From: a virus
Taxonomy: Duplodnaviria; Caudoviricetes
IMG/VR virus record: IMGVR_UViG_3300042923_000914
Coordinates: 1 to 40,995 of that record
Length of the DNA: 40,995 bases
Reading direction: 5' to 3' (one strand)
The number at the start of each line of letters is the position of its first letter. Position 1 is the first letter of the stretch. A program made the position numbers and the translations under genes. Positions 1-40,995 of this stretch are shown here, in pieces. Below the pieces are notes generated by a model. The model had not been told where the DNA came from and ran no database searches. It was given only the letters and a program-made list of their open reading frames with translations.

Positions 1-102
1 ATCGTTTTTCTAGCTTCTCTAAAAATATATTTATAGTAGAAACCTTTTGATTTATTTCTTTAACATCACTTTTTATCTCAGAGAAGGTTTTAGAATTTTG
101 TA
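1..102 (+). repeat. Terminal direct repeat, left copy (assembly overlap)
   Basis: Identical to 40894-40995; an ORF reads through the join. Confidence 0.95.
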
Positions 103-244
103 TCTTTTCATTATTAAAATTTTCATTGATTGAGGATACTTCATCTTGTAGTTTTTTGATATCTTCAGTATTCTGTTTAGTAAAAATACTAGTTTCCTTT
201 TGAATATCCTCTATTCTTCTAATTCTATCCTCTGTTATTTCCAT
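1..244 (-). CDS. 5' part of a 117-aa XhlA-like membrane protein (coiled coil plus C-terminal TM); continues at 40893-40784
   Basis: ATG at 244 with AAGGAGA RBS; MEITEDRIRRIEDIQKE...; frame continues across the circular join; lies upstream of holin. Confidence 0.75.
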   Translation of the reverse strand, partial: MEITEDRIRRIEDIQKETSIFTKQNTEDIKKLQDEVSSINENFNNEKIQNSKTFSEIKSDVKEINQKVSTINIFLEKLEKR

Positions 245-245
245 C

Positions 246-350
246 TTATTTCTCCTTATCTTTTTTAGATTTAAATAAGTTAGATAGGAATATTTTAATT
301 CCGCCTACGCCACCTCTAGGAAGTAATATTTTCTTAATCCAATCCCACAC
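246..350 (-). CDS. 34-aa cationic amphipathic peptide, not in the ORF track
   Basis: GTG overlaps upstream TAG; GGGGGTGAGG RBS; MWDWIKKILLPRGGVGGIKIFLSNLFKSKKDKEK; stop lies 1 nt before the next ATG. Confidence 0.65.
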   Translation of the reverse strand: MWDWIKKILLPRGGVGGIKIFLSNLFKSKKDKEK

Positions 351-601
351 TAATCCTCACCCCCTACATTTCCATTTACATTTTGAACGTCTTGATAGAC
401 ATTGCCTTCACCATTTTCAACGTAATTTTTTGTGAGATAAGGTGTGTGAAAATATAAAAATAAATAAACTACTACAATAATGCATAAACATACTGTTCTA
501 ACAATAGATTTTATTGTCTGCATTCTCATAATTTTCTCAAGGCGTTTAAAATATTCCTCTTGATTTTTCTCAAGTAATTTGATTACTTCTTCGATGTTCA
601 T
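350..601 (-). CDS. Single-TM membrane protein in lysis region
   Basis: Hydrophobic stretch TVCLCIIVVVYLFLYF. Confidence 0.7.
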   Translation of the reverse strand: MNIEEVIKLLEKNQEEYFKRLEKIMRMQTIKSIVRTVCLCIIVVVYLFLYFHTPYLTKNYVENGEGNVYQDVQNVNGNVGGED

Positions 602-659
602 TCATACACCATTTTGTAACCTTTCTGTAATTAAATTTTAATCTATTTTCTTGTAAACT

Positions 660-742
660 TGATATAATTAGATTACATTCTTAACCGAATGTAATCTTTT
701 GAGAGAACTATTAGACGTGTACTGTCTTTAGTTCTCTTTTTG
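660..742 (+). ncRNA. Putative ~70-nt counter-transcribed small RNA
   Basis: Extended -10 TGaTATAAT (660-668), palindrome GATTACATTC-N6-GAATGTAATC, then GAGAACTA..TAGTTCTC hairpin plus T-tract. Confidence 0.5.
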
Positions 743-748
743 CATAAT

Positions 749-772
749 AAAAAGAGAGTATTTCTACTCTCT
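749..772 (-). terminator. Intrinsic terminator of wzy-like moron
   Basis: AGAGAGTA-GAAA-TACTCTCT-TTTT on minus strand. Confidence 0.8.
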
Positions 773-798
773 AAGTTCGTAATAATTTTATTATGAAG

Positions 799-2022
799 TT
801 ACTGGAATAACTCCCTTCTCTTATCTTCATCAAATTTCTTTTCCTTACTCAATGTTAATATCAATGTTGTTAGTAACCAAAATTGATGATGTACTAAATA
901 GCTAGATGAAAACATTAATTCTATCATTACATTTATAAACAGAAATACAATTGTATGATAAGATAAATTCTTTTGTTTTAAAAGCCAATATGTGTTTCTA
1001 AGTAATATAATCATTATTATCGAAAATATTATTATACCCACTATACCAAATGATTCTAATATCTCAAGTATTATATTGTGAGGATATGTATAAGAACCCA
1101 TAGTTTCAGAATAATAACCTATCCCATTTCCTAATATAGGGCTTTCTTTAAAATCACTTATTGCCTTAAAATAGAATATATCTCTCCCACTACTTGCAGT
1201 AGTAAAATTATCACTAAATAGAGATGCTATTCTCCAAAATATTATTTTAAATTCTAAATTCTTAGAAGCAAAAACACTAACTATTACAGCTACTATACTA
1301 GAAAATCCAATAATATATTTTGTAAATTTCCTTTTTTTAATCCCATACATGAATAATGCTACCATAAAAGTTACCGCAATACTTACTAAAGAACCTTTAC
1401 TTCCGGATGCAAATATTATAAATACATTTATTATTAATAATGCTAGATACAATAATTTACTTATAAGTTTTTTTTCATGTGTTAGTTTTATGAAATTATA
1501 AGGGAATAAAGCAGACATAGTGTACCCAATTAATAAATGAGAAGCGCCAGATATACTATTAAACCCTAACAAAGTGTTATAACTTCTTAACATCTCTATG
1601 CAAAACGCTATTGTTATAAATATATTTATAAACTTTATTTCTTTATAGAAGTTTTCTATATCCTTGTTACTAATAATCAATGCTATTGCTACAGAAGGAA
1701 TAGTAAAGCCTATAAAGTATTTAAATATTTGAAAAACAATAGGCGATTTGTTTAAAGTGAAATAACTGTAAAATAAGCATATTAATAGAATTATCATTAA
1801 CATTACTATATTAACCTTACTTAGTCTAATTATTTTTTTCTCATTACTAAATGCCTGTTTGATAAAATTCAAAAATATAATACATACTAGAATAATGACA
1901 AGAATTATGTTATAAATAGTAAATTTTAAACTATCAACATTATTATCAATCATAAATAATGATAGTAAACAAAAAAATAAGCTTGTAGAAAAAAAATAAA
2001 CAATGAATGATTTAGATTTCAA
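799..2022 (-). CDS. O-antigen ligase/polymerase (Wzy_C/WaaL) family multi-pass membrane protein
   Basis: Many TM helices; motifs SGSKG, SSGRD..F, PILGNGIG, YPHNIILEILESFGIVG. Confidence 0.88.
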   Translation of the reverse strand: MKSKSFIVYFFSTSLFFCLLSLFMIDNNVDSLKFTIYNIILVIILVCIIFLNFIKQAFSNEKKIIRLSKVNIVMLMIILLICLFYSYFTLNKSPIVFQIFKYFIGFTIPSVAIALIISNKDIENFYKEIKFINIFITIAFCIEMLRSYNTLLGFNSISGASHLLIGYTMSALFPYNFIKLTHEKKLISKLLYLALLIINVFIIFASGSKGSLVSIAVTFMVALFMYGIKKRKFTKYIIGFSSIVAVIVSVFASKNLEFKIIFWRIASLFSDNFTTASSGRDIFYFKAISDFKESPILGNGIGYYSETMGSYTYPHNIILEILESFGIVGIIIFSIIMIILLRNTYWLLKQKNLSYHTIVFLFINVMIELMFSSSYLVHHQFWLLTTLILTLSKEKKFDEDKRRELFQ

Positions 2023-2027
2023 TTATA

Positions 2028-2062
2028 TGTCCCCCTATGTTTTTTTTACAATTATAACATAA
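2028..2062 (-). promoter_or_regulatory. Independent promoter and RBS of wzy-like moron
   Basis: TGtTATAAT extended -10, then AGGGGG RBS and TTG start. Confidence 0.65.
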
Positions 2063-2079
2063 TTCGTCACTTTTACGCA

Positions 2080-3972
2080 TTAAATAATTTCCCAAGAATA
2101 GTTTGCATTTGCCGTTGTATTTGTTCCATCACCTATAAAAATAGTAAAACTTCCACTTGATATTGTTGTATAAAATGTTTTTTTGCCTGCTTCTGCATTA
2201 ATAGGAGTAATTCCTATACGTGATGTAGTAAGTATATTTGCATTAGTTACAGTAACACTATTTGTTCCACTTGATATAGTTACAGTACCACCCATAATGT
2301 TATCAGATAATCTATTTTTTGATATAGATGTACTTGTTAATGAAAATGGTGTTTGCGAAGCTAAGTTAGTGCTTGTTAAAATAATTTTATTATTTGAAAA
2401 TTCATTTTTATCGCTAGTTGATTCATTGAAAGCAATAACTGTAAGATTTGTTCCAAAGCCTGTCAAACAAATTGTTGTGTTGGCTCTTATAATATTTTCA
2501 TATGAATCAGTTAATCTTACAAATCTAAATACAGTAGCTGAAGGTGCATTATATTCTAGCAAAATTTCATTATTAAAAATTTCGGAGTGCTTAAGATAAG
2601 AAGTAAATATACCCCAAGAAATATTTTCTGCTCCAACAACTGTTAACTTATTCCCAAAAATTTTATTATAATATGCAGATACCGTTGCATTTCCTCCCGC
2701 AAAACTTATTAATCCGAAATTTGCAATCGAACATCCTTTAATGGTATTATTTGATATAATGTTATTTTTTGTAATGGGATTTGAATTTGCATTTACAATT
2801 CTTATTGCTATCACTGCATTTATACCACAATTAATTGTATTATTAGATATTATATTTTCACTTATGATATTCCCTGTTAAAGTTTGCAGATTAATAATAG
2901 AAGTTGATGTTGCTGCTATTGTTTTTATAACATTATTTGTAACAATACACCCAACAGGTTCTCTTAATGATATAGTTGTTCCAAATGTTTGAACAACTCC
3001 AAGTCCATCACATTCCATTAAATTATTACTAATTATATTACCTTCTCCGTTTGCAGCTATAGGATTGCCACAGTTATAAAAGCTATTGCCTGTGATATTG
3101 ACGCCAACATTACCAACACCCGCATAAACCCCATGGTCGTAACAATCAGATATAATATTATTGATAATATTAAATGCCCTAGTAGATCCTGACCCATAAT
3201 TACCTACAAAAATACCTTCAACCATACCTTGTATTCTATTGCCTTCAAAAATTATATTACCTGATGGATATAATGCTGGAGGATTATATGTGATTCCAAA
3301 ATGGACTGTATTTGAAGTATTAAACTGTCCAATGGGTAAATTGCCATTTACTTTTGTATTTCTTACAGTTATACTGTTAACTTCCTTTATACCTATTCCA
3401 ACCATCGGAACATTATTTATAGTTACCTCTGAAACGGAACAATTATTACCCTCTACCTGTATTATGCTATAGCTCCATGGCGTAGAACCACTACCTGGAT
3501 ACCATACTGCAGGCGAATCTATATATCCAAAACCTGAAATAGAACAATTATTACCAATTAATTTGATACAAGTTCTATCAGATTTAGTAAAAACAATTTT
3601 AGAACCTTGTGTAAATTCAATAGATGTATTAGAGTTTGGTATATTTAAGGTATCAGAAATTTTAAATGTACCATTTAATAATAGTTTTCCATTAGAGAAA
3701 GAGCCTAAATAATTGTTCAATGCGATAGTATCATCTGTTACTCCATCACCCTTTGCACCAACATTTTTTGCATTCACCGCAATATCTTCCAAAGCCGAAC
3801 CAATTCTATCTTCCATAGTGTTTAAATTATCACCACTTAATGGAGTCCCGGCTTGAGTTACTACTCCTGTAACTGGTGTAAGTGTTATAGTCCCATCTAT
3901 ATTATCCTCAACGCTATAAGTATTAGGTCTTTCTATTATTCGATCTTGCCAATTTGTTTTCGTGAATGCCAT
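2080..3972 (-). CDS. Tailspike / receptor-binding protein with right-handed beta-helix (pectate-lyase-like depolymerase)
   Basis: N-terminal virion anchor (FTKTNWQD..GTPLSGDNLN), GAKGDGVTDDT motif, Asn/Ile-rich beta-helix repeats. Confidence 0.88.
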   Translation of the reverse strand: MAFTKTNWQDRIIERPNTYSVEDNIDGTITLTPVTGVVTQAGTPLSGDNLNTMEDRIGSALEDIAVNAKNVGAKGDGVTDDTIALNNYLGSFSNGKLLLNGTFKISDTLNIPNSNTSIEFTQGSKIVFTKSDRTCIKLIGNNCSISGFGYIDSPAVWYPGSGSTPWSYSIIQVEGNNCSVSEVTINNVPMVGIGIKEVNSITVRNTKVNGNLPIGQFNTSNTVHFGITYNPPALYPSGNIIFEGNRIQGMVEGIFVGNYGSGSTRAFNIINNIISDCYDHGVYAGVGNVGVNITGNSFYNCGNPIAANGEGNIISNNLMECDGLGVVQTFGTTISLREPVGCIVTNNVIKTIAATSTSIINLQTLTGNIISENIISNNTINCGINAVIAIRIVNANSNPITKNNIISNNTIKGCSIANFGLISFAGGNATVSAYYNKIFGNKLTVVGAENISWGIFTSYLKHSEIFNNEILLEYNAPSATVFRFVRLTDSYENIIRANTTICLTGFGTNLTVIAFNESTSDKNEFSNNKIILTSTNLASQTPFSLTSTSISKNRLSDNIMGGTVTISSGTNSVTVTNANILTTSRIGITPINAEAGKKTFYTTISSGSFTIFIGDGTNTTANANYSWEII

Positions 3973-3984
3973 TATAACACCACC

Positions 3985-4230
3985 TTATAAATATTTAGAT
4001 AAATCTTCATTAAGCTTAAGTTTGTCATTTTCAACCTTGAATTTATCCATGTTTCTCATTACAACAATATCATCATCTATAACTATAAAGTCATATATCA
4101 ATTTGAAATCTTCTTCTTCTACGCCAAATAAAGACATGTCTTGGATACCACCTGCTATTCGAGATATGTCTCCTGTTCTTTTATTGTAATAAATTGTCAT
4201 TTTACTTTTCATTTCTTCTATATTTGCCAT
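3985..4230 (-). CDS. Small tail-associated protein
   Basis: GGAGG RBS; position between tail tip and tailspike genes. Confidence 0.65.
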   Translation of the reverse strand: MANIEEMKSKMTIYYNKRTGDISRIAGGIQDMSLFGVEEEDFKLIYDFIVIDDDIVVMRNMDKFKVENDKLKLNEDLSKYL

Positions 4231-4240
4231 ACAAACCTCC

Positions 4241-6028
4241 TTAAGCTAATACGGTATAATGAATAATTGCATTTCCGACATTAAATATATCATTGCTAAC
4301 ATTTGAACCATCCCAATTAGCCTGGCCTCTTTGTATAGTTGTTAACATTTCAAATGAACCATTTCCATAAGAAGTAACATAGCAATCTGTATCAGATAAA
4401 TATACTCCACCAGCTCCTGTAAAAGCAACTTGAAAAACTACTGCAAAATTTTTATTTTGAAACTCAGAAGGCAGTGTAATAGTTGTTGCTGTTCCATTGC
4501 TCAAAGGTACTGTTACATAGTTGTTGTAAATAAGAGCATGATATCTATGTAATGCTCCTCCTGCAAAAACTTCTAATCCATCAGGGTCTATTTTTGTGTA
4601 TGTTCCATCATCATGCATATACTGAGAGTAAGTTGGAGTATGAACAGCTTTATTGGAACCTGTTGTCCCACCTATAGTAAATCCTGTACCAGTAAAATTG
4701 TAATTAGTTCCTTCCAGCTTTCCATTTATAGATAAGTTCCATGATTCTGCATTTTGAGTTACCTCTGTTTCTAAATCAGTACCCCTACTAACTTTTGATG
4801 TTAAAGTTTCGGCGGTTTGTTCTACATATGTTTCAAACTCATCTTGAGTTACTCTTTGTTCAATTTTCCCATCTAAAACCTTTATTTCCGTTTTAGCATT
4901 CTTCATATCTAAGGTTAAACTACCCTTAGGAGTAGATTCTTTAGCGGTATTACTCTTTCCTACTGCTTTATAATCCTCTCTATATCCACCTTGATAGTTA
5001 CCTGAAATACTTGTAGCTATAGTGTTATAAGTTCCTAATCCAGTTTGAATTGTTATCATATCTCCTGGATCTATTGCAGGGTTTCCTTGCCAATTCATAT
5101 TAAAAGGCATGTATGAAATACCATTTAAAACGTCATACAAGCCTTGTATAACACTATTGGGATTTTGACAGAATAAATTATCGACTACATAATGAGGATT
5201 ATCTCCCGAACCTTCTGTGGCTGTTTCTGAGCCTAACTGTACAATAACTTTATCTATCCTAGCAATTTGATAATCTTGTTTATCGAAATTAATATAATTA
5301 GCTCTTGTTACAACCACGTTTTCAGATAAATTGATATCATCTGATATTATAGGAAGTGGAGTTTGTGCATAATGCATTCCAGAATAATAGATCATATTTT
5401 CAACGGAAGTAGTTATATTGAATATTTCTAGTTTCCCATCTCGCGTTATTCTTGCATATCCACCAGCTAATTCAGCAATATAAGCAATAGCCTGTCTTAA
5501 AGTAATATTTTGCAAAACAGGAATTGAATTAAGTGTGTAGGTTGAATTAATAAAACTAGTGTTTTTAAGTGTAACTCCTGCCAAACTACATATTTCTTGT
5601 GCTATTTGAAGTAAGTTTTTAGGATAAGTTAAAGTTGAAATATAAGGCTTCTCAAATTTATACATTCTATCATTAGCATCTAAAGTTATTTTTCTGTTAT
5701 CCTTAACAGCTTTAGTAAATGTAAATAATCCAATAGGAACATATTCGAAACTTTCATCTTCAAGCATAACCGCAATTTCAATTAATGCCTCTTTATTTTC
5801 AAACCCATATGAGTTTAAACTAAAGTCTAAATCTATTAAATCAACTTTTGCAGTTTTCATAATTGCGGTTCCTATTTCAAAATCATCACTCGCAATTATT
5901 CCACCATCAAAGTGTATTGAAGTTATATTGTTATCATCTAATGTTAAATCATCAAATGTTATTCGAGATTTTAATGTTCTGTCAGGTTTTGCTATAGCCA
6001 TTTTAAATTCGTCTGATACTGTGTACAT
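4241..6028 (-). CDS. Tail tip / baseplate hub protein (Tal-like)
   Basis: Synteny after Dit; FEIGTA, YVPIGLF and WQGNPAIDPGD motifs, coiled coil, beta-rich C-terminus. Confidence 0.75.
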   Translation of the reverse strand: MYTVSDEFKMAIAKPDRTLKSRITFDDLTLDDNNITSIHFDGGIIASDDFEIGTAIMKTAKVDLIDLDFSLNSYGFENKEALIEIAVMLEDESFEYVPIGLFTFTKAVKDNRKITLDANDRMYKFEKPYISTLTYPKNLLQIAQEICSLAGVTLKNTSFINSTYTLNSIPVLQNITLRQAIAYIAELAGGYARITRDGKLEIFNITTSVENMIYYSGMHYAQTPLPIISDDINLSENVVVTRANYINFDKQDYQIARIDKVIVQLGSETATEGSGDNPHYVVDNLFCQNPNSVIQGLYDVLNGISYMPFNMNWQGNPAIDPGDMITIQTGLGTYNTIATSISGNYQGGYREDYKAVGKSNTAKESTPKGSLTLDMKNAKTEIKVLDGKIEQRVTQDEFETYVEQTAETLTSKVSRGTDLETEVTQNAESWNLSINGKLEGTNYNFTGTGFTIGGTTGSNKAVHTPTYSQYMHDDGTYTKIDPDGLEVFAGGALHRYHALIYNNYVTVPLSNGTATTITLPSEFQNKNFAVVFQVAFTGAGGVYLSDTDCYVTSYGNGSFEMLTTIQRGQANWDGSNVSNDIFNVGNAIIHYTVLA

Positions 6029-6032
6029 TAAA

Positions 6033-6377
6033 TCACCTCTCTATAAAGTTAAGTGAAAGACCTTCCCACAAAACTTCATTATCTTTATATCTATAAGCTG
6101 GTGTGTTTCTATCTCCAACGTAGAAAGTTTTAGTAGTAGTTCCTAGCTGTGGATCAGGATAAGTTACAGTAAAAAAAATAGAAGATATAGTATTTAATAG
6201 AGTAGAACATTCACTTTGCGTTAAAGGTCCCCATTCACATTCAAGTTTCCTTTTAACTGCTATTCTATCTCTTACCATATCTCCATTCGCATTTCTTTCT
6301 GATTTTCCATCTACATCATTAATTGTAGATTTAAATGATTTAGGGGTTTTAATATCAACCCCGTTTATTTTGAGCAT
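6033..6377 (-). CDS. Distal tail protein-like (DUF6711-like)
   Basis: RNANGDMVRDRIAVKRKL and FYVGDR motifs; follows tape measure gene. Confidence 0.75.
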   Translation of the reverse strand: MLKINGVDIKTPKSFKSTINDVDGKSERNANGDMVRDRIAVKRKLECEWGPLTQSECSTLLNTISSIFFTVTYPDPQLGTTTKTFYVGDRNTPAYRYKDNEVLWEGLSLNFIER

Positions 6378-6390
6378 ATTAACAACCCCT

Positions 6391-8787
6391 TTATATTGTA
6401 ATTAAATTCTTTCCAGCTGCTGCATTAACTGAATTTATTCCATCTATTATTTTTTTGAATACTGTTTGTGAACCAAAATTTATTGTTAAATCAATAGGAC
6501 TTCCGTTACCACCACTAGATACTTGTAAAGCTGACATAACAGCACTTCCAAGTTCTGAAGCTAAGTTTTGAGTAAATGAAGTATTTTCCAATGGAACAAC
6601 GGCTTCTTTTCCCGCTTCACCTACCATAGCTAATGTAGGGCTGTCTATAATACCGCCCTTCGCTAAATAAGGTATATTAGGTATATTAAAAACTCTTCCG
6701 CCTATATCGCCAAAGAAAGGTATATTAACAGAAGGTAAATCTAATGAATTAATGCTAGAAATACCGGAATTAATCTTTTGAATTAAGTTATTAACTTTTG
6801 TTTTAATTAAAAAAACTGCTCCATCCCATGAAATAGATATAGCTTCTTTAACTCCATCCATTATTTGAGATATTCTATTCTTCATATTATTAAATCTTTC
6901 TGCAACACCATTTACTATGCTGTCAATTCTACTAAATACTTCTGGATTTGATTGTGTAACTTTGTCTCTTATTAAATTCCACATATCGCCCCAAGTTGTA
7001 GGGAATTTATCTCTAGCTTGTAGAAATAAACCGCCCCATTTATCACGCATCTCCATTATTTTTGTATACATTTCTGGATCTTTTTCTTTTAATTTGTCCA
7101 TAAGCATATTCCATGTATTAGCCCATACTTGATTAGAGTCTGTCTTGAATAATTCAAATAACTGTTTACCTGTATCAACAAAATCTTGTATTTCTAATTT
7201 AGCAGGATCATTAAATCCTTTAATTACTTCAATACCTTCGTCAAATGAAGTTCTCATTATATCTACAAAATTATTAAAATATGGTGCTGTTCCTGGTAAA
7301 TAGATATCTAGAAATGGGTTAATAACATCTTTAACTGCCTCTATAGCATCCCAAGCAATTCCACTCAGACCACTAAATGTTTTTTCAAAATCTCCACTTA
7401 TGATACCAGCTACAAATTCTAATCCATCACCTAGAAAATAAAACGCATCACCTAATAAGTTGACACTTGTTTCAAAGAATTTCCATGCTAACTCTCCTAA
7501 GGCTTTTAATACTGGCATAACATAAGGTTCTAAAACCTTCCAAAGTTCGTAAGCTTTTTCGCCTAAATATTGAAAAGATTTTCCTAGTTTTTCAAGTGAA
7601 GGTCTAACTTTGTCTGCCAAATCCTTTAAAGCTTTTGGTATTGTTGTTTCAAAAGGTGTAGTATCCATTGAAGGCATATCAATACTTCCTACCCCTCCAC
7701 CAGCTGAACCACCTCCGCCACCAGAATCTCCATTATCAAAATTCAATTGATTAATTTCATCAAAAGTTGCTAATGCTCCTTTTGCTTTCTTAGCTGCTTT
7801 TTCTGCTGCGGAACCAGTATTAGTTAATGAATCAGCTAGTCCCCCTTGTGCTGCGCTTGTATCTATAGCTGCTGCACCTAGTCCACTCTGAGCGGTTTCT
7901 ACTCCGAATAAAGCTTTCATAAATCCAGCAACCGCGGATAATACAATATTTAATCCTTTTATGAAACTAGTCAATATAGGCAATACTACTTGAACTATAG
8001 GTAAAAATGCTTGACCTAAATTTATTCTTAATAATTCTAATTGTGTTCTTAATAATCTTAATTGATTAGCAGGACTATCTATTGTTCTTGCTAAGTCTCC
8101 TTGTGCGTTTCCCGTTTGCATTAAAATAGCCTGATATCTAGCCATAACCTTTTGCTGCTGGGTTAATTCTTCGCCAGTTCTTGCAATTCCCATCTGATAA
8201 GCAACTTGTTTTGTAGTGTTTTCATCTACTAATATTCCTAACTGCCTTAATGGTTCTGTCTCTCCAACTAATCCACTTCTCAACTTAACAAATGCTTCTT
8301 CAGTATTGAGATTATAAAAAGAAGCCATGTCATAAGCTAATTGTGTCAAATTAGTACTTAATCCATAGGCTTGTTCTCTCGCTATTCCCATTGATGTAGT
8401 CATGTTATATAAAACACCTACATTTTTTCTAACTTCAAATGCATTTAATCCCAAACTATCTTGTAAACTGTTACTCCATTCTCTAGCAGCATTGGCCATA
8501 TTACCCATAGAAACCTCAAAAAGATTTTCTGATTCTGTAACATCCATAGCTGCCGCTATATCCTTTTTAATTTCATTCAAAGCTTGTTTTGCTAAATATG
8601 CAACTCCTGCGAATCCAGCAAATTTACCTAATTTTGAAGCTAAAGCACTAAAGGAAGAAGCAATTTGATTATTTGTAGAGTTTGTAGTGTTTTGCAATCC
8701 TTTTAATTGAGTTTTTACACTATCTAGCTGTTTCTTTAAAGGTGCTGTTTGAGCGCTTATAATTACCTCTAATTCTTCTAAAGTCAA
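6391..8787 (-). CDS. Tail tape measure protein
   Basis: Long Ala/Gly-rich helical protein with spaced W/F residues; C-terminal LAKGGII..PTLAMVGEAGKEAVVPL. Confidence 0.92.
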   Translation of the reverse strand: MTLEELEVIISAQTAPLKKQLDSVKTQLKGLQNTTNSTNNQIASSFSALASKLGKFAGFAGVAYLAKQALNEIKKDIAAAMDVTESENLFEVSMGNMANAAREWSNSLQDSLGLNAFEVRKNVGVLYNMTTSMGIAREQAYGLSTNLTQLAYDMASFYNLNTEEAFVKLRSGLVGETEPLRQLGILVDENTTKQVAYQMGIARTGEELTQQQKVMARYQAILMQTGNAQGDLARTIDSPANQLRLLRTQLELLRINLGQAFLPIVQVVLPILTSFIKGLNIVLSAVAGFMKALFGVETAQSGLGAAAIDTSAAQGGLADSLTNTGSAAEKAAKKAKGALATFDEINQLNFDNGDSGGGGGSAGGGVGSIDMPSMDTTPFETTIPKALKDLADKVRPSLEKLGKSFQYLGEKAYELWKVLEPYVMPVLKALGELAWKFFETSVNLLGDAFYFLGDGLEFVAGIISGDFEKTFSGLSGIAWDAIEAVKDVINPFLDIYLPGTAPYFNNFVDIMRTSFDEGIEVIKGFNDPAKLEIQDFVDTGKQLFELFKTDSNQVWANTWNMLMDKLKEKDPEMYTKIMEMRDKWGGLFLQARDKFPTTWGDMWNLIRDKVTQSNPEVFSRIDSIVNGVAERFNNMKNRISQIMDGVKEAISISWDGAVFLIKTKVNNLIQKINSGISSINSLDLPSVNIPFFGDIGGRVFNIPNIPYLAKGGIIDSPTLAMVGEAGKEAVVPLENTSFTQNLASELGSAVMSALQVSSGGNGSPIDLTINFGSQTVFKKIIDGINSVNAAAGKNLITI

Positions 8788-9161
8788 GGTTTCTCACCTC
8801 TTTTTCTTGCTGCTGCAATAGCATTAATACGTTCTTTCATTATTCGCCAATCTTGTTGTTTTGGCTTTTCTTCTATATTAGGATTAAAAAATTCATCAAA
8901 AGAAGGAAATTTACAATTCTTATCGAATAGACTTCCTACTGCAATTCTTACTAATTCAGCAGTATTGTAAGCATTAGTTTGAGCTAATTTAGCTTGTAGT
9001 TTTATTTTGCTCTCTTTAAATTCAATTTGTTTCCTTTTTGACTTTATTGCTTGATTTATTTCAGCAAATGTCATATCCCAATAAAAAACTGCATCCACGC
9101 CATAATCACAAGCTATTGGATACAGTTCCTCATATAATTGGGTTATACTTTCTACTTTTTT
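8784..9161 (-). CDS. Tail assembly chaperone, frameshifted C-terminal part (gpT-like)
   Basis: -1 frame is open from the slippery site (KVESITQLYEELYPIACDYGVDAVFYWDMT...) to 8784. Confidence 0.8.
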   Translation of the reverse strand, partial: KKVESITQLYEELYPIACDYGVDAVFYWDMTFAEINQAIKSKRKQIEFKESKIKLQAKLAQTNAYNTAELVRIAVGSLFDKNCKFPSFDEFFNPNIEEKPKQQDWRIMKERINAIAAARKRGEKP

Positions 9162-9481
9162 CCTTCTTCATTAGGTTCTCCATCTTCTGCAAATATTCCA
9201 GATACTTTTAATACATCTACCATTATTCCAGTAAGTTCAATTAATGAACCACCATCTTCAACGTATTCGTCGAATATTTCATAAACATCTTTTAGTTTTA
9301 TATTAGCTTGAAACCTCTGCATAGATTGATGAAGTATAATTAAAGCATCCTTTATACTTGGGAATCCAGCTACAACAGAAATCAAAGGCTTTCCTAATGC
9401 TTTTTCCGCTTCTAAAGATTCATTTGCTCCAAGTCTTAATTTATATTCTTTATTTCCTATTTTTCTTTCAATGTATTTCAT
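9152..9481 (-). CDS. Tail assembly chaperone (gpG-like)
   Basis: Between tail tube and tape measure; ends GGA AAA AAG TAG. Confidence 0.85.
   Translation of the reverse strand: MKYIERKIGNKEYKLRLGANESLEAEKALGKPLISVVAGFPSIKDALIILHQSMQRFQANIKLKDVYEIFDEYVEDGGSLIELTGIMVDVLKVSGIFAEDGEPNEEGKK
9155..9161 (-). other. Programmed -1 frameshift site A AAA AAG
   Basis: Canonical slippery heptamer just before the chaperone stop. Confidence 0.85.
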
Positions 9482-9496
9482 AAATTCCTCCTAAAA

Positions 9497-9529
9497 ATAA
9501 AAGCACCCACAATTAAGTGAGTGCTTTTT
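9497..9529. terminator. Bidirectional terminator after small moron
   Basis: AAAAGCACCCAC-aattaa-GTGAGTGCTTTT. Confidence 0.75.
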
Positions 9530-9698
9530 AATAATAAACCGGTGTGTTACATATAGGACATTTAGGTTTGTGACATAAAATCCAATAGATTAAGGCTGGA
9601 AACCCTAAAAACCATATGAGAATGAAAAAAATTAACCAACTCATTTTTTTAGGTGTAACCTTTCTTTGACAACAGTGGCAATAAGCTAAATTATGCAT
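9528..9698 (-). CDS. 56-aa zinc-ribbon membrane protein (LITAF-like architecture), not in the ORF track
   Basis: MHNLAYCHCCQRKVTPKKMSWLIFFILIWFLGFPALIYWILCHKPKCPICNTPVYY; AGGGGG RBS; TGtTACAAT promoter at 9727-9735. Confidence 0.8.
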   Translation of the reverse strand: MHNLAYCHCCQRKVTPKKMSWLIFFILIWFLGFPALIYWILCHKPKCPICNTPVYY

Positions 9699-9751
9699 AA
9701 TATTAACCCCCTAATATAATACCTATATTGTAACATGAAAATATTTATTTG

Positions 9752-10174
9752 TTAAGCTGGATTTGTAACATCTATATCACTTGTTAATGCAATAGCTGTT
9801 GTAAATGTTAATACTGCATTAACTTCAGCTGCTGCCATTCTAACGCTAGGCTGTCCGCTAAATTCATGAGCTGTTAAATCAGGATATTCTATTTTAAAAT
9901 CACATGTTAATTCTGCATCTTGTGCAGCTTTTAAAACCCTGTAATTAGATGTAGTAGTTGAATTATCATATAAGAATGTAAATTCTAAATCACCATTATC
10001 CAATAATCCATTTATATAAGTCTTGCTTGATTTATCTAAAGTAGTAGTTTCTAATTTATCTGGTGTTCCTCCAAGTTCTGGTACTCCTTGTAATCCTTCT
10101 AATTCTGTAAATGTTGAAGCTGGTGGAACTTTTATTGACAGCTTAGTCCCTTTACTTAATAATCCATCTGCCAT
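9752..10174 (-). CDS. Major tail (tube) protein
   Basis: VPELGGTPDKLETTTL..YINGLLD motif; synteny. Confidence 0.88.
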   Translation of the reverse strand: MADGLLSKGTKLSIKVPPASTFTELEGLQGVPELGGTPDKLETTTLDKSSKTYINGLLDNGDLEFTFLYDNSTTTSNYRVLKAAQDAELTCDFKIEYPDLTAHEFSGQPSVRMAAAEVNAVLTFTTAIALTSDIDVTNPA

Positions 10175-10188
10175 TTATATTCACTCCT

Positions 10189-10548
10189 TTATTGAAATAC
10201 TAAATTATTTCTTTTATCTATTTTCCCACTATAACGCAATGTATAGTGTTTTATATCTATATCAGGAACTTCAGTTCCATAAATCCTTCTAAACCCCATT
10301 TCATTTATTTTCTGATCTACAATCAATCTCAAATTATACATATCTGGAATAGTTTTAGTCCATATATCTATAGTGAAACCATAATCAGTAACAACTTCTA
10401 TTCCTTCTGATAGTTTATCAGGAATATTATTAGATTCAGTCAATGAAATACTAGGTAAATTAATAAAATTAGGAGGATAAGAATAATACGTCTTAGCTTG
10501 TGTTATAGTGTCTAATTTAGCCTTTATTTCTCCAATAGCATTATACAT
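10189..10548 (-). CDS. Tail terminator / completion protein
   Basis: Synteny; TIDIW..MGFRR pattern. Confidence 0.75.
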   Translation of the reverse strand: MYNAIGEIKAKLDTITQAKTYYSYPPNFINLPSISLTESNNIPDKLSEGIEVVTDYGFTIDIWTKTIPDMYNLRLIVDQKINEMGFRRIYGTEVPDIDIKHYTLRYSGKIDKRNNLVFQ

Positions 10549-10549
10549 A

Positions 10550-11086
10550 TTACTTACCTCCTAAAGCCTTTATAGCATCTTTTAAACCTTTTTTAATGCT
10601 TAATTTTATTATTTTTTCATTATTCTTTAACGCTGGATAAAGATATGGTTGAGCTGCTTGACCTCTCGAATAATAAAAGTCCATGCCTTTAATAGTTATT
10701 TTAGTAAATTTATATTTTTCAGCATCTTTAGGATCTATTTTATCCGCTGGTATGTACCAACCATCAGCCTTATATGTTATTTGAGCTCTTATTTCTGCTG
10801 GTAATATACCAGAATTTTCTTGACCCTTAGGACCAGTCCCAAATTCAACATAAGCAGCATGATTATTGTTAGTATAAACTCTACCTATTATCTTTCCATT
10901 ATCTTCAGTTACTTCAGTATTAATACTATTTCTTAACTCTCCATAATTAACAGGGCATAACCCCTTAGCTTCTCCACTAACTCTTTTTGTTTCTTTACCT
11001 ATTAAGTTCTTCATTATAGAATTACTATTTCCACCTAATTCTTCTATCTTTTTTAAAAGGCTATCCATACCTTTTATACTAGACAT
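10550..11086 (-). CDS. HK97 gp10-like neck protein
   Basis: CPVNYGELRNSI, YVEFGTG and QPYLYPA motifs. Confidence 0.88.
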   Translation of the reverse strand: MSSIKGMDSLLKKIEELGGNSNSIMKNLIGKETKRVSGEAKGLCPVNYGELRNSINTEVTEDNGKIIGRVYTNNNHAAYVEFGTGPKGQENSGILPAEIRAQITYKADGWYIPADKIDPKDAEKYKFTKITIKGMDFYYSRGQAAQPYLYPALKNNEKIIKLSIKKGLKDAIKALGGK

Positions 11087-11409
11087 TTTTCAATCACCAC
11101 AAATTTATGTTGATTCCAAATCCTAACTGAAATAACTTTATAGTTAGGTTCTTCAGTAGCTTCTATATCTAAACACACACCATCAGATTCCTTTATAATG
11201 CTTTCTAAGGGACATAATACATTAAACATATTATTTATCCTTTCGCCGTATAATTCGCGCTCTAATTGACCACTAGATGGTTGTAAATTAGCTTTAATAG
11301 TTTGATAGGTTTCTGAATAACCTTCTTCTTCTGAACCGTAGACAGGATCAACTATATTTTCTCTCTCTTTAACATAAATAGCTTTTAAAGTTCTATGATT
11401 TAATCTCAT
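11074..11409 (-). CDS. Head closure / stopper protein
   Basis: Synteny in neck module. Confidence 0.7.
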   Translation of the reverse strand: MRLNHRTLKAIYVKERENIVDPVYGSEEEGYSETYQTIKANLQPSSGQLERELYGERINNMFNVLCPLESIIKESDGVCLDIEATEEPNYKVISVRIWNQHKFVVIEKCLV

Positions 11410-11711
11410 GGTCTTGGTAACCTTCTATATTTTCTTATTTTCTTTAAGACAGGTTCCGGAAGGTCTTTTTCAAATGATCTACTTATTCCACCTTCACCAC
11501 GAGATGATTCTCCCTCATTTCCTATTTTGTTATAAGAGAGTATTACAATATCTTCCTGAGTGGATTCTAATTGAGCTGGTAAAGTTTCTTGATTAGTTAA
11601 ATCTAAAAGAGTTTGTTCGGCATCTTCTAAGAGAATATTTAAAAGAGTATCTTGAGTAGTATCATTTATTCCTAATTTTACTTTTAATCTTTCTAGCGAC
11701 AAATAAATCAC
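11406..11711 (-). CDS. Head-tail connector protein
   Basis: YNKIGNEGESSRGEGGISRSF motif. Confidence 0.85.
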   Translation of the reverse strand: MIYLSLERLKVKLGINDTTQDTLLNILLEDAEQTLLDLTNQETLPAQLESTQEDIVILSYNKIGNEGESSRGEGGISRSFEKDLPEPVLKKIRKYRRLPRP

Positions 11712-11730
11712 CCCTTTTTAAAAGGGTAGC

Positions 11731-11859
11731 TTATTCGCCACCCTTTGGTTTCTTCTTTTCAACTTTTTCAACCTTTTTATAACCATCAGCTTCATAAATC
11801 TTAAGCTCTTTTTCATCTATAGTTAATTGAACATTAAACTTTTGAACTAATATTTCCAT
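11731..11859 (-). CDS. 42-aa small protein after capsid gene, not in the ORF track
   Basis: GGAGGT RBS; MEILVQKFNVQLTIDEKELKIYEADGYKKVEK... Confidence 0.7.
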   Translation of the reverse strand: MEILVQKFNVQLTIDEKELKIYEADGYKKVEKVEKKKPKGGE

Positions 11860-11870
11860 CTAAATACCTC

Positions 11871-12794
11871 CTAAGATACAGCTGTAGTGTCCAAATCAAC
11901 ATAAACTGAATCTATTTCTCCATCTAGTCCATTAGGGAATATGAAAGTATCCCAGAATGATCTATTTTGGTATAACCATCCGTCACCCTTAGTGTGAACA
12001 CCAGGAGCAAATGAATATATAGAAGCTATCTTTGGAACTGTTTTAACTGTTAGTGGAGAACAAACAAGTGCATTAATTTTATAAGCACCAGTTGCAGGAA
12101 CAAAACCAGTTGTAAAGTTAAATGCTGAATAGAATCTTTCATCATCTATTACTTCGATTATAGCTACTCCATCTATAGATGTTATTCTTGTTTCTAATCC
12201 CATTCCACCAGGAGCAACTTGTGTCATTTCTATTTTTCTTGTGAAATCTGAAGAACGTTCTAAAAGATCCATTACAAAACTTCTAACATACATTATTAAT
12301 GCACCTTGTGCTTTATATCTCTTAAGCTTTCCAGCTGCAATAAATCCTTTTAACTTTTCATATACATTATCTACAGTGTAAGAAGCTTCAGCAGTAGAAG
12401 TATGATACCCTGTTAATCCAGCAGCAGTAGTCGCAACTTTAGAGAAGAAATAAGCATCTATTTCTGGATTTGCGTGTGTCTTTTGGAATACAGTAGTTAT
12501 GTTTTGGATAGAAGCTGTAGCATTAGTTTCATCAACATCCGCTTTATCTACCAAAAACTCAACGTCTCTATCATGAGCTACAGTATAAGGAACATCAGTT
12601 TGAGTATAAGTACCTGCATTCCATCCGCCACTTCTTGAATGATTTTTATATCCGGAAGTACTCATTTGAGTAAAGTGGAATGTTTTAGCATTAAGCCAGT
12701 TTACATTAGTAGTTATAAAAGGACTTGTTAAAGTGTCCTGTAACATTATTTCAAGTAATTGTGGTTGCCATTTTTCAGCGTAATTTAAAGCCAT
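11871..12794 (-). CDS. Major capsid protein
   Basis: Follows scaffold; MALNYAEKW, HDRDVEFLVDKADVDET and GDGWLYQNR motifs. Confidence 0.9.
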   Translation of the reverse strand: MALNYAEKWQPQLLEIMLQDTLTSPFITTNVNWLNAKTFHFTQMSTSGYKNHSRSGGWNAGTYTQTDVPYTVAHDRDVEFLVDKADVDETNATASIQNITTVFQKTHANPEIDAYFFSKVATTAAGLTGYHTSTAEASYTVDNVYEKLKGFIAAGKLKRYKAQGALIMYVRSFVMDLLERSSDFTRKIEMTQVAPGGMGLETRITSIDGVAIIEVIDDERFYSAFNFTTGFVPATGAYKINALVCSPLTVKTVPKIASIYSFAPGVHTKGDGWLYQNRSFWDTFIFPNGLDGEIDSVYVDLDTTAVS

Positions 12795-12820
12795 TATTAA
12801 TCACCTTTCCTTTTTAAAAA

Positions 12821-13414
12821 TTAAATTCCATGGTTAAATCTATTCCATGGCTGTACTTTTGCATCTTGAGTTGACCCTTGCCAAGCTCCTTCTCCTGCTT
12901 GTGGTTTTGCACCACCATTATTAGCAGGGCTTCTACCAGCTAAAGGTTGTTCAAATAAATCTTTATAACCTTCCCTTAGAGAAGTTAATTGATCGTCTAA
13001 TCCTTCAATAGAACCATCTTCTTTTAATTGAAGCTTTTCTCTATCAAACTTTGACATAAGTAAATCTTCATATTTAGCCTTAGATTCTTTTAATTTTAGC
13101 TTTATAGCATTATCTAAAGTTAAATTCTTTATCTTTGATTCAGATTCAGTTTTCAAATTAGCTATATCTGTTTCATACTGCTTTATCTTAGCTTGTAAAT
13201 CCTCAGAACCTTTATTAGATTTCTTTAAATCCTCTAAAGTAGCACTAGCTGTTGTTAACTGTCCTTCTAAATCTTCTTTTTGTTGTTTAAGTTTAGAGTA
13301 TCTTTCCTCTATCCTTTCTTCCCTTGTAATAAATAGCTTATCTTCTTTCATTCCTGAGAGTATTTTTGTAATATCTTCATCAGAAATTCCTAGTTTTTTT
13401 AATAATTCTTCCAT
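12821..13414 (-). CDS. Capsid scaffolding protein (GP20-like)
   Basis: Acidic coiled coil; GLDDQL..L..YKDLF motif. Confidence 0.85.
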   Translation of the reverse strand: MEELLKKLGISDEDITKILSGMKEDKLFITREERIEERYSKLKQQKEDLEGQLTTASATLEDLKKSNKGSEDLQAKIKQYETDIANLKTESESKIKNLTLDNAIKLKLKESKAKYEDLLMSKFDREKLQLKEDGSIEGLDDQLTSLREGYKDLFEQPLAGRSPANNGGAKPQAGEGAWQGSTQDAKVQPWNRFNHGI

Positions 13415-13506
13415 TTCTACCTCCTAATACGCTTTTTACGAGTGTTGCTCTCACTTAGGTTTGTATTTTTATTCTTTTACGCCTGTAAATTAACTAAAAA
13501 AGGCAA

Positions 13507-13532
13507 TAAAAAAAGACTTATTTCTAAGCCTA
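13507..13532 (-). terminator. Terminator upstream of scaffold leader
   Basis: AGGCTTA-GAAA-TAAGTCT-TTTTTT. Confidence 0.7.
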
Positions 13533-13534
13533 GA

Positions 13535-13861
13535 TTACTTTTTGATTGATTTATAAAGATTGTTATAAGCTATTGTTAATTCCACAAAAGCTATATTGTG
13601 TTCCATTGGATGACCTAATTCATCTTTGAATCTACATTTAATTGCTTGTTTAACAAAATCAGAATGTTTGTCTATCATTTCATTAAATAATTCCGTACTT
13701 TTGTTTGCTCTATCAACCCTTTCTCTACATTCATATATAGTTTTCTCACAAATTTCAGTAAATTCTTTGCATTGGTTATCTAAATCTTTTATTTTGGTGA
13801 ATAAAACTACTGTATAACCTAACCAAACACCAAATACAAAGGTTATTATATATAACATCAC
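13535..13861 (-). CDS. Hypothetical protein with N-terminal TM
   Basis: Hydrophobic N-terminus; coupled to upstream gene. Confidence 0.7.
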   Translation of the reverse strand: MMLYIITFVFGVWLGYTVVLFTKIKDLDNQCKEFTEICEKTIYECRERVDRANKSTELFNEMIDKHSDFVKQAIKCRFKDELGHPMEHNIAFVELTIAYNNLYKSIKK

Positions 13862-14901
13862 TCAACCTCCACATATTCTTTATACCACTCACTATATGTC
13901 ATAGAAGCAGGAACTAAATAATTCTTTCCTGTCTCTGGATTTCTTGCACGTCTTTGTATTCCCTTTAATGCATCTTCACCCAGATAAGCTCTTGTTGTGC
14001 TTCTACAATTAGGATGTAAGCTTGGCATGTTTTCTCCTGGAACTGCATCTTTAACATTATAAACTTTACCATCATGTTCTCTGCATACATCTGAGGTTCT
14101 TGTATCTAATGTAGCAACATAAATGTACTTATCTATTCCTGTTTCTTTATAAGATTGCATTTCTCCTTGATTAGCAAAATAAGTAGCTTCTGTTCTTATT
14201 AATCTCATTGAGTTATTTTTACCAAACATGTTTAATTCATCTATATCTTTTGACATATCTCTGTATGATCTTCCACTAATAAATCCACTTGTTATAACTT
14301 CATTAAGTTTCTCAGCCAATATAGTAGTATTATTCCATATCCTAGAACTAAACTGTTTACCACTCCATGGATTCTTTAATATCTCTTCTATTACTTTATT
14401 AGGCATTTGTGCGATATTAAACCCAAGCCCTAATCCTTTTTGTATATCAAAAGTATTCGAGTAATAAGATTTATTGAGAATATCTATATATGTTTTAGAA
14501 CTCTCAGAAACTTCTATAGGAGCTATTTCTTTTATTCTAATATAAATACTCTCCTTTAGTGCTTCAAGCCTTGTTAATCGTGCGCTATATGCATTAGAAT
14601 TAAGTCTAGCAAGTAAATACTTCTTAGTATCTTCATCTTTAATAGTTGCTATCATTCTTCTAAGCTCGTCCATTTCTTTAGTGGTTATTCTAGTATTTAA
14701 TAACTGTTTTACTTCACTAGGTGTCAATCCACTATCTAAGCTAAACTTTTCTATCATAGTCTTAACGTCACTATCTATATCTCTAATAGCCTTATCATAA
14801 GCTTTTTGTATTGTGTAGATAGTTTTATCAGCATCTCTATGGTATTGTTCCATACGAGCTTCTGAACGTTTCTCCCAATACTCATTATTGCGCTTATTCA
14901 T
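13858..14901 (-). CDS. Minor capsid protein (SPP1 gp7 / Mu F family)
   Basis: RLIRTE, ATLDTRTSDVC and HPNCRS motifs. Confidence 0.92.
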   Translation of the reverse strand: MNKRNNEYWEKRSEARMEQYHRDADKTIYTIQKAYDKAIRDIDSDVKTMIEKFSLDSGLTPSEVKQLLNTRITTKEMDELRRMIATIKDEDTKKYLLARLNSNAYSARLTRLEALKESIYIRIKEIAPIEVSESSKTYIDILNKSYYSNTFDIQKGLGLGFNIAQMPNKVIEEILKNPWSGKQFSSRIWNNTTILAEKLNEVITSGFISGRSYRDMSKDIDELNMFGKNNSMRLIRTEATYFANQGEMQSYKETGIDKYIYVATLDTRTSDVCREHDGKVYNVKDAVPGENMPSLHPNCRSTTRAYLGEDALKGIQRRARNPETGKNYLVPASMTYSEWYKEYVEVE

Positions 14902-14908
14902 ATATTAC

Positions 14909-16342
14909 CTACACTTGATTATTGAGATTGTTTGAAATAGGATAGTCGTTATAGGCATTAAACATATTCTTTTGTTCTTCTACCTTCTTTTTCTGTTGTT
15001 CTGCCAAACGTTTCATTTCTTCATCCTTATCTTTTACCCATGGATGATTAGCTACAATAGTTTCATCTGAGATAACATCCTTTGAAGCTACGCAATTATT
15101 AATTGTTTCTGTTTCATTTATTTGAATATCTCTATTAAAGATTATGGATACATCTTCTATAGTTCCTTGACTATTTTCAGCTAGATATACATTTACAAAG
15201 TATAAAAGATTCTCAAACGCCATTCTAAACTCTGTTTCTAACTTATTACACTTTAAATCTAATCCACTATATAGAAATTTAAGAGCTACACCAGAAGGAG
15301 CAGAACCAAACTTATCTAAGTCCTTATTTACACCTTGTCCAAACTCATTTATATCTCTTTTAAGCTGTTCAAAATGTTCTTTAGCTGCTGTTATATCCAT
15401 AGTAGGGTTTAATGTATCAACACCACCCTCTTTATCATCTATAGATATAGCTCCGTAGTATTTTAAATCATCTATAAACTCTTTTAAATCCTGTCCACCA
15501 TAGCCTTTTAATACATATATAAGGTTACGTAAATCCTCTATGAAATTTCCTACATCCGATCTTGACTTATCATAATTATCTATAAGTGATTTAATAAATC
15601 TTACATCAGGAAACTCAATAGGATTATTCTTAAAACATACAAAAGGAACTTTGCCCCATGATTTATTCTCATCACCTTTTTTATAATGTGCTACTGGTCC
15701 ACCTTCTTCATTGACATCTATATCATATATAAGACTTCTACCATTATATGTATAGTATCTAACTTCATCAGGTGTATAATATTCAACTTTAGTTTCTTCT
15801 TTAAGTCTTATTCCTTCGTATACTTGAACTACATAAACTCTAATCATTGCACTTAACTCTGTATGAGAATTATCTGTCCATACTGGTATACATTGTTCTG
15901 AAGGTATTACAAGAGTATTAAACTTACCTTCTTCATTTATATAAGGATGTAACCACGCTTTACCTTTGTTAGAAGCCTGTACACCTAATCTATTTAATGT
16001 ATATTGAAAGTTCTTTCCTAAAGCATCTTTAACCTTATTTATAGCTCCTTCTTCACCTTCAAAAGTGTATTCATTGCCTAATAAATAAGCTACCTTTTCA
16101 TCTATTAAATTAGTCATATATGCATGAGCTAACTTATTATTAGCTTTAGTAGTATCTAAGATCTCGCCTTCTGAAGTATTCCTCATAAATATTCTATCTT
16201 TTATATCATTTTCTACTTCGTAATAGTTTTGACCTATTATCATCCATTGTCTTTCTTCTGAACTGTTAAATTCTTGTATCTCTAAGTCTATTATTTGTTC
16301 ATCAGTTGCAACGTTATTATTAAATCTAAAAGGATTAAACAT
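14909..16342 (-). CDS. Portal protein (SPP1 gp6-like)
   Basis: WGKVPFV and SGVALKFLYSGLDLK motifs; synteny. Confidence 0.92.
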   Translation of the reverse strand: MFNPFRFNNNVATDEQIIDLEIQEFNSSEERQWMIIGQNYYEVENDIKDRIFMRNTSEGEILDTTKANNKLAHAYMTNLIDEKVAYLLGNEYTFEGEEGAINKVKDALGKNFQYTLNRLGVQASNKGKAWLHPYINEEGKFNTLVIPSEQCIPVWTDNSHTELSAMIRVYVVQVYEGIRLKEETKVEYYTPDEVRYYTYNGRSLIYDIDVNEEGGPVAHYKKGDENKSWGKVPFVCFKNNPIEFPDVRFIKSLIDNYDKSRSDVGNFIEDLRNLIYVLKGYGGQDLKEFIDDLKYYGAISIDDKEGGVDTLNPTMDITAAKEHFEQLKRDINEFGQGVNKDLDKFGSAPSGVALKFLYSGLDLKCNKLETEFRMAFENLLYFVNVYLAENSQGTIEDVSIIFNRDIQINETETINNCVASKDVISDETIVANHPWVKDKDEEMKRLAEQQKKKVEEQKNMFNAYNDYPISNNLNNQV

Positions 16343-16353
16343 TCTATCCCTCC

Positions 16354-17769
16354 TTACTTAAGTACTCTTAAACTATTTGTCTTACTTGCCTTTTCAGCTA
16401 CGCCAGTTGTAGCATCCGGAGCATCATCATGTTTATTTTTACCTTCTCTTTGGTACTTGTACATAGCATTATAATACTCTGGCCATTTATCACGCCAATT
16501 AGAAGGATAATATATATGATCTGTTACCCATGTTGAATTGGATAATATTCTTGCTATCTTATTTTGACTTTGGTGGAACCATTTTACCCTTGTCTTATTA
16601 CTTCTATATTTGTCTCTTAATATTCTCTCAACACTTCGAGCAAACCCACGGCCACCATTATTACTTTCTATATCTGCAATATTTACTTCAAGTTCATACA
16701 GCCTTTTAGCTACTTCTTTTTCAGTTATTTCCATAGCATCTTTAGTATAATAAATATCCAATATGTAAGCTTCGCTATTATAAACTCCATATACTATGTT
16801 ACATAAATAGTCGCTACCTTCATCTGCTGTATCACAATAACTCTTAATAGAAGTAAATAAAGCATTACCATTATTATCTTTTGGGATTTGGTTATATGTT
16901 TTAAATGAATTATATAAACACCCTTTTAAATCTATAGGTATTTGCTGATAATTAGCGGATGCTATATCTTCCCCCATAGCTGTTATTTTCTCTTGATATG
17001 ACTGTTTAGATAAAACTTCATCACATAACATAGTTCCATCATCTTGAAGAGCCTTCATACTAACATGTCTTATCTTAATATCTTGGGATTTATAATGTTC
17101 TAATGCTCTACCAGCTAAATCATCACTGGCCCATCTAGTCATTATAATTATTATCTTCCCACCTTCTTCAAGTCTTGAAAGCATTGTATTAGTAAACCAG
17201 TCCCAATGTTTTTCTTTTACATTTTCGTTATAAGCTTCTTCGGCATTCTTTATTAAATCATCTATTATTAGAAGGGAAGCTCCAAACCCTGTTGCTGTAC
17301 CAGTAGGAGAAGTAGCCAAGTAGTTATTATATCCACCTTCTAAGCTCCATAGATTCATAGCCCCATCACCGCGTTTTATAGATACTCCTGGGAACACATC
17401 ACTATATACTATTTTATATTTATCTGCTTTTTCTTCTTGGATAGAGTTCCTAACATTCTTAGAGAACATCGTTGATAGGGTTTCATTGTATGATCCTGTC
17501 ATTATCTTTTCATTTTGATTCTTTCCTAAAACCCATTCAACAAAAGCTCCTGCCGTTCTACTCTTACCATGTCGTGGTGGTTCATTTATTATTAACACCT
17601 TATCATCTGATTCGTAGAAGTCTTGAAACTCTCTACATAAACCAATTAAGTATTTTCTATTAGCCTTATAAAAGTCAGGTGCTTTTAAATTGCAATAAAA
17701 AAAGAAATCACGTCTTGCAAGTTCTGTCTTTGCCCCTAAAGCTATTAACTTTTTATCCATTTTCATCAC
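16354..17769 (-). CDS. terL: Terminase large subunit
   Basis: Walker A PPRHGKS, Walker B LLIIDD, IMTRW, nuclease HDDAPD. Confidence 0.95.
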   Translation of the reverse strand: MMKMDKKLIALGAKTELARRDFFFYCNLKAPDFYKANRKYLIGLCREFQDFYESDDKVLIINEPPRHGKSRTAGAFVEWVLGKNQNEKIMTGSYNETLSTMFSKNVRNSIQEEKADKYKIVYSDVFPGVSIKRGDGAMNLWSLEGGYNNYLATSPTGTATGFGASLLIIDDLIKNAEEAYNENVKEKHWDWFTNTMLSRLEEGGKIIIIMTRWASDDLAGRALEHYKSQDIKIRHVSMKALQDDGTMLCDEVLSKQSYQEKITAMGEDIASANYQQIPIDLKGCLYNSFKTYNQIPKDNNGNALFTSIKSYCDTADEGSDYLCNIVYGVYNSEAYILDIYYTKDAMEITEKEVAKRLYELEVNIADIESNNGGRGFARSVERILRDKYRSNKTRVKWFHQSQNKIARILSNSTWVTDHIYYPSNWRDKWPEYYNAMYKYQREGKNKHDDAPDATTGVAEKASKTNSLRVLK

Positions 17770-18268
17770 TCAATTTAGCCAGATTCTTCAATTCTTCATC
17801 AGACAAACTTTTAAAAGGATTATTAATATTCATTTCCCCACTATGGTTAAGCTCTTGTTTGTCTCTCCATGCTAATGGCTTTCTATTCTTCAGCCAAAAG
17901 ATTTGAGCAGTAGTATCTGGTACAATGTATATTTCTTCATCTACAAGCTCAATAGTTTCAGTTTCTCTTTCTCTTTTCCCATTATTATAAATAACATCTT
18001 TCACCTTAATACCTTTTTTAACTGTTTCTTTAAATCCTAAAGCCTTTTTTAATAATGCATTTTCTACTTCAAAGTCTATTACCTCTTTCCCTTTTTTTAA
18101 TGCGTCAGAAAAGTCTTGATGTTCTTTTTTATATCTATAAAAAGTATCTTTACTTATTCCTAAGTTTTTTCCAATTTGTTCATCAGTGAGCCCATTTCTT
18201 GCCCATCCTTCAATCAAAACAAGCTTTTCTTTAACATCATTCCATTTAGATTTTGCCAATAAGCTCAC
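17753..18268 (-). CDS. terS: Terminase small subunit
   Basis: IEGWARNGLTDEQI HTH and AQIFWLKNRKP motif; directly upstream of terL. Confidence 0.85.
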   Translation of the reverse strand: MSLLAKSKWNDVKEKLVLIEGWARNGLTDEQIGKNLGISKDTFYRYKKEHQDFSDALKKGKEVIDFEVENALLKKALGFKETVKKGIKVKDVIYNNGKRERETETIELVDEEIYIVPDTTAQIFWLKNRKPLAWRDKQELNHSGEMNINNPFKSLSDEELKNLAKLSDENG

Positions 18269-18348
18269 CTCCTTAATAATTATTCACTCTATTTTTATAT
18301 AACCTCAGTATTTTTGTAAGTTTATTCATAAGTTGTTAACAGTATTCA

Positions 18349-18597
18349 CTACTTATTCATGTTTTTTCTCGGTAACGGGAATACTATTTCAACTTCTTTC
18401 GATTCTTCTTCTCTTTGCAAGTCTTCTTTATACTCTATCTTTCTTAAATATATATAGATTAGTGCTAATAAACTGCATATAGCTTTGAAATAATCATCTT
18501 TCCATAATAAAAATACTGCTGCTGCAAAAGACAAGGTTTCTACTGTCTCATATATAGTAACTAAATACTTTCTTAAAAACTCTTTTACTTTTAACAT
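18349..18597 (-). CDS. Small two-TM membrane protein
   Basis: GGAGG RBS; two hydrophobic stretches. Confidence 0.7.
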   Translation of the reverse strand: MLKVKEFLRKYLVTIYETVETLSFAAAVFLLWKDDYFKAICSLLALIYIYLRKIEYKEDLQREEESKEVEIVFPLPRKNMNK

Positions 18598-18611
18598 ACT
18601 ATCCCTCCTAA

Positions 18612-18640
18612 ATAAAAAAGATGTGATATTATCACACCCT
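18612..18640 (-). terminator. Terminator after rha-like gene
   Basis: GGTGTGAT-aat-ATCACATC-TTTTTT. Confidence 0.7.
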
Positions 18641-19340
18641 AACTAATCAATTTTCTTTCTGGCAAATACATTAATTCAATCATCAAATTACACTTGCCCT
18701 TGCATATTTGATATATGTCTTTATAGTAAGTCCCTTTATTCACTTCCTGGGCTATAACATTCTCTATTAAGTTCTCTAGGTTAAATATTACATCTAAAGT
18801 TCTTTGAGTAGCCTTTTCACGACTATTAGAAGGTATTCCTACACAGCTATTAACTAACTTACTATAAGTCATATATAGCTTCCCTGCATTCTTACTTCCT
18901 TGTAATAACGCTAAAGGTATTAACTTATTCATAATTACATCTGTTTCATTTCTTCTTGCTAATTTACCTTTAATTCTAGTTTCTTGCCACTCACTAGATA
19001 TTCTTTCTCTTATAAATGATTCCATAGAGTTAAAGGCTTCAATGTATTTTACTTTCCAATCCAATGCTTTCTTCCCATTGAACCCCATAACTAATATCGA
19101 GAAACCATCTCTTGTTAAAAGATATTCTTTGTACTCATTTCCTCTATGTTTATACATGGAATCAATAAAGTATTTTAACCCTTCATTTTTGAGGGGTTCA
19201 CTTTTAAGAAGATTTTCTATATCTCTTACTACATTGAAATGTTCTTTATCAAATTTTTCAGCTATGATCCTGCTGCTTACTAACACTTTTTCTTCTTTAG
19301 TCGTTAAACCTAAGTTAATTAAACTATTCATTTTTAGCAC
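18639..19340 (-). CDS. Rha family phage regulatory protein
   Basis: SSRIIAEKFDKEHFNVVRDIE and TRDGFSILVMGFNGKKALDWKVKYIEAFNSME motifs. Confidence 0.9.
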   Translation of the reverse strand: MLKMNSLINLGLTTKEEKVLVSSRIIAEKFDKEHFNVVRDIENLLKSEPLKNEGLKYFIDSMYKHRGNEYKEYLLTRDGFSILVMGFNGKKALDWKVKYIEAFNSMESFIRERISSEWQETRIKGKLARRNETDVIMNKLIPLALLQGSKNAGKLYMTYSKLVNSCVGIPSNSREKATQRTLDVIFNLENLIENVIAQEVNKGTYYKDIYQICKGKCNLMIELMYLPERKLIS

Positions 19341-19404
19341 CTATCCTTTCTATTTCTTTTTGTGGATAGGACTTATTGCTGTCTCACGACATGAGCCTAA
19401 ATAT

Positions 19405-19430
19405 AAAAAAGAAGCCTATTTCTAGACTTC
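19405..19430 (-). terminator. Terminator closing the non-coding hairpin array
   Basis: AGAAGTCTA-GAAA-TAGGCTTCT-TTTTT. Confidence 0.75.
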
Positions 19431-19600
19431 TGATTTTTTATATATAGAAGCACTTCAGTATCTAAACTAAAGTGCTTCTATATATAAAAATCTTATGGAG
19501 GATTGATGATATTTTATTAAAACATGAGAAGCAACACTCTTGCCCTAATATTACTTCTCATGTTGGGTGAGGAGGATAATACTATGTCCAATAAAAGGGA

Positions 19601-19642
19601 GGAGATTTAAGGATTTGCACCTTTACAGCTAATTCAATCTCC
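19601..19642 (-). ncRNA. Minimal tRNA-like element (acceptor stem plus T-arm)
   Basis: GGAGAUU/AAUCUCC stem; AAGG-UGCAAAU-CCUU T-arm; 11-12 nt linker only. Confidence 0.5.
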
Positions 19643-19778
19643 ATGAACATCCTTTAGACCTGCGAAACCTAATAAAAGGATGTTGCTAACTTTTTCATTT
19701 AATCATAAAAGGAACACATAAAATAAAACATTTTTCTTAATCAATATTATCATTGGGAGTATTCGCCGTACTCCATGT

Positions 19779-19837
19779 TGGTTATAGAGAGATTCGAACT
19801 CTCAGCTCTAAGGCTTATCCCAAGTTGATATACAACC
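19779..19837 (-). ncRNA. 59-nt tRNA-like element lacking a canonical anticodon arm
   Basis: GGUUGUA/UAUAACC acceptor stem, GAGAG-UUCGAAU-CUCUC T-arm, D-like UAUC-AACUUGG-GAUA, 3-bp remnant arm. Confidence 0.7.
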
Positions 19838-19989
19838 ATAGTAGGGGCTGTTAACCCCTATAGGCATTTCTTACTAAAGATACTTTTTAAGTTTACTAAG
19901 TCCCCACTATGCAAACCAATAGGTATTTTTAGTACTGCTTCATCTGTACCTAACAGTCTTTTGTTTAATTTATATAAATAAAAGAGGGA

Positions 19990-20337
19990 TCATATTATAC
20001 ATTTGTTTTCATTCACCAGTCTCCTGGGAGTATCCCAAGTTACTATCTTTCTAGCTTCTTTTTTTAAAACTATATCCCCATCAGGTAATGTTTCATATAT
20101 GCTACGATTCTTTAATATAAAAGATTTATCACTTATATAGTTTTTAGATTGAGAATTAACTGCTCTAATTTCTTCTTTTCTTTGTGTTAATGCCATCTCA
20201 TGTTGTTTCTTTAAGTGACTTAGATTTCTTTGTATGCACTTTCTAACAGCTTCTATATTAGCCTTTAACTTCTTAGCTATTTCTACTGCATTAAAGCCTT
20301 TTAAATACAAATATCTAACTTCTTCTTTATCTAGCAT
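19990..20337 (-). CDS. HTH DNA-binding protein, first late gene
   Basis: YLKGFNAVEIAKKLKANIEAVRKCIQR HTH. Confidence 0.75.
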   Translation of the reverse strand: MLDKEEVRYLYLKGFNAVEIAKKLKANIEAVRKCIQRNLSHLKKQHEMALTQRKEEIRAVNSQSKNYISDKSFILKNRSIYETLPDGDIVLKKEARKIVTWDTPRRLVNENKCII

Positions 20338-20382
20338 TAATTCACCTTCTTTTGGGTATAGTTTATTAAAGTCCTATTAACT

Positions 20383-20458
20383 GGACATTTCTATACTTCT
20401 ATTATAAGATATATTAATACCTCTTGGAAGGACATAAAGCGGACATTCAACAGGACAT
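20383..20458 (-). promoter_or_regulatory. Late promoter with phased ATGTCC direct repeats
   Basis: GGACAT at 20430, 20441, 20453 and 20383 (plus-strand reading); TTCCAA-17-TATAAT on minus strand (20429-20401). Confidence 0.7.
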
Positions 20459-20459
20459 T

Positions 20460-20690
20460 TCAGTATTTTAAACATCTTTCTATTCTTCTAACGTGCCTTT
20501 CACTTATACCAATTATTTCACTTGCTTTAAGTTGAGTGTAGCCTTTAATAAATCTTAAATATTTAACCTTGTCCTCAGTTTTATTAAGCTTATTAATATA
20601 CTGTTTATCAAGTTCTTCATCTTCAATAGTTATGTCAAGTTCTTCTTTTATTCTAAGCTTGTCTGATAAGTCTTTTTTATCTTTACTCAT
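20460..20690 (-). CDS. Sigma70-region-4-type HTH protein, probable late activator
   Basis: KGYTQLKASEIIGISERHVRRIE; start moved to ATG 20690 after GGAGG; sits directly above the repeats. Confidence 0.75.
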   Translation of the reverse strand: MSKDKKDLSDKLRIKEELDITIEDEELDKQYINKLNKTEDKVKYLRFIKGYTQLKASEIIGISERHVRRIERCLKY

Positions 20691-20691
20691 G

Positions 20692-21042
20692 CTATTCCTC
20701 CAATAAATCAGGATTTTCATAAATATCACCTATAATACTCATATGAGTAAGTTGACCATTTTCCATTGCACAATCGTAAAGAATATTTACATTAGAATTT
20801 TGATAGCTAATTATAAATGCACCATGCAAATAATTTACAATCCATTTAGTTCCAGTTACTAAAAACTTTAAAATATCTCCTTCATAAATTTCTTTACCAT
20901 TCTTATCCTTAAGACCTGTATATTGCATATAAATAGCATCAACCGGTATATCTTCTATTAAATTAGTTTGGTCAATCTCGAAAAACTCCCATTCACAATG
21001 ATCCTCATATTTTTTACAACTTCTAAACTTAAGCTCCCTCAT
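20692..21042 (-). CDS. YopX family protein
   Basis: MRELKFR, MQYTGLKDKNGKEIYEGDI and IGDIYENPDLL motifs. Confidence 0.92.
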   Translation of the reverse strand: MRELKFRSCKKYEDHCEWEFFEIDQTNLIEDIPVDAIYMQYTGLKDKNGKEIYEGDILKFLVTGTKWIVNYLHGAFIISYQNSNVNILYDCAMENGQLTHMSIIGDIYENPDLLEE

Positions 21043-21043
21043 A

Positions 21044-21409
21044 TCAATCCACCTCACTTATTACAGTTATCTTCCCTGTAGTAAAATTTCTTATTATGTT
21101 ACTTATACTTGCTTGGCATAGGTTATATTTCTTGCATAATTCCTGTTGTCCAATCCCTGCTTCAAAGTCTTGTTTTATTTGAATGTTTCTATATATGTTT
21201 TCATCTTTAACTTCTCTTTGAGAACTACTTTTCAATATATCCTCAGGAAAGAAATCTTCTTTGTACAATTCCTTACCATCTTTTAATATCACACATCTAA
21301 ACCTTCTATTGTTTACAACTTCTTTTATCTTTACATGTTTAGTTATTTCATTTCTAGTTACAGTAAATGTTTTACCTATATAGCTGCTTAAATCTTTATT
21401 CATAATCAA
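21044..21409 (-). CDS. Hypothetical protein with C-terminal Mor-like HTH
   Basis: RNIQIKQDF..ELCKKYNLCQASISNII. Confidence 0.6.
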   Translation of the reverse strand: MIMNKDLSSYIGKTFTVTRNEITKHVKIKEVVNNRRFRCVILKDGKELYKEDFFPEDILKSSSQREVKDENIYRNIQIKQDFEAGIGQQELCKKYNLCQASISNIIRNFTTGKITVISEVD

Positions 21410-21415
21410 TCCTCC

Positions 21416-21616
21416 TTAAAGTTCATAGTAAGCTATAACTTTCCCTTTCAATTTTCTATTATCTAAATCAGCAATAGCATCTTCCACTGAATCAAATTTA
21501 CACTCGCATATATGCCCTTTGGTAAGATTCACAAATTGATACTTACCATCACCCTTATTAGGCATTATAGAAACTTGTACGTCTCCATGTGGTCTTACAA
21601 CTACATACCTTAACAT
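21416..21616 (-). CDS. Hypothetical protein
   Basis: ORF with RBS in operon. Confidence 0.7.
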   Translation of the reverse strand: MLRYVVVRPHGDVQVSIMPNKGDGKYQFVNLTKGHICECKFDSVEDAIADLDNRKLKGKVIAYYEL

Positions 21617-21745
21617 CTATAAATCTTCCTCCCTAACAACAATAATCTTGTCCTTATTCTTTTCATAAATTCTCCATACAACTAACCCTACGAATATGTT
21701 TATTATTAATACAGATATACCAAATAATTTAATCCAACCCCACAT
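21617..21745 (-). CDS. 42-aa single-TM peptide, not in the ORF track
   Basis: MWGWIKLFGISVLIINIFVGLVVWRIYEKNKDKIIVVREEDL; fills the gap exactly. Confidence 0.65.
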   Translation of the reverse strand: MWGWIKLFGISVLIINIFVGLVVWRIYEKNKDKIIVVREEDL

Positions 21746-21749
21746 ATCC

Positions 21750-21911
21750 TCACTTCCTTTTATCTAATTCATTAACCTTATCTATAACCTCATCTAACTT
21801 AATCAGCAGCTTATTTAAAACTGAATATATTTGTTCTAATTCTGTCTTTCTATCCCATCTAAGCTTAAAGCTTGTATCCTGCTTAATTCTTATATTTAGC
21901 TTCTTAATCAT
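21750..21911 (-). CDS. 53-aa hypothetical protein, not in the ORF track
   Basis: MIKKLNIRIKQDTSFKLRW...; GGGAG RBS. Confidence 0.6.
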   Translation of the reverse strand: MIKKLNIRIKQDTSFKLRWDRKTELEQIYSVLNKLLIKLDEVIDKVNELDKRK

Positions 21912-21915
21912 TTAA

Positions 21916-22512
21916 TCAGCTCCCTATATACTTAATTGGATATACTTTAAATAATCTTTCAAACTCATTTAAACCTTTTAATTTCGCCGAATCATGATGT
22001 TTTTCGCAGAGACATATTTTCTCTTGATTTATAGAATAACTAACTCCTTTATCTCCACATATGCAGCATATAGAATGTTTTAATGTTGTATATAAATACT
22101 TACCTATATCGTCAGTACGTTCTAAAGCTGTTTGAGATAGAGGAACATCTTGTCCTATACAAAAGTCTATTAACCATGTTATAAACTCTCTAGCGACCTC
22201 TAAACTGCAATCTGATAGGCTAAAAGGTTCTATGTCAAAATCTATACAAAAACTTAATGTCAATAGTTGCCTTGCATATTCAGCTTCATACCCTGTATAC
22301 AGTGAAAAGTCTTTTACCATTGCAAATATCTTCTTACGTTGATCTGCTGTTATTGTCCTTCCATCATCAAGTTTTATTTCCCCTTTTAATCCCTTATCAG
22401 TTGCATATCTCAATATTTCATCTTTAGAAGCATCTGTGACAACTTCTAAGACTACTTTATTATTCTTTTCACTTACTTTTTGTATCTCTATTGGTTGCCA
22501 CATATTCTTCAT
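21916..22512 (-). CDS. Putative HNHc nuclease-like (DUF968-like) protein
   Basis: DGRTITADQRKKIFA, FSLSDCS and CCICG..LCEKHH motifs; HNH segment looks shortened. Confidence 0.75.
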   Translation of the reverse strand: MKNMWQPIEIQKVSEKNNKVVLEVVTDASKDEILRYATDKGLKGEIKLDDGRTITADQRKKIFAMVKDFSLYTGYEAEYARQLLTLSFCIDFDIEPFSLSDCSLEVAREFITWLIDFCIGQDVPLSQTALERTDDIGKYLYTTLKHSICCICGDKGVSYSINQEKICLCEKHHDSAKLKGLNEFERLFKVYPIKYIGS

Positions 22513-22515
22513 ACT

Positions 22516-23046
22516 TTATTCTCCTTCTTTTAAATGCATATCATAGTAGGTTACTCCTACTGCCATAGCTGCCCATATATCAGCTTTAAATCCGTAAAAT
22601 ACATCAGGGTTTTTCTTATTACCTTTACCATTTTTAAAGTCATGTTTAGCAAATCTATCTATCAATGCTTGTCTTATATTGCTATCTTTAGCTTTCATAC
22701 TGCCACATAGATTAATCTTTTCATCTTTTCTATAAACATACTCAGGCTTTGTTTCAGCTTCAAATATAATCATTTGTACAAATCTACCTATCCATACACA
22801 AGTTTCAAAAACAGTTTTTCCTACTGCCATTCCATAACTTGCTATCATTTCTATAGCCACATGCTCAAATAGATATTTTCTATAAAGTTTTTTTATACTT
22901 GCCAATAATTCAATATTAGGTATCTTTCCAAACTCTACAGGAATTAAATTTTCATCTAAAATTACAAATGCACTTTCAACATCTCCTGGATCTATCGCTA
23001 ATATTTTTCTTGCATGATAACTACTACTATTCGTCAATATCTTCAC
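22516..23046 (-). CDS. RuvC-like Holliday junction resolvase
   Basis: LAIDPG, AIEMI and ADIWAA acidic motifs. Confidence 0.75.
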   Translation of the reverse strand: MKILTNSSSYHARKILAIDPGDVESAFVILDENLIPVEFGKIPNIELLASIKKLYRKYLFEHVAIEMIASYGMAVGKTVFETCVWIGRFVQMIIFEAETKPEYVYRKDEKINLCGSMKAKDSNIRQALIDRFAKHDFKNGKGNKKNPDVFYGFKADIWAAMAVGVTYYDMHLKEGE

Positions 23047-23332
23047 CTTCTTCTTCCTGTAACCTATTATCTAAAAATTCTTCAAGTTTCTCATAGGTTG
23101 ATATAATCACAAATATTATAGTTGCAGCTAAAGCTAAATTAACTATAGGTGTAACAAGTACAACTATTATAAATTCAACTTTTATTCCACTTTTATTAGG
23201 CAACTTACTATCAATCAACATTTGTTTATCAATCATGGAGATATCTGTTTTAACTTTATAGAACAGTAAACCTAATGACATTAACGCAATTATTATAGAT
23301 ACTAAATAAAACTTAAAAATCAAAATCAACAT
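23027..23332 (-). CDS. Membrane protein
   Basis: Two long hydrophobic segments. Confidence 0.7.
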   Translation of the reverse strand: MLILIFKFYLVSIIIALMSLGLLFYKVKTDISMIDKQMLIDSKLPNKSGIKVEFIIVVLVTPIVNLALAATIIFVIISTYEKLEEFLDNRLQEEEGEDIDE

Positions 23333-23721
23333 TCAATCACCTCATCTAAATAGTTTCTATTACCCATCATACGAAATATTAAATCTTCTCTTTTATATCC
23401 TTCTTTACCCCTTATTAAAGTCTTTGTAATAGCCTTTATACTGTTATCAGAGCATTTCAAAAGTTCTTTAAGCCCTTTATGCTCGTAATAAGGTTTGTCC
23501 AGTAACAATGTCAATTTAAGCTGAAATTCTTGTATATATCTAAGCATCATTTCTTTATCATGGTGTATTCCGGTAGGACTTTCAGTATGATGTTTTATAC
23601 ATAAAGGAACTATATTCATAGGCACATGAACCATATAAGGAGCTCTTTTTCTTGAAATAATATGATGTCCTTGACCTGGTTTATAAATTTCATTCTTCAT
23701 ACATTCGATACAATATTCCAA
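23326..23721 (-). CDS. HNH-like zinc-binding protein
   Basis: CIEC, HHII, N..PLC..HH..GIH. Confidence 0.7.
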   Translation of the reverse strand: MEYCIECMKNEIYKPGQGHHIISRKRAPYMVHVPMNIVPLCIKHHTESPTGIHHDKEMMLRYIQEFQLKLTLLLDKPYYEHKGLKELLKCSDNSIKAITKTLIRGKEGYKREDLIFRMMGNRNYLDEVIEC

Positions 23722-23725
23722 ACAA

Positions 23726-23884
23726 TCACTTCCTTTTAGATCTTTCTCTTAATTTATTAGCTTTCAAAACGCCCTCAACTTTCAAACAATTAACGTCATT
23801 TGTCTTACGTCTTTCTTTATATCTCTTTTTGTATTTATCATTTAGAACCTTTTTCATAAAATCACTCTTACTTAAAACCTCCAT
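23726..23884 (-). CDS. 52-aa basic protein, not in the ORF track
   Basis: MEVLSKSDFMKKVLNDKYKKRYKERRK...; AGAAGG RBS. Confidence 0.6.
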   Translation of the reverse strand: MEVLSKSDFMKKVLNDKYKKRYKERRKTNDVNCLKVEGVLKANKLRERSKRK

Positions 23885-23920
23885 GTTTACAACCTTCTCA
23901 CTTAGTTATTATTTGCATAT

Positions 23921-23968
23921 GAGAATAGAGCGATAAAACTATTGTTGATTTATTCTCTATTCTCTTTT
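23921..23968 (+). terminator. Long hairpin with T-tract on plus strand
   Basis: GAGAATAGAG..CTCTATTCTC-TTTT. Confidence 0.55.
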
Positions 23969-24006
23969 ATTTCAGATTATTTTTGTATTACGTAGCAACT
24001 AAAGCT

Positions 24007-24234
24007 TTAAAGGGTGCCCATTCGTTGTTTTTTCTTATTAAATTCATCTTCTCTAATAGCTCCCTCAAAGAACATACACGATAGATTATTATCTTTAATC
24101 TTCTTTACAATTTCGTTTCTTGTAAGTTTTCCATATCCAAAAATTGCAATAAAGTCGCCATAATCTTCTCTATTATCTTCAACTTTTTTACATTTAACTT
24201 CATTTTTTTTAAAATATTCTAATGCATTTTCCAT
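24007..24234 (-). CDS. Hypothetical protein (cassette-like)
   Basis: Preceded by the conserved boundary motif with RBS. Confidence 0.75.
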   Translation of the reverse strand: MENALEYFKKNEVKCKKVEDNREDYGDFIAIFGYGKLTRNEIVKKIKDNNLSCMFFEGAIREDEFNKKKQRMGTL

Positions 24235-24240
24235 ATTTCA

Positions 24241-24259
24241 CTCCCTCACAATAATTTCA
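24241..24259 (-). repeat. Boundary motif TGAAATTATTGTGAGGGAG
   Basis: Identical to 24817-24835. Confidence 0.9.
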
Positions 24260-24262
24260 AAC

Positions 24263-24808
24263 TTACTCAGTAAAATATTTCTCTATTTCTTGCTTTAAAT
24301 CTTCGCTAATCTCTCCATTAAGCATCATTAGTAAATCATCCTTAGCCATTTCTTTTTCAATCATTGAAGTTTGATGAAACTCAAATTCATTAATTACTGT
24401 TTCTGCTTTATAATTCACCTTGCTCAATGTTCCATTAGTGATATGACTATACACTTTTGGTACTTGTCTTAGTATGAAACTATAATCACTTAATTCTTTT
24501 TTAAGCTGCTCTATATTTACGCTTTCATCTTCATTGCACACTATGTCTTTCCAGAAATCATTCCACTCCTTTTCGACTTCAACATTTTCAGCTTTATATC
24601 CTGGTATAGAATTGATTGTGTTTATTAATTCCAGGTATCTTTTTGTATTTGCTTTAAACTTTTCTAGAGTTTCGATATCTTCTTTAGATTTTTTCTCCTT
24701 TGACTCTATTAAAGCCATTGTATAAGATTCATCTAAAGTACTACTACTTAAACCATCTATAACATCTTTTAAATCCTGTACACTTAATTTAATGTTAAAT
24801 ATTTTCAT
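24263..24808 (-). CDS. Hypothetical protein (cassette-like)
   Basis: Flanked by two identical boundary motifs. Confidence 0.8.
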   Translation of the reverse strand: MKIFNIKLSVQDLKDVIDGLSSSTLDESYTMALIESKEKKSKEDIETLEKFKANTKRYLELINTINSIPGYKAENVEVEKEWNDFWKDIVCNEDESVNIEQLKKELSDYSFILRQVPKVYSHITNGTLSKVNYKAETVINEFEFHQTSMIEKEMAKDDLLMMLNGEISEDLKQEIEKYFTE

Positions 24809-24816
24809 AACAATCT

Positions 24817-24835
24817 CTCCCTCACAATAATTTCA
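24817..24835 (-). repeat. Boundary motif TGAAATTATTGTGAGGGAG
   Basis: Identical to 24241-24259. Confidence 0.9.
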
Positions 24836-24836
24836 A

Positions 24837-25079
24837 TTAATTCCAATCTAACTTCTGCCCACAATTAGGACAATATTCCCCTTCTACATCATTGTCATCT
24901 TTTCCACAAGTACCACAAATAGTACAACAATCCATATCATCTATCTTTTTAGGTATCTGCTTTTTTAAAGATTCAATGGCTAGTTTATAAGCTGTTTTTG
25001 TGTCTATATTCATATCGGAAACAAATTCATTTCTTACTTTTAATATCTCTATTGCTCTTTCTTCCTTCATAAACTTCAC
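24837..25079 (-). CDS. Zinc-ribbon protein (cassette-like)
   Basis: LKKQIPKK..CTICG..YCPNCGQKLDW; likely start is ATG 25070. Confidence 0.8.
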   Translation of the reverse strand: MKFMKEERAIEILKVRNEFVSDMNIDTKTAYKLAIESLKKQIPKKIDDMDCCTICGTCGKDDNDVEGEYCPNCGQKLDWN

Positions 25080-25097
25080 TCCCTCATAATAATCTCA
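25079..25097 (-). repeat. Boundary motif variant TGAGATTATTATGAGGGAG
   Basis: 17/19 match to consensus. Confidence 0.85.
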
Positions 25098-25280
25098 TTA
25101 ATCATAGCACCTTACATTAATTTCTTTTCCACAAAAAGGACATACCTCATAATCTGCCTTTAACAGCTTGTCATACTTATTATTTCTAGTCACAATCACA
25201 TCTTCACCGCAAGATCTAGAGTATCTCCACTTATCTTTATCCAACCATTCTTCACCTTTCCACTCACAATATTTACTCAT
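25098..25280 (-). CDS. Small zinc-binding protein (cassette-like)
   Basis: CEW..SCG..CPFCGKEI. Confidence 0.8.
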   Translation of the reverse strand: MSKYCEWKGEEWLDKDKWRYSRSCGEDVIVTRNNKYDKLLKADYEVCPFCGKEINVRCYD

Positions 25281-25285
25281 TCTTA

Positions 25286-25304
25286 CTCCCTCGCAATAAT
25301 TTCA
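25286..25304 (-). repeat. Boundary motif variant TGAAATTATTGCGAGGGAG
   Basis: 18/19 match to consensus. Confidence 0.88.
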
Positions 25305-25517
25305 TTAACCCCAGTGTCCATTACGCTTTAGAATCTCTATTACTTCATCCGCATAGGGTTCATCTGTATTTATAACTAGATATTCATTGTTCTTTTTACC
25401 ATCCATGCTCCTAGAATCTGCTATAGTTTCTAAAATACCATTTAGAGATTCTTGTCCTTTAGTGTTTAAATACTTCTCCGCATCATCATTTTTGATTACA
25501 GCAAATTTCATTTTCAC
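25305..25517 (-). CDS. Hypothetical phage protein
   Basis: YLVINTDEPYADEVIEILKRNGHWG; stop abuts boundary motif. Confidence 0.8.
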   Translation of the reverse strand: MKMKFAVIKNDDAEKYLNTKGQESLNGILETIADSRSMDGKKNNEYLVINTDEPYADEVIEILKRNGHWG

Positions 25518-25537
25518 AATTATTCACTCCTCTATTT

Positions 25538-25792
25538 TTAATAGCTTCTACTCCAAGTAACATTTACTTTTTTATATTTTTCAAAAATCAGATCCGTTAT
25601 TTCATATGTCATTTTACCCTTGTGAAAAACTTGCTCTCCATCGTTGTCCAGATTTTCAATAACCCAACCTCGTCCAGCTTCATTTTGTACATACGCTAAT
25701 CTAACTTTTACATCATCACATTTAAGATTTAACCTTGGAGTATATAACATCTTTCTATATAATCCAGGTTTACTTAAAACCATCCTTCTCAC
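25538..25792 (-). CDS. Hypothetical protein
   Basis: GGAGGTG RBS; likely start at MVLSKP. Confidence 0.7.
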   Translation of the reverse strand: MRRMVLSKPGLYRKMLYTPRLNLKCDDVKVRLAYVQNEAGRGWVIENLDNDGEQVFHKGKMTYEITDLIFEKYKKVNVTWSRSY

Positions 25793-26033
25793 CTCCGTAC
25801 TTATTCTTTAACTCTAAGAGCTTTTTCATCTTATCTTCATGCTCTTTTATTTCTTCTTGAATCCTTTTATTTATAACTGAGTTGATGCATACAAGAAACT
25901 TCTTAGCTGGTTGTCTACCTTCATCAATCATGTTAAAGGCAAAGTATAAACCCGCTTTTGTATATCCTGTTTGATTTTCAACGTCTGGACCTTTTAAACC
26001 AATCCCTTTTCTAAACTCAGCGTAGCTTTTCAC
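25770..26033 (-). CDS. HTH-like hypothetical protein
   Basis: FRKGIGLKGPDVENQTGYTK resembles an XRE HTH start. Confidence 0.55.
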   Translation of the reverse strand: MKSYAEFRKGIGLKGPDVENQTGYTKAGLYFAFNMIDEGRQPAKKFLVCINSVINKRIQEEIKEHEDKMKKLLELKNKYGGEKDGFK

Positions 26034-26141
26034 CTCTCCACCTTCTTTTCTGTTTTAGTATTTTCCCTTTACTTTTTAATCTATTTTAGTCAAGTATTTA
26101 GTTCGGAATAATTTCAAATAGTTATTTTTAAAATTAAATAT

Positions 26142-26181
26142 AAAAATACCGTAAAATCCATTCCTGAATAATACGGTACTT
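26142..26181 (-). terminator. Moron terminator
   Basis: GUACCGUA..UACGGUAU-UUUU on minus strand. Confidence 0.7.
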
Positions 26182-26196
26182 TTATTAATTTTATAT

Positions 26197-26475
26197 TTAT
26201 TTAAATTCTTTTTCTTGAAAACTTTTATATTCATCAACGCTATCAAAGTAAGTAAACCTGCCCCCGTTTGAATCTGTTAACCAGTTTATATCCTCTTTCC
26301 TTAATTGCGGACCAAGTAAACAATTCATAAGTTCTATTTGCTTTTCATCACGAACTCTGATAAGGCATCCTTCTTGTTCATTAACTATATAAAATTTACA
26401 AACTTCTTTATCAACATATACCATTGAAGTTCCACCACCAAACCAGTTACCCCTGCGGTCTTCTCTATAACCCAT
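26197..26475 (-). CDS. Moron protein of unknown function
   Basis: AGGAGGT RBS; own promoter TTTACA-16-TATTAT (26534-26507) and own terminator. Confidence 0.8.
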   Translation of the reverse strand: MGYREDRRGNWFGGGTSMVYVDKEVCKFYIVNEQEGCLIRVRDEKQIELMNCLLGPQLRKEDINWLTDSNGGRFTYFDSVDEYKSFQEKEFK

Positions 26476-26566
26476 CTGATACCTCCTAAAAATATCTTAT
26501 ACTTTAATAATACCTATTTTGTATTATTTGTAAACCTATCTTGAGATAAAATTACAAAAGTAATTC

Positions 26567-26597
26567 AAGTACCGTACTATTCAGTTTTCAAAGAACA
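26567..26597 (-). promoter_or_regulatory. rrn-type boxA plus 18-nt anti-terminator segment
   Basis: UGUUCUUUGAAAA followed by CUGAAUAGUACGGUACUU, complementary to the minus-strand RNA of 26164-26181. Confidence 0.7.
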
Positions 26598-26627
26598 TTT
26601 CCCCTCACAATAATTTCATTTTCCGAA

Positions 26628-26786
26628 CTATTTGCATTTCTTACAAACAACATAACCCTTTTCTACTCTAAAGGCTCTTACAACAGTATCTATATAATAC
26701 TTTTCATCCTTCTTTATTTCTTTACCGCATATTTCGCATTTAAGCTTTTCACCTTTTGATATATGAGTTTCATAATTAGTTTTCAT
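26628..26786 (-). CDS. 52-aa zinc-finger protein, not in the ORF track
   Basis: MKTNYETHISKGEKLKCEICGKEI...VVCKKCK; GGAGTG RBS. Confidence 0.75.
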   Translation of the reverse strand: MKTNYETHISKGEKLKCEICGKEIKKDEKYYIDTVVRAFRVEKGYVVCKKCK

Positions 26787-26790
26787 ATTA

Positions 26791-27267
26791 TCACTCCATC
26801 ATGTTAAAACTAAGAGCAGCATATTCAAGTTCAAATCCTCGACTTTTTAATTTAGCATTATGCATTTCTATAGCTTTTTGTAAGCCTATTTCATTAAGTT
26901 CTAATTTTGCAAGAATGTCTGTTATAACTTGCAAAACATCAAACAATTCTTCAAGAAAATTATCATCATCTTTATTTTCATAAGCCTTAATAACTTCTCT
27001 AAATTCTTCTTTAAGTTTGTCCACGAAAAACGCCATTTCTAGCTTGTTATTACCTTTAGGGATAAATATATCCTTGGAAGGGTTAGAAGTACCTCTAATC
27101 GTCTCCTGAGCTTCTCTAGCTATATTTAAAGATTTTTGTAATGCCCTAACTTCATTTCTTAATTTAGGAATACTTATTATACTTTCAGTGTGATATATTT
27201 CATGTTTATAGTTTCTTATCATTCTTTCTAATTCTTCTATGGTTTCTTTTCTTTTATTTTCTTCCAT
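26791..27267 (-). CDS. MazG-like nucleotide pyrophosphohydrolase domain protein
   Basis: KLKEEFREV..EELFDVLQV (EExxE..ExxD) motif. Confidence 0.75.
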   Translation of the reverse strand: MEENKRKETIEELERMIRNYKHEIYHTESIISIPKLRNEVRALQKSLNIAREAQETIRGTSNPSKDIFIPKGNNKLEMAFFVDKLKEEFREVIKAYENKDDDNFLEELFDVLQVITDILAKLELNEIGLQKAIEMHNAKLKSRGFELEYAALSFNMME

Positions 27268-27277
27268 TCCTATCCCC

Positions 27278-27481
27278 CTAAGCCTTTAGCATCATAAAAT
27301 CAGCTAAATTTGATATAGAATTCTTTATTTCCTCAATATATTTTGGAAACTCTGTCCCTTGTTCTTCTTCCACTATTCTTCTTCTTAACTCTAATAATCC
27401 AGATTCAACAATTTGTGCTTTACTTTTTTCTCTTTCTAATTCAAGAGCTAATGACATATATTCGGCATCTAAATAATCCAT
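27278..27481 (-). CDS. Hypothetical protein
   Basis: ORF in operon with RBS. Confidence 0.65.
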   Translation of the reverse strand: MDYLDAEYMSLALELEREKSKAQIVESGLLELRRRIVEEEQGTEFPKYIEEIKNSISNLADFMMLKA

Positions 27482-27485
27482 AAAC

Positions 27486-27896
27486 CTATCCTCCTATAAC
27501 TTCTATTCCTGCTAGCTTAGCTAGTCTCACAATTTCACATATTGGTAGATCATTTACTTCTACATTCTTAATCCACCAGTCCGTCAATTCTCTTTTGGTT
27601 ATTTTCTTTTTTCCTATTTCCTCAAAAACTTCTAAAGTTAATCTTTTTGATTTCTTCTTTTTGCTTGACTTAAACCTTCCTAGCCTTAAAAGAGCTAGAT
27701 TATAAAGATGTTTATCCAAATCTTCGGAATACTTTATATATTTACTTACTGTAGATTTTGCGACACCATAATCTTTTGCTATTTGTTCAAGGCTCTTTTT
27801 ACTTTCTACGTAACTTCTTGTTACTTCTAATATCCTCTCATTACTTGCTTTAGCTATCTTGAACACCTCCCCATATATAACCCTTACGAGGTTCAA
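27486..27896 (-). CDS. SpoIIID-like HTH regulator (true start probably near 27858)
   Basis: ERILEVTRSYVESKKSLEQIAKDYGVAKSTVSK resembles the SpoIIID N-terminal HTH. Confidence 0.6.
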   Translation of the reverse strand: MNLVRVIYGEVFKIAKASNERILEVTRSYVESKKSLEQIAKDYGVAKSTVSKYIKYSEDLDKHLYNLALLRLGRFKSSKKKKSKRLTLEVFEEIGKKKITKRELTDWWIKNVEVNDLPICEIVRLAKLAGIEVIGG

Positions 27897-28068
27897 TTTT
27901 ACCTTGTCTATCTAAGTGAACTAATAACATAAACACCTCTGTTGATTCTCTTTTAAATGCCCTTGACATGGATTTTAAGCTTAGTCCTTCTTTCCATAAT
28001 AGTTTTGCTTTCTCAATGTCTTTAGTGTCCCATATGAAGTCCATATCCTCTAAAATAACTTTTTTCAT
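27850..28068 (-). CDS. Small HTH protein
   Basis: LEDMDFIW..LWKEGLSLKSMSRAFKR. Confidence 0.7.
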   Translation of the reverse strand: MKKVILEDMDFIWDTKDIEKAKLLWKEGLSLKSMSRAFKRESTEVFMLLVHLDRQGKIEPRKGYIWGGVQDS

Positions 28069-28265
28069 TTTCTCATACCTGGAACTACCACTTCGAGATA
28101 GTCTATAACAGCTTCTTTTATATCTTCAGGTTTCATATTTTTAATATCATTTATGGTTATTAACGAATTAATTCTTTCTATTTGAGATTCAATAGTCAAA
28201 GGCATATTGTAATTTTCTCTAGTCATTTTCAAGGCTTGATATAACTTGCCTGATTCAAACATCAT
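28065..28265 (-). CDS. Hypothetical protein
   Basis: ORF coupled to neighbours. Confidence 0.65.
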   Translation of the reverse strand: MMFESGKLYQALKMTRENYNMPLTIESQIERINSLITINDIKNMKPEDIKEAVIDYLEVVVPGMRK

Positions 28266-28266
28266 G

Positions 28267-29592
28267 TTACCTCCTATAATCTAATTCCATTATTTTCTGA
28301 TATTTATCTACATATCCAAACTTTAAAGTACCAACTTTACCATCTCTTTGTTTCATGATTATCATTTCTATAATTCCTTTATCTTCTGTCTCAGGATTGT
28401 AATATTCTTCTCTATGAAGCCCTATTATTAAATCCGCATCCTGTTCAATACTTCCTGAATCTCTTAAATCAGTTAACAAAGGTCTTTTATCGCCTCTATG
28501 AGCTATTTCTCTACTTAATTGGCTTAACAGTATTACACATATATCAAGCTCTTTAGCTAGGTTCTTAAGGGAATTGGTTATCTCTCCAATTTGCAAATCC
28601 CTTCTTTCTGCTTTAGGCATCTTCATTAGTGTTAAATGATCTATGATTATTACATCTAATCCTTTATTTTGCTTAAGTTTCTTGCACTTAGCTTTAATAT
28701 CCATAACGCTCATAGCAACACTAACATCAGTAAAAATGTTTTTATTTTTAGCTAGGTTATCACTTGCAACTGTGATTCTATTCCATTCTTCACTTGTCAA
28801 GGATCCACGCTGAATTTTAGAACTATCTATCAAACTTAAATATGCTAATCTTCTCATTCCAAGTTTTACTTGTGTCATTTCCATTTCAAAAATTGCTGTT
28901 TTATAACCATTTTTGCCTAAGTTATCAGCTAGATTTAATGAAACTAGGGTTTTACCCATTGAAGGCCTTGCAGCTATTATTGTTAAGTCCCCTCTCTGCA
29001 ATCCGTTAGTTGCATTATCTAAAGTCTTTAATCCAGTTTTAAGTCCTGGTATTTCTCCACCATTTTGATAGCGCCTTTCTATTTCTGATAAGGTTTTAGT
29101 CATTAGGTCTACATCATCAACTATAGGCTCCTTAGAGTTTGTATTTTCAAGTAACATACTTTGTGTCTTATCTATTAATTCATCAACCTTGATTCGGTCA
29201 TTATAAGCATTTTGCATTATCTGAGAACTTGCTTTTATTAAATTTCTTCTTTTGCTCTTGTCTTTAACTATTTCACAATAGGATTTAATGTTTGTACTAC
29301 TTAATCCAGTTCCTGATAATTCACTTAGGTAAGTAACTCCGCCTATTTTCTTAAGATCTTCTTTGCCTATTTGATAGGATAAACTAACAATATCTATGGG
29401 CTTGTCTTTCATAAACATTTTTATCATAGCTTCAAATATTTCTTTATTAGCAGAATTATAAAAATCATCTGAATTTATAATCTCTATTGCTTCATTCATT
29501 TTCTTGTTATTTGCTAAAATGCATCCTAATATTTCAACTTCTGCTTTTATATCCTTAGGCATTTCTTGCATTGATTCAAAATCCATAATCAT
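28267..29592 (-). CDS. dnaB: Replicative DNA helicase
   Basis: AARPSMGKT, IIIDHL, LSQLSR and DLRDSGSIEQDAD motifs. Confidence 0.96.
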   Translation of the reverse strand: MIMDFESMQEMPKDIKAEVEILGCILANNKKMNEAIEIINSDDFYNSANKEIFEAMIKMFMKDKPIDIVSLSYQIGKEDLKKIGGVTYLSELSGTGLSSTNIKSYCEIVKDKSKRRNLIKASSQIMQNAYNDRIKVDELIDKTQSMLLENTNSKEPIVDDVDLMTKTLSEIERRYQNGGEIPGLKTGLKTLDNATNGLQRGDLTIIAARPSMGKTLVSLNLADNLGKNGYKTAIFEMEMTQVKLGMRRLAYLSLIDSSKIQRGSLTSEEWNRITVASDNLAKNKNIFTDVSVAMSVMDIKAKCKKLKQNKGLDVIIIDHLTLMKMPKAERRDLQIGEITNSLKNLAKELDICVILLSQLSREIAHRGDKRPLLTDLRDSGSIEQDADLIIGLHREEYYNPETEDKGIIEMIIMKQRDGKVGTLKFGYVDKYQKIMELDYRR

Positions 29593-29597
29593 CCCCC

Positions 29598-30617
29598 TTA
29601 ATCAAATGTGAAAGGTTTATATGCTCCTGTTTGAGTTTTATTGCTTTCATTAATCGCACTCTTATCTTTAAGTTCAAATATTCCTTGCCAACTATTTAAA
29701 ATACTTTGATTTAATATAGCTATCTTTTCATTCTCATCATTGGATAGCTTATCAAGCTTTTTAAGAATTAAATCTAAAGCTTTTTCTGTCATTGGTTTTT
29801 TAATTGTTTTCCTCATGTCAATAAAATCATTTAAAGTACTTATGAATTCTTCATTCTGAGTGTATTTTAAAATCAATTCATTAAAAGAACTTTTCTTAGA
29901 TTTCTTTTTATCTATATCTTTTATTTCTATTTCTTTATCTATTTCTTCTTCTGTTGCGTTACACTGCGTTACATGGTAACGGTCTGTAACGTTACATAAA
30001 TATATATGCTTAGATAATTTAGTATTGTTTAAAACAATCTCGTCCTTTATTCTATCTCTATTTGCATTTAAAAAATCTACTAAAGGCTTATCGTTTTTTA
30101 TCCTATTACAATCAATACAACATGGTATTTTATTGCTATCTTCATCTATACCGCCTCTGGCTATTGCAATAATATGATCATATCCAGTTGCTTTACCTCC
30201 ACAATATTGACATTCATGTGATTCCATTAATTCTTTACGCTTATCTCTGTGTTTTTGAACTCTCAGCCTTGTTTGCTCTCTTATTTTTTCCATTCCTTCG
30301 ATGTTCTGATATTCTTGCCAGTTCTTTATATAAATGACTTCCTCGAATATTTCTATCATTTGAAACCTTTCTAGAGTTATTAATGAAAGCCTTATAACAT
30401 CCATGCTAAAATCAAACTCTTCCGAAAGATCTTCTATAGTGAATGGAATTGTGTCAGTTATAAATAATCCTCCATCTTTATTAGATTCACCTGCTTGGGC
30501 TAGAAGGAAAACCCAAATCAAAATGATATTGTTACCTTCAGGCATCCTTCTAATTCTTTTAATTTTCTTGTTATTTATCATACTAGTGTAAATTTTTATC
30601 CATTTAACTTCACTCAT
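29598..30617 (-). CDS. Replisome organiser / replication initiator with in-frame HNH domain
   Basis: VKWIKI..NKKIKRIRRMPEG and NWQEYQN N-domain; CQYC..DHII..N..CCIDCN insert; SILNSWQGIF C-domain. Confidence 0.88.
   Translation of the reverse strand: MSEVKWIKIYTSMINNKKIKRIRRMPEGNNIILIWVFLLAQAGESNKDGGLFITDTIPFTIEDLSEEFDFSMDVIRLSLITLERFQMIEIFEEVIYIKNWQEYQNIEGMEKIREQTRLRVQKHRDKRKELMESHECQYCGGKATGYDHIIAIARGGIDEDSNKIPCCIDCNRIKNDKPLVDFLNANRDRIKDEIVLNNTKLSKHIYLCNVTDRYHVTQCNATEEEIDKEIEIKDIDKKKSKKSSFNELILKYTQNEEFISTLNDFIDMRKTIKKPMTEKALDLILKKLDKLSNDENEKIAILNQSILNSWQGIFELKDKSAINESNKTQTGAYKPFTFD
29955..29997. repeat. Probable replication origin iterons
   Basis: Five GTTAC/GTAAC units in direct and inverted orientation inside the initiator gene, next to an AT-rich tract. 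Confidence 0.7.
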
Positions 30618-30621
30618 AGGA

Positions 30622-30933
30622 TCATCTCCTGTACTTTTCATCTAAAAATCTTTGGTGCCAATCATTTTTTTCACTTCTTATTTCCTCGATTGTATCTAGT
30701 AATTTAGAGTTATCTTCTTTTAATTTCTCATTCTCTATTTCAAGTTCTTTAGGACCAGGCAATTCTAAGTTCCTGCATCTTTCTTCAAACCAATCTACTA
30801 GGATATTATCTGGAATACCTATTTCTATATCTGTTTCCCAATCTGTATTGGCAGCTCTAAGAGTGTGAAATGTTCTATCTCCTATAGTTCTTGTAGTTAA
30901 TTCGCATTCGTTTGCTGTTTCGAAATTTATCAT
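30622..30933 (-). CDS. Hypothetical protein
   Basis: Coupled ORF with C-terminal coiled coil. Confidence 0.7.
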   Translation of the reverse strand: MINFETANECELTTRTIGDRTFHTLRAANTDWETDIEIGIPDNILVDWFEERCRNLELPGPKELEIENEKLKEDNSKLLDTIEEIRSEKNDWHQRFLDEKYRR

Positions 30934-31577
30934 TTAGATACCCCCTCATAGCCTTTACACATGGTGTCATATTCCTGTTTAGTAAGCTTAGAAAGTTCGG
31001 ACTTATTAAATTTCTTTATTGAAGCTGATTTAACTTGTGCTGCTAAGTATCCTGCCTTTTGTGCTATTGCAAACAATCTTTTTATTTGCGCCTCAGAACG
31101 CTCAGAACTGTCGTTAGAACTTTTTGGGTTATCGGTTGATGCGTTTGTACCTTTGTTGCCCTTATCGCTTGTATCAGCCTTGCCATGAGTATTAGTTGAA
31201 TCACTATCTTTTGTATCATCAATACAGAATAATCCGTTTAAAGCATATTTTCTTGCATATGATGATACACTTCCAGTTACTTGTGCGAGATCCATACCCT
31301 TCTTAGTTTCATCTTCTCTTGCTAATGCCGAAACTTCTATCTTTTCACCTTTTTCTGCATCAATAAAAGTTGCTATAGCCTTTATATAAAATCTTCCTTC
31401 AATATGAACCATTTCATCACTTAAAGTTACTATTGCTTTTAACTCATTTAACAAAGGTTTCAAACCTTCTAAGATATCCTCACAACTTCTATAGTTGTAT
31501 TTACCAAAACTGTTATATTGGTTTTTAGGAGCTTTTAATTTATTTTGAATATTTACTAATTTTTCATATACATTCAT
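30930..31577 (-). CDS. ERF family ssDNA-annealing protein
   Basis: KAPKNQYNSFGKYNYRSCEDI and SSYARKYALNGLF..DD motifs. Confidence 0.92.
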   Translation of the reverse strand: MNVYEKLVNIQNKLKAPKNQYNSFGKYNYRSCEDILEGLKPLLNELKAIVTLSDEMVHIEGRFYIKAIATFIDAEKGEKIEVSALAREDETKKGMDLAQVTGSVSSYARKYALNGLFCIDDTKDSDSTNTHGKADTSDKGNKGTNASTDNPKSSNDSSERSEAQIKRLFAIAQKAGYLAAQVKSASIKKFNKSELSKLTKQEYDTMCKGYEGVSK

Positions 31578-31587
31578 CTAATCACCT

Positions 31588-32073
31588 CTATCTAATTCTT
31601 AATCCTTCAGTTTGAATTAACTCTACTCCTGGTATTTCTCTACCTTGTTTTAATTCTTTTAAAATTGACGTTCTCATAACCTCTGGTTCAATTTGTTTTA
31701 TATATTCTTTTGGAATAGCCTTTAAATCAACCACATTGACACTAGGAGGATTTTTAGCAATAGAGAGGGTAAATAGTCCGCTCTTAACCTTGTCCTTTCC
31801 TAGAGCCTTTAAAGTACCTTCTATATATGATTTAAGATTTACACATCTATTTTCTAAAGAAGATTGTTTTGCTGCTAATCTTTGTTTTTCTTCTTTTATT
31901 ATTTTTACATCTGCTTCAATGCTTCTTAAAAGTTTTACAATGTTCTCTAGTTTTAAAAATATATCTCCTTCAATAGAGTTTAAAGCTTCTAAAATTACAT
32001 CTTGTGGTATATCAGGGTTTTCCATAAGTTCTTGTAAGTTTTTATAGTTTTCGGTTAGTTCATAAAGTTTCAT
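31588..32073 (-). CDS. Siphovirus Gp157 family protein
   Basis: MKLYEL, KNPPSV, IPKEY and IPGVEL..LRIR motifs. Confidence 0.9.
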   Translation of the reverse strand: MKLYELTENYKNLQELMENPDIPQDVILEALNSIEGDIFLKLENIVKLLRSIEADVKIIKEEKQRLAAKQSSLENRCVNLKSYIEGTLKALGKDKVKSGLFTLSIAKNPPSVNVVDLKAIPKEYIKQIEPEVMRTSILKELKQGREIPGVELIQTEGLRIR

Positions 32074-32095
32074 AAAATCACTCCTTTTTGCAAGT

Positions 32096-32401
32096 TTATA
32101 ATCCTTGACTTTCAATTCTGTATTCTAAGATTGATATTTTATTAGCTTGTTTATTTATAATTTCTTGTAATTCTTCAATCTTTAATTGTTGTTTTATATT
32201 TTCAATAACATAGTTATCTTTCTTGTTAAATTCTTTTATATAAGCTGTAAATTGTGTTACTACTGCATCTACTGCTAAAGAAAGATTTGTTTGTGCATAA
32301 CTTACTTCCTCGCTTGTACCATTAATTAAGGCTGTTTGAAGGAGTAAATCTTTCTCTGATAGGTTTATTAATAAGGCTTCTAATACTGCTATAGTATCCA
32401 T
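32096..32401 (-). CDS. Hypothetical protein
   Basis: AGGAGG RBS. Confidence 0.7.
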   Translation of the reverse strand: MDTIAVLEALLINLSEKDLLLQTALINGTSEEVSYAQTNLSLAVDAVVTQFTAYIKEFNKKDNYVIENIKQQLKIEELQEIINKQANKISILEYRIESQGL

Positions 32402-32413
32402 GGGTTAATCCTC

Positions 32414-32782
32414 CTAAATTTCTAATTTATCTAACAAGTTACTACCTGAATATTTACCGAACTTGTCTTGAATATATTTCCCTAAAGCTTTTTTAACCTT
32501 TAAATATTGTTTTTTATCATCCTTCTTTGTTGTAAATAATGTTCCTGTTATTTCGTCATAAAAAGTACCTTTGAAATGATAACAATTAGGTCTATCTAAT
32601 AATGGATTGATGTTATAAGATTCTTTATTTAAGTCAACTTTAGTGAAATTATAATCATCAAGGCAAAACATAGATTTATTTAATCCTATTATTTTGTTTT
32701 TCTCATTTACTTTACTTACTGTGTCATCTTTAAAATCAAGCTTAATTTTATACATATAAACTTCTTGTCCTATCTCTAACAT
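32414..32782 (-). CDS. Hypothetical protein
   Basis: AAGGAG RBS. Confidence 0.7.
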   Translation of the reverse strand: MLEIGQEVYMYKIKLDFKDDTVSKVNEKNKIIGLNKSMFCLDDYNFTKVDLNKESYNINPLLDRPNCYHFKGTFYDEITGTLFTTKKDDKKQYLKVKKALGKYIQDKFGKYSGSNLLDKLEI

Positions 32783-32793
32783 AAGTTATCTCC

Positions 32794-32870
32794 TTTACAT
32801 CTTCTTTATTTTTCTATATAATCTAACTAGATATTTTTATTTGATTCTTGGCTGTTGGCGCAGCCTTTTT
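32794..32870 (+). ncRNA. Counter-transcribed small antisense RNA with promoter and terminator
   Basis: TTTACA-17-TATAAT (32794-32822); GGCTG-TTGGCG-CAGCC-TTTTT. Confidence 0.65.
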
Positions 32871-32991
32871 CTTTTCTAAATTGTTCTGTAGCTCTTTTAA
32901 TGCATTCTTCAAAGGAATATCCTTCAAAGTAAAACTCTACTGTTAATCTCATTATTTTTAATGCTTCTTGGTCTGTTAAATTTCCTATCAT
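32827..32991 (-). CDS. 54-aa hypothetical protein, not in the ORF track
   Basis: MIGNLTDQEALKIMRLTVEFYFEGYSFEECIKRA...; AAGGAGTG RBS. Confidence 0.7.
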   Translation of the reverse strand: MIGNLTDQEALKIMRLTVEFYFEGYSFEECIKRATEQFRKEKGCANSQESNKNI

Positions 32992-32996
32992 TTTTA

Positions 32997-33323
32997 TCAC
33001 TCCTTTATTCTTTTAACTATTGCTTTTCTATCGTCATGATCTATAACCTTAATCTCAATACCTTTAACGCTTGTATTTGAGTTGTATCCATCAGTTTCAA
33101 TAATTCCAATTTTCTCATAGAAATTAGTTCTATTATCTTGGAAATTCTCAGCTATATACTTTGCTAATTCAGCTTTATTATCTTTTCCATTAAGGTTTAG
33201 TTTTTCTTTGTAAATTGTCATATCTCTTAAGTTTCTTCTTATTTTGACTTGTATTACATCAGTTCTAGTTACTACACATTCAAATATCTCATACTGTGGG
33301 TTAAGTTCTGTTATTTCACACAT
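32997..33323 (-). CDS. Hypothetical protein
   Basis: ORF in operon. Confidence 0.65.
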   Translation of the reverse strand: MCEITELNPQYEIFECVVTRTDVIQVKIRRNLRDMTIYKEKLNLNGKDNKAELAKYIAENFQDNRTNFYEKIGIIETDGYNSNTSVKGIEIKVIDHDDRKAIVKRIKE

Positions 33324-33835
33324 TTATCCTCACTTCCTAATAAATTATTGATTGAATTTTCTAATGTATCATGTCTAAGTGGCATTACAAGCCCTATAAT
33401 TTGTTCCTCATTATAGATTCTTAACATTGGATATCCATCATGGAATGTCGCCTTATATTGAGAATTGGCGTTAAATATTTCAATTAAATCCTTATTGAAT
33501 AAAAAGCATTTTGAGTTAATTTTAAATAGTTGTCCCAATCTCTTATCTTCAAATTCTAAATAAAATGCCGTTTTTTCTGCTACAAGTTCTTCTGAATCAT
33601 CATTGAAGAACTTCTCTAAATCAAAAGGTTTGCTTGGCTTGAATTGTCTTATATCTTCAAATGCTCCAACTTTAATTAATTTTGCTATTATTTCATAATC
33701 TGTATATTGACATACAACACTTATAATCCCATCTGAATATATGAAGTTATCCTCTCTAGTTTGAATAAAATTTCTACCATCCCTAATTTGCTTTACCAGT
33801 TTTTTATGGTTTACTGATAATGAACTATTTGACAT
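33311..33835 (-). CDS. Hypothetical protein, possible clamp-like beta fold
   Basis: AGGAGG RBS; C-terminal IGLVMPLR motif. Confidence 0.65.
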   Translation of the reverse strand: MSNSSLSVNHKKLVKQIRDGRNFIQTREDNFIYSDGIISVVCQYTDYEIIAKLIKVGAFEDIRQFKPSKPFDLEKFFNDDSEELVAEKTAFYLEFEDKRLGQLFKINSKCFLFNKDLIEIFNANSQYKATFHDGYPMLRIYNEEQIIGLVMPLRHDTLENSINNLLGSEDKCVK

Positions 33836-33891
33836 GTCTAAAGTCCTCCTTATTCTCCTCTAAATACTTTTTAAATTCTTTGTTTGTGCCT

Positions 33892-34122
33892 TTAAAGGTC
33901 ATTATCTTTTTCTTCATTTCCAATCTCCTTGACACTTAATTCTTTTTTCCACAGCTTTTTAGCATCTTCCTCACCATTAAATATTGTTACTAAATCCTTA
34001 ATCATATCTCTTTTACCAAGGTTGTATTGTTCTTTTATAATTGAACTTTTAGCTGTAAATGCTTCATTGTTATACTTCATATAAAGAACACTGAAAAGTT
34101 CTATTTGCTTTGAATTGAACAT
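33892..34122 (-). CDS. Hypothetical protein
   Basis: GAGGAGG RBS. Confidence 0.65.
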   Translation of the reverse strand: MFNSKQIELFSVLYMKYNNEAFTAKSSIIKEQYNLGKRDMIKDLVTIFNGEEDAKKLWKKELSVKEIGNEEKDNDL

Positions 34123-34123
34123 A

Positions 34124-34552
34124 TTAATCCTCCTCTATATACCATTTGCCGTTTAATAAAATATCTCTTAATTCTTCTGGTTCAAATTTGTATGATAAAT
34201 AGTACATTAAATCATCAAGAAGTACATATTCTCCGTTATTCATTCTCTGAATTGTATTTATTTCGAGTTTACTAGCAGGGATATTAGTAACACTTTTATG
34301 TTCAACCCTTACTGCTTTTGTACTTTTAAGAACCTCCATAAAAGATACTGGTTGAGGTATTAATGTCCATTCCATGTCAAAATATATATTGCCATTCCAG
34401 TTTTCAAGTCCTAAGACTTCATCAAATTTTACTTCTACATAACCAAATCCTGCTGATTGGTCTATATATAAAGTCGCTCCATCACTTGTAAATTCTAATT
34501 TTGGATTTTCTTCTAATTTTGCAATAGCTTCACTTAACTTATATTTCTTCAT
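34124..34552 (-). CDS. Hypothetical protein
   Basis: PVSFMEV and LNGKWYIE motifs. Confidence 0.7.
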   Translation of the reverse strand: MKKYKLSEAIAKLEENPKLEFTSDGATLYIDQSAGFGYVEVKFDEVLGLENWNGNIYFDMEWTLIPQPVSFMEVLKSTKAVRVEHKSVTNIPASKLEINTIQRMNNGEYVLLDDLMYYLSYKFEPEELRDILLNGKWYIEED

Positions 34553-34682
34553 AATCTATCTCCTTCACCTTTCTAAATATCTCTATTTTCTCTTCTATTA
34601 TTTCTTCTCTACGTTCTTCTTTGCTTGTTACTAGCTCTATACTTAGTTCTTTATTCTTATTTAGAAGTTCTTCTTTAGTCAT
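34539..34682 (-). CDS. 47-aa hypothetical protein, not in the ORF track
   Basis: MTKEELLNKNKELSIEL...; AAGGAG RBS. Confidence 0.6.
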   Translation of the reverse strand: MTKEELLNKNKELSIELVTSKEERREEIIEEKIEIFRKVKEIDYEEI

Positions 34683-34694
34683 TGTTTTAGCTCC

Positions 34695-34931
34695 TTACTT
34701 AAATAATTTGAATAAATTTTCTATGCCTTTTAAATCCACCTTAAAGCCTTTTAAACCACATATTATTAGTACTAATAGGATTAATCCATTTACTAAGATA
34801 TCCTTTAAATTTAAGGGTTTAGGCTCTTTATCTGCCTGTTTAATCTTTCTTAAAGCTCTTCTTGTTGCACCTTGGATTTCATCTAAGGCTATGTTTGTAA
34901 TTCTTTCTATATCATCATTCATTGGTTTCAC
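34695..34931 (-). CDS. Small single-TM protein
   Basis: ILVNGLILLVLIICGL. Confidence 0.65.
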   Translation of the reverse strand: MKPMNDDIERITNIALDEIQGATRRALRKIKQADKEPKPLNLKDILVNGLILLVLIICGLKGFKVDLKGIENLFKLFK

Positions 34932-35154
34932 TCTCTTTTTTATTGTTATCTATCCATTTAAACCATCTTCCTTTTAATATCTCAAATGTTGACACTGCGT
35001 TCCCATATTGATCGCGTAAACAATATCCATCATGCATACATTCGTTTTTATCATTAGGAGAATATTCAAAAGTAAGATTGCCTGTAATACTTTGAATGAT
35101 TCCTCCTTTTTTGAGTTCTTCAACGGCTTCTAAAAACTCAACTTCTTTCCACAT
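34915..35154 (-). CDS. Hypothetical protein
   Basis: VEFLEAV..ILKGRWF resembles the C-terminal half of 34124-34552. Confidence 0.7.
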   Translation of the reverse strand: MWKEVEFLEAVEELKKGGIIQSITGNLTFEYSPNDKNECMHDGYCLRDQYGNAVSTFEILKGRWFKWIDNNKKESETNE

Positions 35155-35157
35155 TCT

Positions 35158-35346
35158 CTATCCCTCCATCACACTTTGATCTAACTCATACATCTTTTCT
35201 AGTAATTCCATTGAGAAATCAAATATTTCACAATAAGTTGTATAGTCTATCTTTCCAACTGAATTTAATCCATTTAGAAAATCAGCCATTTCAGATTTTA
35301 TTTTTTCTTTAGGTGAAGCATTGCTTGATATTCCCCAGTTTCCCAT
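35158..35346 (-). CDS. Hypothetical protein
   Basis: GGAGG RBS. Confidence 0.7.
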   Translation of the reverse strand: MGNWGISSNASPKEKIKSEMADFLNGLNSVGKIDYTTYCEIFDFSMELLEKMYELDQSVMEG

Positions 35347-35362
35347 TTCTATTCCTCCATCT

Positions 35363-35776
35363 TCATTTAATAATAAAATCTAGTGCATCCACACCAAAAA
35401 TAAGCACACTTAACTCTTCCAATACTTCTCTCATCCATCTTCTTGGGGTATTAACTCCACTATTGAAATGGTTCTGAATATCCATATAACTAATTTTTTT
35501 TAAATAAAACATTTCAAATGCTTCATATCGTTCATAAGTTTCAGCATCTTTTAGTTTTATTCTTACAACATTAATACATCTATCTACATAAGTTAAAAAT
35601 TCTAATGTCTTTTGTTTACTAAGAAGAATTTCTTCAATATTTGCGATTATTATATATGGGTTTATATTGGGGATATCATAATCATTTGAGATAATATCTG
35701 ATACTTCGATATGCTTTTTTAATGAATTATAATGTTCCATAATTATTTTTGTATTTTCATAAGCTTTACTGCTCAA
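35363..35776 (-). CDS. RinA/ArpU-like transcriptional regulator
   Basis: C-terminal FYL..SY.DI..TPRRW..LSVLIFGVD region-4-like HTH. Confidence 0.6.
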   Translation of the reverse strand: MSSKAYENTKIIMEHYNSLKKHIEVSDIISNDYDIPNINPYIIIANIEEILLSKQKTLEFLTYVDRCINVVRIKLKDAETYERYEAFEMFYLKKISYMDIQNHFNSGVNTPRRWMREVLEELSVLIFGVDALDFIIK

Positions 35777-35790
35777 CCAAACACCTTCTT

Positions 35791-36000
35791 TTACAATTCA
35801 ATTTCTCCTATTAAATCATCAACACTTGTATTTAATGCTTTTGCTAATTTCTTCAAAACTCTTATCTTAGGCTCTCTACTTTCATTTTCATAGTTCCATA
35901 TTGCGTTTCTACATAGTCCAACCTTTTTAGCTAATTGTTCTTGTGTAAGACCTTCTGATATCCTTTTTTCTTTTAATATTTCAGCAAAGATTTTATTCAT
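35791..36000 (-). CDS. XRE-family HTH regulator
   Basis: GLTQEQLAKKVG..IWNYENESREP. Confidence 0.9.
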   Translation of the reverse strand: MNKIFAEILKEKRISEGLTQEQLAKKVGLCRNAIWNYENESREPKIRVLKKLAKALNTSVDDLIGEIEL

Positions 36001-36009
36001 TTTTACCTC

Positions 36010-36165
36010 CTAGCTTCTTAATGCCTTTTCATATATTCTTTTTAATGTGTTGTCCATAATTTCTTTTGTAGGTTGCTTTCTTACTATTATTTTGAAACCA
36101 TTTATTACTCCATTGGTAAGAAAGTAATTTCCGTTATTATCAACAAGTAATTTAGGTTTATCCAT
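36010..36165 (-). CDS. 51-aa hypothetical protein, not in the ORF track
   Basis: MDKPKLLVDNNGNYF...; AGGGGG RBS. Confidence 0.65.
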   Translation of the reverse strand: MDKPKLLVDNNGNYFLTNGVINGFKIIVRKQPTKEIMDNTLKRIYEKALRS

Positions 36166-36169
36166 GCCT

Positions 36170-36364
36170 TTACCCCCTAATCGCTTTCAATACTTCATCT
36201 GCACTAACGCTTAGCACTTCGCTTATTTGTTGAATAACTATCCCTCCTGGATTGCATTTCTTTCCAGTATTTAGATTTGATAAATAAACTTTAGATATTC
36301 CTGTAATATCTGATATATCTGTCATTGAAAATCCCTTGTCCTCGCAAAGTTGTCTTAAGCTCAC
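36170..36364 (-). CDS. Cro-like XRE HTH regulator
   Basis: ISKVYLSNLNTGKKCNP; recognition helix resembles that of the CI-like protein (ISNIYLSNLENGIKNNP). Confidence 0.85.
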   Translation of the reverse strand: MSLRQLCEDKGFSMTDISDITGISKVYLSNLNTGKKCNPGGIVIQQISEVLSVSADEVLKAIRG

Positions 36365-36386
36365 GTTTTACACCTCCTTTCAAGCG

Positions 36387-36445
36387 AAATAAAAAGAGCC
36401 GTATAGCTCTTACACTTCAATTAGCGTAAGTAACTACACGGCCCT
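36387..36445 (-). terminator. Long-stem early terminator / attenuator
   Basis: AGGGCCGUGUAGUU pairs with AGCUAUACGGCUCU (3 G-U); inner CUUACGCU/AGUGUAAG stem; U-tract follows. Confidence 0.75.
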
Positions 36446-36680
36446 GGCTCTGGCTCTCAAAATTAACATATTTGTTAATCGGCTCTGGCTCTGGCTCTTT
36501 CATATTTTCGATTTCTAAAGTTCTTGTTTCTATATAACTAAATTCTTTTAAACTAAATACTTTTGGTATTATATAAGTTTCACGACAGAGTTTACAGTAT
36601 AATAGTGAATTTACTGAATCTTCGGTCATATAACCCATCTTTTTCCTGCATTTTAAATGTTTAACCTCATAAATTTTCAT
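36417..36680 (-). CDS. Com-like zinc-finger protein, first sizeable gene of the early operon
   Basis: HxxC..CxxC (HLKC, YCKLCR) spacing as in Mu Com-like proteins. Confidence 0.55.
   Translation of the reverse strand: MKIYEVKHLKCRKKMGYMTEDSVNSLLYCKLCRETYIIPKVFSLKEFSYIETRTLEIENMKEPEPEPINKYVNFESQSQGRVVTYAN
36440..36498 (-). repeat. Two triplets of AGAGCC hexamers flanking a small hairpin
   Basis: GGCTCT x3 at 36481-36498; GGCCCT,GGCTCT,GGCTCT at 36440-36457; ATTAACA/TGTTAAT between. Confidence 0.85.
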
Positions 36681-36872
36681 ACAAACATCACCTTCATTAT
36701 TAATCAGTTCTCCCTTTTATCTTCTACTAGATAGTAGAATTTATTTTTAAATATTTGCACTTCTTCTCCCCCTTAATTGTTAAGTTACAATCCTCATATT
36801 CTGAAACTTTCAACTGTCATTATACATTCCAATTACCTCATTTCATTTTGTTGTTTCCCTGTCCATGTCTAT

Positions 36873-37020
36873 ATATTACTCTATAGATTAAACATGCACA
36901 ACCCTAATTTTAATCTATAGATTAAAATTAGGGTTGATTAACTATGTTTTTCTCTAAATTCCTTAATAATACTTCAAATATTAAATTTATATGCTATAAT
37001 ATTTTTAAACTGTAGATTAA
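36873..37020. promoter_or_regulatory. Lysis-lysogeny switch: divergent promoters and three operators (consensus TTAATCTATAGATTAA)
   Basis: Operators at 36876-36891, 36910-36925 and 37005-37020; leftward TTGTGC-17-TAATAT; rightward TGcTATAAT at 36992-37000. Confidence 0.8.
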
Positions 37021-37036
37021 TAGAGAGGGGATAATA

Positions 37037-37450
37037 ATGTTTGTAGGGGAAAAAATTAAAATCATAAGAGAAAGGAAGGGTATTACTCAGAAAGAATTAG
37101 CTGAAAAGTCAAATATATCCAATATATATCTTTCTAATTTAGAAAATGGGATAAAAAATAATCCGTCTAATAAATTACTAAACAAAATAGCGGATGTTCT
37201 AAATGTAACTATTGATGAATTGAATAATGATGAAGATTATAAAAGAACTTTTGAAGATATAATTGCAGAAATATTAAAAATAAACAATGAAGATGGTATA
37301 AAAACACCGAATTCAGCTTCTATTCTATCTTTAATACAAGAAAAAATTTTAATTGATAAAAATTATAAAATACCAAAAGAGTTAGTAAATATACTTGAAG
37401 ACGCTATAAAATTCGATATGCAAATTGCAAAATTTAAAAATGATAAATAA
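37037..37450 (+). CDS. CI-like XRE repressor without S24 peptidase domain
   Basis: N-terminal HTH; divergent from the early operon. Confidence 0.88.
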   Translation: MFVGEKIKIIRERKGITQKELAEKSNISNIYLSNLENGIKNNPSNKLLNKIADVLNVTIDELNNDEDYKRTFEDIIAEILKINNEDGIKTPNSASILSLIQEKILIDKNYKIPKELVNILEDAIKFDMQIAKFKNDK

Positions 37451-37452
37451 GT

Positions 37453-37611
37453 TCACTTTTTAATTTTATTAGATGAGTATGGATGTTTTTCAATGAAATC
37501 AATAATATTTTTAGGATCTACATAATCACATCCGTACTTGTCCATAATGTCAACAATCAGCTTTACAGATTCAATAATGTTTTTTTGAATCTCCTTGTTT
37601 ACTATTTCCAT
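37453..37611 (-). CDS. 52-aa protein convergent with the repressor, not in the ORF track
   Basis: MEIVNKEIQKNIIESVKLIVDIMDKYGCDY...; AAGGGGTG RBS; TGaTATAAT upstream. Confidence 0.6.
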   Translation of the reverse strand: MEIVNKEIQKNIIESVKLIVDIMDKYGCDYVDPKNIIDFIEKHPYSSNKIKK

Positions 37612-37796
37612 TTAATACACCCCTTCGTGAATTCGTTAACATAATTATATCACAAAAAAATATGCATGCCGTGCATATTTACGACAATTAACATAAATTT
37701 CAAAATGAATTGTAATTTTTTTCTAATATTATTTATTGACTTCATATTGTATAATTATTCTGATTATTATTTTGTCGAAATTTGGAGGGGAAATAA

Positions 37797-38081
37797 TTGG
37801 AATACATAAGAAGAAGTTTAAGATTAACTCAAAAAGAACTCGCAAGTAAGCTCAGGGTAAATCAATCAACAATAAGCAGATGGGAAAAGGGAATAGGTTT
37901 AGAAGGTTTATCAATAAAGGAAATAGTTATTATATCTAATTTATTAGGAATATGCCCGGTTGCAGTAATGTGCTTATTAATTAATTACCTAAAGCACTGT
38001 AATGCGATGGGCGGGGAAATAAAATTTAATGAATGCTATTTAATGAAGAAATATCACAAGGATTTTATGGAGGGAAGATGA
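37797..38081 (+). CDS. XRE HTH protein coupled to integrase
   Basis: LTQKELASKLRVNQSTISRWEKG; TTGACT..TATAAT promoter upstream; ATGA overlap with integrase. Confidence 0.85.
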   Translation: MEYIRRSLRLTQKELASKLRVNQSTISRWEKGIGLEGLSIKEIVIISNLLGICPVAVMCLLINYLKHCNAMGGEIKFNECYLMKKYHKDFMEGR

Positions 38082-39586
38082 AAGTAGCTGTATACACTAG
38101 AAAATCAGTATATAAAGAAGGAGCTATCTCAATAGATACTCAAATAAAAATGTGTAAGGAATATATTTTAAGAGATAATCCTAATGCAGAATTTGAAGTT
38201 TTTGAAGATGAAGGTTTCTCTGGAAAGAATACTAATAGACCTGCATTTAAAAAGATGTTATCTCTAATTAAACTAGGAATGTTTGATACTGTTATTTGTT
38301 ATAAAATAGATAGATTAGCAAGAAATACACTTGATTTTTTAAAAACTTTTGAATTTTTAAAAGAAAATAATGTTTCTCTTGTATCCGTATCGGACGGAAT
38401 AGATCCTAATACTTCTGTGGGAGTTTTGCAATTAACATTGTTAGCAGCCTTTGCACAAATGGAAAGAGAAAATATCCAGGTTAGGGTAAGCGATAATTTG
38501 CTTGAATTAGCTAAGAGTGGGAAGTGGACAGGCGGGTCCGCTCCTATTGGCTATATACAAACCAGTAAAGGAACCCTTGAAATAGAAAATGAAGATATGA
38601 TTAAAGATATCTTTAGGATGAAATATGAGAATAAATCAGTAAATGAAATTATAGAAACTATTAATATTAAATATAATTATAAATTCTCTCAAGCTGCTGT
38701 TCTTAATTCTGTTTTGAGAAAGCCAATACATGTTAAAAGTTCCATAGAAGTTTCTCAATATTTACGCTCCAAGAGATATAAAGTCATAGGTGTAGAAGAT
38801 GGTTTAAACGGCTATTACAACTACAAAGATAAAACAGGGGATTACAGGGTAATAAGTAACACTAAAGCTTGTATAGAGCCTAACATGTGGCTTAGAATTA
38901 ACATGGATATGGATAGATTAAATAAAAGAGAAAACTCTAAGTTTAGCAAAGATTTTTATTTAACTAAAACTTTAGTTTGCCCAGAATGTGGAGGAACTTA
39001 TTTAGGTTGTACTAAAACATGGAATAAAAAATACACACTAAAAGATAAAACTGAAAAGGAATATAAAACAGTAGTAAGTTATTATCATTGTAGAAATAAC
39101 GCTAAAGGAAAGTTAAAAACTTGTGGCAATAATAAAAATATAAGAAAAGAAAAAATAGAAAGTGCAATAGATGAATTAATTCTTTCATTACAAGATGTTT
39201 CTAATTTTGAAAATCTTTATAATAATTCTAAACAAACTAATAATAAGAATGAAATTAAGGTTTTAAACGCTAAAATTAAGGCAATAGAGAAGAATATTAA
39301 TGGGTTAATGGAAAAGGTTATGTTATTAAGTGTAGAAGCTTCTAAAGTCTTTTTAAACAAGATTGAGGAAATAACAGTAGAAAAGTCTAATTTAATAACT
39401 AGAAGAACTGATCTTGAAATTGAAGATATGACAGTAAGTTCTAATACTAAAGAATCTACCTATAGTAAGATAATGCAATACAATAAAGATATGAGCGTAG
39501 AAGAAAAAAGGGAAATATTGATGTATGCATTTGAGAAGATTGTTTATAATCCTAATGATGAAACTCTTGAACTTTTTCTTGTTTAA
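38078..39586 (+). CDS. Large serine integrase
   Basis: YTRKS catalytic Ser, DEGFSG..RP, KIDRLAR, FAQMERE, zinc ribbon CPECG, coiled coil; start moved to ATG 38078 after GGAGGG. Confidence 0.95.
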   Translation: MKVAVYTRKSVYKEGAISIDTQIKMCKEYILRDNPNAEFEVFEDEGFSGKNTNRPAFKKMLSLIKLGMFDTVICYKIDRLARNTLDFLKTFEFLKENNVSLVSVSDGIDPNTSVGVLQLTLLAAFAQMERENIQVRVSDNLLELAKSGKWTGGSAPIGYIQTSKGTLEIENEDMIKDIFRMKYENKSVNEIIETINIKYNYKFSQAAVLNSVLRKPIHVKSSIEVSQYLRSKRYKVIGVEDGLNGYYNYKDKTGDYRVISNTKACIEPNMWLRINMDMDRLNKRENSKFSKDFYLTKTLVCPECGGTYLGCTKTWNKKYTLKDKTEKEYKTVVSYYHCRNNAKGKLKTCGNNKNIRKEKIESAIDELILSLQDVSNFENLYNNSKQTNNKNEIKVLNAKIKAIEKNINGLMEKVMLLSVEASKVFLNKIEEITVEKSNLITRRTDLEIEDMTVSSNTKESTYSKIMQYNKDMSVEEKREILMYAFEKIVYNPNDETLELFLV

Positions 39587-39631
39587 ACAATAATAGGCGA
39601 ACATCCACCTATATTTAATTTATCAAGAAAA
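39574..39631. other. Probable attP
   Basis: 58-bp imperfect inverted repeat centred on CA (39602-39603), arms TTTTCTTG/CAAGAAAA and ATAGG/CCTAT, overlapping the integrase stop. Confidence 0.7.
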
Positions 39632-39673
39632 TATAATTCTATTTTTTATTATTATATACTTATTTGTAAATAT

Positions 39674-39703
39674 AAAAAAGCCTAGAGATTTCTCCCTAGG
39701 CTT
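39674..39703 (-). terminator. Terminator after endolysin
   Basis: AAGCCTAG..CTAGGCTT-TTTT. Confidence 0.8.
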
Positions 39704-39707
39704 AATA

Positions 39708-40502
39708 TTATGCTTCTAAAAGTTTTTTCCAAGTTATTGGTCCGACTATCCCATCTGATCCTATACCAACATTGGATTGAAATTGCTTAACTGTAGAATC
39801 TGTAATAGGTCCAAATGCTCCATCACTATTTAAATTAAATCCTTTTTTCTTTAATAACTCCTGGACAACAAAAGTTATATTTCCTTTAGCCCCTTGTTTT
39901 ACTATAGGAAGTTCAGCCAATGTTTTAGGTCCTATAAGTCCATCCACCGCTAAACCCTTACCAAATTGCTTATTTATTTCAGCTTGTAGTTGTTCAATTA
40001 GTCCTCCTGCTACATATCCATTGTATGTGTTTTGAGATTGTGGAGATGCTGGAGAAGGATTAGATGCTTGGATTCCATTTAATTCATTCATATACTCCAT
40101 TAATGATCCTGGACAGTCTGTAGACATATAATCTTTATGCCCTTTAAATGGTAAGTTCCCATATATACCTCTAATATATGATAGTAACTCTTTTAATGAG
40201 TTTATTTGAGCTTCTGTAGGCTTCTCTTGGGTTAATCTTCCCTCTAGGCATATTCCTATACTATCTGAATTTTCATTGAGTGTATGAGCTCCTAGAACAT
40301 CTAGTGGTCTACCTTGATAAACTTGACCATCTTTTCTAACTAAAAAATGATATCCTATTCCTGCCCAACCATTATTTTTATGCCAGGAGTGGATATCTTC
40401 TACGCTACAAGTAAATGCATCTGCATGATGTCCTATTATTTTATTAGTAGCACCTCTCTTACTTAATGATCCAAAACTTAAATTCTTATCTATTATATGC
40501 AT
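39708..40502 (-). CDS. Endolysin: Amidase_2 plus peptidoglycan-binding domains
   Basis: HH, IGYHF, GAH, GHKD..TDCPG; DG..GP.T repeats. Confidence 0.95.
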   Translation of the reverse strand: MHIIDKNLSFGSLSKRGATNKIIGHHADAFTCSVEDIHSWHKNNGWAGIGYHFLVRKDGQVYQGRPLDVLGAHTLNENSDSIGICLEGRLTQEKPTEAQINSLKELLSYIRGIYGNLPFKGHKDYMSTDCPGSLMEYMNELNGIQASNPSPASPQSQNTYNGYVAGGLIEQLQAEINKQFGKGLAVDGLIGPKTLAELPIVKQGAKGNITFVVQELLKKKGFNLNSDGAFGPITDSTVKQFQSNVGIGSDGIVGPITWKKLLEA

Positions 40503-40516
40503 ATTATCCCTTCTCT

Positions 40517-40765
40517 CTATTGTTCTTTTTGAATTTGCTTGTATAATTGATTTCCTAATACTGTTGCTCCTGTAACTAATATTCCTTGTATAACTGAGTT
40601 AACACTAGCTCCATTTAAAGCTATAGAACCTCCTAAACCTAGTATAAGAAGTATCCAAGGTATTAGTTTGTCTTTAACCTCAGAACCCTTTAAAAACACT
40701 CCTATAACGTATAGAGCAGGAACTAAAATTAATGCATTTTCAGTAATGTATTTCATAATATCCAT
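40517..40765 (-). CDS. Holin
   Basis: ILVPALYVIG, IP.IL, IQGILVTG..NQLYKQ; directly upstream of endolysin. Confidence 0.9.
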   Translation of the reverse strand: MDIMKYITENALILVPALYVIGVFLKGSEVKDKLIPWILLILGLGGSIALNGASVNSVIQGILVTGATVLGNQLYKQIQKEQ

Positions 40766-40783
40766 AATAAATCTCTCCTTTTT

Positions 40784-40893
40784 TTATTTAAAATAAGCTA
40801 AAATTAACCCAAAAATAATGCCGATTACTCCTGTTGCAACCGACATTTTTAGTGAGTTATAATTTCCTTTTGCTGTTTTATCCCATTCTTCCC
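40784..40893 (-). CDS. 3' part of the XhlA-like membrane protein
   Basis: ...WEEWDKTAKGNYNSLKMSVATGVIGIIFGLILAYFK-stop, in frame with 1-244. Confidence 0.75.
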
Positions 40894-40995
40894 ATCGTTT
40901 TTCTAGCTTCTCTAAAAATATATTTATAGTAGAAACCTTTTGATTTATTTCTTTAACATCACTTTTTATCTCAGAGAAGGTTTTAGAATTTTGTA
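40894..40995 (+). repeat. Terminal direct repeat, right copy (assembly overlap)
   Basis: Identical to 1-102. Confidence 0.95.

What the first reader, a model, noticed from the sequence alone, without database searches (positions are those of the whole stretch)
23972..26630. Integron-like array of single-gene cassettes delimited by a conserved TGAAATTATTGYGA(GGGAG) site
Seen: the same 17-19 bp motif occurs at 24241, 24817, 25079, 25286 and 26602, with a core copy at 26107 and weaker ones near 25514 and 23972. In the four contiguous copies it starts 0-3 nt after the previous gene's stop codon and supplies the RBS of the next, unrelated small gene. At 23972-23993 a degenerate two-armed version appears (ACGTAATA-6 nt-TAATCTGA). 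Inference: these are scars of repeated site-specific capture of gene cassettes into the early operon. The phage encodes only a serine integrase, so any tyrosine recombinase would have to act in trans. Alternatives are start-associated regulatory sequences, repressor sites or microhomology boundaries used by the ERF recombinase.
Basis: partly seen in the sequence, partly recalled or inferred. Interest (0 to 1): 0.9.

Follow-up and report, generated by a model that had tools for sequence, protein, structure and literature searches.

The report
Gene-swap joints in clostridial phages
The repeated word between this phage's small early genes is half of a 22-base two-armed DNA site that recurs in many Clostridium-type phages, and related phages have gained, lost, duplicated and swapped genes at its six-base centre, so it is likely a cut-and-rejoin site for a Xer-type recombinase that this phage does not encode.

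Summary
The motif is real (five co-oriented 17-mers, 0.01 expected). It is the core, right arm and ribosome-binding site of a larger 8-6-8 dyad, TCRYAATW-core-WATTRYGA, with two core classes (TGAAAT, CAAANA). In related phages, breakpoints found without using the motif fall within 14 nt of a core in 48 of 69 cases inside arrays (15% expected). Left arms travel with the upstream gene and right arms with the downstream gene, and cores match in 118 of 121 exchange pairs. Core-bounded block losses or gains and one tandem duplication occur. Two or three of the window's own sites are shown to be module borders; the rest are inferred. It is not an integron: no IntI, no attC hairpin, 0 of 53 order reversals. 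The window has no tyrosine recombinase. Candidates in trans are an intact XerA-like gene ending some arrays (strong hit in only 3 of 26 records) and the host's lexA-linked Xer, whose own dyad is similar but not identical. No activity was shown. Ten literature searches found no description. This scan noted analogous joints, with other sequences, in SPbeta-like phages.

The parts
26605..26626 (-). Site 1, class B, two-armed: TCGGAAAA TGAAAT TATTGTGA; first site of the array
   Evidence: 21.8 bits; 2 + 0 arm mismatches
26117..26612 (-). Module 1: boxA-like word at 26578-26597 (name recalled), 92-aa gene 26197-26475 without family hit, hairpin 26142-26183
   Evidence: module status inferred from the flanking sites
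26103..26124 (-). Site 2, class B: TAACTATT TGAAAT TATTCCGA; shown module border
   Evidence: similarity to L128, L145, L151 and to a named plasmid record starts here (window 26131-26119) while upstream DNA differs
25305..26110 (-).
25291..25312 (-). Site 3, class B half-site: GGGGTTAA TGAAAT TATTGCGA, then GGGAG
   Evidence: one related contig aligns up to 25304 and stops (X2 record 14)
25098..25298 (-). Module 3: 60-aa gene 25098-25280 (zinc-ribbon-like, below Pfam cut-off)
   Evidence: module status inferred
25084..25105 (-). Site 4, class B half-site with variant core: ATGATTAA TGAGAT TATTATGA, then GGGAG
24836..25091 (-). Module 4: 77-80-aa gene ending at 24837 (phrog_10714); its homologue in L324 is followed by a class A site
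24822..24843 (-). Site 5, class B half-site: GAATTAAT TGAAAT TATTGTGA, then GGGAG
24260..24829 (-). Module 5: 181-aa gene 24263-24808; residues 68-180 match stand-alone proteins of about 113 aa
24246..24267 (-). Site 6, class B half-site: AGTAAGTT TGAAAT TATTGTGA, then GGGAG
23986..24253 (-). Module 6: 75-aa gene 24007-24234
   Evidence: module status inferred
23972..23993 (-). Site 7, class A core, two-armed: ACGTAATA CAAAAA TAATCTGA; last site of the array and a module border
   Evidence: five listed related contig pieces in runs X1 and X2 share the DNA downstream and stop at 23984-23992
30930..31577 (-). Erf-like single-strand annealing protein (enzyme of the homologous-recombination rival)
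   Evidence: phrog_155, E 7e-56
38033..39586 (+). Large serine integrase; the only site-specific recombinase found in the record

Best explanation
The repeats are members of a family of 22-bp two-armed sites (TCRYAATW, six-base core, WATTRYGA) at which clostridial temperate phages have exchanged small early genes, most likely by cutting and rejoining within the core by a Xer-type tyrosine recombinase supplied in trans. Shown: the site family, its direct-repeat orientation, two core classes (B, TGAAAT-type; A, CAAANA-type), switching of sequence identity between related phages inside the core, matching of core class between exchange partners, core-bounded block gain or loss, and a core-bounded tandem duplication. 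Inferred: a recombinase binds the arms and exchanges strands across the core, so a module is 'right arm + RBS + gene(s) + stop + left arm'; recombination between two sites of one phage would delete or duplicate modules, and between two phages would swap array tails; one good arm plus a matching core seems to suffice. The enzyme is not identified. My split, given site-specific recombination: about 40% the XerA-like recombinase that ends some arrays (from a co-resident prophage), about 40% a host Xer (the lexA-linked one or XerD), about 20% another. In the window, sites 1, 2 and 7 keep two arms; sites 3-6 keep only core and right arm and may be weakly active or fixed.
For: De novo motif search from random seeds on 275 junctions returns the RBS and TCACAATTCAAA as the main motifs. 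Sites lie on the coding strand: 109 against 6 antisense in 33 loci, 56 against 4 in 12 others. Breakpoints called without the motif: 62 of 169 within 14 nt of a core in the 5.5 kb upstream of the recombinase gene (5.4% expected), 0 of 48 downstream; 48 of 69 inside arrays (14.6% expected), 30 of 69 within 5 nt. Switch interval overlaps the core in 36 of 55 groups; core class agrees in 118 of 121 pairs, against about half for random pairs. Pairs sharing the upstream gene are 0.90 identical in the left arm and at background in the right arm in both classes (0.38 vs 0.35; 0.50 vs 0.58); pairs sharing the downstream gene are 0.94-0.95 identical in the right arm. L145 joins the left arm of one L128 site to the right arm of another 2273 nt away; L141 does the same against L151 (1906 nt); L147 has a 236-nt module twice, bounded at cores. 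Window. Candidate enzymes: the L022-type protein keeps R188, K212, H279, R282, H305, Y314 and is additional to a serine integrase in 3 of 5 records; a core host Xer (57 of 61 genomes) has a symmetric 8-6-8 dyad TCGCTAAA-N6-TTTAGCGA upstream in 26 of 30 loci.
Against: No activity, no circle and no site-to-site joint in the window were seen. 19 of 55 groups switch outside the core and 21 of 69 in-array breakpoints lie elsewhere, many at start codons or inside genes. Pairs are not phylogenetically independent. The profile was trained on the same 33 loci used. Left arms of pairs sharing only the downstream gene are somewhat above background (0.68 vs 0.58; 0.63 vs 0.45). No order reversal in 53 cassette pairs. 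One join (L135 against L133) pairs a B with an A core. In the L145/L128 case the partners share 9 identical and 21 similar bases, enough for microhomology. Four of seven window sites have 4-6 left-arm mismatches. Neither candidate enzyme fits cleanly: the L022 type is missing from most site-bearing records (strong hit in 3 of 26), whose sites are no worse; the host dyad differs from the phage arms at positions 5 and 7, which the phage sites conserve.
Confidence: 0.7

Rival explanations
1. The sites are conserved linkers used by the phage's own relaxed homologous recombination (Erf/RecT type), as proposed for PeSL elements; no site-specific enzyme is involved, and the shared core only marks where homology is best.
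For: The window encodes Erf and no tyrosine recombinase. Erf-family proteins recombine short, diverged homologies (PMC3945230, passages). Order is never reversed (0 of 53). Window copies share 17-19 nt including the RBS. The L145/L128 join has 9 identical bases.
Against: The switch stays in the core whichever arm is the conserved one: class B right arms are at background in pairs sharing the upstream gene (0.50 vs 0.58) although that arm offers the best homology. It does not explain why a dyad with a fixed 6-nt spacing and two core classes is kept.
Confidence: 0.17
2. The dyad is an operator or docking site for a dimeric regulator (MrpR/SPBRE- or stoperator-like) or a translation signal; gene swaps cluster there only because it lies at gene borders.
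For: Dyad symmetry suits a dimeric protein; the right arm overlaps the RBS; MrpR shows that a recombinase-fold protein can be a repressor (PMC10516654, passages). Class A cores sit 8-10 nt after a stop codon in most cases, where breakpoints are tolerated anyway.
Against: The asymmetric core is oriented with transcription (109 to 6) and matched between exchange partners (118 of 121), which a symmetric binder does not need. The candidate phage protein keeps all six catalytic residues, unlike MrpR. The sites do not fold (0 to -2.7 kcal/mol). Promoter-like matches are at chance level (23 vs 18.5).
Confidence: 0.1
3. A true integron-type system (IntI acting on folded single-strand attC sites) without its integrase.
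For: Single-gene modules in direct orientation, mostly without promoters; CALINs occur in phages (PMC9892861, abstract and introduction).
Against: No hairpin at the sites; 22-bp sites, far shorter than attC (own knowledge); the candidate recombinase scores 91 bits on the integron-integrase model, cut-off 265.
Confidence: 0.03

Closest known systems
dif modules bounded by pdif sites, Acinetobacter Rep_3 plasmids (XerC/XerD; PMC13141974, abstract read)
   Same: Accessory modules between short two-armed sites with a 6-bp centre; rearrangements between sites with identical or near-identical centres; recombinase not encoded in the array.
   Different: Here the arms are symmetric and unlike E. coli-type dif, all sites face the same way, only two core classes occur, modules are RBS-to-stop gene units inside a phage early operon, and the enzyme is unknown.
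Integron gene cassettes and CALINs (PMC9892861, abstract and introduction)
   Same: Array of co-oriented, mostly single-gene units; each unit carries part of each flanking site; a tyrosine recombinase is the likely enzyme.
   Different: No IntI, no attI/Pc identified, no attC hairpin; two matched core classes; no reordering seen.
PeSL regulatory cassettes of T4-type phages (PMC2839356, abstract and discussion)
   Same: Conserved intergenic elements at which small accessory genes are inserted, deleted or replaced.
   Different: PeSLs are promoter plus terminator stem-loop and are taken to recombine by homology; these sites have neither feature and the switch concentrates in 6 bp.
tvr (SpnIV) locus of Streptococcus pneumoniae (PMC6265443, abstract)
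   Same: [quoted passage not shown]
   Different: tvr shuffles halves of one gene at one chromosomal locus with the recombinase in cis; here whole genes vary among phages.
Single-recombinase Xer modules XerS/difSL and XerH/difH (PMC5357621, passages)
   Same: One recombinase, near-symmetric site, one half bound more strongly. The lexA-linked clostridial Xer with its adjacent dyad looks like such a module.
   Different: One site per chromosome for dimer resolution, not an array; the phage arms differ from the clostridial dyad at two positions.

Membership tests
Integron / CALIN | IntI-type integrase linked to the array or acting on it | tested here: not met
   No PF00589 match in the record; candidate in relatives scores 91.4 against cut-off 265 on TIGR02249
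Integron / CALIN | attC site that folds into a single-strand hairpin | tested here: not met
   Seven window sites fold at 0 to -2.7 kcal/mol; no Rfam match within the array (no attC-specific model was run)
Integron / CALIN | Excised circular cassettes; reordering | tested here: inconclusive
   Only contigs were available, with no site-to-site joint; 0 of 53 order reversals, many of the pairs from near-identical arrays
dif modules (pdif) | Two-armed site with 6-bp centre; reactions between matching centres | tested here: met
   8-6-8 dyad; 118 of 121 class matches
dif modules (pdif) | Site resembles the host's chromosomal dif | tested here: inconclusive
   Candidate host dyad shares geometry and the outer TTCGC but differs at arm positions 5 and 7; best phage arm has 2 or more mismatches to TCRYTAAW in 211 of 215 sites; the host dyad is itself unproven as dif
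dif modules (pdif) | Distinct XerC and XerD arms, neighbouring sites in alternating orientation (own knowledge; C and D modules in PMC13141974) | tested here: not met
   Arms symmetric, cores co-oriented 109 to 6
dif modules (pdif) | Mobilised by host XerC/XerD | not testable with these tools
   Needs a recombination assay
PeSL cassettes | Sigma-70 promoter plus terminator stem-loop in each element | tested here: not met
   Promoter-like matches at chance level, 0 terminator-like matches by the scan; no stable fold
MrpR/SPBRE-type operator array | Recombinase-fold protein lacking catalytic residues, bound at promoters | tested here: not met
   No such protein found in the record; L022-type protein keeps R-K-H-R-H-Y; MrpR features from PMC10516654 passages. 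Binding by another regulator was not tested

The most novel reading that the evidence does not exclude
Clostridial temperate phages and plasmids share a two-class, double-strand gene-cassette system: a Xer-type recombinase acting in trans excises, duplicates, inserts and swaps RBS-to-stop gene units at matched six-base cores in the early operon, 19-nt adaptors switch between the two classes, and new genes enter by recombination with chance half-sites at gene ends, which is what the window's four half-sites record.
Probability: 0.4. Interest if true: 0.88.

Novelty: new variant of a known kind. Interest (0 to 1): 0.74.

Why it matters
How temperate phages exchange small accessory genes precisely at gene borders is an old question, usually answered by chance joining plus selection or by relaxed homologous recombination at linkers. 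Here a defined 22-bp site, a six-base crossover zone, a matching rule and two named candidate enzymes make a site-specific route directly testable with a plasmid reporter. If a host Xer is the enzyme, phages use the chromosome-resolution machinery to diversify; if the phage-borne one is, one prophage edits the gene content of others. The side finding, a conserved dyad beside the core clostridial Xer gene, may be the clostridial dif that an earlier genome-wide prediction missed or placed elsewhere.

Tried and rejected
Close relatives of the whole phage: none by helicase in viral contigs, none covering the array in annotated phages (2 short hits) or plasmids (8 short hits). The 19-mer scans gave few true relatives: 2 viral stretches, 6 genome stretches of which 2 are Clostridium, 13 metagenome stretches with no blast-tested follow-up (not analysed further). 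Reads: no RNA holder listed; only contigs for three DNA runs, X1 possibly the source of the window; no joint between sites; joints at 26176-26570 come from the hairpin/inverted repeat and were discounted. A single conserved host copy of the phage consensus: not found (22 of 61 genomes against 25 of 61 for the control pattern, my count from the table). Chromosomal TCGCACTA dyads are hairpins after genes or repeats at contig ends and were rejected as dif. The L022-type recombinase as an obligatory partner: rejected; its homologues in phiCp-D and TPELB_ph1 lie between tail and lysis genes, with one perfect dyad 208 nt upstream in TPELB_ph1 and none in phiCp-D. Genes as intrinsically site-bound: rejected; 32 of 35 loci with homologues of the 70-aa gene were scanned and have 0-2 profile hits within 4 kb, and the two distinct close 75-aa homologue loci scanned have none on the coding strand. 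The stretches read of phi8074-B1 and CS04 (18 kb each) and phiCT19406B (15 kb) show 2-3 scattered hits and no array. No structure prediction or complex prediction was run.
Full report
Setting. The window is a whole 40,995-bp virus record with direct terminal repeats. Its genes are those of a temperate phage: serine integrase, repressor-like genes, Erf, replisome organiser, DnaB, resolvase, terminase, portal, capsid, tail, endolysin. The finding lies in the run of small genes after the replication genes, on the minus strand. Matching records are Clostridium, so a clostridial host is inferred. The record has no PF00589 match.

Observation. Confirmed, with three corrections. Five 17-mers against 0.01 expected; motif-blind, 4 copies against at most 3 in 60 shuffles.

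The motif is half of a family site. A 16-mer scan of viral contigs gave 121 stretches, many of them chance; in AT-rich phage loci the word again sits between stop and RBS of unrelated small genes. Two such loci end in a 330-aa tyrosine recombinase. I fetched 43 loci with that gene and used the 33 with long upstream DNA; 10 were left out as too short. A motif search from 14 random seeds on 275 distinct junctions returned the RBS and TCACAATTCAAA as the best motifs. A two-class model gave TCRYAATW-core-WATTRYGA with core CAAANA (class A, strong left arm) or TGAAWT (class B, stronger right arm). The sites are on the coding strand (109 to 6 in those 33 loci; 56 to 4 in 12 loci from records without the recombinase). 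The window has six class B sites and then one class A site; sites 1, 2 and 7 have two arms, sites 3-6 only core and right arm.

Breakpoints. BLAST segment ends between the 33 loci, called without the motif, lie within 14 nt of a core in 62 of 169 cases upstream of the recombinase gene (5.4% expected) and 0 of 48 downstream. Inside arrays the figure is 48 of 69 (14.6% expected), 30 of them within 5 nt; the other 21 fall mostly at start codons or in genes. These pairs share ancestry and the profile was trained on the same loci, so the figures are enrichments, not P values. With 63 loci and 321 distinct site contexts, pairs sharing only the upstream or only the downstream flank form 55 groups; the most likely switch interval overlaps the core in 36, and the core class agrees in 118 of 121 pairs (first seen in 27 groups). 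Split by class, pairs sharing the upstream gene keep the left arm (0.90) and drop to background in the right arm even in class B, where that arm is the conserved one (0.50 against 0.58). Pairs sharing the downstream gene keep the right arm (0.94-0.95) and are nearer background in the left (0.68 against 0.58; 0.63 against 0.45). This is the main argument against plain microhomology.

Kinds of event. Of 230 site-to-site segments, 26 families occur in two or more loci; 24 of 26 keep their class type and 14 of 26 have more than one neighbour; 16 A-to-B segments are 25 nt or shorter. Five joins were found in which one site combines the upstream side of one site and the downstream side of another site of a single relative: two clean (L145 against L128, 2273 nt; L141 against L151, 1906 nt), one across classes (L135 against L133), two more diverged (L134). 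L147 carries a 236-nt module twice, bounded at cores. Against an integron-like reading, none of 53 co-occurring family pairs is reversed in order, though many come from near-identical arrays. In the L145 case 9 identical bases are shared, so homology could also have served.

The window's own sites. Site 2: similarity to L128, L145, L151 and a named plasmid begins at 26131-26119, with several different upstream neighbours. Site 7: five listed contig pieces from runs X1 and X2 share the downstream DNA and stop at 23984-23992 (X1 may be the source sample). Site 3: one homologous contig stops at 25304. Sites 1, 4, 5 and 6 have no close relative to test; their role is inferred from the family. No site-to-site joint was seen, but contigs drop rare variants.

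Which enzyme. The L022-type protein is XerA/XerD-like with R188, K212, H279, R282, H305 and Y314 intact, is not an IntI (91 against 265 bits), is additional to a serine integrase in 3 of 5 records, and directly follows a site (66-114 nt) in 14 of the 43 loci listed (my count). But it is strong in only 3 of 26 records picked by site or module and in 8 of 150 host genomes, several of its loci have no array, and records without it have sites at least as good (3.6 against 4.2 mismatches, with a selection bias in their favour). Following a lead from note e1-9700756 I looked at host recombinases. A lexA-linked Xer is present in 57 of 61 clostridial genomes and has a symmetric dyad TCGCTAAA-N6-TTTAGCGA within 200 nt upstream in 26 of 30 loci, commonest core TGTATA in either orientation. 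It shares the 8-6-8 geometry and the outer TTCGC with the phage site, but has T and A where class A left arms have A (96%) and T (97%). The question stays open.

Literature. Ten searches found no description of this site or of such arrays in clostridial phages; the library lacks most subscription papers. Seen: PMC2839356 abstract and discussion; PMC9892861 abstract and introduction; PMC13141974 and PMC6265443 abstracts; passages of PMC8138268, PMC3025954, PMC1914069, PMC3945230, PMC10516654 and PMC5357621; six Clostridium rows of the PMC3025954 supplement, which give no dif for two genomes and, for four, a different sequence 137-176 degrees from the skew shift. Earlier notes of this scan report analogous joints with other arm sequences and, mostly, a unique core per site in SPbeta-like phages; they are unchecked AI notes and are not counted as support. 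None matched the window by sequence.

Verdict. A real, family-wide gene-exchange site that works like a tyrosine-recombinase cassette joint (0.7), is neither an integron nor a pdif array by the tests made, and whose enzyme is not identified. Interest 0.74.

Noticed in passing
L246:2877-2904 and L288-L317 (upstream of the lexA-linked Xer gene): A symmetric dyad TCGCTAAA-N6-TTTAGCGA lies within 200 nt upstream of the core lexA-linked Xer gene in 26 of 30 clostridial loci. It looks like a XerS/difSL-type module and may be the clostridial dif; it could also be an autoregulatory operator.
   Followed up: partly
window 26578-26597 (-), 26142-26183, 26164-26198 / 26550-26584: Module 1 opens with a boxA-like word (name recalled) and closes with a hairpin; a 35-nt inverted repeat flanks the 92-aa gene. 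The same word follows class B sites in at least 8 other loci, suggesting a moron-like module type with an antitermination signal.
   Followed up: partly
L002:7555-7600, L076:6407, L137, L151 and others: 19-nt adaptor segments join a class A core to a class B core (16 A-to-B segments of 25 nt or less); a decayed form precedes the recombinase gene in many arrays.
   Followed up: partly
L174:8767-8792 (phage TPELB_ph1): A perfect 8-6-8 dyad, GCACAATT TGAATC TATTGTGC, lies 208 nt upstream of a 45%-identical recombinase placed between tail and lysis genes.
   Followed up: no
L250:2118-3098: The closest chromosomal relative of the phage recombinase among the Clostridium rectalis recombinase loci fetched sits between hsdS segments of a type I restriction locus.
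   Followed up: partly
window 24263-24808: The 181-aa protein looks like a fusion: residues 68-180 match stand-alone proteins of about 113 aa.
   Followed up: no
window 799-2022 (-): A 407-aa O-antigen ligase-like (Wzy_C) membrane protein gene lies between tail and lysis modules.
   Followed up: no
window 26791-27267 and 27486-27896 (-): MazG-like nucleotide pyrophosphohydrolase and a SpoIIID-like helix-turn-helix gene just upstream of the array.
   Followed up: no
L327:3994-8300 (named Clostridium plasmid): The 87-aa module and four class B sites occur on a 266-kb plasmid, so the system is not limited to small phages.
   Followed up: partly
L197, L218, L221, L222: In higher-GC phages the 70-aa gene is followed by other dyad-like words, one resembling the TAAAA-N6-TTTTA type of earlier scan notes; judged by eye only.
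   Followed up: no

Follow-up and report, generated by a model that had tools for sequence, protein, structure and literature searches.

Two copies of the hexamer TGAAAT that bracket a 502-bp cassette in a temperate phage belong to a family of gene-exchange sites, and comparison of these sites suggests that the cassette was likely inserted by an Xer-like tyrosine recombinase acting in trans. Both copies lie in sites of the family, junctions between otherwise unrelated neighbours fall at the 6-bp spacer, the cassette gene sits in a recurrent scaffold of a header (H) and a trailer (T), and the phage encodes no tyrosine recombinase (PF00589; whole window searched).

The phage and its cassette locus

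The window, the whole stretch of DNA that was analysed, is an entire virus record of 40,995 bp with terminal repeats, for which CheckV gave a completeness of 64%. The phage is a low-GC temperate siphophage with terminase and tail genes, together with the following genes:

22516-23046: Holliday-junction resolvase gene
30930-31577: Erf-like gene
31588-32115: Gam-like gene
38033-39586: large serine integrase gene

The host was taken to be clostridial because relatives of one window gene occur in records titled Clostridium sp.; in all counts, host family denotes the family of genome G006. Among annotated phages the sole match to the window was 100 bp in one array gene, and relatives of a 158-aa gene were not found in the genomes. 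The cassette locus lies on the minus strand between the replication genes and the late genes and has the following parts:

26628-26786, minus strand: zinc-finger-like gene, 52 aa, the upstream neighbour; no Pfam or PHROG match and only weak relatives
26619-26630, minus strand: left arm of the upstream class-A site (site score 25.7)
26613-26618, minus strand: 6-bp spacer TGAAAT, putative upstream crossover
26601-26612, minus strand: right arm of the upstream site, with which the cassette begins; the downstream array has arms of this type
26570-26597, minus strand: header H of the scaffold, with the 5' inverted repeat as its 3' half
26507-26534, minus strand: promoter-like match (10/12) within the cassette, not above chance alone
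26197-26475, minus strand: cargo gene, with a ribosome site at 26482-26487; its 92-aa product has no known function
26140-26185, minus strand: trailer T, a hairpin and T-run, putative terminator (-21.1 kcal/mol)
26165-26178 and 26147-26160, minus strand: 5' arm (inverted repeat of H) and 3' arm of the T hairpin
26125-26142, minus strand: degenerate class-B site with spacer TAAAAA at 26125-26130, assigned by position, as relatives carry B after T
26117-26124, minus strand: 8-bp linker from the degenerate B spacer to the downstream A spacer
26111-26116, minus strand: 6-bp spacer TGAAAT, putative downstream crossover
26099-26110, minus strand: right arm of the downstream site; core unique among 241 sites
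25770-26033, minus strand: 87-aa gene, the conserved downstream anchor of the locus
25287-25304, minus strand: class-A array site; spacer and right arm with ribosome site, left arm decayed
25080-25097, minus strand: array site, class-A variant with spacer TGAGAT
24818-24835, minus strand: class-A array site
24242-24259, minus strand: class-A array site
23980-23997, minus strand: class-B site at the array end, spacer 23980-23985

The order of elements is thus A, H, gene, T, degenerate B, 8 bp, A. A sequence-only reading of this DNA had proposed that removing the cassette restores a near-perfect palindromic site, and this proved exact: a 10-bp direct repeat, with no extension beyond 10 bp, lies at 26107-26116 and 26609-26618, and deletion of 26117-26618 (502 bp) leaves 12-bp arms that match at 11/12 around an asymmetric 6-bp centre. 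No other deletion in the window gives such a 12-6-12 join. At least one arose by chance in 26/300 windows simulated with an order-2 Markov model and in 4/60 of another simulation set; joins with at least 4 G/C in the arm, as in the real arm, appeared in 2/300 windows. The spacer and right arm recur in the neighbouring array, as had been claimed (25299-25304, 25092-25097, 24830-24835 and 24254-24259), where the left arms are decayed, and the zinc-finger and 87-aa genes have the coordinates given to them before. The stop codon of the zinc-finger gene forms the start of the left arm. Further A-like and hybrid site matches were seen on the minus strand of the early region, far from the array (33684-33703 and 33447-33468).

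The earlier reading did not describe an inner layer, in which the cassette gene lies inside an inverted-repeat scaffold common to other units. The 502 bp therefore contain this scaffold and a degenerate site of a second class, which allow an alternative history of the locus.

The cassette site is one of many equivalent crossover sites

Searches with the 87-aa gene retrieved 9 viral and 6 genome loci, each with a site at the same place, and the 15 loci have 12 different upstream neighbours, which are the alternatively filled alleles that the sequence-only reading had proposed looking for. By eye, the spacer begins with TG in 14/15 of them. At one locus (L043) another T lies right before the same downstream site, marking a different cassette of the same scaffold family. 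The window is 72-77% identical to these loci, with identity ending at 26100-26131; because its relatives are no closer, fine mapping rests on comparisons among the relatives themselves. The non-coding stretch 26044-26098 is conserved together with the 87-aa gene and has a TTGAC 16-17 bases past the spacer, possibly a promoter or operator.

The intergenic gaps of the relatives contain two classes of site, class A with a TGAAAT-like spacer and class B with the spacer CAAAKA behind a conserved left arm. They lie between accessory genes of clostridial phages, on the coding strand: with profiles that started from the spacer and were trained on these very loci, class B gave 102 sense and 0 antisense matches and class A gave 3 antisense matches over 36 sequences. 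Tandems of B, linker and A are frequent, with spacers 18-21 bp apart, and the linker is 12-15 bp in relatives against 8 bp in the window. The cassette was previously read as filling an acceptor site. Loci with other neighbours and junctions at the spacer support this reading, with the provisos that an empty copy was not found in viral scans, 401 genomes and 3 metagenome runs and that the site is one among many equivalent crossover sites rather than a dedicated acceptor.

Near-perfect arm symmetry, noted for this site in the earlier reading, did not hold family-wide. The two arms do not covary within sites (class A 4.66 versus 4.66 when shuffled; class B 4.83 versus 4.71), as is expected if each arm moves with its own cassette, and it is the consensus of the arms that is palindromic (4.7 of 12 versus 3.3-3.5 in letter-shuffled arms). 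These data also bear on a regulatory role for the repeats, with the palindrome serving as the operator of a dimeric regulator. Such a role would suit a phage with many helix-turn-helix genes and arms that are inverted and close to the conserved TTGAC ahead of the 87-aa gene, but the arms reassort independently, conservation is highest in the asymmetric centre, and junctions at the spacer would be left unexplained. We therefore regard an operator as very improbable.

In three unrelated phages (L001 at 1340, L002 at 2220 and L005 at 1438; GC 35-49%) the same 16-base half-site was seen a short way ahead of a likely start codon, which reflects either chance or a wider family. A viral scan with the half-site gave 9 matches, all in unrelated contexts.

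Genes are exchanged at the six-base spacer

Comparison of 184 site contexts revealed 62 pairs with one flank in common and the other unrelated, and the sites were of the same class in 62/62; with spacer positions 4-6 unscored and 96 genome loci added, this was so in 83/83 junction pairs, the pairs being only partly independent. Identity either falls to background once spacer base 6 is passed or sets in at base 1. Among relatives, junctions thus fall at the spacer, where the earlier reading had placed them. A filled and empty pair was found elsewhere, in which locus L017 equals L011 plus a precise 2273-bp block bounded by two A sites. The two classes rarely mix, although their separation is not absolute: cross-class pairs made up 7/129, all via one site and with only scaffold as common sequence, and one gene lies behind a B spacer in L019 and behind an A-like spacer in L023.

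An unbiased search returned 226 mosaic junctions, 45 of which lay within 4 bp of a spacer, where the null is 0.6% of all positions or 1.5% of loosely called intergenic positions. Junctions have their right ends most often at bases 4 and 6. Their left ends reach into the conserved left arm and are scattered close to sites (6/29 at -3 to +2). The other 181/226 junctions are not near called sites and mostly coincide with plain gene ends, so ordinary mosaicism operates too.

The variation within class-B spacers was informative about the position of exchange. Bases 4-6 differ in 7/10 groups with a common upstream flank and likewise in 7/10 groups with a common downstream flank, at 99-100% flank identity in both sets, and point mutation as the source has a p of about 3e-7 for each set of flanks. 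In a second grouping, class-B bases 4-6 were variable in 11/17 groups with the upstream flank in common and 8/12 with the downstream flank in common, and spacer bases 1-3 in 5/17 class-A groups. Since bases 4-6 vary with either flank fixed, exchange occurs on both sides of base 5, even where no homology follows. That base 5 is tied to neither flank argues against a single fixed crossover or homology in the left arm, and fits staggered cuts with a mismatch-tolerant overlap.

These results can be set against the idea that the sites are linkers from stop codon to ribosome site, or boundary sequences, joined by homologous or microhomology recombination, for example by the phage Erf, with the palindrome a coincidence. 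Such linkers have been proposed (PMC3029335, in the part of the article available), and they would account for the majority of junctions at gene ends without a site (181/226), for the overlap of the array sites in the window with stop codon and ribosome site, and for a phage with an Erf-like gene (30930-31577) and no recombinase in cis. The only long shared stretch, however, is the left arm plus CAAA, which would tie base 5 to the downstream flank, yet base 5 varies in 7/10 groups, and we take this as the chief argument against linkers. Sites also occur far from start codons: one lies 77 bp ahead of the 87-aa gene, and others precede H, follow T or form part of B-linker-A tandems. In addition, the arm consensus is palindromic above letter-shuffled arms (4.7 versus 3.3-3.5 of 12). 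Linkers alone are thus an unlikely explanation.

An inner H/T scaffold surrounds diverse cargo genes

A 35-bp inverted repeat within the cassette (26164-26198 and 26550-26584) is part of H and T and recurs around other genes. We collected 105 H-gene-T cassette units with other cargo, one of them a chloramphenicol acetyltransferase (CAT). H was present in 73 viral loci by exact pattern, in 70/151 host-family genomes (1 control match) and in 4/201 genomes of the class, with up to 24 copies per genome, clustered in arrays. A BLAST count of 280/380 genomes with H includes weak AT-rich matches and is superseded by the controlled 70/151.

In P2-like phages a variable region is flanked by inverted repeats. 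Inversion of the cargo between H and T was ruled out here, as the cargo gene faces forward in 49/50 H/T units. Of 46 cargo proteins scanned, 21 match Pfam, including CAT, four GNATs, VanZ, MATE, NUDIX, SIR2, a metallo-beta-lactamase fold and others. The CAT gene lies within a prophage H/T cassette (L019, 8480-9118), and another cargo has a pyridoxamine-oxidase fold (L029, 8977-9471), which may resemble that of Nim nitroimidazole reductases. The 92-aa cargo of the window has homologues of 51-60% identity, the named ones from Brevibacillus and Paenibacillus and none among 292 host-family genomes; no protein family or usable look-alike was found for it in searches that included Pfam and PHROG.

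Across 105 units H covaries with the T of its own unit (z 8.9) and the T arms covary with each other (z 9.4), whereas H does not match the T of the preceding cassette (z 1.4, 36 cases). This places the crossover between T and the next H, where the A and B sites lie. Anchored on H and T only, 35/67 viral headers have a site just upstream, 33 of class A (null 1.4%), and 35/56 trailers have a B site just downstream. Spacers upstream of H share mainly TG, and those downstream of T share C and the final A.

H and T are probably expression signals, or else may form a fold that aids recombination. T has a terminator-like hairpin, which a strict terminator scan did not call; Rfam gave no match; the 5' half of H may resemble boxA; and 7 promoter-like sites were found versus 4.0 +/- 2.2 in shuffles. 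With regard to possible antitermination by H, the H:T duplex was predicted at -33.7 kcal/mol against -21.1 for the hairpin, and the fold of the whole cassette nonetheless retained the hairpin.

The covariation of H with T could also reflect an integron-like single-strand mechanism, in which H and T are halves of a long folded site in the circle, the crossover lies in a loop and the A and B arms are only part of the site. The predicted circle junction does fold with an H:T stem (-17.8 versus -9.4 +/- 2.2 kcal/mol in shuffles), gaps from T to H are mostly 85-103 bp, and 49/50 cargo genes are forward. But covariation is just as strong within T's own hairpin, in agreement with an RNA terminator; the spacer is placed in a loop that is unpaired, and the A and B arms do not covary; most phage cassettes are exchanged at A and B sites without H or T; and a single fixed crossover would bind base 5 to one flank. 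Such a mechanism is therefore improbable, and exchange at duplex A and B sites by an Xer-like enzyme remains the preferred reading.

History of the cassette

As the origin of the locus we rather favour a single crossover, A x A, at a site that lay between the zinc-finger gene and the 87-aa gene; it would yield A-H-gene-T-B*-linker-A and split the palindrome. In this model the enzyme would bind two loose inverted arms with two protomers per site and cut on either side of the 6-bp spacer. The first exchange would check the first 2-3 bases (TG or CA) as an address, and the second would tolerate mismatch at positions 4-5. A typical cassette would run A site, H, gene, T, B site, so that a circle excised from an array would carry an A and a B site and could enter sites of either class. 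H and T might conceivably provide the gene's own start and stop signals.

The same sites permit another history, in which an A-to-B module was exchanged in beside a pre-existing B-linker-A and the empty palindrome never existed. An A upstream with a B downstream is the commonest cassette frame, and the degenerate B at 26125-26142 would complete it. By eye, none of the relatives read at this locus has a clear B-linker ahead of the site, which speaks against such a module. The arms can be argued both ways: against the window's right arm, three known left arms score 11/12, but 11/12 is rare among left-by-right arm pairs (7/10296), and the right arm has an unusual core, seen once in 241 sites, that mirrors this very left arm. 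The rare match and mirrored core favour former adjacency of the two arms. The lack of an empty allele in viral scans, 401 genomes and 3 runs, by contrast, is what a module history would predict. We consider that history possible but less probable than the single crossover.

The searches for the empty site gave 0 matches in two viral scans, only 1 match in the 401 genomes, in a coding region and attributable to chance, and no empty-site joint in the 3 metagenome runs. The filled form is present in three soil-metagenome runs, and one metagenome contig covers 23963-26832 without change, from a run that is possibly the source of the window. Joints at 26176-26570 in these runs were considered as deletions but in all likelihood represent other H/T cassettes. 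Run X3 has a contig break at 26102-26119, which at a depth of 3-4 gave no evidence of an empty allele.

Candidate recombinases

A 331-aa Xer-type recombinase gene follows the array in L011, L014 and L017, 3/9 of the loci fetched by the 87-aa gene. At 14 loci fetched with this recombinase, 90 sites lay upstream and 9 downstream of it, and in 7/14 the last site was 63-101 bp ahead of the gene, the place where a dedicated attI would be looked for; most arrays have no recombinase nearby. H was carried by 9/10 genomes with the 331-aa gene versus 60/139 without (p 0.006, uncorrected for kinship and genome size). The protein passes the XerA-like model NF040815 and fails the integron integrase-type comparison TIGR02249 (99.8 versus a cut-off of 265 bits). 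The gene is absent from the window, from 4/4 complete records reached by the 87-aa gene and from 180/194 host-family genomes; a close homologue is absent from 26/28 H-bearing viral records, 28 of 30 loci having been searched separately, and no PF00589 gene lies beside the arrays of five genomes examined. Since the phage has no tyrosine recombinase and most carriers lack the 331-aa gene, action in trans is likely, and our first candidate is a host Xer-like protein, at roughly an even chance of being the enzyme. The 331-aa XerA-like protein of a co-resident phage is a possible but clearly less probable source.

Other recombinases were observed. The most integron-like layout is at L042 (9647-13450), where a 47%-identical homologue of the recombinase is followed by two H/T cassettes. 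In L127 and L128 (phiCp-D and TPELB_ph1), 45%-identical homologues lie between tail and holin/lysis genes, away from arrays, and probably serve another function; family likeness alone thus fails to tie an enzyme to the cassettes. A pair of tyrosine recombinase genes, with frames of about 380 and 660 aa, was seen in 4/5 genomes, with sizes reminiscent of TnpA/TnpB of Tn554:

G380:C1 3563333-3565455: recombinase pair
G125:C2 840707-842862: recombinase pair
G152:C5 21377-23524: recombinase pair
G243:C6 685437-690652: recombinase pair

The serine integrase of the phage (38033-39586) was set aside, since large serine integrases exchange over 2 bp. The Holliday-junction resolvase of the phage could complete half-finished exchanges.

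We also compared the arms with dif. For Desulfotomaculum acetoxidans a dif has been predicted, and the window's left arm shares 9/11 bases with its left arm. Across the family, arms agree with dif arms at a mean of 4.1-5.2 of 11, which is low though higher than in shuffles (3.0-3.5), and the inner core of dif (ATAA/TTAT), found in 0-7% of arms, is not conserved. A pattern search for the host dif gave matches equal to controls. For Clostridium sensu stricto, the available portion of a dif survey (PMC3025954, supplement 2) has predictions that are missing or 137-175 degrees off the skew shift, so the dimer-resolution site of the host seems unsettled.

Comparison with known systems

The system resembles pdif modules and integrons in its working, yet departs from each in a defining feature. 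In the part of the source available on dif/pdif modules of Acinetobacter plasmids, moved by host XerC/XerD (PMC10132070), the likenesses are arms of about 11 bp around a 6-bp spacer, few spacer types, single-gene modules and an enzyme that is not adjacent. As there, the better conserved A and B arms point to the cargo, and by eye the TCG core of pdif XerC arms and the TCR core here are at equal distance from the spacer. In contrast, a XerD arm with the ATAA/TTAT inner core is not conserved here (at most 7%). Relative to the same text, direct-repeat frames (A..A and B..B) are common here, the sites lie in Clostridia phages and chromosomal islands, and there is an extra H/T scaffold. A..B frames look inverse; the outer sites of this cassette are direct repeats.

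Integrons and CALIN, as treated in the portion available of PMC4889954, are alike in having arrays of co-oriented one-gene cassettes that change order, typical cargo (GNAT, CAT, VanZ, MATE, NUDIX), cassette-specific terminal inverted repeats and sometimes a recombinase gene at the array end. They differ in that the linked recombinase here is XerA-like and not IntI, with no PF00589 in the window, that the crossover sites, which fall into two classes, are short and duplex-like with arms that do not covary, and that in many cassettes a promoter and a terminator seem to be included. IntDOT of CTnDOT requires 2 bp of homology at one end of the overlap and tolerates mismatches in the rest, according to the text available (PMC2034462). 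Short end homology followed by mismatch-tolerant exchange is the pattern deduced from sequence here, for small non-autonomous cassettes rather than one large self-encoding conjugative element. The symmetric conserved arms, strict spacer identity and cognate gene on the element of the loxP/Cre type were not found. Boundary sequences of mosaic phages (PMC3029335, available part) are likewise short repeats at gene boundaries with junctions; here the junctions bracket a fixed 6 bp, occur without following homology and involve two non-mixing classes, and crossover is not confined to shared homology, spacer base 5 being unlinked to the downstream flank. We found no description of such a cassette-site system in the open-licence literature.

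Implications for phages and Clostridia

The precision with which temperate phages acquire single accessory genes still lacks an explanation; candidate routes are all that is listed in a 2026 study of phage defence hotspots, which in its available part names no site motif (PMC13586616). Here, the point of exchange is narrowed to six bases, and both an address rule and a position that tolerates mismatch emerge. In roughly half of the host-family genomes sampled, one scaffold joins prophages with chromosomal arrays and bears resistance-type cargo. If confirmed, this would be a counterpart of integrons in a group reported to lack them, one missed by current finders; the survey of integrons, in the part available, gives no complete integron in Firmicutes genomes (PMC4889954). 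It would also point to a function for the Xer-like enzymes of Clostridia, for which the dif site is poorly defined. More tentatively, and with the chances against it, Clostridia may run a family-wide cassette network in which a host Xer-like recombinase, using loose sites with two 2-3-bp addresses, moves self-contained units, resistance genes included, between chromosomal arrays and prophages. H/T would then be a terminator that read-through transcripts switch off, so that cassettes could enter a phage operon without blocking it.
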